NCBI RefSeq assembly: GCF_006345805.1
Contig: NC_042998.1
Location: forward strand, 50,716,001-50,780,000
Direction: 5' to 3'
Length of the DNA: 64,000 bases
Source: Octopus sinensis
Taxonomy: Eukaryota
Each line of letters begins with the position of its first letter. Positions within the stretch are counted from its first letter, which is position 1. The translations under genes were made by a program, and so were the position numbers. The notes under the pieces are model-generated. The model was given only the letters and a program-made list of their open reading frames with translations. It ran no database searches and had not been told where the DNA came from. Positions 1 to 64,000 of this stretch are shown here, piece after piece.

Positions 1-775
1 TGTCTTTCTCATTCAGTTCCAGTTTCTTTATTTAAGTTAGAATAGGGGTAAGTTTTTGAGTGTATGCTATAATCTATAGCATAACTGTTGTAGCTGTTTA
101 ACCCAAGGTTAATCATACTTGATAGACCTATGGTCAGAAACATTCCAGTTTTGATCGCATTTTGTCCCTCCTGTTCTTATTTATTTATTTTAAATGATAG
201 GGTGTCATTTTGTTGGAAATTTGGCCGTGATAGAAGCTTTCCTTGTTGGCTCGGAATCTGTAATGCATATGTGAGTGCTGGGGTATTTGGTAAAAATAAT
301 GGCTAGATTGTGAAGAAAGATAAGAAGTGATGTTTAGTGAGTCATAAGGAAAAATGTTGGCTGGAATGAGAAGGAAAACAGGTGATTGTATGAGTAATAA
401 AATCTATGGCAGTGCATTTGGTAGATTTATGGGTTTAGATGTTAGAAATAAATATGATAGTAGAAGCTGTAGTGAAAGAGAGTGGTGGTAGAATTTGTAG
501 TAATGACACACAGAAATTCGTGGAAGAAAACTTGTGAACTAGATACAGTAACTGATTTCCAACTCATAGGTCTTGTGTTCAAATCCACTACAAGCATTTT
601 ATTTCATTTTTTTTTTATTCCATTTGATATTTGAGCAGTTTACTTAGAAGTAGATACATGTTCAATTCATCTAACTTTCTGGAACAGATAACAAATTAGC
701 TGGATTTGAATGGCTTTGCCATGAAACCAGAGTGAAACTGTAGCCCCTACAAGCTCCCCTTTGACTTACACTGGA

Positions 776-1180
776 TCTTTTATCTTTTACTTGTTTCAGC
801 CATAATACTGCAGCCATGCTGGGGCACCACTTTGAAGAATTTGTAGTCAAATGAACCAATCCCAATGCTTGTTTTTTTTTTAAAGCCTGGTACTTTTGTC
901 TGTTAGTCTTTTTTACCAAACTACTAAATTACAGGGGCATAAGTACCAATTTTCAAGCAGTGGTGGGGGGCAAAGACTCACATATACATATACATGCATG
1001 CATGCATATATACATACATATTTATGACAGGCTTCTTACAGTTTCCATCTACCAAATCCTCTCACAAAGCTTTAGTCAGCCCCAGACTATAGCAGACACT
1101 TATCCAAGCTGCCATGCAGTGGAACTGAACTTGGAACCCTGTGGTTATGAAGCAAGCTTCTTACCAAACAGCTACACCTG
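776..1180 (-). mobile_element. tRNA-derived SINE, family S2 (degraded copy)
   Basis: Matches the better S2 copies in this window: head with GGTTCAGTTCCACTGC..CTTGGATAAGTGTC, internal (CA/TA)n tract, tail GGTGCCCCAGCATGGCTGCAGT..GAAACAAGTAAAAGA. Confidence 0.75.
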
Positions 1181-2269
1181 TTTTTATATTTTTATCACAG
1201 AAGAATATATATGGTTGAGTGTATAGTTGCATTTTTGGGGGTAATACTGAATAATGAAGAAATAAGTTCAAAAGAAACATCATTGGTGTTTGTATTCAGT
1301 AAATGGCATTTTTCTTAACCACACATTCTTGTTTTCTTTGGTTCAGTCAAAGAAGGAGCAGCACCTTTCATCTTTAAAGGGCCTCCATGATTGGTGTAGA
1401 TTAAGTCAGGAGGAAACTAAGGAGCCAAGAACTGCTGTGGTCCATCTGAGGAACTTCTGCACGGTTTTCAACCTTCTATTTTCACTCACAATGCTTGGGT
1501 TGGCTCAAGGCTTTGGTTGAAGACACTTGCTCAATGTGTTGCACAGTTGGCTCAAACCTAGAATCATTTAGTTGTGAAACAAACTTCTTCACCACTCAGC
1601 CATGCTTACAACTATTTGCCTTCATCATCTCCTGTATGCCTTAACCTTCAAAGATTTTGGGCTAATACCATATGAGCTGCCACTCTGATGCTGACTCATC
1701 TTCAGCACAGTAGACTATAGCATGCACTGTAAATGAATTGCCTTGTCTAAGAACACATTGTGCCACCCATTGCAGGAATCAGGTTCACAATCTTAGTTGT
1801 GAATTCAACAATTGAATCTTAGTTGTGAATTCAACCAATTGACCAAGAACTTTCATATGCAATTTGCTTTAGTTTGGTCCAGTGGTTCTCAACCATTTTT
1901 TACCTATGGATCCCTTTGATTCCTTTTTGAACTCTACTGGACTGCCAAAGCCATTCAATGTTAAATATTATTAGGAATTGTATAAAAAATTAACACACCT
2001 CACTGGAAATTTTGTTTCGCTTTCTGAAGGCAACAGGCTGGTGTTAAACAAGATTTGACTGTTATTTCTAGCAATGTCAATGACTGAATAGAGGATTCTC
2101 CTGTGTTAAGAATTTGATTGATAGGTACATAGAGATATTGGCTGTTGTTTAGTCCCATGTTGGGCATGGATAAAGTATGATCAGGAATGTACCAACCACA
2201 ACCTTCCTGCCTTTTGTCTCATGTATAGAGTGACTAAGACTGCATTTTCTAATCTTTTTATTTTTTACC

Positions 2270-2842
2270 TTTTATTTGCTTCAGTCATTAGAATTGCCAT
2301 AATGGGGCACTGCCTTGAAGAATTGTTACTCAAATGAATTGACCCTAGTAGACAGCAACACTAGTTGTCAAGCAGTGGAGGTGGAGATAAACACAGACAC
2401 ACACACATATACAGATATGATATCATCTTCGTCATTTAACGTCCGCCTTCCATGCTGGCATGGGTGGGACAGTTTGACAGGAGCTAGCCAAACAGAAGAC
2501 TGCACCGGACTTCTATGTCTATTTTAACATGGTTTTTACAGCTGGATGCCCTTCCTAACACCAACCACCCCACAGAGTGAACTAAGTGCTTTTTTAGGTG
2601 GCATGAGAACAGGCACAGTCAGTTTTGGCATGGTTTTTTTACAGCTGGATGCCTTTCCGAGCACCAACCACTTTAAATGTATACACACACACCATGAGCT
2701 TTTTTCTGTTTCCATCAACCAAACCTACTCGGTTGGCCTGACGCTATAGCGGAAAACAATTCCCCAAAGTGCCATACAGTGGGACTGAACCTGGGACCAT
2801 ATGGTTGGGAAGCAAGCTTCTTATTACACAGTCACACCTGTG
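2270..2842 (-). mobile_element. S2 SINE with an RTE 3' tail (about 2420-2680) inserted in its internal microsatellite
   Basis: S2 tail at 2270-2420 and S2 head at 2690-2842 are separated by CATC..TTTAACGTCCGCCTTCCATGCTGGCATGGG..CAGCTGGATGCCCTTCC, the reverse complement of the RTE 3' UTR end. Confidence 0.7.
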
Positions 2843-3279
2843 TACTTTGTTTTTAGGTTGCTAATTCAAGCAGATCAGATGTCATGTTAAAGTCACCCGC
2901 TTCTCATTTCATTGTCTGATGGTCAACTCAAGTTTATTAGTTCTCAGTGATATCAGCCAAAATGAGATAAATTGGGTATAGAATGGTTACGAGCTAATGA
3001 GGGAGTCTCTGTGCCAGATTTGCTAGAAATAGTAGCTGAATCTCAGTAACCTCACACCCTCAAATCATCAGATTAGGTAAGAGAAGACACATCTGATATA
3101 CAAAAAAAAATGTGGTCATGGATGAGAAAGCCTTTGATCATAAATCTCCCATCATGCTTGACCTTATTCAAGCAATAACTATAGAATGGATTAGAACAAA
3201 TCAGAGTTACTGTGTATATTGAGTCCTTTTATGTCTCATTTCTCAGTGGTTTGACTATAGATAGTGATGAAATAAATAT

Positions 3280-3700
3280 TGGCTTCAAATTTTGGCATAA
3301 GGCCAGCAAGTTCAGTGGAGGGGATAAGTCACTTACATCAACCCCATTGCTCAAGTGATACTTATTTTATCAACCCGCAAAATGATGAAAGGCAAAGTTG
3401 ACCACAGCAGGGTTTGCGCTCAGAACATATAGAAGGACAAAATGCCACTAAGCATTTTGCCTAGTGTGCTAACGATTCTGCCAGCTCGCAGTGTTGAGCT
3501 TAAATAAGGTTGGTTTCAAATTTTGGCACAAGGCCAGCAATTCCAGAGAGGGCATAAGTCAATTACATTGATCCCAGTGCTCAGCTGGTACTTATTTTAT
3601 CAACCCCAAAAGAATGAAAAGCAAGGTCAACCACAGTGGAATTTGAACTCTGAACATAGAGAAAGACAAAATGCCACTAAGCATTCTGTTCTGCCAATTT
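3280..3700 (-). mobile_element. Two tandem S1 SINE copies (tail type b)
   Basis: Two adjacent copies of TTTGGCA(T/C)AAGGCCAGCAA..TACTTATTTTATCAACCC..GAAAGGCAAAGTTGACC..CTAAGCATT. Confidence 0.75.
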
Positions 3701-4089
3701 GCCATCTGATGAAATAAATGTTAATGTGGTTAGCTAAAACTCCAGCATGGCCACAGCCCAATGACAGAAACCATTAAAAGAAAAAAAGGATTGCTTAAGC
3801 TTCTACTTTCCTTAATTTCTTATCTTTCTTGTTTATAGTTTCCTTTTTCCCTCCTATATTTTTTATCCCCTTCCTATTTCATTTACCTTGCTTCCTTCTT
3901 CACTAATTCTGTTTTCTCTGCCTTTTCTTTCTCTTTCTCCTTCCCTCTCTCCTTAGCCGCAGTCCCCACACTCAATATCAATCCCTTCATTCTCTCGCGT
4001 CCCTTGCCACTCACCCATTTCAATCATGCTTCTCTTCATAATATCCTGTGTATACCTTTTAATCCAAATGAATCCTACCCCCGCTACTG

Positions 4090-4306
4090 GCTCCTATGCT
4101 GGTGGCACATAAAAACCACCATCTGAACATGGTTGATGCCAGTGCTGCCTGACTGGCTCCTGTGCCGGTGGCATGAAAAAAGCACCCACTACACTCTTGG
4201 AGTGGTGGGCGTTAGAAAGGGGATCCAGCTGTAGAAGCCTTGCCAGTCCCCAGTGAAACCATCCAACCCATGCCAGCATGGAAAACGGACATTAAATGAT
4301 AAAGTA
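4090..4306 (+). mobile_element. 5'-truncated RTE 3' tail
   Basis: GTGCCGGTGGCA..AAAAAGCACC units, ATCCAGCTGTAGAA, CCATGCCAGCATGGAAAACGGACATTAAATGAT; same as the 3' UTR end of the 5992-9815 element. Confidence 0.75.
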
Positions 4307-5991
4307 ATCCTGCCAATAAAGCAACGCATCGGACACCGATAGGTAGATTTAGCTTCAGGAATTGAGGATAATCTATTCTTTGCATAAAAATCTAATGTAA
4401 TAATATTACTCACGTAAACTCACATTAAACCAAGAGACTTGAGTTAATAATAGCCAATTTTACATTGGCACACACGACCACTAATTTCTGTTGAAGGGGC
4501 TAAGTTGATTGATCTAACACTGAATATCCATATACTTATGTTACAGGTATTATTTTTACTGTTTTCATCATCATCATTGTTTAACATCCATTTTCCATGC
4601 TGCTATGGGTTGGATGGTTTGACAGGAGCTGATCAGCCGGAGATATGTCCAGGCTCTAATTGGCTGTTTTGACATAGTTTCTATGGCTGGATGCCCTTCC
4701 TAAAACCAACCACTTTACATCAGTCTCCTTTTTCCCTCTTATTTTTTTATCCCCTTCCTGTTTCCTCGCTTCCTTCATTACTAATTCTCTTTCCTCTGCC
4801 CTTTCTTTCTCTCCCTCCCTCACTCTCCTTAGCCACTGTCCCCACACTCAATATCCATCCTGTCATTTTCTCCCACCTCTTGCCGCTCATCCATTGGCAC
4901 ATGTGCATTTATGCAACACCACAAGTTGTGAAATTATTTCAGTTTTCTGTAAATTTAATCATTGGATCTTGTTAAATTTCTTCCAACCACTTGAAGTTTT
5001 TCAAATCTTCATCAGGTTATTTTCAAAAGAATGCTGTTTTGATGTAGTTTTTGCATTCTGATAGTGAAAATTTCATTCATTTTTCCTAGAAATTAATAAT
5101 AAGCATTTAAAATTACATAATTTTAGTTAGTCAAAAACCTCCATTGCCCATGCTGTTATGTCTATAAGTCTCTTTTGCCAAACTACTTAGAGGGACACAT
5201 ACACATATTATAGGCTTCCTTCAGTTTCCAGCCACTAAATCCACTCAAGGTTTTAGTTGGCTTGGGACTATTGTAGAAGACACTCGCCCAAGGTGCTACA
5301 TAGTGGAACTGAACCCACAACCATGTGGTTGGGGAGCAAACTTCTTACCACACAGCCATACCTGTACCTAGGTGTCTCTAATTATACAAGAACACAAAGC
5401 TTTGGGTATTACAAGGTGTGCTGAGACAGAGGTCGAGTTAGATGGTAGCTACAGAAACATATTCTTCAGCTTGAGACAGTAATTGAATTGGTTGACTCTA
5501 CATCCTTTGTTCTACAGATGAGACAGAACAGTGATTGTTGGCTAAATTAAATATCGCTTGTAGACTGAGATTAATATTAGCAATTTATTGTTGAAACTTC
5601 ATACACTTTCTTCACCTGTCTGTTTCTTTCTCTATCAATCCCTCTCTCCCCCACACACACCCATGCTCTTTCTTCTGTCATAATGTGTCTGTGTATAAAC
5701 TCAGTAACACCCTTCCTTCCCCTCCAAAGAAAGGGAGTGTTTATTTCTGTGTTACTTCTGTTCCTTCAACGTTTTCCCCTTAAACTGCTTCCATATTCTT
5801 GTTTCATTTTCTCTTCTTTCGGTTATCTGTTTATTCTTTATATTTCTACTCACTCTTTCACTACTCTCTCTCTCTCTCTTTCTCAAATTGCATTTGATCT
5901 TCTAACCAATAACTGATGAGGATTTGGCAACATCCTGTGTTTGTTTTCCATTTGTTTGTGCATTTATTATATAAATTTCAACTTTATATAT

Positions 5992-8900
5992 ATCATCATC
6001 ATCATCATCATCGTCGTTTAACGTCCGTTCTCCATGCTAGCATGGGTTGGACGGTTCGACCGGGGTTCTGGGAAGCCAGAAGGCTGCACCAGGCTCCAGT
6101 CTAATCTGGCAATGTTTCTACAGCTGGATGCCCTTCCTAATGCCAACCACTCCGTGAGTGTAGTGGGTGCTTTTTACGTTCCACCTGCACAGGTGCCAGG
6201 CGGGGCTGGCAACGGCCACGGTCAGATTGGTGTATTTTATGTGCCACCGGCACGGAAGCCAGTCGAGGCGGTGCTGGCATCGGCCACGAGTCGGATAGTG
6301 CTTTTTACGTACCACCAGACCAGGGATCCTGGCTGGTTCAATTCGATTTCGATTTCGCTTGCCCCAACATGTCTTCACAAGCAAAGGGGGTTGGCATGGG
6401 TGCCTGTCGTACGGTCGCATTGGAGTATTTTAAGTGCCACGGCCACGAGTCGGATAGTGCTTTTTACGTACCACCAGACCAGGGATCCTGGCTGGTTCAA
6501 TTCGATTTCGATTTCGCTTGCCCCAACATGTCTTCACAAGCAAAGGGGGTTGGCATGGGTGCCTGTCGTACGGTCGCATTGGAGTATTTTACGTGCCACG
6601 GCCACGAGTCAGATAGTGCTTTTTACGTACCACCAGGCCAGGGATCCTGGCTGGTTCAATTCGGTTTCGATTTCGATTTCGCTTGCCCCAACATGTCTTC
6701 GCAAGCATGGGGGGTTGGCATGGGTGTCTGTCGTCGGATGAGGTTCTATATCGACTTCGCTTGCCTCAACCGGTCTTTGTGTCCAAGGGAGGAAAGGCAT
6801 TCATAAGTGGGCTGGGCTCACTTGTCCTGCCTGGTCTTCTCACGTACAGAATATTTCCAAAGGTCTCGGTCTCTGGTCATTTCCTCAGTGAGGCCTAAAG
6901 TTCGAAGGTCGTGCTTCACCACCTCGTCCCAGGTTTTCCTGGGTCTACCTCTTCCACGGGTTCCCTCAACTGCTAGGGATTGGCACTTTCTCACACACCT
7001 ATCTTCATCCATTCTCGCCACATGACCATACCAGCGCAATCATCTCTCTTGCACACCACAACTGATGCTTCTTAGGTACAACATTTCTCTCAAGGTGCTA
7101 ACGCTCTGTCGAGTATGTACACTGACATTACACATCCATCGGAGCATACTGGCTTCATTCCTCACGAGCTTACGCATGTCCTCAGCAGTCACGGCCCATG
7201 TTTCACTGCCATGTAGCATGGCTGTTCGTACACACGCATCATACAGTCTGCCTTTTACTCTGAGCGAGAGGCCTTTAGTCACCAGCAGAGGTAAGAGCTC
7301 CCTAAACTTTGCCCAGGCTATTCTTATTCTAGCAGTTACACTTTCAGCGCACCCACCCCCACTACTGACTTGGTCACCTAGATAACGGAAGCTATCAACT
7401 ACTTCTAGTTTTTCCCCCTGGAAAGTGACGGAAGTTGTTTTCTGCAGATTTTCGGAGGTTAATGCTCCCGAGCATCTGCCACATACAAAAACTATCTTCC
7501 CAGTTAGCCTACCTTTGACATTGCTGCACCTCTTATGTGTCCATAGCTTACACTGGGTACATCTTATAGAGTTTCTACCTACACCTTTTCTACAGATCGA
7601 GCAGGGCCATCTTCCTGAAGATATTTGTGGATTGTCTACCTTTCTACTTATTAGTACTTTGGTTTTAGCTAGGTTGACTCTAAGGCCCCTTGATTCTAAA
7701 CCCTCCTTCCACACCTGGAACTTCTCCTCCAGTTCTGATAGTGACTCAGCAATAAGAGCAAGGTCGTCAGCGTAGAGGAGCTCCCAGGAGCTCCCAGTCT
7801 TGAATTCCTCCGTAATTGCCTGGAGTACTATGATAAATAGGAGGGGGCTGAGTACTGAACCCTGGTGGACCCCAACCTCTACTTTGAATTCTTCTGTGTA
7901 CATGTTGCCAACCCTAACCTTACTTACGGCATCTCTGTACATGGCTTGCACAGTCCTCACCAGCCATTCATCTATCCCTAGTTTCCTCATTGACCACCAG
8001 ATAAGGGATCGGGGGACCCTATCAAAAGCTTTCTCCATGTCAACGAAAGCCAGGTACAGGGGCTTATCTTTGGCTAGGTATTTCTCCTGCAGCTGCCTTA
8101 CCAGGAATATAGCATCAGTGGTACTTTTCCCTGGCACGAACCCAAACTGCATCTCATCTAAACTAACTCTCTCTCTAATTAGTTGGGCTATGACCCTCTC
8201 CGTAACCTTCATTACTTGATCCAACAGCTTGATACCTCTGTAATTATTTGTATCTAGGGCATCACCTTTACCTTTGTAGCAGTTGACTAGTATGCTGCTG
8301 CACCAGTCATTGGGTATGACTCCTTCGTGTATCACCTGGTTGACTATACGGGTGACTAGGTTATAGCTGACACTGCCAGATATTTTGAGCATCTCTGCAG
8401 TAATTCCTGATGGGCCTGGGGCTTTCCCTGTCTTCATGCTTCTAATTGCCTTAGCTACCACGGAACTATCAACTCGGATAGCTGGTCCCTCTGTAGGGTC
8501 AACATTCGGCAGACTCTCTTTATCCCATTCATTTTCCCATTCATTTTCCTCATTCAGTAACCTTTCATAGTGGCGTCTCCAAGCTTCTCTCTTTGCATCC
8601 TCATTTAGCGCAAGTGAACCATCCTCCATGCGAACACATTTCTCTCCTACCACATCACGATTCTCTCTCACACACTGTCTTGCAACACGAAATACCTCAA
8701 GTCTTTCATCCTCACGGCGCAGGACATTGGCAAATTTTCTCTTATCTGCTTCCCCTCTGGCTAGATAGACCTGTCTCCTAGCTTCCCTTCTGGCAGTCTG
8801 ATACCCTTCCCTGCTACCACCGTTCTTCCAGGCCTTCCAAGCCTGTTTCTTTTGTCTAATAGCCCTGTCAACAATATTGTTCCACCACCATGTTATTTTG

Positions 8901-9815
8901 GGTCTTAAGGGGACTTTGCACCAGTCACAGATCTGGTCAGCGGCTTTCAGCAGGTTGTCCCTCAGAAACGTCCAGTTGTCTTCTACCCCATGTGTAGCTA
9001 TACCCCCTTCCACTTCGTCAAAGGCTTCAAGTAACATATCTCTAAATCTCTGTCCATTCGCAGGGGCTTTAAGCTTCCAGACCCTTCTTCTCCATGTTGG
9101 TCGTCTTCTAGTCGCCCTCTTAGTCCTGATCCTAAAGTCACTAACTACCAGTCTATGTTGTGGGGTGCATTCTTCGCCTGGGAAGGTTTTGGCATTTATA
9201 AGCAGCCATCTTTCCCTTTTTCTGGCAAGGATGTAGTCGATTTGGCTAGTATGCCGGCCCGATCGGTAGGTGACCAGGTGGCTTGTTGGTTTCCTGAAGT
9301 TAGTGTTGCAGACCATAAGACTATTCGCATCGCAGAACTCCAGCAGCCTGGTTCCCTCCTCGTTGCGGGAACCATAACCGTAGCCTCCATGTACGCCATG
9401 GAAGCCCCCAGCATGTCGTCCAACATGCCCATTGAAATCACCAGCCACAAAGAGAAGGTCCCTGTCGTTCGTTGATGAGGTGGTCTGCAGTAGGGTGTCA
9501 CAGAAACTGTCTTTCTGTCCATCGGGTAGCCCTGGCTGAGGGGCATAGGCCGATATAATGGTTGCTAATCTATTATGAAGCACTATTCTAATCTTAAGTA
9601 TTCTGTCAGTTACTCTATCTATCCATTTCTCAGCGATAAGTATACCCACGCCACCAACCCCGTCAGTGTTCCCTGCCCAGAAAATCTTGTACCTGTGTTC
9701 CTTGCCTGTGAGGACCCTAGCAGATCCTCCTCTCCACCTTATTTCTTGCATACAACATACATCAACACGTCTCCGTTCAAGCATCTCGACTATCTCGCCA
9801 GACCTACCTTTCAAT
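5992..9815 (-). mobile_element. RTE-clade LINE (family A), nearly full length
   Basis: Single ORF with an APE endonuclease (MQEIRW, GVGILI, ISAYAPQ, GDFNGH, IDYILAR, QHRLVV) and an RT (QFGFVPG, FVDMEKAFD, GVHQGSVLSPLLF, LYADD, FRYLG, LHGSETW, RWYGHV, GRPRKTW). Followed by an ~820-nt 3' UTR and a (GAT)n tail at 5992-6015. Confidence 0.95.
6281..6733. repeat. 159-bp tandem repeat, about 2.8 near-identical copies, inside the RTE 3' UTR
   Basis: The unit beginning CGGCCACGAGTC(G/A)GATAGTGC recurs at 6281, 6440 and 6599. Confidence 0.92.
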
Positions 9816-9826
9816 GGTCGAGACAA
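6818..9826 (-). pseudogene. RTE endonuclease/reverse transcriptase ORF, one in-frame nonsense codon
   Basis: The 928-aa ORF (7040-9826) and the 73-aa ORF (6818-7039) share one frame, separated only by TGA at 7040-7042 in GVQER*LRWYGH (probably CGA to TGA). The first APE motif is missing at the 5' junction. Confidence 0.9.
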
Positions 9827-10262
9827 TGGAATTTACCATGCTACGCCAGACTTCACGGTCCATCATGGCATTACGGAGGTCCTGTTGCTGGATGCCTGTA
9901 TCCCTGGAGATTACATCAGGGTAGGAGAGTGTGCGCCCTCTGGTATTGCGAGTAGATGGCTTCCAGAGGAGAAGAGTAGAAATTACTTCTTTTTCAGCTC
10001 TACAACAATGTCCAGCAAACTGGACTCTCCTACCTTTCACAAGAGATGACACAGGTGGTAGTTTCCCATATATTTGCATTTTGGTTGGATGGCGCTTCCA
10101 CGAGAGATTTTGAGCTCTCATAAGGAGGCGAGTGTAGGTTCCATCCAACCGCCTCTCAAGCTTCTTTGATAACGTCCAGGTTTCTGAGCCATATAGTAGA
10201 ATTGGTTCGACTGTGGCTTTGAATATTTCAAGTTTGAAGTCTCTACTTGTCCAGACTCCAAC
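9804..10262 (-). mobile_element. 3' coding fragment of a second RTE family (family B)
   Basis: FKATVEPILLYGSETWTL..RLDGTYTRLL..RRVQFAGHC..DREVWR is an RTE-type C-terminus clearly different from family A. There is no 3' tail before it joins family A. Confidence 0.85.
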
Positions 10263-10270
10263 TGTCTGTT

Positions 10271-10560
10271 GTAGCATGGTTTCTATGGCTGGATGCCCCT
10301 TCCTAGCTCCAACCACTTAAGAGTGTGCTGGGTGCGTTTATGCAGTACCGGCACAAGTGCCTTTTAAGTAACACCATCACCTGAAAGGACAAGCCTGTAT
10401 GTGTGGAAGACAGCGATTTTAATTAGCTTGACGTTTCTTATCAAGTACAGCGATTTCACCACATCTCCCAGTCCCTTGTCATTTCCTCAGTGTTGCCCAC
10501 AGTCCAAAGTTCCTTTCTCGCCACTTGTCCCACATCTTTGAATGGTGACAAGGGATCTTC
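10271..10560 (-). mobile_element. Diverged RTE-A-like 3' fragment
   Basis: GTCATTTCCTCAGTG..CCACTTGTCCCAC aligns with 6875-6935, and GGCTGGATGCCC..CCAACCAC matches the 3' UTR. Confidence 0.6.
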
Positions 10561-10721
10561 AGATGCTGGGATCAGTTACAGTTGTTTCTGTACCATCTGT
10601 CTATCTTTCTCTTTATATATATCTCGCTATATTAATAATTGGGTTTTCTACCAGCAGTATCTTGGATAGATATTATCCCTGAGTTGGTTGGATTCACAAC
10701 CTCTAACTCTCTTGGAATATA

Positions 10722-10938
10722 TATCATCATCATCATCATTGTTTAATGTCCATTTTCCATACTAGCATGGGTTGTATGGTTCGACCGGGGTCTGGGAAGC
10801 CAGGAGGCTGCACCAGGCTCCAGTCTGATCTGGCAGTGTTTCTACAGCTGGATGCCTTTCCTAACGCCAACCACTCCATGAGTGTAGTGGATGCTTTTTA
10901 CGTGCCACTGGCACAGAGGCCAGAGGAGGCTGGCAACG

Positions 10939-10941
<3 letters not shown>
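10722..10941 (-). mobile_element. RTE 3' tail inserted in (TA)n
   Basis: Close match to 5994-6210; (CAT)n on the left, (TA)n on both flanks. Confidence 0.85.
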
Positions 10942-10975
<34 letters not shown>

Positions 10976-11168
10976 TTTTGTTTTTATTTTGTGACTTGGT
11001 TTCAGATGGCATAAAGTTTTGTGGGCATATGGGACTCATTCATCTCAGCAACAATCAGGAGAGTGAACGATATATATATGAAAACATACACACACATATA
11101 TATTCCGCCAAAATTTAACTCCTCTTCATTTCCCAGTGTGTCATTACCTCATTTCAGTATCTTTTAGG

Positions 11169-11169
<1 letters not shown>

Positions 11170-11222
<53 letters not shown>
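11170..11222. repeat. (CT)n microsatellite
   Basis: Direct inspection. Confidence 0.95.
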
Positions 11223-11225
<3 letters not shown>

Positions 11226-11788
11226 ATGGATACAGTTTGCTTCTGTAAGAAGACCCTGTTTGGTCATGAATGACCATGGGATTGTAACATGAAATAAAGG
11301 ATCTTGCTCAACAACGCAACTCACAACCTGATCTGAGAATTGAACTCTCTACCTCATGATTATGAGCCGGATGCTCTAACCACTGAACCATGTGCCTTCA
11401 CTCACTGTACCTCTGTTATTTTGTTGTATTATCTCTTAAAGTTCCCTCCTCTGTTGTAAAGTTTTATCATTACTTTCCATCTCTCCTCTCTTACTTGCAC
11501 AGTCTCTCTTCCTCTCCCACTCTTGTTTTTTTTTTTTTTTTCTTATCCCTTCCTATATTTTACTGATTGTCTTAAAAGCTGCTGACTGTTAGACAGTACC
11601 TGCTAATCTCCCACCTGTCTATTTATTAATCTATCTACACTACCACTCTTTATGATACTTTCTTTCTGTTTTTTTTTTTATCTCATTCACCATAGCTGTT
11701 GCTTTCTTCCAGTGTGACAGAAAGAGAAAAACTAAGTTCCACTCACCCTCAAAAGCAAGAAAAAACAAAAAATCCACATTCGAATTAG

Positions 11789-11823
<35 letters not shown>

Positions 11824-12230
11824 CCTCAAGGATTTCACCTGTTGTTGATTGCATGAGTTTTCATGGCCTGAAGTTTACATCATTTGAGGGAACTGCGCTA
11901 ATGTTTCATAGATAAGATTAGTAATATCCATCTAATGAGATTGTGTTGTGTTCAGCACTGCAACTCTGTGGAACACACATTTCTTACACTTTGGTAGACC
12001 ATTGTACTGTGAGAATTAGGTGCTTTGGTGGTGGTTGTTATTGTCAAATATCCTCTAGTTATCCCTTAATAAACAGATGATCAATTTGATACCTCTGTGA
12101 TTGCTTTTTAGTGGAGTGTTTCTTTTGCCCCTGTAGGGGTAGTGGTGGTGGTGGTAGTAGTAGTAGTAGAAGTCAACCTTTTAACTGTAAAATTAAATTC
12201 CATGGTTAATTCAGTAATGATGTTGCAGGT

Positions 12231-12626
12231 GTAAGCAGCGAGCTGACAGAATCGTTAGCACGCCAGGCAAAATGCTTAGTGGTATTTCGTCGGTCGTTAC
12301 GTTCTGAGTTCAAATTCCGCCAAGGTTGACTTTGCCTTTCATCCTTTTGGGGTCAATTAAATAAGTACCAGTTACGCACTGGGGTCGATATAATTGACTT
12401 AATCCGTTTATCTGTCCTTGTTTAGACCCTTGTGGATAGTAAAGAAATAGGTATTTCGTCGGCCGTTACGTTCTGAGTTCAAATTCCACCGAGGTCAACT
12501 TTGCGTTTCATCCTTTTGGAGTCGATAAATTAGGTACCAGTTACACACTGGGGTCGATGTAATCGACTTAATACTTTGTCTGTCCCCTCTATGTTTAGCC
12601 CCTTGTGGGCAATAAAGAAATAAGAA
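12231..12626 (+). mobile_element. Dimeric tRNA-derived SINE, family S1 (tail type a)
   Basis: Pol III-like head AGCTGACAGAATCGTTAG..GAGTTCAAATTCC, core GCCTTTCATCCTTTTGGGGTC..AAGTACCAG (Deu/Nin-like domain) and tail, then a second monomer from GTATTTCGTCGG at about 12451. Confidence 0.85.
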
Positions 12627-12975
12627 TCTTGCTTCCCAACCATATTCAGTCCTGATTCAGTCCCACTGCATGGCACCTTGGGCAGGTGTCTTCAATTATA
12701 GCTTCAGGCCAACCTAAAACTTGCAAGTAGATGGAAACTGAAAGAAGCCTGTTATATTTATATGTGTGTGTGTGTGTGTCTTTGTCCTCCATCACCACTT
12801 GACAACTGCTGTTAGTGTGTTTAAGTCCCTGTAACCCTGCAGTTCAGCAAAAGAGTCTGATAGAATAAGTGCTAGGCTTAAAAAAATAAATCTAGGGTCA
12901 ATTTGTTTGGCTAAAACCCTTCCAGGCGGTTTTCCAGCATGGTCACAGTCAAATGGCTGAAACATGTAAAATATA
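12627..12975 (+). mobile_element. S2 SINE
   Basis: CTTGCTTCCCAACC..GCACCTTGGGCAGGTGTCTT..GAAAGAAGCC, (TG)n, tail CCAGCATGGTCACAGTCAAATGGCTGAAAC. Confidence 0.75.
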
Positions 12976-13187
12976 AAAAGATGACCTACCAAAAAATAGA
13001 ATTGGTTATTTTCTGCAAGTCATGTTGCTTCACCAAACTCAACCTATTTCTACAGAAAATACTTTCAAACATGGCATTTCTCAACAAAAGATAGATTGCT
13101 ATGTAAATAAAACTGCTTTCCTACAGTTAAAGGTAATAAAATTTTTAGTCGATATATCTTTTTCCTGCAGTAAAAGGGTTACTCTCT

Positions 13188-13385
13188 CTTTACTCTTTTA
13201 CTTGTTTCAGTCAGTTTACTGTGGCCATGCTGGAGCACCGCCTTTAGTCGAGCAAATCGATCCCAGGACTTATTCTTTGGAAGCCTAGTACTTATTCTAT
13301 CGGTCCCTTTTGCTGAACCGCTAAGTTACGGGAACGTAAGCACACCACCATCAGTTGTCAAGTGATGTTATGGGGACAAACGTAT

Positions 13386-13439
<54 letters not shown>

Positions 13440-13575
13440 GATGGGCTTCTTTCGGTTTCCGTCGGCCCGAGGCTATAGTAGAAGACACTTGCCCAAGGTG
13501 CCATGCAGTGGGACTGAACTCGGAATCATGTGGTTGGTAAGCAAGCTACTTACCACACAGCCACTCCTATGCCTA
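13188..13575 (-). mobile_element. S2 SINE, well preserved
   Basis: A-box TGGCTGTGTGG, B-box-like AGTTCAGTCCC, CCTTGGGCAAGTGTC (CORE/V-like motif), internal (TA)n, tail GGTGCTCCAGCATGGCC..GAAACAAGTAAAAGAG. Confidence 0.88.
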
Positions 13576-13725
13576 TGATGATGCAACTTTACAGGAAAGA
13601 CTCATTACTGCACCACCTGATTGATTATTCAAGTGACTAGTATGTATCTTACATCACCAGATGTTTACTACTGCATGTCAGCAACTACCTGTGATTATCC
13701 AAGTACAACCTGTCCTTTCATATCC

Positions 13726-13933
13726 TTAACCTTTTAGCATTCAGATTACTGTGTCAAATGTATTTCACATTATTTTGAATTAATCCAGCATTATATTGTA
13801 GCTCTGAGATTTTTGTGATGTGATTGTATTGAGATTGCAGGGTAACTGTAAGAGGCTGGATCTGGTCAGTTTAGACATAAAATTGATAGAATATTTGAAC
13901 TGGATATGGCCAGTTTAATTGCTAAAAGGTTAA
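13726..13933. mobile_element. TTAA-flanked MITE (piggyBac-type ends)
   Basis: TTAA-CCTTTTAGCA ... TGCTAAAAGG-TTAA. Same family as 42267-42501; fragments also near 24460 and 27780-27930. Confidence 0.8.
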
Positions 13934-13989
13934 CAGCTATTTTGACTTTATGCCTGTCAACTTCAATGGTGAATCCCTCTGAATCCAAT

Positions 13990-14755
13990 CAAACTTGATC
14001 CTGATTCTCATGCATTATTCTCATGCAGTTTACCTTTCATTGTAACATTTTCTTGTCTCTTCTCAATATCAGTGAATGTATATGTGCCACTATCTTTATG
14101 CACTCATCTCTTACTGACAACATCTTGTTTCATGCAAACATGCAATCTCCTACATCTCATATTTCCAATCCTCTTAATGCAGAACATTGATGTTGACAAA
14201 CCACTTTCTGCTTTTCTCTGAGCTTCATATAACTGACATCTAGCTACCTAGTTTTGTTTCTTGCTTGCACCTTTCGCTCATTCTCTCCAGGCCTGTCTTT
14301 TAGCTTTAATGATTATCTACTATACCACTCCACCACTGTGTCACCTTCCACTTGGATAACGCCATGTTCTATCCACAGGTCTGATTTGTGGACCACATAA
14401 AGTTGTCTCTGTTGAAACTCCCAGTTGCCTTGTGTTGTAGGTTTCCGTATTCTTCTTGACATACATTCTTTTCTACTCTAGGTACAAGGCCTGAAATTTT
14501 TGGGAAGGGTGCCAGTCGATTAGATTGACCCTAGTATGCAACTGGTACTTAATGCATCGACCCCAAAAGGATGAAAGGCAAAGTTGACCTTGGCGGAATT
14601 TGAACTCAGAACGTAAAGACAAACGTACCACCTGGTACTCCTTTGCTTGGCTGAGTGATCTTTCAGCTTTCATAACGTTCTTCATCCTGTTGTGTTTCAT
14701 GTTTCTTGTGTTCACCTTTAACTCTGATGTCACCAGTTGATGTTAAATAAATATA
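13990..14755 (-). mobile_element. Old degraded RTE-A copy (endonuclease-RT linker) interrupted by an S1 SINE (about 14478-14632)
   Basis: Minus-strand translation gives QHQLVTSELKV and TQWWSGIVDNxxKAKRQAWRE, matching QHRLVVSDFRI and TWWWNNIVDRAIRQKKQAWKA of the intact ORF. Confidence 0.7.
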
Positions 14756-15354
14756 CTTTAATAGAGTCTTGAATATTCACAACCATCGGGCTCTTATTTT
14801 ATATTGAATCTGAAGTCTGTCTGGCTAACATGTTTAATTGATTGGTAGGTGCTCAGAAAATTGCAGAGCTATCAGATGTTAGTATTGCAAATGGTTAATG
14901 TCGTTTGCATTGCAGAAACCCCAAAAGCCTTGATCTTTCTTCATTCCATGTACCAAAGCAAAAACTTGCCCTGGGAGTTGGAATAATGCAGTCAAAAGTG
15001 AAAGCATGTAATTGTGAAGCAAACTTCTTAAACTATGAATTGCTTTCATACAAGATATTTATTAAGCTTGGCTTGAAAATAGTTTTAGTGTTATAACCTG
15101 TAAAGAGAACAAGCAGATCTAATAATTAAGCAATCACTATTTCAGTCTAACAAGTGCCATCATTGGTTGTAAGGTTTAATTATTAATTTATTCATTTATT
15201 CTATGACATGCTACTTATCTGTGTACATGTGTGTGTATATGCATGTGATTTTAAAAAAAATTATCTTTTATATTTTACAGGTAAGCCATTGTATACATTT
15301 GTTTTTAATGTTTGATTATGTTTTTTACTGTGTATCTATGACAATGAGTATTTT

Positions 15355-15390
15355 TAATCTTTTTTTTCTTTTCTTTTTTCTTTTTTCTAG
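15355..15390 (+). promoter_or_regulatory. 3' splice acceptor of the Pygopus last exon
   Basis: Polypyrimidine tract of more than 30 nt ending TTTTTTCTAG at 15390; the exon starts in frame (phase 0) with the Pygopus ORF. Confidence 0.8.
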
Positions 15391-15849
15391 CCGAGCCCCA
15401 CAATACCCGAGTTGATTCCTCCTCCTCCAGTGCCACCCAATCCGGGTAGCTGTGCAAAGACCAACACGATCTTTGCACAGAATCCGTTTGATGACCAACC
15501 AATACCATCTCTGAACATGCCAAACAAACAAATGATGGCACATGCCCAACCCGTTGGGCCACCATCTGGCCCCTCTGAGAAGGTCTACCCGCGAAACAAG
15601 TCGATGGTCTTTAATCCTGCCAACCCTAATGCCCCGCCCATCTACCCTTGCGGCACCTGTCATAAAGAGGTTCACGACAGTGACCAGGCCATTCTCTGTG
15701 AGAGCGGCTGTAACTTCTGGTTCCATCGCATCTGCACTGGTTTGACAGAGGACGCTTATCACCTGCTAAGGGCAGAGGTCTATGCAGAATGGGTCTGCGA
15801 CAAATGCCTATCGACCAAAAATATCCCACTGGTGAAGATGAAGCCATGA
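15391..15849 (+). CDS. pygo: Pygopus homolog, terminal coding exon (152 aa: NPF motif of the N-terminal homology domain plus PHD finger)
   Basis: ELIPPPP..IFAQNPFDD matches the Pygo NHD, and YPCGTCHKEVHDSDQAILCESGCNFWFHRICTGLTEDAYHLLRAEVYAEWVCDKC is the Pygo-type C4HC3 PHD. The preceding KVYPRNKSMVFNP segment is also Pygo-like. Stop TGA at 15847-15849. No upstream NLS exon was found in 1-15390. Confidence 0.93.
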   Translation, partial: PSPTIPELIPPPPVPPNPGSCAKTNTIFAQNPFDDQPIPSLNMPNKQMMAHAQPVGPPSGPSEKVYPRNKSMVFNPANPNAPPIYPCGTCHKEVHDSDQAILCESGCNFWFHRICTGLTEDAYHLLRAEVYAEWVCDKCLSTKNIPLVKMKP

Positions 15850-16576
15850 AGCAAGTTTGCCAGAAGAATAAAACACAACAACAACAACAACAACTTCATT
15901 CTGATTTTTTTTTTATCTCCAGTAGTACATCACTACACACATATATAAATATATATATATATATGTATATATACACATTTATATATATATATATATATAT
16001 TTTTATATATATCTTCATAATCATAACACTGAACAAAAGAACTGTTTTAGAATATGATTGCTGCCAAATCAATCATTACTAACATCTTCATATATCATGT
16101 GTCATTCTACAGACAAATCTTTCCTTTTTAAGTTCTTTTTACATTTTTTTTTTATCTTTTACTTTCTTTGAATAAATTAAAAGAAAAAAAAGAGACGAAC
16201 AAACAATAAACACCTCTTGTCAACTAGCAATAAAGAACTAATTGTTTAAAGCCGTCCACTGCATAATAATATCTTCGTGTTAGACAACCTGTATTTTTTC
16301 AAGGCATTGCCTTTGATTTGTTCATGACTACTGTACATTTTTGCTTGACCCTCTTTCTCTCTTTCATTCCCTCTCTCTTCCTCTTTTTGTCTTCCTCTTC
16401 CTCCTCCACTTGATTTAAAACTTATTTAATTTTAGGTTGAAAATTATATTGAACAAAAGTATTCACTCAAGTATGTATTTATTTCTATCATATACATTAA
16501 CACAAATACACACACATATATGCAACAAGGGCAAATGAAATGAAGAAAAAAATACTCAATATTGAAAAGCAAAACA

Positions 16577-16790
16577 AGGTGGCGAGCTGGCAGAATTGTT
16601 AGCACACCAGGCGAGATGCTTAGCTCATCCATCTTTACATTCTGAGTTCAAATTCTGCTGCGGTCAACTTCGCCTTTCGTCCTTTTTTAAGGTCGATAAA
16701 ATAAGTACCAGTTGAGCATTGGGATCGATGTAATCAACTTACACCCTCTCCTGAAATTGCTGGCCTTGTGCCAAAATTTGAAATTGATAT
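16577..16790 (+). mobile_element. S1 SINE (tail type b)
   Basis: GGTGGCGAGCTGGCAGAATTGTTAG..GAGTTCAAATTC..GCCTTTCGTCC..AAGTACCAG..GGCCTTGTGCCAAAATTTGAA. Confidence 0.8.
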
Positions 16791-18917
16791 TAAAAGCAAA
16801 ATGACATATTAGGTTTTATTGAGGCCTGAATAATTTTGCAAGTGTCGCTCCGAATTTCACATAATTGATTTTATGCATGTATGTATACACATACATATAT
16901 ATTCACACATGTATATAATTAATACAGTCACACAGCCTACAGCCTAACTCTTTTATAATACCCTAGGCATGACGTGTACAGTCCATGCTTCAAGTTTGTA
17001 TAGGTGAGAGCTTAGTAGCAGCTCTTGTACACATGCATGCATCACACACAAACACACACACACAAAAATTCTATGCCTAGACCCAAAAATATAGTAAATC
17101 ATTGCTACAATTTTTGTGATTTTTTTTAAGGTACTGGATTACAAGGTTCATGTAGCCCTACTACAACCAAAAAATGTTTTTCTTGAAGTCTCCTTTCTGG
17201 TCAAAACCTTTTTAAGAGTTGGCTGGAGAAAGGGTAACCAATTACAATGATAAAATATTTGTGCCAAAGATTAAGGTATGTAAGTAGCTAAATTTGCTAA
17301 AAACAGAAGTCCCTGCCATTGGGAAGCAAAAAAAAATTATAAATTGACTAAGAGGGAGAAAAGCAATGGAAAATCTAAGGGAAGGATCTAGAGAAAGAGA
17401 AAGGTGTTATTGTACTCCCTATGAAATTCTATGTCTGTCTAGGTTATACTTTCCCTTTGTGCAGATTCTATGTGCATTTTGATATCACAAGTATGTTGTT
17501 GTTGATTGTTGTTGTTTGTTTGTTTTTTTAATTCCTTAAATCTGATGGGTTGTGTTCGAAGCCTTTTTTAAGCCCTCCTAGACTGAAGTTGAAAAACGTG
17601 TATGTTTATGTATGTGAGATGATGATTATCACTTCAAGCTTATCAGTGAATGAAATCAGCCATTGTTCTCTCTTTTTCTCTCTCTCTCTCTCCCACACAC
17701 ACATGCAGCTTGATAAAGATCTTCCCCTAATCACTCCATAACTTTCAGCTTTAGGTACCTAATCTCCTGTTTTTGTTGTGGTTGGAGATATGAAGGGCAT
17801 CTGATAGTTATATTTTTAGGAGTCATTTGAAAAGTTCAGGCTCTATTTTAACATGCTACCCTTCTATATACTGGCACATATCAACTACAATCCATGACTT
17901 ATTCATTTTACTCATTATATTTACAGTAGACTTGTTTCCTGGGTTCCTCTACCTATCACCCAAAAGAAGTGCCATTCAGTTGGTGCAACTACACTTGGCA
18001 GTCTAGCGTATGTCAGAGAGTCATTTCTCTTCTATGTGCATTTGTATACTCAGGATAACATATGATTTGGTGTTTCATTGCAGGTTTGTGTGTGTATGTG
18101 TGTGCATATGTACATTTTCATATTAATTGAATCTCATTATTTCACCTAATTAATAACACTGGATGTGGATGATGCAGCTGTTCCTAATATATATATGTAT
18201 GTTGGTTCAAACAGGTAAAATTGAACTCGAATATAAACTCACAAGCCTTCGACTTGTGATTAGCTTGATGAAACTCTCAGACCTTGAGTCACTCTGTTAC
18301 TTCTGCTAAATATTAATATATATATATATATATTATATATATATATATATATATAATATATATATATATATATAATTATCAAAGTTGGGAGATAAGTCCA
18401 GAGCTTATAGATATAAAAGTAAATAAATAATTAATATACTCTTTTCCTTTGTTAACTTTGTTTGATATATATATATATATAATATATATATATATTCTAC
18501 TTTGGATGATGATATAGCTAGCATGCAAACAAAATTATACATGATATTTGTTGAGAGTGCTTTGTGTCTTTCATATATATATATTTATATATATATATCA
18601 TTAACAGACAAAATTCTAAAGCCATTCAGCAATATTAGATTAACACTGTAACTGATAGACAGTAGCTATATTCATAGGTAGACACTTGCTATACTGATAG
18701 CTTTTCATTGAGGTGGCGGTGCTTCTGTTACTGATTATGGTTAGCATGAAAGGTGATATATCTTATTTATAACTAATCCAACACAATGCCAGAATGGTAG
18801 TAATGATAATGATATCAACATATCATGCTGACATGAATTGGATAACTCTGCAATGTCTTACATCAACTTTCTTGATTGGTTAAAATGAATGCTGACGACT
18901 AATGGTAGTCTGCTGGT

Positions 18918-19003
18918 GTGAACGACTCACGGGATTCTTCAGGTTGCCATTGTGGCATGTGAATTCCAATATGGTGACTTGAAGAATTGCCTGAGTCTTT
19001 TGC
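18918..19003 (+). ncRNA. Candidate pri-miRNA hairpin
   Basis: 18924-18955 pairs with 18966-18997: 32 positions with 24 Watson-Crick pairs, 4 G-U pairs and 4 mismatches, and a 10-nt loop CAUGUGAAUU. The stem extends to about 18917/19004. Confidence 0.5.
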
Positions 19004-19333
19004 AAGAGGAAACAGCCAGTAGTTGCCTCTACTGACTTCAGCTAACCAAAATAAATTAATACTCACAGTATTGAGTACTTTTTCCTTTATTCTTTATTAT
19101 TAATAAATGTGTGTATGTACGTATGTGTGTGTAATGATATATATACATACAGACACACACACACACACACACACATGCATGCATGCTTGTTTGGTTTAGT
19201 AGTTTGCTTCTCAACCACATGATTCTGGGTTCAATCTCGCTGCATGATACCTTGGGTAAGTGTCTCCTACCTTAGCCCTAAGCTGACCAAATCCTTGTCA
19301 GTGAATTTGGTAGATAGAAACTGAAAGAAGCTC

Positions 19334-19376
<43 letters not shown>

Positions 19377-21569
19377 TATATATGTGTTTGTGTCCTTATT
19401 CTAACATCTCATGTCAACATCATACTAACAACGTCATTCATTTCCTTTTTTTTTTTTTTGTGGAAACATGTCTGGCTAAGGGGAAATATTACCTTGTTTG
19501 CAAACAGGTGAGGGTAACAGGAAAGGCATCCAGCTGTAGAAAAATTTCCTTGACAAATTTCATCTTACTCATGTAAGTATGAAAAAGTAGATGTTAAAAT
19601 GATGACAGTGTAACCTGGTGCAGCTCTTGTCAAACCGTCCAACCCATGTCAGCAGGGAAAATGGATGTTAGATGATGATGATGATGATATATGTTTGTGT
19701 GTGTGTCATCATCATATTAATGTGAACTTTTACATACTTACATGGGTCAGGTGGAATTTGTTGAGACAAATTTTCTACAGCTGAATGCCTTTCCTGTCAC
19801 AAACCCTCACCTGTGTCCAAGCAAGGTTATATTTACCTGTGACCTGATATGTTTTCACACAAGATTAAGGATATATATACATATATGTATATATACCTCG
19901 CTGCACACACACATCTGAGTGTAGAAATGGGAGAAAAAGTACTCAATACACATAATAGAGTTCATTCATACTGTCAACTGTCAAAGCTGGGTTCTTTTTT
20001 TTTTTCACCTGAAGGATCTCACAAAGCAGGGAAAGTCTGAGTAGTGACAGAATTAATCATCAACTTCAAATGAATGTGTATACATGCCTTTTTTTTTTTT
20101 TTTTTTTTTTTGGTGTGTATGATATGGATTTACATATGCTAATGCAAGTTAAGGCATCTACATACACATTACATTTAATATATATCATATATACACTCAT
20201 GAATATCTGCATAGATAACAGTCCACACATACGCACCTCTTAATCTCCCTTTCTTCTGGTGCTACTAAACAGCTCATCTCTGTAACCAAAATATTTGCAC
20301 CATGCTGACAGCATCATTTTCTTACCTAAGTAGTCTCTCTATTATTTACAACCTACTTACTATAAGTATTATTCTCAACCTCTCTCTCTCTCTCTACAAA
20401 TACACACCATACATATATATATGTGTATATATATATATGTGTGTGTGTGTAAAGAATTAATATACATGCTCATTTAGATTCTATCCAGACAGGAATATCA
20501 GAAGATTATTATTGTTATGAATATCATATGATTTGATTGTCTTCTATTTCATTCAATTCTGTCTTCTGTGTCTAACATTCTGTATGGAATCTGTTGAACA
20601 TCAACTTATAAATTTGCCAAACTCTGACCTCTTTTCTCACAATATATGGTAATATAAGGACAAACTCTTTAAACTCTTCTTCTTATATTAACCTCCACAC
20701 ACCATTACATCCTCCTCCTTCTTCCTTCTTTTACTTCTTAATTTTCTACTTGATATTAAACATTATAAACATGAATTTGTAACAGGAATGCAAAACAACT
20801 TTATTAACGAGGTCGTCGACCAGCAAGCAGTAGATAGGTACATACGTGATTCAAATCTCTCATCAGCATGCCTGCTTTTTCCTTTCTGTCTCAAATTGGT
20901 ATTCATAATGTCTAATATAACTTCATGTTGAAAATCTAAGCAGTTATCATACACACACACAATCTGTCTGTTATCATTATAAGTTCTATATTTCAAGTTT
21001 TCTTTTTCTCTCATTCTTCTCCTTTTGGTATCATCTATTTCTTTCTCTTTTCAAGATGTTAACTCTGTTCTTCTAACTTATTTGAAGGAATTCTTGCGTG
21101 TAAATCTCTAGAAAGTGTGTGTGTTTATTATCAAATATATACATAATCATAAGACTTAGAAATTCCCTATTCACAAAAAAAAGAAAAGAAAAGAATCCAG
21201 TATGGACAATGTAATAGATAGAGTATGTAAAATGTATTATAGTTTATTTTCACAAGTTGTAACATGTTTCAGCTTCAGAGAAAGAATGAAGATATAAAAG
21301 AGATAAATGAATTGCAACTTATAAGAATAAACTAATATATATATATAATTATAATAATAATAATAGGGAGTACAACTCCAAACTTACAGGGAAAAATTCA
21401 ATTTCACATTTCTATATATAGTATATATATATGCTTTTATGTATTTGTTTTGCAAGATTTCTGATGTCAAATTTTGTGTTCAAACAGGTATTGCTATATA
21501 TCAGAATGGTTATTTTTTTAAATTAACACATGCAAAATATATTTGTTCCTCACTTCAGCTTTATTGTTA

Positions 21570-21784
21570 ATACTGTTCTATATTTTTCAGATGAGGAATT
21601 ATGTACATTATTTACAATGGACGGATAGTGTCCTCACTTTGTTTGTTGTTATCACAACATTTCAGCTGATGTACTCTCCAGACTTCATCAGGTGTTCTGG
21701 TGGGATTTTGAGCCCACCAGAACACCTGATGAAGGCTAGAGAGTACATCAGCTGAAATGTGGTAACAACAAACAAATTGAGGAC
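21570..21784. mobile_element. Fold-back element with hammerhead-core arms (Penelope pLTR-like)
   Basis: Inverted arms 21630-21704 and 21713-21784 with an 8-nt spacer. Each outward-reading arm has CTGATGA-A-stem II-GAAA (plus copy 21726-21757). Confidence 0.75.
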
Positions 21785-21811
21785 TACTCTATTGCTGTTC
21801 TTATTTTAGTG

Positions 21812-22004
21812 TCCTTTGTCTTAAATCTTTCATCACACATCGTGTGACCTCTTCAGCAACTCTCCTTCCACATGTCTTCTCCTGTCCTATTTAGTCCAAA
21901 AAAAAAAACAACAGAATGGACTAAACAGGACAGGAGCAGACACTTGGGATGGAAAGTCAATGAAGAGGTCACAGGATGTGTGACGAAACATTAAAGGCAA
22001 AGGA
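21812..22004. mobile_element. Second fold-back element with hammerhead-core arms (different family)
   Basis: Inverted arms 21812-21897 and 21918-22004. Plus arm reads (A)TGAAGA-G-GTCACA-GGATG-TGTGAC-GAAAC; minus arm reads CTGAAGA-G-GTCACA-CGATG-TGTGAT-GAAA. Confidence 0.65.
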
Positions 22005-24380
22005 ATAAGGACAATAATAAAACTGGAATAAAGAACAAGTTTATATTGTGTACATTTATTTGGCAAAAAAAAATTGATCATCCTTAAATATAATAGTGTG
22101 TGTGTGTTGTACTTCTTTGCATTTAATTCAATCTGAGGTAGTATGTTGAAACAAACAATTGTATCATAATATAGTTCTGATAGTCATTTAGAATACATAT
22201 ACACTGTTATATTCACTTGTGTTTCATTTTATGTTAGTACATTTTCAGTGAAAGAGTGTCAACATATGTGTGTGTGTGTGTGTGTGTTTATATTTACTAA
22301 GCCGGGGTAAAAGTTTAGAATTTTAAAGATTAGGTCTAATCTTGTCTGATTCTATTCTTCGGTTAAAGAATAAACTGCATTGCTGTTGGAAATAGAATCT
22401 CTTGAATAACTGAAATATTAAAATGGCCTGGTTATCAAGCAGTTGATAAAAGTGAAAAATAAAAGTTAACTTTCTTTCTTGGGTTCATCTCCACAAAAGG
22501 GCTATAGTTCTGAAAGGGCAACAATATATGTCTTGAAGTTTACCAAGAGCGTTTATTCCTTCTTTTTTTTTTTTTTTTTTTTTTCACCTCTTTCTTGCTC
22601 TCTCTTCCTTGCCAAGACAAGCAAAATATCTGACTATCAAACTTGTTTGATTTAAAATGTATGATCAGAAAAAAAAAGGTAGCAAAACAAAATTAAGATA
22701 TGGCCAGTCCAAGCTTAAATTGTAGCTGGATTTAAATGATGTCTAAAGCAATGCTGTGCAACTTAACACATCATGGATGCAGCTAAAGATTTAGTACGCA
22801 CCATGTGTGTTTTTATATAACTTCCTCAAATTCCTTAAAATGAAAATATAGATTCAATTCCTCTTATAAATAAAAATTCTTAAACCCTTTTGTTACCATA
22901 TTTCTGTTGAAATACACATTTCCCTTGTTTCGATTAATTTATAAAATCTTTTCTACGGGTGGCACAAAGCCTGAAATCTTTTGGGATGGGGGCTAATTGG
23001 TTACATCGACACCAATAATTGTTGTCATCATTAGGCAGGGTGTTTGGAACATAGATTAGAATGAAACTTTGAAAGGAAGGTTTTTTTTTAATTAGATCGT
23101 TTTAAACTGGAAATGTTCATCCTAGACCAGGGGCAATCTCGGGCAGGTTGGTTATCAAAAGGGTGAAAACAAATTTCATTTAAATTAATTTTTAAGAAAA
23201 GAAAAAAAGCAAACACCAGTTTTATCGCAATCTATTTTTCACACTATATCATCATATTATTGATGAGCAGTTTGTTATTTAAGAAATTTACAGTAACACT
23301 CCCAATCTTCAAGTTATATTTAAAAAAAAAAAAAAAAGAAAGAAAAGGAAAAAATAAATGAAGGAAGGAAGAAAGACGAAAAAACTGTCAAGTTAGCATC
23401 TCTTGATTTGTAACTTTTCAGTTAATCAGCTTCGAAACTGTTTCAGAGCTTCAATGTTCTTATCCTGGTTATAAGCTTTCCTACTGTCTGTTTTATATAT
23501 GTTCTTTAGAACTCATGTCTGTCCTTCCCTCTTGTTCTACATTTACATTTTTGTAATGTAATAATGTATGTACATGTTTTTAACCGATCAAGCTTCGACC
23601 TTTTTTGGCTGTTGCTTTGTCCCCAAAAGTTTTTTTTTTTTTTACTGTTTTTGTATTTTTTTTTCTATAATTTTTATTGTGCCTATACTGGCATTATATA
23701 TATACTCTTTATATGTACTGGCTTTCAGTCTTTTGGCTGAGACCATACCGAGAGTTATGTATATATATATGTTACAAGGTTTGAGATTTTTTATTTGAAG
23801 CCCTGTTGCGTGTTATATATGTAGTATGTAATTTTATATCCCAAACGTATCCCAATGTTATTTTTTGTAAGCTTTTGTCCGTGTATAACACTTCCCAGAA
23901 ACTGCACACACATTACTCTGTGTAATGTATTTTCTAATAAGCAGTATCACATCAATGATACGTATATGTATATATATATATATGTGTGTATATATGTGTA
24001 TGTATGCATATGTATAATATGCATACATATATATATATGTAATATGTACATGGATATATGTATATGTGTGTGTGTATGTATGTATGTATATATATATATA
24101 TGCATATATATATATGTATGTATAGATATATGTGTGTATGTAATATATGTATGTATATGCACACACATATATATATTCCACTCTTCAGATGATAAAGACT
24201 CTAAGTGGTTGTAACAACAGAGATGTATGTTTGTTTCCACAAAAACAAAAAAAGAAATATTCAACCTGTAACTTCTTTTAATTTTTATTTTAAAAAAAAA
24301 ATTTTATTTTATTTTTTATTTTTATTTTTATTTTTATTTTTTATTCTTTGTCTTTATATGGAATGAAACAAATCAGTGGT

Positions 24381-24427
24381 AATAAAACTGTCTGAAAGAT
24401 ATTGAATTTGTTGCTGTTGTTATTGTC
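24381..24427 (+). promoter_or_regulatory. Candidate polyadenylation signal
   Basis: AATAAA at 24381-24386 followed about 22 nt later by TTGTTGCTGTTGTTATTGT. Confidence 0.35.
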
Positions 24428-24555
24428 AAATGTTGTTACAATATTTCTTAGTTTATCATTTAAACTGGCCAGATCTAACCTCTCATACCTACCCTACAAT
24501 GTCATTCTAAAAATAAACAATCACATCATCAAAATCTTGAAATGTTTTCTATATA

Positions 24556-24935
24556 GGCACAGGTGTGGCTGTGTGGTAAAAAGCTTACTTCTCAGCCACA
24601 TGGTTCTGAGTTCAGTCCCACTGCATGGCACCTTGGGCAAGTGTCTTCTATTATTACCTCGGGCCGACCAAAGCCTTGTGAGAGGATTTGGTAGATGGAA
24701 ACTGAAAGAAAACATCATATATATGTATATGTTTGTATGTCTATGTTTGTCACCCTGCCATTGCTTGACAACCAATGTTGGTATGTTTACATCCCCTTAA
24801 CTTAGCAGTTCAGCAAAAGAGATTGATAGAATAAGTACTAGGCTTACAAAGAATAAGTCCTGGCATTGATTTCTTTAACTAAAGGTGGTGCTCCAGCATA
24901 GCTGCAGTCAAATGACTGAAACAAGTAAAAGAAAA
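24556..24935 (+). mobile_element. S2 SINE, full length
   Basis: GGCACAGGTGTGGCTGTGTGG head, GAGTTCAGTCCC, CCTTGGGCAAGTGTC, internal TA tract, tail ending GAAACAAGTAAAAGA. Confidence 0.88.
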
Positions 24936-24956
24936 GAAAAAAATACTAGCTCATTC

Positions 24957-25576
24957 ATGGCTGTGTGTTGAGATGCTTGCTTCCCAACTGCAAGGTTCCA
25001 GTTTCAGTCCTGCTGTGTGTCACCTTGGCAAGTGCCTTCACCTGCACCTCAGGCTCACCAAATCATTATGAGTGGATTTGGTTGACAGAAACCGAAAGAA
25101 GCCCATTGTATGTATGCATATATATATATATGGCCAGTGCCGCCTGACTGGCACTCATGTCACTGGCACATAAAAAGCACCATTCGAGCGTTGTAGTTGC
25201 CAGTGCTGCTTCACTGGCTTCCATGCCAGTGGTATGTAAAAAGCACCATTTGAGTGTGGTTGATGCCAGTACCTATTTCTTTATTACCCACAAGGGGCTA
25301 AACACAGAGGGGACAAACAAGGACAGACATAGGTATTAAGTCGATTACATCAACCCCAGTGCGTAACTGGTACTTAATTTATCGACCCTCATGCTGGTGG
25401 CACGTAAATAGCACCCACTACACTCTCAGAGTGGGTGGCATTAGGAAGAGCATCCAGCTGTAGAAATCTTGCCAGAACAGACTGGAGCCTGGTACAGACT
25501 TCTGGCTTCTCAGTCCTCAAGCAAACCGCCCAACTCATGCCAGCATGGAAAGCAGACGTTAAATGATGATGATGAT
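24957..25576 (+). mobile_element. Nested composite: S2 head, RTE 3' tail (25131-25576) in its TA tract, S1 fragment (about 25271-25390, minus) inside the RTE tail
   Basis: Successive matches to the three families; the RTE tail ends in GATGATGAT followed by ATATATAC. Confidence 0.75.
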
Positions 25577-25599
25577 ATATATACATTTATATATATGTG

Positions 25600-25926
25600 T
25601 GTGGCCATGTGGTAAGTAGCTTGCTTACCAACAACATGGTTCCGGGTTCAGTCCCACTGCGTGGAACCTTGGGCAAGTGTCTTCTATAGCCTCGGGCCGA
25701 CCAAAGCCTTGTGAGTGGATTTGGTAGATGGAAACTGAAAGAAGCCTGTCATATATATGTATGTGTGTTTCTCTGTTTGACAACCGATGCTAGTGTGTTT
25801 ACATCCAAGTAACTTAGCGGTTCGGTAAAAGAGACCGATAGAATAAGTATTAGGCTTACAAAGAATAAGTCCTGGGATCGATTTGCTCAACTAAAGGTGG
25901 TGCTCCAGCAGTCAAATAACTGAAAC
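25600..25926 (+). mobile_element. S2 SINE
   Basis: Head GGTTCCGGGTTCAGTCCC, CCTTGGGCAAGTGTC, tail to GGTGCTCCAGCAGTCAAATAACTGAAAC. Confidence 0.85.
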
Positions 25927-25929
25927 ATA

Positions 25930-25976
<47 letters not shown>

Positions 25977-28900
25977 ATACATATGCATGTATATATATAT
26001 GTATGTGTATACATATGCATGTATATATATATATATAGGTATGTATATATATATGTATGCATATATATACATATGTATATATATATATATATATATGTAT
26101 GTATATGGGTCTATATATATATATATCAAGAGACCCATAAAATAAGTACCGGTGGCAATCAAATGACTGCAACAAATAAAAGAGAATACATGATTGAGTC
26201 AAAGGAAATCAAATAAATAAGCATTACATTTGACACAGTAATCTTAATTGTGAAGGGTCAACAACATTTTTTGGCTGACTATATCTTCTATAATCCCAAT
26301 AAGAAATCTGTTGACCTGCTAGAAATAGTAGTTTATCTCCCTTAAATAATGCACTACAGTGATAAACGAAAAAACTCATCTTGAATAATGTAGCCCTTGA
26401 TACACTATTTCTCTTAACAAGAGGTGATAATAGCAGCTGGAATGTTATTGATTATTGGTCTGTTTGTGTTCACCTGGAGCCAAAGAACAACAAACAACCT
26501 CATTTTTAAATAGATACCATACAATGTTACAACGTATCTTCTAAGAAGTTGGACTACCATAAATTTCATGAGTCTCCTTTGATGTTTAGTTTGGTCAGTT
26601 CTGATAAGCAGACTTTTGATCAAAGGCCTTCTATATATACCACCCTATATTTTATATATATATATATATATACCTCTTTTTCTTTTACTTGTTTTAGTCA
26701 TTAGTCTATATGTAGCCATGCTTGGGCACTACCTTGAAGGGTTTTAGTCAAATGGGTCAACTCCAGTACTTCCTTATTATTTTTTTTATTAATAGCCCTG
26801 ATACTTATTCTGTTTGTTGCTTTTGCTGAACCGCTAAGTTAGAGGGACATAAACACACTAACACCGGCCGTCAAGCCATGGTGGGAGGCAAGCACAGACA
26901 TAAAAACACACACACAAGCACACATATATACATACAAGGCTATAGTTGAATACACTTGCCTAAGATGCCATGCAGTGGGAATGAACCCAGAACCATGTGG
27001 TTGGAAAGCAAACTTCTTACTACACAGCCATATTGGACCTTATCCAATATGTCCTACTTTTATGACTGTAGAGAGTGATTTGACTGTTATTTCTAACTTG
27101 AGCATCTTTAATTATGTTGTAGTGCTTTCTTTTTTTATTTCATATTGACAAAATAGTAGAGGAAGAATGGATGAGACCAGTATATTTAAACATTCATTTC
27201 TTAGCCCCCTCAACTAAAGTATGGTTACTTTATTTATTAACTTGGATAAGATAATAGTAAAATCAAATAAGATAAGATAAATAGTAAAGGGAGATGAAAT
27301 AAATACTGCAAAGCATTCTGCCAATTTCTCTCCTTTGAACTATCAAGGTTAACTTAATTAAATTTCTCTTAAATTACCTCCTATCATCTTAAAAGCAAAA
27401 GGACATACTGTCTATGAGGTTCTAAATACAGAAGACTTCAGAAAAAAGCAAGATGAAATGGTTCTGCTCCATCAGTGCTGGCCTGGTGCTACATAAACCA
27501 CTTCTGATTCTTGTTTCTTGTAGTCCTTTCAACATTTAAACCATCCAGGGTAAATGCCAAAGACCTCCTTCGGTCACAAATGACCATGGGATTGCACCCC
27601 AAAAGTCCCTCTCCAAGGCATAAGTCCGGGCATGGTTATTTGTGGAAGATGAGCTGTGTCCATACATTATCAGCCTCCTCTCCCCGTGCCTCTAATGTTG
27701 TCCAAAGGAAAGGCAAAGGTCAATACAGCTTGGCACCAGCGACATTGCAAACAGCCATATCCAGCCCAAAATATTCTACCAGTTTAATGTTCAGACTGAC
27801 CAGATCTGGCCTCTTACACCTACCCAACAATGTCATTCAAAATATAAACAATCACATCACTGAAATCTTAAAGCTACAAGATAATGTATGATTAATTCAA
27901 ATCAGTGTGAATGAATTCACATTACATTTGATAGAGAAATCTGAATGGTAAGGAAACCCGATTCAGCCCCTTTAAATCAAAGAACTCTAATATCAATAAA
28001 CCAACAAGCATGCCTGCCTGCCTTTTTGCCATGGTCCTGGATAATGATAGAAGTATGTCCCTCCATAAGTTTGTTTACCTAATTTTATCAATCTAGTGCA
28101 GTGCTAGTGTTACTAGCCATTCTCAATTAACCAGAAATTCATGAAGTAAGGAGGTAAAGTGTGCTAATTTTGGTATTTACCTACAGCACTAGATGTCAGA
28201 TTGACAGTCATGAGAGCACTGGATAAAATGTTTTGCAGTATTCTGGTACCTTATATTCTGAATTCAAATCCAATTGACATCAACTTTACCTTCATTCTTC
28301 CAAAGTTAATAGATCAAGTACCAGTTTTAAGCAGTAGAAAGGCAAAATTGTTAAAGCATCAGGCAGGGTACCTTGTATTTGTTTAGGATCTTTGCATTCT
28401 GAGTTCAAACTCCAACAAAGCCTTCTTATTAGACACCTAATTTATCATCCAATTTAACATCTACACCTGGTATTTGAAGGCCTTCAGCAGAATCAACTTT
28501 GTTGCAAGCATTTTGGCCTGGTCCGATCTGATTTGATAATAACTTCTTTCCTCACTCCAATATCAGAGGCCCTGTTTATGTATTTTCACAAGATATTTTT
28601 AAAATTTATAAAACTTGAAGCCCTTTTAATTAGATAATTAAAATCTTGACATGGTTGTCCACTTGCCTGTATTTTCCAGCAGGGATTGCCACGAATTTTT
28701 CAAACCAAAATTTGCAACTAGAAAAAGTTAAATCAACTTATAGAATAAAAAAAAACTTTGGAGAACCAAAAGTTGCATGTGAAATGCAGCAGAATTTGAA
28801 AAGATAATGACAATGTTTGACTGTTTGCAATACATGCTTACACTATATGCTTTGTCAGCTTGTATACTGGAAAATATGTTTCTCAGGTCTTTTGCCCCAC

Positions 28901-29988
28901 CCACCTCCATGAATCTGGAATTGTATAGTTGATAATAGTAATATTTCATCCAAAAGAGGCATCTTCTATGCAATCATTGTTTAACTCCAGGTTAGTTCTA
29001 ATCAAGCAGGTATTCTGCATCCTCATGAGAAGTGGAAGCTTTGAGAATAGTTCTTGATGTGTGTCAAATTACCCATAGTTGAAATTTCATAAACATTGAA
29101 AATTTATGAATTTTCATGGGGGTTCTGCCCCCTTTAAGCCATCTGAAATTCAAACCAAACATATTGCATTATACACGCCCTTGTGCATTGAATCTAAATT
29201 CCAAATATCATAAGGATCCATTCAGTAATTTTGGTCCATGAAATTGTATAAAACACACAACATTGCCCTTCTCCGTAGGCTTGGATTTTGTGTTCCAAAT
29301 TTCATTAGGATCGGTGCAGCAGTTTTCAAATGTATAAGTAACACATGAACTCACATGAAGATATTGACTTTTATATAATAGATATGAATATGCACATATA
29401 CATATATGTGTGTGTGTGTGTGTATTATATATATATATACACACACACAAATAAAACGATAAATTGATAGGTACAACTGAGTGGGCAAATAGAAATATGA
29501 GACACCGCCTAGAGCTTTTTTTTATTTTGATAAGCCTGGCACTTATTCTATAAGTTTCTTCTTGTCAGACCAGTAAGTTATGGGGATGTAAATAAACGAA
29601 CAGCAGTTGTGAAGCAGTGATGAGGGAGAAACACAGAGACAAAGTCACACACATACACTTAAATATACACATACATATATATACGATTGATTTCTTTCAG
29701 TTTCTGCCTGAAAAATCCACTGACAAGGCTTTGGTTGGTCTGAGGCTATAGCAGAAGACACATGTGAAGTCACCACACAGTAGGACTGAACCCAGGACCA
29801 TGTGTTTTGGAACCAAGTTTGTTACCATGCAGCCACACTTGCACCAATGTATATATATATATGTGTGTGTGTATGGGTGTATATATGTATGCATGTATAT
29901 GGGTGTATATATATATGTGTACATATTACATGTACACATATATACATCTCGGTCTGTAAATATATATATATATGTATACCTGTATATA

Positions 29989-30405
29989 CTCTTTACTCTC
30001 TTTTACTTGTTTCAGTCATTTGACTGCGGCCATGCTGGAGCACCGCCTTTTAGTCGAGCAAATTGACTCCAGGTCTTATTCTTTGTAAGCCTTGTACTTA
30101 TTCTATCGGTCTCTTTTTGCCAAACCACTAAGTTACAGAGACGTAAACACACCAGCATCAGTTGTCAAGCGATGTTGGGGGGACAAACAGAGACAGACAA
30201 ACACACACACACACACACACACATACATATAGATATACATATATAGGACGGGCTTCTTTTCAGTTTCCGTCTACCAAATCCACTCACAAGGCTTTGGTCA
30301 GCCCGAGGCTATAGTAGAAGACACTTGCCCATGGTGCCACGCAGTGGGACTGAACTCGGAACCATGTGGCTGGTAAGCAAGCTACTTACCACACAGCCAC
30401 TCCTA
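29989..30405 (-). mobile_element. S2 SINE, well preserved
   Basis: All S2 modules are present with few changes. Further copies occur near 5160-5370, 26680-27030, 31935-32098, 32805-33098, 48165-48310 and 50210-50565. Confidence 0.9.
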
Positions 30406-30479
30406 TTATGTGAGATGATAGTTTTACTTTAATAGTTTCAGTAATAATCTGAAACTATTAAAGTGAAAATATCTGACAT

Positions 30480-30714
30480 TACAATAGAGAGATGTTATTG
30501 TTTCACTTTTGACACTGAATACTGAATACTTTTAATACTGAAATAGTGGAGAAGATATGATACTGCTGTGGGCTCGCACTAGGCAAGAAGTTTAAAACTT
30601 TTTGGCTTATGACACTACATGGACCCTTAGTAAGGCATGTGTAAAATTTGAATGAAATTGGTTGTGTAGTTCTCAATTTTTTAGGGATTCACACAGACAG
30701 ACACACATTCTCAT

Positions 30715-30722
<8 letters not shown>
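30480..30722. mobile_element. Possible non-autonomous Helitron/Helentron-like fragment
   Basis: AAATTTGAATGAAATTGG..CACACAGACAGACACACATT..TTTATATATA terminus resembles the 43653-44042 element; similar pieces occur at about 29150-29382 and 31530-31900. Confidence 0.4.
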
Positions 30723-30749
<27 letters not shown>

Positions 30750-30886
30750 TGCCAAGGACCTATGATCTTTTAAAGGATGTTTGCTGTAGGGATAAGAATT
30801 TCATATTATATTGATTTGAATATCTTTGAATAAACTGATGCCTATTTGTCAATTTCTCTATTTTCTTCTTTTTCTCATATATATAT

Positions 30887-31188
30887 CAACATCATCATCA
30901 TTTAACATCTGCTTTTCATGCTGGCATGGGATGGACGGTTTGATTGAAAACTGATAAGCCAGGGAGCTGCAGAAGGTCCTGCTCTGATTTGGCAAGGTTT
31001 CTGCAGCTGGATGCCCTTCCTAACACCAACCACTCCGAGAGTGAGTGTAGTGGGTGCTTCTTACTTGCCACCAGCATGGGTGCCATTGACCTGACACTGA
31101 CTTGGCTTGACAAGTCTACACAAACACAGTACCAAAGGTCTTGGTCACCTGTCACAGCCTCATGGGGCCCAATGCTCGAGTGGTGCTT
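30887..31188 (-). mobile_element. RTE 3' tail flanked by (TA)n on both sides
   Basis: CATCATCATTTAACATCTGCTTTTCATGCTGGCATGGG..CAGCTGGATGCCCTTCCTAACACCAACCAC. Confidence 0.8.
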
Positions 31189-31208
31189 ATATATATATAT
31201 ATATATGT

Positions 31209-31516
31209 GGAGGCGCAATGGCCCAGTGGTTAGGGCAGCGGACTTGTGGTCGGAGGATCGCAGTTTCGATTCCCAGACCGGTCGTTGTGTGTGTTTATTG
31301 AGCGAAAACACCAAAAGCTCTAGGAGGCTCCAGCAGGGGGGGGGACTCCTGTTGAACTCTTTCACCCCAACTTTCTCTCACACTTTCTTTCTGTTACTTG
31401 AGTAATACTGCGATGGACTGGCATCCCGTCCAGTTAGGGGAAACACATATGACACAGAAACCAGGAAACTGGGCCATGAGTCTGGCTAGGCTTGAAAAGG
31501 GTGCATAAAAAAAAAA
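31209..31516 (+). mobile_element. tRNA-derived SINE, family S4, with V-SINE-like motif and poly(A) end
   Basis: A-box TGGCCCAGTGG (31219-31229), B-box GTTTCGATTCC (31263-31273), CTGCGATGGACTGGCATCCCGTCCAG (31408-31433), then an A tail. Confidence 0.75.
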
Positions 31517-33459
31517 TATATATATATATATGAGCAAAACGTCCCCCTGTCCAATGGACAGTGCTGAGTTGGCAAACAATTAAACCAAATTTTCTCAAAA
31601 CAACTTGTCTGACTGTCCCATAGGCCTCCTCTTTGAGAAACACTGAATTAACCTAAATTTGAGACACCAACAAAAGGAGAAATAAAGATAGACTTTTTTT
31701 TTATTCCAAAGAAAAACGATTTTATTCACTTTATCGATCGCATTCTCACCTGGAATCGATTTTTGTAATTTTTTCAAGACTTATACACACCCTGATACCG
31801 TTGGTATCTACATATCAAATTTGAGCGCAATCAGATGGAGGATGCCCGAGATTCTAGAGGCCACACACACACACACACAACGGATTCTATATAAGATACA
31901 TACATATATATAATATATATATATATACATGTATACAACAAGCTTCTTTCAGTTTCCATCTACTAGATCCACTCACATGGATATGGTTGGCCCAATGTTA
32001 TAGTAGAAGACACTTGCCCAAGGTACCATGCAGTGGGACTGAACCTAGAACCATGTGGTTGGAAAGCAAGCTTCTTACCACACAACTATGCCTGTGCCTC
32101 TGTTTATAAACAAATTCCTGACTGAAAGTAACACATCCTATGTTTGAATCAACATATAGACCTACTACATATGTATTTTACCTACCTGTGAGGAATATAA
32201 AGTAAAGGTGACTCTAAAAGGAGTTGAATTCAGAGTATATAGAGCTATGATTATATGCAAAATCATTATAAAGGAAAAAAAAAAGAAGAAAAGAAGTTCC
32301 CTTTGCTCTTGAGCAATTTTGTAACCGTCTATTGTTAAAAAAATGCTTATTCTATGATTTCATGAAATTGTATGACTTTGGAAACCTATCTAACCCATAC
32401 TGATATAGAAAAGATGATGTAATGTTTTGACTTCTTTGAATCAGAACAAAGCACTTGTTGGAAAATATCTATTTATAGAATTATTCCAGTAGGAAACAAG
32501 TACAAAAAAGAATTTTGTCCATGAGTTATAGGCAAAACAGAAAATGTACTGTCAGACAAATGATTATGGATTAAATATTTTATTTATAGATTTGTAGCAA
32601 GTGTATATGTTCATAGATCGCCCATTTAGGCTTAAATAGTCTGAAAATGGTTCATACACAGGTTTTCTATTATTGGTGATGTGATGGTCTAATACACTGA
32701 CTGAGTCCACTGTTGAGACTGGATATGTTAAGTGTCCAATCAAATCACATGACAAACTAACCAAGTGCGGCAAAATATTCTCACTCTCTGAAACCTTATT
32801 CTTTTATTTGCTTCAGTCATTTGACTGCGGCCATGCTGGAGCACCACCTTTGGTCGAGCAAATCGACCTCGGGACTTAGTCTTTGGAAACCTAGTACTTA
32901 TTCTATCGGTTCTTTTGCTGAACCCCTAGATTACGGGGACGTAAACACACCACCATCAGTTGACAAATGATGTTCAGGGGACAAACACAGACACACAAAC
33001 ATATACATATATACGACGGGCTTCTTTCAATTTCTGTCTACCAAATCCACTCACAAGGCTTTGGTCGGCCTGAGGCTATAGCAGAAGACACTTGCCCATC
33101 TCTAGATAAGAGAGTCTTTCATGTTTCCGCCAGTGATGTGGGAAGCTTGAGAGAGACAGGAGAGTTATTCTGCAGGTAGCTTTAACATGCTACTTCTATT
33201 GTTGAAGCACATGTCACCAAATTTTAACTGAGTTGAGAAGCTGACTTTGTATATTTTTCTTTATACAGTTATCATCATGATGTAATCAACCAGTTGCTGT
33301 ACTAATTCACTTAGCAGTTGAATAAAATGTGGCAGTTAATTGCAACTCATTTTCTTGTATTTCATTCCACTGTTTTATATACAACTAATTGGAACCAAGA
33401 ACTTGTAATTATACTAGGTCCAGAAACATACTAACCAACCTGTTAAAGATTTATTATGT

Positions 33460-34112
33460 ATGGGCCTCACAGAGGCAATGACGAAAGACCGAGATCTCTG
33501 GAGATATGCTGTGACTGCGAAAACCCGACAAATAACGCGAGTTCATGGCTGTTTCCTGCACCAGCTTCACATAGAAGCCCCAGCCCATCCAAAGTACCTT
33601 GGACTGCAGAATGGCCTGCTGTGCTTACCTTGGATCGTAGGGTGACCTGCTGTGCTTGAAGAGACCTATTGAGTCAAGTACATCAACATCAAATAAAAAT
33701 CAAATGGAAATTGTAGTCGGATACCTGTGCCGGTGACATGTAAAAAGCACCATCCAAACGTGGCCAATGCTAGCGCTGTCTTAACTGGCTTCTGTGCCGG
33801 TGGCACATAAAAAGCACTATCCAAACATGGCCGATGCCAGTGCCGCCTTGACTGGCTTCCATGCCGGTGGCACGTAAAAAAAGCACCAAGCAATCGTGGC
33901 TGTTGCCAGCCTACCCTGGCACCTGTGCTGGTGACACGTAAAAAGCACCCACTACACTCACGGAGTGGTTGGCGTTAGGGAGGGCATCCAGCTGTAGAAG
34001 CACTGCCAGATCAAACTGGAGCCTAGTGCAGCCTCCTGGCTTCCTAGACCCCGGTCGAACTGTCCAACCCATGCTAGCATGGAAAACAGACGTTAAACGA
34101 TGATGATGATGA
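33460..34112 (+). mobile_element. 5'-truncated RTE-A subfamily copy
   Basis: Encodes GLTEAMTKDRDLWRYAVTAKTR (compare GLTEEMTRDRDLWKYSVREKTR); 3' UTR has four GTGCCGGTGGCAC..AAAAAGCAC-type units and a (GAT)n tail. Confidence 0.88.
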
Positions 34113-34944
34113 CTGGACATTCAGGGTTTTCAAAGGGATGAAAAAACGTTGATCTCAGCAGGATTTGAACTCGGAATCTAAAAATGAACTAAATACTAGA
34201 ATACATTTAATTCTCCACAAAATAATGATTCTGTCAACTTGCTAGCAATAAATAACTTCCCAAATATTGCCATTTTTCTGCAGTCGATAATTTAAAGTTT
34301 TAATCGAAGAAAAGATGAGATAGAAACAATGCAATCTTCTCAGTATTCTTCGAATGATCAGAATATTTAACCTGAATGTTATCTAAAAGGTCACAAGATT
34401 CATTCCAGACTGTTGTATGTACATACACAAATCATCTCTTATTCAAGTTTCAATCAAGGATGGGGAAAACTAGAAGAATAGAAAACTAGACATAAAGAAG
34501 AGAAAGGGAGAAAAAAACCGAACAATATCTAAAACTGACAGCCAATCCAGAAATAGAACAGAGGTTGACAGACAAGAAGAGAAAGAAAAAGAAAAGAAAT
34601 TAAGAAGCTAAATATATTAAAAGATGTTTTTTTCCCCCTATGAAATGTTCAAAAAAATGTCTGCTCAATTGTTTACCATTTGAGTTACTCCCCTTAGCCT
34701 GTGGCATGATAAAGACATTTTTAATGATTTCCAATGACAACAGAGGTAAAATCATTGTTGCAAACGGCAATTATATATATTTTAAAAGAAGCGATGTTAT
34801 TACCAAAATATAGAAACCTTCTTTTACATTCTCAGTTTTTTTGTTTTTTTATCGTTTACACTTATTTATCAGATTGGGAGTTATAGGCACTGCACAAGCT
34901 TTCGTTCTCACTAGCAGCTACCTCCTCTTCTCTTGTGCTATTAT

Positions 34945-35090
34945 TTCCCCATTGAGCAGATTTCAACTACAGGTGTACATTTACAAATCATCTCGGGTGT
35001 AATTCATGTATTTCCAGTCGATTAGACAAGTTGTGTAACAGGATTATATGGTTGATAGCATCAAAAGCTTTTCAACATCGTCATGCATCA
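34945..35090 (-). mobile_element. Degraded LINE RT remnant (CR1/L2-like)
   Basis: With one frameshift reads DVEK(A)FDAINHIILLHNL, resembling the RT motif DLSKAFDxVxHxILLxKL. Confidence 0.4.
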
Positions 35091-37373
35091 TTGAATATAC
35101 AATTTCATTGCAAACCGTTTTTGATTTGTTTTTGCTCTGCTACAATGAGCTTCTTTACAAAAATCTACACTGGAGTGCCATAACCACAACCATTTTTTTT
35201 TTTTTTGGTAAGGTACTCTTAACATAGTATGATTTGTTCATGATCCTTATCCATAACCATAACCATTTTTTTTTTTCTGTGGTAATGTACTCTTAACATA
35301 GTAAGATTTATTGATGATCCTTATCGCCTATCTTCTCCATGAAACAAACACCAAGTGCTAAACAAGAGATCCCCTTCCATGATTATATGACCTGCTAGAA
35401 AAAGCAGTTAAATACCACAGGTTACTGACTTAATTAGAAGAAAGGATACATTAGACAAAGTAGTTCAACACATCCCTTACAAAAATGGTGTAGTCATGGC
35501 TAGAGGGCTTATTTATAAAAAGATTTAATGCATCTTGTAAAATTTCTTCCAACTGTAGCATTGGGTTCAATCCCGCGTTTTGTGACATGGATCTCAAACA
35601 ACAGTTCAGTCATAATTTGATCATGTGCACAAACCAAGATTTTATCCAATAAATGACTGTTAGTTCATGTGATAGTGGTTCATGTGGTTCTTTCCATGAG
35701 CAAGGCCTATAAGTATAGCCAAATTGAGCACCAAAATTTTGGATTGAGTTGTGTCACATTCTCCTAATAAGCTGTTCTCATGGCTGCATATTCAATCAGA
35801 GACGATCAAATGTATATATATTTACTTGATATATACATTAAAAAAAACTACCTCCGTGTTGAGTTGCTAGCAGATTCTTTTTCTGTGTATTGTATTACAT
35901 TATGTAAAAACTAACACTCCCTTTTCTCAAGCTGAGATTCAAAACCGAATATAAGGATTCTTGCTCATCTACTACTGGCCAAACAAGCACGAAAGAAATT
36001 TCTTTGTCCTGTCAAAAGTGATGGATGGTTTTTCCCATCAACCTACGACCTGAACCGTGTCATTTGAAGTCCAAGTGGACAGGAGGTGACCTACGTAGGT
36101 AGGAATTACTCCTGTGGTATGTCTGTCTTTCTAGCTGTCATGACCATTATAAATACAGTCAGACATATGATAGAGACCCATTACCAGGTGAACCGGCAAG
36201 AGACAGCCTTGCACCAGTTAAGCAGCCAATAGAGAACCACATATTCAGTATGAACAATCCAACACAATAACATTCACAGAACATAAACAGACACCACTGA
36301 ATGACCAACGCACACACAGACACAAAACATGCCCGGTTCTACCTCATCATATCAACACAGTATTTTCCCTGTTATTTTCTTCTACACCAACAAGTTGATA
36401 ATGTCATGTAGTGAATTTTTTGATGCATACAACAAGTAAATGCAAGTGTCATTTAAATAAATTATTTAAACCACAATCCAATGCTTTCCCATTGTTTTAC
36501 TTTGATGTCTTTCACATGCTATTTCATTTGCTACCTTAACATCATTTGCTACACCTTTCCCACTACAGTTGTTTCATCTTATTGTTTCCATTAATTGTAT
36601 TGCATGTTTCCTATTAATATAACAAATAAATTATGTTCCAACACATAGAAAAAAGTTACAGAGGTTTAAAATTTGATCATTTTTACCCATCCAGAAAACA
36701 GGATTTGGAAGCAGCCATTTTGTGTGTGATTGCACGTGTTGTCAACTGTAAACAAATGAAATATTGGCGGAATTCTGCTTTATGCATGGCCTCTTGTAAC
36801 TTTTTTATTTTTAGAAATTTTCAGAAAATTTTTGTGAATTTGTATTCTACAAATGGGAATTCATATGATTATGCAAAAAGAAAAATAATTTTTGTGCATT
36901 ATTTAAGGCCTATTCAGATATTGTTTTTAGCACATTTCACAACCACCTCACACTTCATATGTTTTAAGCATTTAATAAGTGAAAAATGACCACGTGGGTA
37001 ACAGCTTGGCTTGTTACTATGGAAACAGGCACCTATATGACTTTAAAAGTTTTATTGATTTATGGCAAAAAATGAATTTCATGTCAATGATTACCATATA
37101 AAACTACACCAATACACCAAATATGAAATCAAGTGGAACAAAAATTGAAGAAATTGAAAAGTGGCAGCCAAACAGGAAAGATACATAGTTTTGCCAATTG
37201 ATGATAAAACTTGCATTCATTTCTATTTTTCTAATAATTAATAATAAAGAAGTTACAAGGATGTGAAGTTACGTAACTTTAGCCGATTGAAAGCCTCCAT
37301 TGTTATGGAGATCAGCACACCCAAAACCTTTATGAGGGGTCTCGACCTGCTAGAAATAGAAGCCAAATTTTCC

Positions 37374-37586
37374 TTAACCCTTTCGTTACAGTATTTATTT
37401 TGAGATGCTCTGTGTTTCATTCAATTAATTTTAAATATAACAAAGAATTTAGTAAAAGAACTTAGTTATCATTAAGCTAGTGTTGGAAACAGATTGTGAC
37501 TAAGGTTTAGTGGAAGATTTTAATTTAATACTTATGAAAACAAGACATTTGTACTACAGAACCAGGGTTGGTGTCAAAAGGGTTAA
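37374..37586. mobile_element. TTAA-flanked MITE (second family)
   Basis: TTAA-CCCTTTCG ... CAAAAGGG-TTAA; a related copy lies at about 22880-23165. Confidence 0.75.
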
Positions 37587-37950
37587 GCTACAATGTAATG
37601 TCAAAAAGTGCAAAAACAGATGAGGCATTGTGTCACAGCACCATTTATTTCCTTGCTCAAGGCAGGCCTAATGGGTTTCTACTTGTTAATTGTTATTAAT
37701 AATTAAATTTCCATGGTTGTGATCATTTATCAAACTCTCAACCATCAAGACATTTACTGGACACAATAGATCAATATTAAATGGATTTTTGTTTTCCTTT
37801 CTGATGACAATATTACATTTTGGTGGTAAAGAAATAATTGGTTAAAAGAAAAAAAGAAATGCAATTGTGAAAATTTGTAAAACTTAAAGCGGTTGGGAAA
37901 AAAATTAACAAGTTCCCACCTATTTCCATAGGCCTCCTCATTCAGTAGCA

Positions 37951-38548
37951 TCTTTCACCTGCGCTGCCTCCGAAAAATCCTCCGCATCAAATGGCAGGAT
38001 CATATCCCCAACAAAGACGTCCTCAGGCAAGCAGGAATACCAAGCATGTTTGCACTCCTCACACAAAGACGTATGAGATGGCTTGGGCATGTTAGCCGTA
38101 TGAAAGATGGCAGAATCCCCAAGGACATACTCTACGGAGAGCTTGCTAGGGGTACTAGGTCTGTGGGTAGACCAATCTTACGTTACAAGGATGTTTGCAA
38201 AAGGGACATGAAGGCCTGCAACATCAATCATCAATATTAGCGGTTGGGAGGCAGTTGCCGGAGACAATGGAGAATGGCGACGTACCGTAAAAGAGGGAAT
38301 ACAAAGGAGTGACAGAGAGAGAGAGGAGAAATGGAAAGAAAAAAATAGACGTCAACAAGAGACTATGGCATTTCAACCAGCCAGGAACAGTCTTCGCTAC
38401 ATTTGCAGTACCTGCCAGAGGGAGTGTTTGTCCAGGATAGGACTACACAGCCACAGCAGGAAATGTATCAGGACATGAAATATAAAAGCCGGACTAGACT
38501 ACTTTATGCGCAACTCCATTGCGTCCCAAGACAGAAAGGATGCCAACC
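37951..38548 (+). mobile_element. 3' fragment of a third RTE family (BovB-like, C-terminal C2H2 finger)
   Basis: FHLRCLRKILRIKWQDHIPN..RRMRWLGHVSRM..GRPILRYKD, a frameshift, then CSTCQRECLSRIGLHSHSRKC* (stop 38476-38478) and a short 3' UTR ending GACAGAAAGGATGCC. Confidence 0.88.
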
Positions 38549-38965
38549 AACCTCATTTAGTAGAACTGGGTTTGGGAGTAGAGAGTTAAAAACAACTGAG
38601 AGAAGCTTTTTTTTTTAAGTACTCTTGTTTTGAAATCATCATTGGCAATGGTTTGGCAGAATCAAAGTGTCAGAAAAAAATCCTTGGTGTATTTGTTCTG
38701 AGTTCAAATCCCACCAAAGACAACTTAGTCTTTTACCATTCTGAGGATCAAAAAGTTAAAGAACTTGCCAAATATTGGAGTCAAAATAATTGATAAACTA
38801 CTCCCCACAAATTTGACTTTAGCAGACCTGTGATCAAAAGTATTCCACCTATAATGTGACTGTCTTATCTTTTATTCAGATATTGTGTATTATCCAACAT
38901 GTATTTACCTTTTAAATAAATTATTATTATTATTATTTACTATTATTATTATTATTATTATTTAC

Positions 38966-39014
<49 letters not shown>

Positions 39015-39019
39015 GTTGT

Positions 39020-39216
39020 TTTACTTCTCAGAGTGCTTGGTCTTATTTGCTCTGGTTGATTCTATGAGAGCAGCCTGTTGTCAGAGCTCTCATGGGGTAT
39101 GTTCCTGCACATTATAATCTTTGATAAGTGACTGTTAATTATCATGACTAGATGTCCCTAGTAGAGGAGTTTTGGGGGCTTGCCCTGCTCGCATGTTAGT
39201 TCTGATTTCTGTAACA
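39020..39216 (-). mobile_element. R4/Dong-type 3' stub
   Basis: Degenerate KTPLLGTS C-terminal motif plus 3' UTR, bounded by (TTA)n and (TTG/TTA)n. Confidence 0.5.
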
Positions 39217-39258
39217 TATTGTTGTTGTTGTTGTTGTTGTTATTATTTTCATTATTAA

Positions 39259-40574
39259 TCAATTCTGTTTCCATTTCTTGCGAAGTATCTTCCTGACATC
39301 TAGGGCAGAGAAACACACTGTATACATTGGTAGGCCATTAAGATAAACACACCAGATTGTTCAATTACAAAGTCATGTGATAGAGAAAAAGGGGAAGTAA
39401 GACAAAGTAAAAAATAAAACGGTAAACAAACAAAATAAAGGGGGAAAAACGGAAAGAAAATTCACAGTGACAATATGTGTGACATACCAGTTAAGACAAT
39501 CTTTTGCACTTCTTGGATCATTCTTAAATAATTTTCAGTTCCTTTTTTGATCATTCCAAGTGCTCCTACAATCACTGATATTGTAACCGTCTTAAGATGC
39601 CACATCTTTTCAATTTCAATTAGCAAATCTTAATATTTTCTGAGCTTATAAAATCCTTTTGCCGAGATATTATGGTTAAAGGGTATGCTCATGTCATTCA
39701 AAAAAAAAAAAGGACTTTATTGTTTTGGTCTTTCACAACAATATCTGGTCTATTTACTTTGATTGTCCAGTCTGTACATACTGTAAAGTACCTATGAACT
39801 GTTACATTTTCTCCCTCAGTTACAGCCTCAGGGTGGTGCTTGTACCATTTGTCATCAGTTTTGATTTTATAGTGCCGACACAATATCCAATGTAGATATT
39901 GGCCAACTCTGTCATGTCTTGATTTGTACTCTACAAGTGCTAAAACCTTACATCCAGAGATTAGGTGGTCCACTGTTTCAATCCCATTGTTGCAGTATCA
40001 GCACTTTGGATTTACACCATTTTTCATCACATTGGCTTGATAGTCCCAAGTCAATAAGCTCTTATCTTGAGCAACCAGGATAAATCCTTCACTCTCTGTC
40101 TTTAGCCATGAGCTCTGTAGCCACTGATGGGTGTGCTTGTGGTTTACATCAGCTTGTTTGCTACAGGCCACATAATTGCCATGCAGATGATTTTGTTTCC
40201 ACCTTTCAGCCAATTGTTCAAATGCATTTTGCTTTGCTATTGATTTCATCTATGCAACTACAGTTGCCGCACATCCACCATGCTGTTCAACCTGGGTATT
40301 ATGCATAAACACACTTGAAAATTTTTTTGCTTTCCTTTGTAACAGAATGAAGCTTCTTATGTCTTTCATGGTTTTCAATGAGCTTTAGCATCCAGTTGTT
40401 TGATATTTCAAGATATTTTGCCAGTCCAATTGTGGTGGTTTTGTAAGGGATTTCAAATTGGATCAAGTCTCGACCTCCTTGAGCTCTGTGTAGGTAAAGA
40501 CAATCTGCAAGTCAGTAGCTTATGGATTTTCCTGTCAATCCTCCTTACTTCACTCATATTCCAATTCAACACAT
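39259..40574 (-). mobile_element. R4/Dong-type RLE non-LTR retrotransposon, 5'-truncated
   Basis: RRIDRKIHKLL.., THQWL..ESEGFILVAQD, zinc knuckle (ETV)DHLISGC, EYKSRHD, RPDIVVKD, IVGALG, EVQKIVLTG; frameshifts are present. Confidence 0.88.
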
Positions 40575-40586
40575 ATTATTATTATT

Positions 40587-40710
40587 CCTTTATAACACAG
40601 TGTAGGTAAAAATGTACTGGAGTCTTTAGTCAAGTCACAACAAGGACCTCAAATAGATAATACTTTCCTTAAGATGTGTACTGTGCCCAATAAGGCTGCT
40701 TTTTGCAATT
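40587..40710 (-). mobile_element. R4/Dong-type 3' stub (different subfamily)
   Basis: LQKAALLGTVHILRKVLSI* plus a short 3' UTR, flanked by TAT/CAT repeats. Confidence 0.75.
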
Positions 40711-40762
40711 ATCATCATCATCATCATCATCATTATTATTATCATTATCATTATTATTATTA

Positions 40763-40804
<42 letters not shown>

Positions 40805-41564
40805 TATTATTATGATGTCTGGTATTCCTATGAAAGAAATATTTGCAAGAGAAATATTTGAAACCATAATAGTGATGCAGCTCCTTGTGAATCTCCCACT
40901 ACATCCAGGGAAAAGGGAGAACCATTAATGCTTATTTAAACTAACAAGGGTTTTATTAATATTTGTCTATCACTGTTGAGCAATTCCATACCTTACATAT
41001 CAGGAAAGGGAACAAACAGAAAGCATGTGTGACAGAGATGTCACCAGAAACTTCATTGGACCATAAATTCTTCTGAAAAAGACATTCATTCTGAAACAGT
41101 AAAAGTGGGCAGTTTGATTTTTACAAACAAAATTAAGAAACTATTGCGAAATAGATGAAGTGTATAGAAATGGAAATATTTGGTGTTCAAGCCATTTACA
41201 GATGTGTCATTTATACGCAGGCTCATCCAAAATCATTGCTTTCCGGTTGGATTTCTCAGAGGAATCGAAGCAATAGCTGGGAGAAACACATGAATCATGA
41301 ATTCTAACTTTCTTCCCTGCTCCTCCTACTATTTGTCTTGTGGGGCCCTGAAAGGTCTTAAGTGCTGCCTTTTCTTCATTGGCTAAGTTATATAAATAAA
41401 ATGTGTAGTTATTTCTATTATGGCTGAAATCAAAACTGACCGATGTAATTCCTTCTGTTATTTTGCATTGTTCTACCTTTATTTTATTTTTTTTTGTATG
41501 TCATTCAATAAAGTAAATGTCAGCTGCTACAAGATTACAATCAATGCATTAAGATATGATCACT

Positions 41565-42026
41565 TACTGTAAATCCTCTAGTATAGTCCACCCTTGAATA
41601 TAATACGTAGGGGATTTTTAGAGGGCTTTACCTCTGAAAAACCTAAACCTTGTGTATAATACGCACCCCTTCTCTAACTTGAGTCAAGGAGGTTTATATA
41701 ACGTCCTTGGTTTGTAAAAATGTATACAGTAACATCCTTTATTATTATTGTATATGTAACATAATGCAAACATGTAGCTTTTTCAAGCCTTTTGTTTGCA
41801 GAAAATAAAGAAATAACCGTAATAACGTTTGATAAATGTTGCTTACTGCAAGTTATGGATGATCCTTTTATGACATCACAAATAAACATAGCCAGACAGC
41901 AAATAGAAACTTGGACATTGCTTAGAAAATAATTTTCATTTGTAATCTCGTATATAATATGCAGTAGGGATTTTGACCTTTAAATTTTGGGAAAAAAATG
42001 TGGATTATACTCGAGGATTTACAGTA
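41565..42026. mobile_element. Tc1/mariner-superfamily (Tc2/pogo-like) MITE
   Basis: TA-CTGTAAATCCTCTAGTATAGTCCAC ... GTGGATTATACTCGAGGATTTACAG-TA: 25-bp TIRs with 2 mismatches and a TA TSD. Confidence 0.85.
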
Positions 42027-42266
42027 TATAGGAAGTATACTGGTAACTATGCTTTAGTTTGACACTGAAAATGATTCACATTTATCTGATCAAAAATATT
42101 GAGCAGTCCCCTATCATAAATGGCAGAAAAGGGTAAAATAGAAAGCTTATAATAAGAAAAATGTCATCAGAAATCTTCATTTCACCATAAAATTCTTCTG
42201 AAAAAAATACTGAAATAGCAAAAGTCGGCAGTTGGCTGTTAAAAACAAAATGTTCTGGTAAGATTT

Positions 42267-42501
42267 TTAACCCTTCAGCATTCAGATTACTCTGTCACAT
42301 GTAATGATTATTTATTCATATTGTTTGGAATTAGCCATGCATTATATCAAAGCTATGAGATTTCAATGATGTGATTGTTTTATTTTTAGAATGTCATTAT
42401 AGAGTAGAATATCATGCTAGAGACTGGATGTGGCTGATTTGAGCATAAAATAGTTGGAATATTTGGGCTGGATATGACTGGATTAAATGCTAAAGGGTTA
42501 A
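42267..42501. mobile_element. TTAA-flanked MITE
   Basis: TTAA-CCCTTCAGCATT ... AATGCTAAAGGG-TTAA. Confidence 0.82.
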
Positions 42502-43652
42502 AAGGAATTAGGAAAAAAAAACCTTTCGGGTAGTTTTTCAACAAGTTTATATTTTGTAGAAATATTTCTAAAAAATAACAAACAACTACAAAACTTCTTA
42601 CATACTTATACAGAATAGAATAAATTTTAATTAGATTCAAATCATAAATTCAAGAGAAGTAGGATGTCAATATGAAACAATTCAAAAAAGGACGTTAGAA
42701 GACAAATATTCTTCAATTTTCCAGATTTCTGTAACCAAAAAAAAAAAAAAAAAGGGATGGTTTTGCTTAAAGGTCACTTGGTAGTCGTTAGCTTACCAAT
42801 GTGAAGTTGGCACTATTATTTGTATCTTCCAACACTTCTATTACACTTCATGTACTATGTTTCATATGACATCCAGTGTAAAAGAAGTTGTTGCTCATGG
42901 CAACTAGCAGTTCATAGTTGTTGAAAAAGAGAAGATAGAGAAAGATGGTGAAGTGAGTGAGTAGTTATAATAAAAATGCGAACAAAATTTTTGTGGTTTT
43001 TCCTTTGGGATTCAGAACGTCAAACAATAAAATGGCCATACTGTCAATAATATATTTGTCAATACTTCATAAAGAAATATCTTTTCTGAGATTGCATACA
43101 TCTTTCAATTTCAACAACAAACAATGCAAAAATCTTTGAAAAGGAAGTTATTGAAATATTTCTTTTGTTATCTACAAAGATGACATAACAAGCAAATATC
43201 ACAGTTATTTATGTCCCAGCTCAACCTTAAATTTTGCTTCCTTGTTTACTTTCGTTCTTTTCAGTTACAAAAGTTGTGGTCATCATGAAAAAAATATTTA
43301 AGCTTCGTTACAGCTTATTATGAATAGTTTCCATTTGTACTTTTCATTTCTGTTCTTCAGGTGGTAAGGGGGAGACAATTGTGGTTATGGTGGTGTGGTT
43401 GTGCGTTTATATGATCGCATAGCTGAATACAAACCATGGGTAACTTTCGATTTCTTTGCTAGAATTTGTTTATGTCGAGGCTTGGTATGAAGCATACTGC
43501 ACTTATAGATTAGGGGTGCAGGGGCAGAAGTAATCATCAAACTGTGACTCCATGAAGTAGAAAACTTGGGTAGATCTGAAAGAAATATATGCGCATTAAA
43601 CAGAAGATTCAACAGCAGTTCTTGACAAATAATCAGGCATTTTATATATATA

Positions 43653-44042
43653 CTAGCAGTATCGCCCGGCGTTGCTCAGGTTTGTTTTTACCCTTTAGAA
43701 TTGGAATATTTTAAAAGTAAAAATTTTGCATTATGTAGTTTGTTATTCTCTTTAAGTGAACATTTTTTTTGGTTGAAATAAACCAAAAAATGGTGACACA
43801 GCAGTAAAAAAATAGGGATTTTCATAGAAAAAAAAGCACCTTTTTGATATAAATAATTTTGCGTCTTAACATGGTCTGATTTGAATTTTATCTTCTACGG
43901 AATGAAGAACAAGCCTTCTTTTATCATACTCTCAATTTTGGTCAATTTGCACCGCAGGATCTAGGAGGAGATAGTGTTAGTTGAAGGCTACGAAACCTGC
44001 CATACACAAACAACTTCAGCTTTATATATATATATATATAGA
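43653..44042 (-). mobile_element. Non-autonomous Helitron
   Basis: The minus strand starts TC (44042), ends with a GC-rich hairpin (CCTGAGCAACGCCGGG) and CTAG (43653), and is inserted between A and T. Confidence 0.8.
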
Positions 44043-44129
44043 TATGAGAATTATTATCTGAATACACCTGTTCTCATGAACAATAAACCATTACCGTAAA
44101 ATTTGCTTTACCTTACAATCTTCTTTAGA

Positions 44130-44830
44130 ATGGCTATGTGGTAAGAAGTTTGCTTCCCAACCACATGGTTCTGGATTCAGTCCCACTGCATGGCACCTTG
44201 AGCAAGTGTCTACTACTGCAGCCTCAGGTCAACCAAAGCCTTGGGAGTGGATTTGGTAGAAGGAAACTATAAGAAGCCCTTTGGTGGCACATGAAAAGCA
44301 CCATCCAAACGTGGCCAATGCCAGCGCCGCCTTGACTGGCTTCTGTGCCAGTGACACGTAAAAAGCACCAACCGATCATGGCCGCTGCCACCCTCCCCTG
44401 GCACCTGTGCTGGTGGCACGTAAAAAGCACCCACTACACTCATTGAGTGGTTGGTGTTAGGAAGAGCATCCAGCTGTAGAAACACTGCCAGATCAGACTG
44501 GAGCCTGTTGCAGCCTCCTGGCTTCCCAGACCCCGGTCAAACCATCCAGCCCATGCTAGCATGGGAAACAGACATTAAACGATGATGATGATGATGATGA
44601 TATATATATATATATATATACACACGTGTGTGTGTGTGGTGTGCATCTTTGTGTCTGTGTTTGTTGCTCATCACTATTTGACAATTGTGTTGGTGTGTTT
44701 ATGCCACTTAACAGTTTGGCAAAAGACACCAAAAGAATTAGTACCAGGTTAAAAAAAAGTTTCAGGATTGATCCACTTGATTAAGAGTTCTTCAAGGCAG
44801 CATGGCTGCAGTCTAACACCTGAAACAAGT
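44130..44830 (+). mobile_element. S2 SINE split by an RTE 3' tail (44281-44601)
   Basis: S2 head to GAAGCCC, RTE tail ending (GAT)n then (TA)n, then the S2 tail resumes. Confidence 0.8.
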
Positions 44831-46110
44831 TAACGGTACAATTTTCTTACATAAGCACAAAACCAGAAATTAGGAGGTAGTGGGGTATAATTCAATCAAA
44901 TCAGCTTTAGTTGTTGACATATACTGTATTTTGTTGACCTTGGAAGGATTTTAACTCAAACCATAAAGGCATACTACCATGCATTTTATTAGATACTCTA
45001 ATGATTTTGCTAGTCTGTCATTCTTCATGTTATATTAATATATCAGTATATATGGTAATATATAATATCTCACCAAGCTATACTAATATATAATATTTCA
45101 CCATGCTATACAGCAACGCAGGGCAATACAAATATCACGTTATACAATCTAGTCAACCCAAACACCACAACATTGTACAGCGAAATGTAATATCTAAATA
45201 TCGCATCATTCCACAATATCACACCATGGCAGATCATCACAATTTCTATTCGATATTTATTTACATGTCTTTCTCTCTCCATTTTAAGGTTATTATATAA
45301 ATTCCTCTACAGAAAAAATTCAATGATATGAATAATATGAAATGACTTGGCATCTTGAGATAGTTGTAAACAAGTATCACTGTCATACAAGCAGTGTTGT
45401 TTGTTTCAATGTCTAGCCATGGGAAATATTACCTAGCCCAGAAATGAGTGAGGGTGGGTGACAGGAAGAGCATCTCGCCATAGAAAATCTGCCCCTACTA
45501 ATTCCATTTGACCCAAGCAAGCATAGAAAAGTGGAGGTTAAATAATAATGATGATGGGAGTGGGGGGTGAATGGCAGTTGTAGTGGTGGTGGTGGTGGTG
45601 GTGATGGTGATATTGAAGCTGTTGTTGTTGTTGTTGCTATTTTTCTGAATGAATTGTTGTCATGGAGACTCTAATTTTCTGTTCTGGATGTTCATTTCAT
45701 CTTTAGAGTATGAAAAATATAAAAGAAAGGTTCTTGGGCTTAAGTGCCAGCCATGTGTAAGTAGTTCCATTATTTAGTCATCAGTCAACTGGATAACCCT
45801 ACCCGTTAAAATTTACATGTAGATGGTTGAGTACTCCTCAGACACATGCACCTTTACATAATCCTATAACAGAGTCAGAGTGACACAGCATGTGATAAGG
45901 TCAAACCTTTGGAATACAGGAGCAATCCAACTGTTGGTCACTTGCAGAGCACATGTCCAGAGAGTCTCACTCACAAGACTTGGGCTGACCTGAGATTATT
46001 CTCAAAGAGACTTAGCCAAGCAGTCATGAAGTGAGAATGAGCCTGGAACTCCTTTATGAAATTCATAGCCATTCAGCCGATACAGCATCTTTAGAGTATA
46101 AATTGACATT

Positions 46111-46285
46111 TATGAAGGGGTGCCGAAAAGCTCCTGGCTCTGGGTAAAAGAAAATGTAGGAGGATCAGTAAATTATGATTTTATTTAATATATTCCCCTT
46201 CCACTTTCACACACTTATTGCAATGGTCTTTCAGTATTTCTAAGCCCTGTAAAAGAACTTGGAAGGCCTTTCATGACACCCTTAA
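46111..46285. mobile_element. Mariner terminal fragment
   Basis: TATGAAGGGGTGCCGAAAAGCTCCTGGCT resembles the mariner TIR at 54727. Confidence 0.55.
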
Positions 46286-46398
46286 AGCAATATATATATA
46301 TATATATAAGCAATTTTGATGATAAAGATACCTCCTAAAAGGTATGCTAACATCCTAGCTTCCCCGGTTTAATTTTATATATCAACAAAATTAGAGAA

Positions 46399-46797
46399 AA
46401 CTGTCCACTTAAAAACCTATGCAAAAAGAAAGATATGGTATATAGGTGCAATGTAAAATCTGAAGGAATAAATTATAATTACATACAGGGTATGAAAAAT
46501 TTTATTAAGTGAAGAATTACCAACCATGAAAGCACATTTAAATATAAAACTAAATCAACCAGCACCAATCTAAGCAAATTAATATGGGAGTTAAAGGACA
46601 AAAATAAGGATTTTAATCTGAAGTGGGAAATTATTAGCCATGCTAAATCCTATAGAAAACCTGACAATCACTGTGATTTCTGTACTGATGAACTTTTCCA
46701 AATATTAACATCTAAACACAAACTTATTAACAGTAAATGTGAAAAAGGTTTATCTTGCATGAATTCTTATAGATATGTATTTAAAAACTATAAATAA
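46399..46797 (+). pseudogene. Penelope-like element GIY-YIG endonuclease remnant
   Basis: One frame with one internal stop: NCPLKNLCKKKDMVYRC..NYI..K*RITNHESTF..STNLSKLIWELKDKNKDFNLKWEII..Y..HCDFC..LIN..C* matches the PLE endonuclease pattern (CPL..C..VY..YIG..R..NH..LSK.IW.LK..KW.I..C.LC). Not in the ORF track. Confidence 0.8.
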
Positions 46798-46950
46798 AAA
46801 ATAAAATATAAGATATAATAAAAGATAGATTAAAATATTAATTAGATAAATTAAACGGTATAGATATGTATTAAAAGGTACAATTAAAATATTATAAATC
46901 ATATAAAAAAGTGGATAGAATGTAAACTTATTAAGTTGTAGGTAAAATTG

Positions 46951-47306
46951 AATAGAAGGAAGAAGAGGAAGAGACCCCCTTCGGTCATGAATAACCATGG
47001 GATTGCACCTAGAATGTTACCCTCCGAGGCACAAGTCCCGGCAAGGTTGCTTATGGAAGGCCAGCAGTCGCCCATGCATACCAGCCTCCTCTCTCCACAC
47101 CACCGATGTCATCCAAGGGAAATGCAAAGGCCAATACAGCTTGGCACCAGTGATGTTGCAACTCATTTCTACAGTTGAGTTAACTGGAGCAACGTGAAAT
47201 AAAATGTCTTGCTCAAGAACACTACACGAAGCCCAGTCCGGGAATCAAACTCACAATCTCACGATCATAAGCTCAACGCTCCAACCACTGAGCGATGCAC
47301 CTTCAC
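46951..47306 (-). mobile_element. tRNA-derived SINE, family S3, full length with 11-bp TSD
   Basis: Head GTGAAGGTGCATCGCTCAGTGGTT..GTTTGATTCCC, GTTCTTGAGCAAGAC; TSD AGGTAAAATTG at 46940-46950 and 47307-47317. Partial copies near 11245-11402 and 27545-27750. Confidence 0.88.
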
Positions 47307-48599
47307 AGGTAAAATTGCATAATAGTAATAATAATAATGTATATCGTTTCTAGTATTTATTTATTTTTTTTTTATATTATCTAGTTTCAGCTCACGAGCT
47401 GTGGCCATGCTGGGGCACCGCCATTAGTATATTGAAATTCGAAAATTACATAATGAAGAAATTGCTTTTCAACACATAATCTGATGACGTAGAATACAAG
47501 TACAACACATACAATAGTAATAATTAGATTAATAAAAGTAGTGATTGACCCTTTGCACCAGCGCTTACGAGTAATTAACTTGAAAAATAATTTTACTTAA
47601 TTAATATAAACTATATGTCTTCTCCAACTCTCACAATTAATAATAAGAATTCGAAAATAAATAGATTCACTTGTAGTTAATAGTGATATTAAATCTAAAA
47701 GTTCCTTTGTTTTCAAACATATTAACACATATATACACACAAAAAATATTAACACACATACACACAAAATATTAACAAACATTAACACACATACGCACAC
47801 AAAAAATTTTTAAAAAATAAAACCAAAATGCATATGAATGTGTAACGCTTTTAAATAAATATTAACACACACACACACACACACATAAATTTAACAAACA
47901 CATGCACACATAAATTTAACAGGCCCCTGTTGTTGATCAGAGGTTGTCTTTACAGTCCACATTGCTATAACATCCACTTTTTCATTTCATGTTTGCACAG
48001 GCTAGTCAGTGTTTGTTGAGGCAGATGAGCAGCTGGATGCCTTTCCAGTCACCATCCTGCATCCATTTCCAAATAAGATAATATTTCCTCATTGATAGAT
48101 ATACTTTTGCAGAATATTGGAAATGCATGATGCATGCTACTGCATCCTCAGCAAATGTCTAGCAAATCCACTCACAAAGCTTTGGTAAACCCAGGGTTAT
48201 AATGGTTAGAGTAGAAGACACTTGTCCAAAGGGCAATACAGCAGGACTGAGCCAAGAACCATGTGATTAAGAAGCAAACTTCTTAACCACACAGCAACAC
48301 AAGCACCTGTTGTAAATATAAATATTGTAAATATACACTCTGCAGATGAAACGGAAATTATAATTGTATAAAATGAACCATCAAAGTGTGACACAATTTA
48401 TATCTTAACGAAGAACTGAAAGACAACTGACCCTCACCACCACTCCTTCTCTTGTATATGACTAATACTTATTTTAATGATACTGTTGTAATGAAAGGTT
48501 AAACAGGTACTAATCAATACAAATTTAGACATGAAATGTCTAATTGGAAGAGGTATGTACAACCAACAGTTCAAAATATTGATATTTCATGTTTCTGGG

Positions 48600-49130
48600 C
48601 AGACAAATTTTTTTTCTTTTTCCATTTGCTGGATCTGGAGGAAGGGGCAGGGTGCCAGGCTTTCTCTGACTCGCTGAGGGTGACAAGATTAATATCTATT
48701 TCTTTACTGCCCACAAGGGGCTAAACATAGAGGGGACAAACAAGGACAAAGGGATTAAGTCAATTACATCGACCCCAGTGCGAAACTGGTACTTTATTTA
48801 TCAACCCTGAAAAGATGAAAGGCAAAGTCGACCTCGGCGGAATTTGAACTCTGAACGTAACGACAGATGAAATACCGCTAAGCATTTCCCCCGGCGCGCT
48901 AATGTTTCTGCCAGCTCACTGCCTTTGACAAGATTAATATCATTAATGCTTCACTTAAACTGTTGCGAGTTAACACTGGCAGGAAACATAAGGGCAGAAA
49001 GTGAGGGGCTGATATTCCTGTGGGAAGGTTACTGGGGGTTGTGGTTAATGCAAAACCTGAGGAATGAGCGCACATGGATGATGAGAAAGGGTGGAAAGAT
49101 GAGTGAGTCAAGAGTACTTGAGTTGAGATA
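48600..49130 (-). mobile_element. Degraded CR1-like LINE 3' end
   Basis: Minus translation FPASVNSQQFK*SINDINL resembles CR1 C-termini; interrupted by an S1 SINE. Confidence 0.5.
48697..48925 (-). mobile_element. S1 SINE (tail type a) with 16-bp TSD
   Basis: TGACAAGATTAATATC at 48681-48696 and 48926-48941. Confidence 0.9.
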
Positions 49131-50288
49131 GCAAAAAATCAACTAGATCCAAAAAGCAAAGGAGACCATTTTAGTAGAGGTAGAAAAGGCAGAGAATGTA
49201 GTCTGCATATCTGTGAGTGGCCTTTCTCTGGATGTGGTTTAAGATGTCTGTGTGAGCAGAAGTTACACTCACAAATATAGGAGAAATACTCCACTAAAGA
49301 ACCCAATATTTATTCAATTATGCTTAAGTTTATCGATCTGCCAGATCAATCAAGAAGACACACACACATCTGTATAAATATTGTTTCTATCTATCAAATC
49401 TACTTACAAGGCCTTGGTTAACCCAGGGTTGTAGTAGAAGATACATGCTTAAAGTGCAAATCAATGGGCCTGAACTAAGAACCATGTAGTTGAGAAGCAA
49501 ACCAGCTAGAGCCAAAAAACAAAGGCCATTTTGGTAGTGGTAGAAAAGGTAGAGAAAGTAGTCAGCAAGCTTGTGGGTCAAAGGCTGGAATATGTCTGTG
49601 AGTAACTTTGTCTATCTGTTGAGTGGCCTTTTGCTGGATGTGGTTTAAGGTGTATTTAGTGGAAAGATTTATCTTTCATCTATTTCATGGCATGAAATAA
49701 AAGACCAATGCAGACAACACTATAACTTTTTCACCTTACCAATCTTCTGCAGATTGCATGTGACCATTGCAATACTGACATCGAGTACCTGAGACACTTC
49801 TCTAACACTTTGACATGATTTTGTTCAATGGTTGCTTTCAATTGCTCATTGTCAAGACTGCATGGCGGTCCTCTACCTTCTTCATCTTCAAGGCTCACTA
49901 CTATGGAATTTCTGAAATCACCTTCCTACTGTATGATCACTTGTGGACCCCTCTCCCCTGCTCTGTTGATATTGGCAGTGGTATGGGGGGCATTGTGCCC
50001 AAGCTTGAACTCATGCAAGAAAAGTAAGCGAAGGTTCTTTTTTGTAATGTTCATAATTAAGGGCACCTATGCTTTAAGAATGCTTTCAGTCTGAAATAAG
50101 TAGAAAATTATTAAAGAGCATACATCTATTATCAAGTATGCTGAAATTCACCTAAAATATAATTTAAATTCTATGATAAAATTGTGTTTCAAAACACAAC
50201 ACTTAAGAGGCCATACTTCTACTATAGGCTCAGGCCAACCAAAGCCTTGTGAGTGGATTTGGTAGATGGAAACTGAAAGAAGCCCATC

Positions 50289-50349
<61 letters not shown>

Positions 50350-51399
50350 GTGTGTGTATGTTTGTTAGTATTTCTCCTCCAATTACCACTTGACTACTGC
50401 TGTTGGTGTGTTTAAATCTCAATAACTTTACAGTTTGGCAAAGGAGGCCAATAGAATAAGTACTAGACTTAAAAAATAAGTCCTGGGGTCAATTTGTTTG
50501 ACTAAAATCCTTCAAGGTGGTGCTCCAGCATGGCCGTAGTCAAATGACTAGAAATAATAAAAGAATATACATTTATACACACAATGGGCTTCTTTCAGTT
50601 TCTGTCTACAACATCTACTCACAAGGCTTTGGTCAGCCTGAGGTTGTAATAAAAGACACCTAGAAACTCTTAGACTATGAATTTTGTCATATACATAACT
50701 TTTGACAACCATATCTTTTGTTTTCGCTGTACCCCAGGTGTGTTTGTGTCATACAAGCAAAGTATTTCTACAATGTTTGAATATAACTAGAAACCGCCAG
50801 GATTTAAAAGTAAATGAAGAAAAAAAAAAACAAAACAACAAATTATGGAAGAAAAAATAGCAAAAAATAAAATGGAAAAAAATGTCTGTCCAGAACAGTT
50901 GAAAATTCCTTCACTAACTAACAAGCTATTGTCTTTTTATAATCAGGCATTATGCACAATCAATTCATCATACACAATATTTGTCCTTAACAGCAAGTGA
51001 AGGATAAACAACCTAGTTAATCAACAGACAGATTTGTTTTCATTACTGGATAGTGTGTGTGTGTGTGTGAGATGGGGGGGGGAAATAAAAATAGAGAAAT
51101 ATAGAGAGACAGAGAAAGAGGAAAACAGAGAGAGACAGACAGATAAACAAAAAGAGTAAGATAGAAAAAAAAGGAAAGAAGAGACAACATACTCTTACTC
51201 AGCTAAACAGGTAAGACATCATTAATTTTTTGGTTCTTTTTCCAATCATGTTGTCAACTAATTTGTGTATTTTTTCCTGTAACTTTTTGTATCACTTCAT
51301 AGATAACTTTAATAAGATTTAAAAAACATTTGCTTTTCATTTTGTATATTTTCATCTAATTTCTAGTCAGAATTATACCATACCTATCCAAAACAAACC

Positions 51400-51574
51400 A
51401 CAGTTTTTCTCTCTCCATTTTTTTTCATTCCATTACCATTCTTTCCCTCTTAATCCTTTCTGTCAGAGAGCATAGGCTCGAAACATAAAAGACTTCTGCA
51501 TTTTTCCCAAGTGTTAAACTAATATACCTGCTTGTTGTTCCTAGACCTGCCTTCACCTTTATTTTTCTCTAAAT

Positions 51575-51580
<6 letters not shown>
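51400..51580 (+). mobile_element. Penelope pLTR-like fragment with a decayed minimal hammerhead (51456-51491)
   Basis: CTTT-CTGTCAGA-GAGC-ATAG-GCTC-GAAA-CATA-AAAG: stems I and II and GAAA are intact, the CUGANGA core is altered. Confidence 0.5.
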
Positions 51581-51637
<57 letters not shown>

Positions 51638-51791
51638 TATAAATAATAAAGAAAGGAGAGGGTAAACGTTTTTATTTCTCTTTCCATTTCAGAATTACAA
51701 CTATTAGTGGTTTGGAGTTTAACTGCTCTTTCTAGTGAGTCGGATGTCCTATTATGGCCATCCCTTATATGTTTGCATATATATAAATATA

Positions 51792-51840
<49 letters not shown>

Positions 51841-51952
51841 GTATATATACATATATATATACATATTTATGTATATGTATATATACATATATATACATAT
51901 ATATATATACACACATATATATATATATATACACATATATATACACATATAT

Positions 51953-52340
51953 ACTCTTTTTCTCTTTTACTTGTTTCAGTCATTTGACTGCGGCCATGCT
52001 GGAGCACCACCTTTAATCGAGCAACTCGACCCCGGGACTTATTCTTTTATAAGCCCAGTACTTATTCTATCGGTCTCTTTTGCCGAACCGCTAAGTAACA
52101 GGGACATAAACACACTAGCATCGGTTGTCAAGCAATCCTAGGGGGACAAACACAGACACACACATATATATATACATATATACGATGGGCTTCTTTCAGT
52201 TTCCATCTACCAAATCCACTCACAAGGCTTTGGTCAGCCCGAGGCTATAGCAGAAGACACTTGCCCAAGATGCCACGCAGTGGAACTGAACCCGGAACCA
52301 TGTGGTTGGTAAACAAGCTACTTACCACACAGCCACTCAT
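51953..52340 (-). mobile_element. S2 SINE, well preserved
   Basis: All S2 modules are present. Confidence 0.9.
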
Positions 52341-52347
52341 ATATATG

Positions 52348-52384
<37 letters not shown>

Positions 52385-52385
<1 letters not shown>

Positions 52386-53041
52386 CCAGAAAGTGATAAG
52401 TGCAGAATCTGTGGACAAAACGGTGAAATTGTATGCCATATTACCAGTCAATGTATGCTACTAGCCCAGAAGGAATATAAGATATGCCACAACAATATAG
52501 CCAGGCTTGTCCATTGGACACTTTGCAACAAGTATGGACTTGAGGGAGCAAAAAATTGGTTCAACCACAAACCTAAAGGCATCGTTGAAAATAGAAATGC
52601 AAAGATCCTATGGGATTTTATGATTCAGTGCGACTATGAGATAGAGAATAAGAATCCAGACATAGTCTTAATTGAGAAAGAAAATAAACTATGCTGGATC
52701 ATAGCATGCTCAGCTGAAAACAAGGTATGCGATAAGGAAGAAAGAAAAGTTGATAGATATGACAGGTTAGCTTGGGAAGTTAAGCAGTTGTGGTCAATGA
52801 AAAAGGAAGCAGTAGTACCAATAATTGTCAGGGCCCTGGGAACAGTGAACAAAAATCTTGAGAAGTACATGGAACAAATAGGGGTTGCAATAAGAGTGGA
52901 TCACTTGCAGAAAACAGCACTGCTTGGAACTGCTCAAATATTCCGGAAGGTGCACTTAAAATAAGAGGTGTTACCTTAGTTCACTGGTAATGAACAGCTG
53001 ACACTGTAATACATCTCCAGTTTTAGAAGCTGTGCAAAGGC
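52385..53041 (+). mobile_element. R4/Dong-type 3' fragment
   Basis: CRICGQNGEIVCHITSQC (CCHC knuckle), ILWDF, NPDIVL, VPII..ALG, LQKTALLGT; (TAA)n on both sides. Confidence 0.88.
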
Positions 53042-53057
53042 AATAATAGTAATAATA

Positions 53058-53088
<31 letters not shown>

Positions 53089-53149
53089 TAATAATAGTTT
53101 GCCACCCAATAAATAGTGATGATGATGATGATGATGGCGATGGTGGTGG

Positions 53150-53455
53150 TGGCCCTGGGAATGATAGGAAAAGGGGCTGATTGCTACCTAGCTCAGATAC
53201 CAGGAAACCCCAAAATGGCAGAAATTCAAAAGATAGTGCTCATGGGAACTGCTCATATCCTACGCAAAATACTTTCTATGTAATCTCAAGTTTTAAAACA
53301 AACATGCTTTTCTTATGGTTTCTTAAACATTCTCAAGAACAACACTATGTACAAAACCAAATATATGGCACCCTAGGCATAACATCAACATGACCTTTGA
53401 ACTTGTTGTCTCTTGAGGTCTCTGGGTGAGACTTGGAGCCAACTTGTACAAACAA

Positions 53456-53456
<1 letters not shown>
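53150..53456 (+). mobile_element. R4/Dong-type 3' stub (second subfamily)
   Basis: ALGMIGKGADCYLAQIPGNPKMAEIQKIVLMGTAHILRKILSM*, 3' UTR, then (TAA)n. Confidence 0.82.
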
Positions 53457-53493
<37 letters not shown>

Positions 53494-53757
53494 TGAGAAT
53501 GATCCCTGGCTTACCATCCCTGCAAGAAGTGCAAAAGATTGTCTTAACTGGTACATCACACGTATTGAGAAGAGCATTGTCGATGTGAGAATTATTACTA
53601 CCCATGTATTTTAATTTAACTTAAAAAAAAAAAAAAATGAACTAACTATTGAGTTTGGTTTGATGGCCTACCGGTGTGTACTATGAGTTTCTTTGCCCTA
53701 GGAGTCGGGAAGACACTCGGCAAGAAATGGAAGCAAATTTGAAAGAGGAAAAAAAAA
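53494..53757 (+). mobile_element. R4/Dong-type 3' stub (same subfamily as 39259-40574)
   Basis: RMIPGLPSLQEVQKIVLTGTSHVLRRALSM*; 3' UTR CAAGAAATGGAAGCAAATTTG matches the reverse complement near 39260-39300. Confidence 0.82.
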
Positions 53758-54726
53758 GTAATAATAATAATAATAATAATCCTTTCAAAAATAGGCACAA
53801 TGCCTGAAATTTTGGGGGAGGATGCACTTTATGATAATAGTGATGATGATGATAATAATAATTTCTAACAGACATACAAGGTCACAATTCTTTTTAATCT
53901 TATTTAATTTTTTGTTTTTGGTATTTATTTATATAATAAAGGGTGGCACTTTAGTTTATCAGCCCAAGGAAGCTGAAAGACAAGCCTGACCTCAGCAGGA
54001 GTTGAACACAGAATGCAAAGAACTGGAACAAAAACTGCAAGGCATTTTCTTTTCTGACACTCCAATGTTTCCTACATCAGTGGTGACAAATTTTGGCTTG
54101 GCACAAATTTGGTAGACAGCAGAAATGTATCTAGCCTTTTCACTAGCAGCTGCTTGGAGATTTTTGTCAGTCTATTATATATATATATATATACTTGTTT
54201 TTGAGCACATCACATTTATAGAGATATTATCTTTGGACAAATACTACTGTAAATTTGCCTTTCATGATGTATTCATGTTAAGTACAACACACAGAGAGTT
54301 ATATATTGTATTACCTCTTTTCTCCACTATAAAGAAAAGAAAGTCAATCAATGATATAGTTCCTAAATGTTTTATATGACCATGTAGGTTTATCCCAAGT
54401 TGTGGTGCATTAACAAGCTCCAAATCAGAGTGAAATAAATTTATCTGCATCTACTAGGACAGTAAGAAAAAAACCCCCAAAAAACAATGAATTATATACT
54501 AATATCCACTCGCATAATAAAATAAGTGTATAATAAAATAAAAATAAAATCTCAGCAGTTTTCTCCCCTCAAGGGAAATTTCTCCCCCTTTTCTATTTCT
54601 TAGCAAGCCCTCTTTCTCTCTGCCTCTACTGCTGAAAACAACTGCAGATGGCAGCAGCAACAACAGCAGCGACCAGTCAAACTTAACACGTATGTATTAT
54701 ATATTTTGTTTGTATCTTTGTGTGTG

Positions 54727-56021
54727 TAAGGGGTGTACTGAAAAAGTTCATTGGCTGACTATGAAGGTGTGATGCTAGAGCTGTGAAATATTGTATGATG
54801 CATTAATTTCAACCCTTCTTATGAATAACTGCATTGTTTCTTTCCAGATAAATTAACCTCTGACTTTTCAAAGAAGACTTCAAAAGTAACTAGTAGCAAC
54901 TTCTGTTGAAAATGGACAAATTTCGGCATCATTGCATTATCAAATGCTGATAGAAAATTGGTTTAATCCCCAAGGACATTCATGCTGACATGGTTGCTAC
55001 ATTAGGGGATGATGCCCCAGCTTTATCAAAAGTGCAAAAGTGGGCAATTGAACTTAGGAGAGGAAATGGAGAGTCTTGAAGATGAACTAAGGTCTGGATA
55101 TCCTGCAAATGCCACCACTGAAGAAAACATTGTGTTCACTACATGCTGATGGTTGACAGCTGATTGACAATAAATCAAATGGTCAATGCTATTAGCATAT
55201 GCTGTGATAGAGTTGAGAATATTCTGTACAACGAATTTGGCATGACAACGGTTTCTGCTTGCTGGGTGTCATGTCTTCTGACACTTGATCAAAAGTGTAC
55301 CATACTGATCAAATCATGGGAAAATCTGACATCGTTTGAGTCAGATCCAGCTGGTTCCCTTGAATGCTCCCTAACCCAAGATGAATGTTTGGTTCATCAC
55401 TTTGAGCCAGAGACAGAGAGATGATCCATGCAGTTGAAACACCCTCCTCACCAGCTCCAAAGAAGGCCAAGGTTGTTTCATCTGCAGGGAAGGTGATGGC
55501 TCAGATTTTTGGGATGCAAAAGGCATTGTGTTTAGTGACTATCTTCAAAAGGACCACACCAACAATGGAGAAAACTATGCCAACTTGCTGAGGCGGTTAT
55601 GAAAAGCTATCAAGACCAAATGCCCAGGAAAACTGACAAAAGGGGTCTTGTTTCATCAGGTCAATGCACCAGCACACAGATTCTTGGTTTCAATGGCTAC
55701 TGTATGTGAGTTTGTCTTTGAACTGGTTAAACAGCCTCCCCATTCTCCTGATTTGGTTCCATCTGACTATCATCTGTTCCCCAAAATAAAAAAACATTTG
55801 GCTGGGAATCAATATTGCAGTAATGATGATGTCATATCTGCTGCTGGCGACTTTTTTAACCAAGAGGACGAAAGCTTCTTCACCAATGGGATCCAAGCAC
55901 TTCAACACATGGAACAACTGTGCAGACCACAAGATGAACAATGTTGAAAAGCAAATCTCATTTGGTCATATTCCATGAGACTATCTTCATCAGCCTATGA
56001 ACTTTTCACCCAACCTTCACA
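54727..56021 (+). mobile_element. Mariner (DD34D) transposon, near full length, decayed
   Basis: TIRs GGGTGTACTGAAAAAGTTCATTGGCTGA and TCAGCCTATGAACTTTTCACCCAACCTTC, about 1.3 kb. Motifs WVSCLL (WVPHxL), TQDECLVHHFEPET, HQVNAPAH, HSPDLVPSDYHLF, with stops and frameshifts. Confidence 0.9.
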
Positions 56022-57266
56022 TGTATGCATTCACGTCTGTAGGTAATTTTAGCAACATGGTTTTCCATAGAATAAAATGTCCGTCCCATCACAGATATCA
56101 GAGATATTTAAAAGCATGAAAGACAAATTTACTATTTAGTTATCTACATACTCTCTCTCTTAAATGATTTCTTATTCCCAAGATAATTGCTGCCACAATT
56201 CCTATTTATCCGTCTTTTCTTTCACCTCCACATCATTATCTTCATACAGCTTGTATTGAACTTGTGATACGTTATTCACCATTCAGAATTGACTGCAGTG
56301 TTGTTTGGTATTGCATTGTTGGTCATTGATCTTACATTATTTGTAACCATATATTGCTGTTTATCTAGTTGACAGTAGGAGGGATTTGGTAACCAGAGAA
56401 GAGTTTGTAGAATTGCATCATACAAGTTCTTCACTTTGAATTATTATCATGGCTGTTATCATTTATATTACATGCATTTGATCATAATTCGGTTTGGCTA
56501 CGACTGATAGCGTACTAATTGCTCAAAGGCGTTTGTAATAAATTCATTATTTGCGAGTTATTTCATCAATGAATTTACTATTAAACACACATACTTCAGT
56601 GGTGCAAATGAAAGCAAAACAAAATGCGGTTTTTATGATTAGAAAGCCTTTAGTGGAAACAACAATTCCGATGCAACAATATTAAAATCAAGCATCATAA
56701 AACTTATCTTCTAAGTTAACCAAAAATATTTCAGTTTACTAGCCTTTAACACAAGTGCGGCCAATTTAGAAGCAACACCTGATGCTAAAATTGCTACTGG
56801 CTTTCTCTGAGATCAAACGGAGACATCAATATGCAATTAATATTTCAAAGACTGAAGGGATGCAGAATGAAACAGTAGCTTTCTAAAAGCTGAGTGATGG
56901 TTGCTAAACCTAAATATATAAATAAGGTTTGCGTAAATAACTAATTATATATATATGTATTATATGTATGTAGGTATGTATGTATGTGTGTATGCATGCA
57001 TGTATATGCATATATGTATGTATATCTATCTCTCTGTATGTGTGTATATATGTGTGTGTATACATACATACATACATACATACATACATACATACATACA
57101 TACACATACAGTGTAGGCTAAAAGTCATGCACAAATTAGGTTCAATACACTCCGGAATTGTCAAAGACATGCTTCAATTTTTCTAAAATTGAGTAGAAAC
57201 GAATAAAATAATGAAGAATACGTATGTATTTGTACATGATGAACAAAATAAATAATAATAATGATG

Positions 57267-57297
<31 letters not shown>

Positions 57298-57452
57298 TAG
57301 TTACAGGAGAAGGCACTACTTGAAACCTTTGGTGATTTGTTGTTGCTTGCTATTTGAGAGTCTTTCACAACAGCAACAACAATAACAACAACAATAATAA
57401 TGATGATGATGATGATGATGATGATAATAAAAGTAGTAGTAGTAATAATAAT

Positions 57453-58345
57453 AAAGCCTGAAGCCTCTGTATAGACAGTTTATACTTTGAAGCTTAAATG
57501 CTGATGTAGACCAAGCAACAACCCATCAGTGGCTGAGAAGCTTAGGACTGAAAGAAGAGACTGAAGGTTTCATATTAGTGGCACAAGATCAAAGCTTGCT
57601 TACCAAAAACTACCAGGCTAATGTTCTTCAAAATAATTCTGACCTTAAATGCAGATTCTGCGACATATTTGATTGAAACAATAGATCAGCTCGTCTCGGG
57701 ATGTCCTGTGTTGACACCAAACAAATACAAAAATTGCTACGATAGGATAGAACAGTATTTACATTGGAAAATTTGTAAATGCTACAAAATCAGCTCTCCT
57801 GCTTACTGGTATGAACATAATCCTGAACCAGTCGATGAAGGTAAAAATGACACTATCCTCTGGGATTTTCCAGTCAACACTGACAAAATGATCCATGCTA
57901 ATCAACCAGACATAGTCATTAAAGATAAGGAAGAAAATACTTGTAGACTAACAGATGTAAGTGTTAAAAATACTGATAAAAATATATCTTTAAAGAAATT
58001 TGACAAATTAGGTGAATATAAATACAAAAGATGTGGCATCTTAGAGCCAGAACTGTTCCTGTTATTGTGGGTACTCTAGGTAGATAAGAAAGGGTAGTCA
58101 GAAACATCTAGATAATATCCCAGGAGAACTATGTCTCAGAGAAATCCAAAAGATTGTGCTATCAATTACTGCCCACATCTTTAGAAAAACCCTACCAATT
58201 TAAATATCTGTGTTGCATTACATGAAAATATTTCACTATTGCCCCTACTACTTCCCTTCCCCAAGCTTTCAGTCATACTGTAACCTCTCTTATCCTTTGG
58301 GTATGTCTCAGCAAGTGATTGTAAGAAACATGCCAATTAAAAGTA
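57453..58345 (+). mobile_element. R4/Dong-type 3' fragment
   Basis: THQWL..ETEGFILVAQDQ, CRFC..ETIDQLVSGC, ILWDFPV, QPDIVIKD, EIQKIVL; followed by (TAA)n at 58346-58412. Confidence 0.88.
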
Positions 58346-58414
<69 letters not shown>

Positions 58415-59449
58415 CCTTTAATATCTACAACTATTGTGTGAATATTTATCCTTTTCTCTCTCCCTGAGTATTTGAAAATGTAAACATCATCCTCCTTTTT
58501 CTTCTAAGAACACTACCATTTCTCTCTGTGCAGTCATACCAAAGACTATATTTAGTAAATCTCAAAACTTTACTATCTACAACTTGTTTTCTTTTCTTTT
58601 TGACTCTCCCTGAGTATGGGAAAATGTAAACATCCTTTACATTGCAAAAGTCCTACTGTATTCTCCAACTGGACAGACAAATGAACATCAAAAAAACTTT
58701 AAACTATTACCCAAATACATAAATACACCTTTTATTGTAACAATACAATTGAATTCAGAAATTTAAAAACTCAATGATGTGAATATCAGTATATATATGT
58801 GTGTGTGTGTATATATATATACATGTGTGTGTATATATACATGTGTGTGTGTGTGTGTATGTATATATATATTGTTGTTTTTACTACCAGTAATTTCAAA
58901 TAGAACACGCTGAAATTCTTCTTTTCAAGGCAGCACTCTCAGTGGCCACTAGTAGTAGTATACACATTTGACCCCTGCTGACCCAAAGGGTGCGAAGATT
59001 CTTTTGTTTCTATGGCTGATTTCCCCACCATCTGCCGAATCTATTTATAGACCTGTAGAACATGAGTTATTCACCAAACTGCTACCCAGCTATTTCCTCC
59101 TCCAACAATGGTAGAGGTGGTGATGGTGATAATCATAAAAAATAAAAATAATATACTGCAGCTGCTAATATTAAATACTACTAATACTACAACTACTACT
59201 ATTATGATAGCACAGGAATATGAGGCCCAACTACCACCCTTACCACTACCCTCACACCTGCTACTGCTGCTATTGCTGCAACCACTGCTGCTACTACACA
59301 AAAACAATAATATCAGTGATGAAAATAATAATAATGAAAGGAAACAGGTGAAGCCTCCTCCTCATGGGCTGATTAATGATACATCTAGTGATGGTGTCAC
59401 AATAAAAACACTCGTAATTGCACAACCTGATAATCACTACCTCATATGA

Positions 59450-60262
59450 GTGACAATGAAAAAACAAAATATTGTGAATAACGGTGGTAATGAAAATGAA
59501 GCCATTGATGGTGACAGTGTTGCGCCCGGCAGGCTCAGAGGTTCTAGTCCGGATCCAGCCTGTCGATATGCAGAAAGGGACCACCACACATGGCGTAGGT
59601 GGAGCAAGCAAATTACTGCTGTGGTCATGGAGTGTTACTACCTGAGTAACCTGGTAGATGAAAATGGTGCTCAAATTAGAGGTTACCAACAACATATGTA
59701 TGATCATTGGAGGGAAAAGGGATTATTTTAACTCACAGAACAGAGATTATGTGATCAAGCTAGAGCAATAAGAAAAATTCGTTGGTTCACAGAAGTAGAG
59801 CTTGAAGCTATCAAAAGACATGTCTTGGAAAATAGCAGCAGAGAAAACGATGAAAATATAGTTCTTACTAATAGGAGTAATCTCATAGCACAGGAAAGGA
59901 GCAGTAGTAGTTTACTTGATGAGAGACATATAGATGATCTGTAAGAAGACAATAAAAGTAATGGCGATATGACAGATGAACAAAAAGCAATCTACTCCAG
60001 AATAAAGTCAAGACTACAGGAGAACGATAGTGACATTATTTGCAACATTAAAAAGTTGATCAGTGGAAATTGAGTCAAGAAACAAAAAAATGTCAATGAA
60101 ATTCTGAAATACATCAGAACAAACAACACCACAGAAACAAATAATTTGATCAAGGCAGCAAGTATTGTTGTAGCAGAAAACGTGGGTGTTGGTGTCAAGA
60201 AAAAGAAACATAATGGGAGTGACAAAAGAAAAGATCCACGGTGGAAAAGAAGAATAGAGGCA
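59450..60262 (+). mobile_element. R4/Dong-type N-terminal (5') fragment
   Basis: VVMECYYLS..GY..MY..W.EKGLF.LTEQRLCDQARAIRK..W..ELEAIKR..NNLI.AASIVV..PRWKRRIE is the N-terminal signature of R4-clade ORFs. Confidence 0.75.
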
Positions 60263-60680
60263 GGGTTAGATATGCTCTCGAAGGAAATTAAGTAAAAATT
60301 AAGTAAAAAAACCCAGAAAAATAATCCAAAATCTTTGTCCAGTACCAGATCGATCTCACTGTTAGTCATGGAATGTGTAGGAGGCTGTAGAAAATTTAGT
60401 AACAGTAATAAATAGTTTATCTAATACAAGCCAAAGTTAACAAACTCACCATTCAAAATAGTTTCAAAGGCAGAGGTAATAATAGGTTCTACTCGGGAAA
60501 TTTTATATGAATAGTATGAGAGCTTTTGGTTTTCTCTTCACTTAAATTCCGGCCTTCCTTTAGCATTCCTGTTGTTTTAGATCGATGGATAGATATATGT
60601 ATATATGTAAGTATACTGAAAAGTCTTAATATGTACATATAATACATAATAATCAAAATAAGCAAGAAGAATGACTCTGG

Positions 60681-60773
60681 TAATTTGGTACAATTGCTTC
60701 GCACTACATCATTTTATTAAATGTTGTAAGTATTACAACAGATTTAAGATGTTGAGTACTCATCAGCCAATTA
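60681..60773 (-). ncRNA. Mirror hammerhead copy with GAAA changed to GAAG
   Basis: Reverse complement of the left arm: TAATTGG-CTGATGA-GTAC..GTGC-GAAG-CAATTG-TA-CCAAATTA. Confidence 0.6.
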
Positions 60774-61064
60774 TAGAGGTTTTCCATTAATACAAAAATT
60801 TTCAAATGAAGTGGCAACATTATAGAGAAGGTAGATATACAGACAAAGATGTAGATTTAAATTTTAAGAACATATGAGGTAGTGAAGTCCAACCACTGAC
60901 TGACCAAGCTATGGCTGTACCTAACATAGCTTGGTCAGTCAGTGGTTGGACTTCACTACCTCATATGTTCTTAAAATTTAAATCTACATCTTTGTCTGTA
61001 TATCTACCTTCTCTATAATGTTGCCACTTGATTTGAAAACTTTTGTATTAATGGAAAACCTCTA

Positions 61065-61157
61065 TAATTGGCTGATGAGTACTCAGCATCTTAAATCTGT
61101 TGTAATACTTACAACATTTAATAAAATGATGTAGTGCGAAACAATTGTACCAACTTA
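61065..61157 (+). ncRNA. Type I hammerhead ribozyme, canonical core
   Basis: Stem I TAATTGG/CCAA(C)TTA; CTGATGA 61072-61078; long stem II (GTACT/AGTGC, GCATC/GATGT, TTAAAT/ATTTAA, TGTTGTAA/TTACAACA); GAAA 61138-61141; palindromic stem III ACAATTGT; GUA cleavage triplet ending at 61149. Confidence 0.75.
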
Positions 61158-61524
61158 CTGGAGTCATTCTTGTTGCTTATTTTGATTATAATCACCCCAC
61201 AAATTTTTATGGATAACACCATACAAAATTCTGGTGTATCTAAATTAAGTACCATATTCATTCGAATCTAAATTTTTGGTGAACTTATAATACATAATAT
61301 ATATATTATAAAAATATGTTAATGTTATCTAATTTCTGAACGGTTTTTCTGCCGTTTGTTTATGTAGCTTGATTTTTTAATATATCAGTTTTTTGCTAAG
61401 ATACAGACGCGAGTAAAATTAATAACAGAGTACTGAAAATAAAACTTCAGAAACAGCCTAAAGGGAGATAATTGAGGAAGACTTGAAAGTCAATGTAAGA
61501 TCGTAATCATGTAAAGTAAATATA

Positions 61525-61692
61525 ATAAATAATCCAGAATCCTTGTCCAGTACCAGACTGGTCCTAAAATCTAATCAGTTCATGCCAGTCATGAGGCCAA
61601 ACATGACTGAGAGTTTCATCTGAATCCATCTACGGACAAAAAAACAAACACAACTGAAAACAATACCTCCATCTACGCTAAGGTGGAGGTAA
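61525..61692 (+). mobile_element. Partial Helentron-associated (HINE/DINE-like) element
   Basis: Matches 62005-62194; ends in hairpin ACCTCCATCT..AGGTGGAGGT. Another fragment lies near 60290-60360. Confidence 0.55.
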
Positions 61693-61697
61693 TAATG

Positions 61698-61749
<52 letters not shown>

Positions 61750-61829
61750 TAATAATAATAATAATAATAACAACAACAACAGCAACAACAACAACAACAA
61801 CAATAATAATAACAACAATAATAATAATA

Positions 61830-62194
61830 ACAAGAGCACTTAGAGAACGCAAACTTCCGCCATGGCAACACCAACCCCCTCTCAATGATTAGCCAGAGAT
61901 GATTTTTAAAAAGAGAATATCTGAAATAAACTTGACTGCACTCACAAACGAGAATACGAAAAATTAACCTGACCACTCTCAAAGATAAAGTAAAAAAACA
62001 TGAAAAATAATCCAGAATCCTTGTTCGGTACCAGATCAATCCCAAAATCTAATCAGTTTGTGCCAGTCACGAGGCCAGACATCCCTGAAAGTTTCATCCA
62101 AATCCACCCAGCAGTTTTTGAGATATCTTGTCCACGGACAAACAAACAAATACGACTGAAAACAATACCTCCACCTTCACTAAGGTAGAGGTAA
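61830..62194 (+). mobile_element. Helentron-associated (HINE/DINE-like) non-autonomous element
   Basis: Starts ACAAGAGC with sub-terminal CTTCCGCC, ends in hairpin ACCTCCACCTT-CACT-AAGGTAGAGGT; no TSD, inserted in a TAA tract. Superfamily assignment is inferred. Confidence 0.55.
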
Positions 62195-62204
62195 TGATAA
62201 CATT

Positions 62205-62425
62205 TATGGTTTCAAATTTTGCCACAAGGGCAGTCATTTTTGGGGGAGGGGATAATTCGATTACATCGACCCCAGTGTTTCACTGATACTTAATTTATCG
62301 ACCCCGAAAGGATGAAAGGCAAAGTCAACCTCTTCGGAATTTGATCTCAGAACATTGCAACAGACGAAATACCACTAAGCATTTCGCCCAGCCTGCTAAC
62401 AATTCTGCCAGTTTGCCACCGCCTT
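62205..62425 (-). mobile_element. S1 SINE (tail type b)
   Basis: Head GGCGGTGGCAAACTGGCAGAATTGTTAG, core GCCTTTCATCCTTTCGGGGTCGATAAA. Confidence 0.82.
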
Positions 62426-62429
62426 TAAG

Positions 62430-62491
<62 letters not shown>

Positions 62492-62501
62492 AGTAATAGT
62501 A

Positions 62502-62545
<44 letters not shown>
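62426..62545. repeat. (TAA)n microsatellite
   Basis: Direct inspection; similar tracts near 38925-39015, 40735-40812, 58346-58412 and 61690-61830. Confidence 0.95.
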
Positions 62546-62546
<1 letters not shown>

Positions 62547-63455
62547 TAATGTCAAATGTTCTGGTGTGTGACTTTTGGCCCAGACTATATATGTATGTAT
62601 GTATGTTCCCTCAAATCTTCAGTTATATTTCCTTACACTGAATCAGCAAGAGGGTACTTTGAATGTCAGATAGGAATCGAACCTAATTACTCTGTTTTTG
62701 AAAATACACATTTACCTCCAATGGAAAACAAAAGCATTACTCTCTTAAAACAAACTGATATGAGGCAGCAATATCAGTTAATGATAACCAGTGTTTATAT
62801 CGTTAAGTACATTTCAGTTAATGATTTATTCTGTGTTATCACTGAATTATATAACACAACAAATAAAACAGCATTCGATAACAATAATTGTAATTATTTT
62901 AATGTGAGAGACAGCAGGTTGAAATGATGAGAAACAACACAGCAAATGTGCATATGTGTTTGTGTATGTATGAGTGTATATGCATGTGTGTGTGTGTGCA
63001 TGTGTATATTCATCATTTAATATCATCCAAGCAAATATAATCTGTGGATGAATGACATTACATTATTAACATTATATAATATAATATAATGTGATATAAT
63101 ATAATATAATGCATATTATATGATCAATAGTATACGTTGATAGCTGAGAAATAATATATCATTTTATGGAGTTTAAAGACTACTCAGAAATTATAACAGA
63201 AAAAAAACATGAAAAAAAAAACTAACAACAAAAAAAAAACAAAGAATCTGTTATCAAAATGAATAGAAAAAATACAATAAACATATGTTTTAGCACGAAA
63301 GAGCCAAAGCCATGAAATACACGAATACCATACAACAATGAAAAGGAGTTCAGTGTCAACAGCAAAAAACAATAACAACCGCAAAAAGGAAAAGATTAAT
63401 GGAGTAGTGTTCTTGGATCAAGTGCTCCAAAACAAAGGAAATTATGAGCTGTTAC

Positions 63456-63506
63456 CTGATATGGTATTTGGCACTGTGGCGTGACCTTGTGCACATTCTT
63501 CAAAGC
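63456..63506 (-). CDS. Putative 51-nt exon of an unidentified gene
   Basis: Acceptor CCCTAACCTTTTTCCAG and donor CAG/GTAACA; open in phase 1 (GFEECAQGHATVPNTIS) and phase 0 (ALKNVHKVTPQCQIPYQ). No protein recognised. Confidence 0.4.
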
Positions 63507-63629
63507 CTGGAAAAAGGTTAGGGAATAATATGTAGGATAGAAACAATTCTTGTTTGCCCGCTTCATGTTAATGCCTGTAAGATTCACCCACTCATTCATT
63601 CATTCGTACATACATTCCGTCAGTTTCCT

Positions 63630-63730
63630 TGATGATGATGATGTTGATGATGATGATGATGATGATGTTGATGTTGATAACGACGATGATGATGTCGACG
63701 ACGAAGACGACGACAATGATGATGATGAAC
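63630..63730. repeat. (GAT/GAC)n microsatellite
   Basis: Direct inspection. Confidence 0.9.
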
Positions 63731-63889
63731 AAGGGGTGGTTGGAGTGGTTCATTTTCATATCTTTATTTTTCTTCGGTTTTTAATATTAGGAAAACATCA
63801 AAGTCTCACGTACAGTTTCAAATAGGCTGTATGTATATGCATATCATTGCGTCACTGTATCAACTAAACAATTCGATGCTGTTATATAC

Positions 63890-63981
63890 CTCTGATCACA
63901 ATGCACTTCCTCACATTGTTGTACCTTTCGAATGATACCATCCTGCAGGCTAGGTGGGCAGGACAACACGACCCCCACCCC
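63890..63981 (-). CDS. Putative exon of the same unidentified gene (5' boundary uncertain, may run off the window)
   Basis: GC-rich non-repeat segment with acceptor CTTTCTGTTCAG and donor GAG/GTATAT; joins the 51-nt exon in frame as GWGSCCPAHLACRMVSFERYNNVRKCIVIRGFEECAQG. Confidence 0.35.
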
Positions 63982-64000
63982 CTGAACAGAAAGCCAGTTC

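Follow-up and report, generated by a model that had tools for sequence, protein, structure and literature searches.

Coleoid cephalopods gained approximately 90 microRNA (miRNA) families, the largest such expansion known among invertebrates. Deep sequencing of 18 Octopus vulgaris tissues and of Octopus bimaculoides yielded 164 O. vulgaris miRNA genes, and the 90 novel families described there, a count that the authors term an underestimate, comprise 12 that are cephalopod-wide, 43 that are coleoid-wide and 35 that are restricted to Octopus (Zolotarov et al. 2022, PMC9699675). These novel families do not co-occur on scaffolds (PMC9699675). The hairpin described here lies in a 64,000-nucleotide stretch of Octopus sinensis DNA (contig NC_042998.1, positions 50,716,001 to 50,780,000), hereafter the window, at positions 18918-19003 of the plus strand (CM016860.1:50,734,918-50,735,003, if forward orientation is assumed). 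The window shows 100% identity to chromosome CM016860.1 of GCA_006345805.1, the assembly onto which Zolotarov et al. reportedly mapped O. vulgaris data. It resembles the Ovu-Novel families (PMC9699675; MirGeneDB) in being present in octopuses of the O. sinensis/vulgaris type and in O. bimaculoides and absent from distant cephalopods, in being single-copy and of canonical dimensions, and in having no other candidate hairpin near it. Unlike those families, it is known here from sequence alone, has no seed match in the searched portion of the published data, and carries a substitution in each arm between the two Octopus species, as established mature miRNAs rarely do.

Microprocessor substrates can also be embedded in messenger RNAs, as are the hairpins of the DGCR8 mRNA and miR-198 in the 3' untranslated region (3'UTR) of FSTL1. 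Like these, the octopus hairpin is on the sense strand downstream of a coding region, that of pygopus (pygo), and close to a poly(A) signal, so that processing and mRNA fate could compete; unlike them, it lies approximately 2.7 kb downstream of the probable end of the main pygo 3'UTR. A third point of comparison is the origin of young miRNAs, for which inverted duplication or template switching is a recognised birth route, with the mir-548 family as an example derived from miniature inverted-repeat transposable elements (MITEs). The stem described here almost certainly began as an inverted duplication too, but the hairpin is not locally multicopy, its arms are approximately 29% diverged, and RNA pairing is kept on one strand only. 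The best explanation, to which we assign a probability of roughly 0.35, is that this is a pri-miRNA-like hairpin of the Octopus lineage, single-copy and on the pygo strand, whose shape has been maintained and which may be a substrate of the miRNA pathway. A neutral inverted repeat is nearly tied with it.

Folded on its own, the plus strand of 18918-19003 forms one single hairpin with a minimum free energy (MFE) of -42.5 kcal/mol, as against -19.1 ± 3.1 kcal/mol for dinucleotide shuffles (z = -7.65), and 0 of 200 shuffles match its stability. Folding with shuffling was among the checks named in a preliminary description of this DNA, and it places the hairpin beyond random sequence, which is why an inverted duplication is the almost certain origin of the stem. 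The fold, like that of the orthologous sequence, is a symmetric 41-position stem with an apical loop. When position i is paired with position 87-i across these 41 positions, 29 are Watson-Crick pairs, six are G.U, none are A.C and six are other combinations. The resulting 35 pairs are interrupted by three 1x1 mismatches and one 2x2 internal loop, beside a small apical region; the arms are equal in length, with symmetric internal loops and no bulges. The stem measures 33 positions as far as the first 2x2 internal loop, or 41 if followed to the tetraloop. The 32-position stem with four G-U pairs that had been described earlier corresponds to 18924-18955 paired to 18966-18997, and its proposed extension to about 39 positions is borne out by five to six further pairs, out to 18918/19003. 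The 10-nt loop containing UGUG is likewise present, as CAUGUGAAUU at 18956-18965 with the UGUG at 18958-18961; it is invariant between both Octopus species, and RNAfold places two weak A-U pairs within it.

The structure is specific to the plus strand, as had been suggested from its wobble pairs. The reverse complement folds with an MFE of -28.2 kcal/mol (z = -4.6), approximately 14 kcal/mol weaker, and a covariance model of the hairpin scores 119 bits on the plus strand as against 49 bits on the minus strand. Six G.U to no A.C combinations has a binomial P of 0.016 under a neutrally decaying inverted repeat, a value that needs a multiple-testing discount, since the hairpin had been picked for its asymmetry in the first place. 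When both strands of the whole 64-kb window are folded in sliding 86-nt segments (mean -13.3 kcal/mol, s.d. 6.5), lower energies are reached only by perfect palindromes (at 60877, 21665 and 21865) and by TA/TG microsatellites; the hairpin is thus the top imperfect, non-repetitive hairpin of the window. Pair probabilities in the helix are approximately 1.0 in contexts of 900-1100 nt in both Octopus species.

Two of these palindromes, both near-perfect, are found 2.7-3 kb downstream of the hairpin, at 21665-21750 (-69 to -84 kcal/mol) and 21865-21950 (-48 kcal/mol). Their stability is the same on either strand, and in O. bimaculoides they are present with broken pairs and indels, so that their decay appears neutral. 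The third, at 60877-60962, is the strongest hairpin of the window (-72.9 kcal/mol): its 37-bp inverted repeat is perfect and encloses a loop of 11 nt. The O. bimaculoides locus does not extend to it.

Beyond the core, the 5' flank (18876-18917) can pair weakly with the 3' flank (19004-19047), where 11 unpaired nucleotides (19004-19014) precede the weak pairing. The outermost contact joins TTGGTTA (18876-18882) with TAACCAA (19041-19047), and the extended fold reaches -70.1 kcal/mol. When the core is kept constant, the flanks of this foldback of approximately 170 nt (18876-19047) contribute a z of -2.2, only marginally above chance, and their pairing differs in O. bimaculoides. Pairing that is near chance and not conserved in detail leaves the 86-nt core as the unit, and the 170-nt foldback was rejected in that role.

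In its fold and dimensions, the hairpin looks like a miRNA precursor. MirGeneDB 3.0 gives as yardsticks at least 16 paired arm positions, with an observed mean of 19 ± 1.6, a loop of at least 8 nt, with a median of 15-16 nt, and a length below 80 nt for mollusc pre-miRNAs (PMC11701709). In every register that starts between 18930 and 18935, 19-20 of the 22 arm positions are paired; depending on the register, a loop of 10-20 nt separates the arms and the pre-miRNA would be approximately 56-62 nt. Registers were placed by the Microprocessor rulers, which count 13 bp from the basal junction and 22 bp from the apical one. Either 18918/19003 or the C.U mismatch 18923/18998 could serve as the basal junction, and Drosha could therefore cut anywhere within 18930-18937, a span of approximately 7 nt. 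The candidate zone for a 22-nt 5p arm is accordingly 18930-18958, with a start predicted at 18930-18937, and that for a 22-nt 3p arm is 18965-18993. The arms named earlier, 18934-18955 and 18968-18989, have a geometry that allows 2-nt overhangs, and they represent one register among several rather than a unique prediction. The 3p arm is the more likely guide on this model, since its 5' end is at the weak, loop-proximal end of the duplex and begins with A or U.

The sequence motifs that accompany processing are partly present. A basal UG at 18919-18920, noted in the preliminary description, falls at -14 if the 5p arm starts at 18933 and at -15 if it starts at 18934, as proposed there; together with the apical UGUG it completes the expected pair of processing motifs, both of which are short and of low information. 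A CNNC motif is absent at 16-18 nt past the 3' Drosha cut; the only examples are at 19013 and 19026, the nearer of them approximately 20-26 nt past the plausible 3p ends at 18988-18993. The CNNC motif is facultative. The mGHG/CmR motif is partial: the C.C mismatch 18930/18991 is 1-7 nt below the possible cuts and fits either a C at -5 or a mismatch at -6, never both in one register. G.U wobbles occur at arm positions 10-12 in several registers (mid-BMW). A stem of about 35 bp with single-stranded basal segments is expected of a miRNA precursor, and 11 nt are unpaired on the 3' side here, yet the flanks can pair further with the z of -2.2 given above.

If the hairpin is a miRNA precursor, RNA polymerase II would transcribe it within a long isoform of the pygo 3'UTR, at its distal end, or in a transcript of its own; in both cases the RNA would end at the conserved AAUAAA at 19050. 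Microprocessor would measure approximately 13 bp up from 18918/19003 or 18923/18998 and cut within 18930-18937 and 18988-18993, and Dicer would then take off the apical region of approximately 10-20 nt to give a 22-nt duplex. The likelier guide would be the 3p strand, with a start at approximately 18968-18971 (AAUAUGGUGAC...). We infer transcription, cleavage, arm choice and any regulation of targets. The prior for any such hairpin is low, as stable hairpins far outnumber miRNA genes in this genome.

The evidence that the structure has been kept comes from O. bimaculoides. The ortholog (locus L002, 52972-53057; CM046602.1:46,600,916-46,601,001, if forward orientation is assumed) is 3.2 kb past the pygo stop of that species and has an identical fold, at -44.5 kcal/mol. 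Three substitutions separate the two sequences (18930 C>U, 18944 U>C and 18977 A>G). The first is at the C.C mismatch and unpaired. The other two are stem partners: position 18944 is U in the window and C in O. bimaculoides, position 18977 is A in the window and G in O. bimaculoides, and the pair changes from U-A to C-G, so that 35 of 35 pairs are standard in both species. In a neutral simulation with a substitution rate of 0.053 and a transition fraction of 0.65, both measured on 7.5 kb of local alignment, three random substitutions leave every pair unbroken with a probability of 0.12 and give a compensatory double with a probability of 0.013; the joint probability is 0.006, or 0.0045 without conditioning on three substitutions. 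In the palindromes at 21665 and 21865, which served as controls at the same divergence, there are five pair-breaking substitutions, several indels and no compensatory change. The G.U pairs adjoining 18944/18977 remain G.U in both species, which argues against conversion of one arm by the other at the DNA level and for tolerance at the RNA level.

The primary sequence is no better conserved than neighbouring DNA. It has three substitutions where 4.6 are expected (P = 0.33), and its identity of 97% compares with a surrounding background of 93-95%. Real conserved miRNAs usually keep the mature arm invariant, and here both arms have changed between the Octopus species. The covariation involves a single pair in two close species, a number of sequences at which a shuffle control is without power. 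On balance, constraint on the hairpin at the RNA level is slightly favoured, because of the 6:0 bias towards G.U, a substitution pattern with a probability of approximately 0.005 and the contrast with the control palindromes; caution is due because of the low prior, the lack of sequence conservation and the single covarying pair. If the structure is indeed constrained, a substrate of Microprocessor and Dicer is more likely than another kind of double-stranded RNA (dsRNA) element.

It may be, almost as plausibly as the miRNA reading, that the hairpin is a neutral relic, a functionless product of an old inverted duplication or of template switching, which has yet to decay. The compensatory pair and the G.U bias would then be coincidences, amplified by the choice of the best-looking hairpin, and the discount due on the P of 0.016, together with a comparison that consists of two close species and one covarying pair, makes such a coincidence easier to accept. 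Inverted repeats are common, and the window holds three stronger palindromes, which would be examples of neutral decay; the hairpin shows no excess conservation of its primary sequence, and it has left no trace in Argonauta or in the more distant octopod locus L003, as expected of unconstrained DNA. Neutrality has more difficulty with the joint probability of approximately 0.005 for a stem that acquires a compensatory double and no break, a figure that already allows for the local rate and the transition bias, and with the 6:0 ratio of G.U to A.C. The arms have also stayed equal in length while diverging by approximately 29%, whereas the control palindromes gained indels. Gene conversion is a poor way out, as it would need a single-nucleotide tract between unconverted G.T mismatches.

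As far as testable, the hairpin is confined to the Octopus lineage. In Argonauta hians, collinear islands bracket the expected site, with 17493-17631 of the window corresponding to 23763-23910 of the 30-kb Argonauta locus L004 and 23408-23500 corresponding to 26819-26915. No counterpart of the hairpin was found in this syntenic interval or elsewhere in L004 by BLASTN, by a covariance model with filters off or by local alignment, in which a positive-control island scores 98 and the hairpin 22, the same as shuffles. The same methods found none in L003, an ENA contig from a more distant relative in which the pygo exon retains 75% nucleotide identity. The sole strong covariance-model match, to a palindrome within the syntenic Argonauta interval at L004 25361-25448 (36-38 bits on either strand), is one of structure only and was rejected as a homolog: it scores equally on both strands, has approximately 35% arm identity, and its arms are multicopy repeats that match dozens of sites in every locus. 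It is a caution that long-stem covariance-model matches need a sequence check. The appeal made earlier to the many lineage-specific miRNAs of coleoids thus narrows to the Octopus lineage, and the conservation in other coleoids that had been proposed as a check extends to the second Octopus species, in which no pair is broken, and stops short of Argonauta and L003.

The hairpin lies downstream of the pygo stop, as first described, at a distance of 3.07 kb and on the same strand. The last coding exon of pygopus, with its PHD_Pygo domain, occupies 15412-15849 on the plus strand (the stop ends at 15849), and the open reading frame (ORF) shares 99% identity with the protein of O. bimaculoides. From pygo to approximately 25.8 kb, neither Octopus assembly has a further protein-coding gene call, and Argonauta has none within 10 kb downstream of pygo. 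Downstream of the exon, the block 16029-16328 holds four AATAAA/ATTAAA signals and is more conserved than the flanks of the coding exon; it is likely to be dense in regulatory sites. Within it, the proximal poly(A)-signal cluster (16171-16234) is in sequence that is 99-100% identical between the Octopus species. The median octopus 3'UTR is 350-380 nt (PMC9699675), and the distance from the stop to this cluster fits that median, so the main pygo mRNA probably ends there, with a 3'UTR of approximately 320-380 nt.

A second AATAAA signal, at 19050-19055, follows the hairpin by 47 nt and is conserved in O. bimaculoides, with a T-rich stretch and then TG repeats downstream of it. It is a possible 3' end for a hairpin-bearing transcript, which could be a rare long pygo 3'UTR isoform or a transcript of its own. 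A Logan transcript contig of pygo breaks off 185 nt past the stop, within CT-rich sequence, and pygo itself was not found in the searched portion of Data S3 of PMC9699675. Between the pygo stop and the hairpin, the sole large indel relative to O. bimaculoides is a TA-rich low-complexity tract of approximately 300 nt (18229-18528), which is largely absent or rearranged in that species.

These surroundings bear on a further, less likely explanation, in which the hairpin is a cis-acting dsRNA element other than a miRNA precursor, at the end of a long pygo 3'UTR or in a downstream non-coding transcript. It might serve as an ADAR editing or binding substrate, as a Staufen-type site, or as a destabilising hairpin that is cleaved by Drosha and gives no stable miRNA. 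Such an element shares the evidence for structural constraint with the miRNA reading, and its position would suit it: it is on the pygo strand, a conserved AAUAAA follows after 47 nt, and the unique sequence that holds it gives way to repeats. The collinear islands at 16146-16268 and 17493-17631 suggest transcribed or functional sequence past the proximal poly(A) cluster, and some of the published octopus 3'UTR alignments exceed 3 kb. A cis-acting role would also account for the absence of the hairpin from the miRNA catalogue, if it is absent. The required 3.2-kb isoform is hypothetical, however, and sits poorly with median 3'UTRs of 350-380 nt (PMC9699675) and with the conserved proximal cluster; the one transcript contig that was found is uninformative on the matter. 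The form of the hairpin also counts against a cis-acting role. Where a 35-bp hairpin is conserved and combines small, symmetric internal loops with a flexible apex, it is more often a miRNA precursor than a member of any other class.

A more elaborate version, which we regard as improbable, would make the hairpin a switch that ends a rare long pygopus 3'UTR isoform, with Microprocessor, ADAR or Staufen acting on it to destroy or re-route that isoform. Were this so, an Octopus-specific small RNA could also be released, and the dosage of the Wnt pathway, through the mRNA of a Wnt co-activator, would be coupled to the miRNA machinery in a lineage-specific manner.

The copy number of the hairpin was judged in approximately 220 kb of octopod DNA, comprising the window, the rest of the O. 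sinensis locus (L001), the O. bimaculoides locus (L002), L003 and the Argonauta locus (L004). No non-self match to any part of 18350-19100 occurs there, whereas true repeats in the same DNA give up to 77 matches per tile, so the concern raised at the outset that the hairpin might be a multicopy remnant finds no second copy to sustain it. A scan of metagenome contigs for exact 32-mers of the hairpin gave 0 matches. The unique block 18350-19100 ends where repeats begin, at 19100. That it is one copy of a dispersed inverted-repeat element, a transposon-derived foldback or MITE remnant, is very improbable: the inverted repeat can be extended weakly to approximately 170 nt (18876-19047), microsatellite and SINE-like copies crowd the adjoining sequence from 19100 onwards, and octopod genomes do carry multicopy palindromes such as that at L004 25361-25448, but repeats score tens of matches where this sequence has none, the additional pairing hardly exceeds chance (z = -2.2) and is not the same in the two species, no target-site duplication or flanking direct repeat is evident by inspection at the outer ends (where element boundaries are undefined), and neither strand-biased G.U pairs nor a compensatory change is expected of a dead transposon.

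SINE-like multicopy elements occupy 19190-19900, immediately beyond the unique block, and further copies occur near 24629-24711, 25050-25116, 25666-25749 and 29691-29756. These elements have tens of matches across all octopod loci, Argonauta included. On the minus strand, the hairpin is overlapped by ORFs of 55 and 41 amino acids, neither of which was found in protein records. Four matches of these ORFs in a representative protein library are artefacts, in which 3-7-bit matches are summed over the internal repeats of repetitive proteins.

The seed was not recognised in the preliminary description, and searches of Rfam, whose miRNA families number approximately 1,000 or more, agree: there is no gathering-level match in the whole window, in 17-21 kb at E<=10 or for the hairpin alone. 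The best match on the hairpin, mir-4504, scores 24.9 bits against a gathering threshold of 104; the likeness is one of overall hairpin shape only, with no similarity in arm sequence, and the hairpin is not a member. Matches to mir-297, mir-466, mir-3688 and others at 19100-19185 are artefacts of a TG/CA-TA microsatellite, which occur on both strands and score up to 53 bits against gathering thresholds of 84-90. Sixteen candidate seed-site 7-mers, drawn from both arms, are absent from the portion of Data S2 and S3 of PMC9699675 that was searched, a comparison that is under-powered, as this portion covers approximately a third to a half of the families and contains two of six sampled Ovu-Novel names. 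The arm sequences are likewise absent from all searchable main texts, and from the supplements of PMC9699675 and of its preprint. The hairpin is possibly an unannotated young miRNA, or possibly one that is already catalogued.

Should the hairpin prove to be processed, the Octopus-restricted set would gain a further young, single-copy miRNA. Its origin in an inverted duplication, its strand-biased G.U pairs and one compensatory change within approximately 50 My would then point to a hairpin that is being moulded into an RNA structure or retained as one, and its position on the sense strand behind pygopus, upstream of a conserved poly(A) signal, bears on how such hairpins relate to host transcripts. 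If it yields no small RNAs, it would illustrate that thermodynamics, motifs and a single covarying pair are insufficient to call a miRNA. Either way, the gain is incremental and not conceptual.

Two other features of the window are of note. The block of approximately 90 nt at 23408-23500 is 92% identical between Octopus and Argonauta (L004 26819-26915), by a wide margin the highest identity downstream of pygo, and a conserved acceptor-like 'ttttcag' precedes it on the plus strand. The block has no fold (z of approximately 0 on both strands), is outside called genes, and corresponds mostly to an N-run in O. bimaculoides. It may be a conserved regulatory element, or else an exon that is missing from the annotation, in which case the hairpin might be intronic to a plus-strand transcript. 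In the last pygo intron, the segment 6000-10000 has a GC content of 0.48-0.50, as against approximately 0.35 elsewhere, and its branched, GC-rich, repeat-like folds at 6013, 6193 and 9345 resemble copies at 31209 and 44481.
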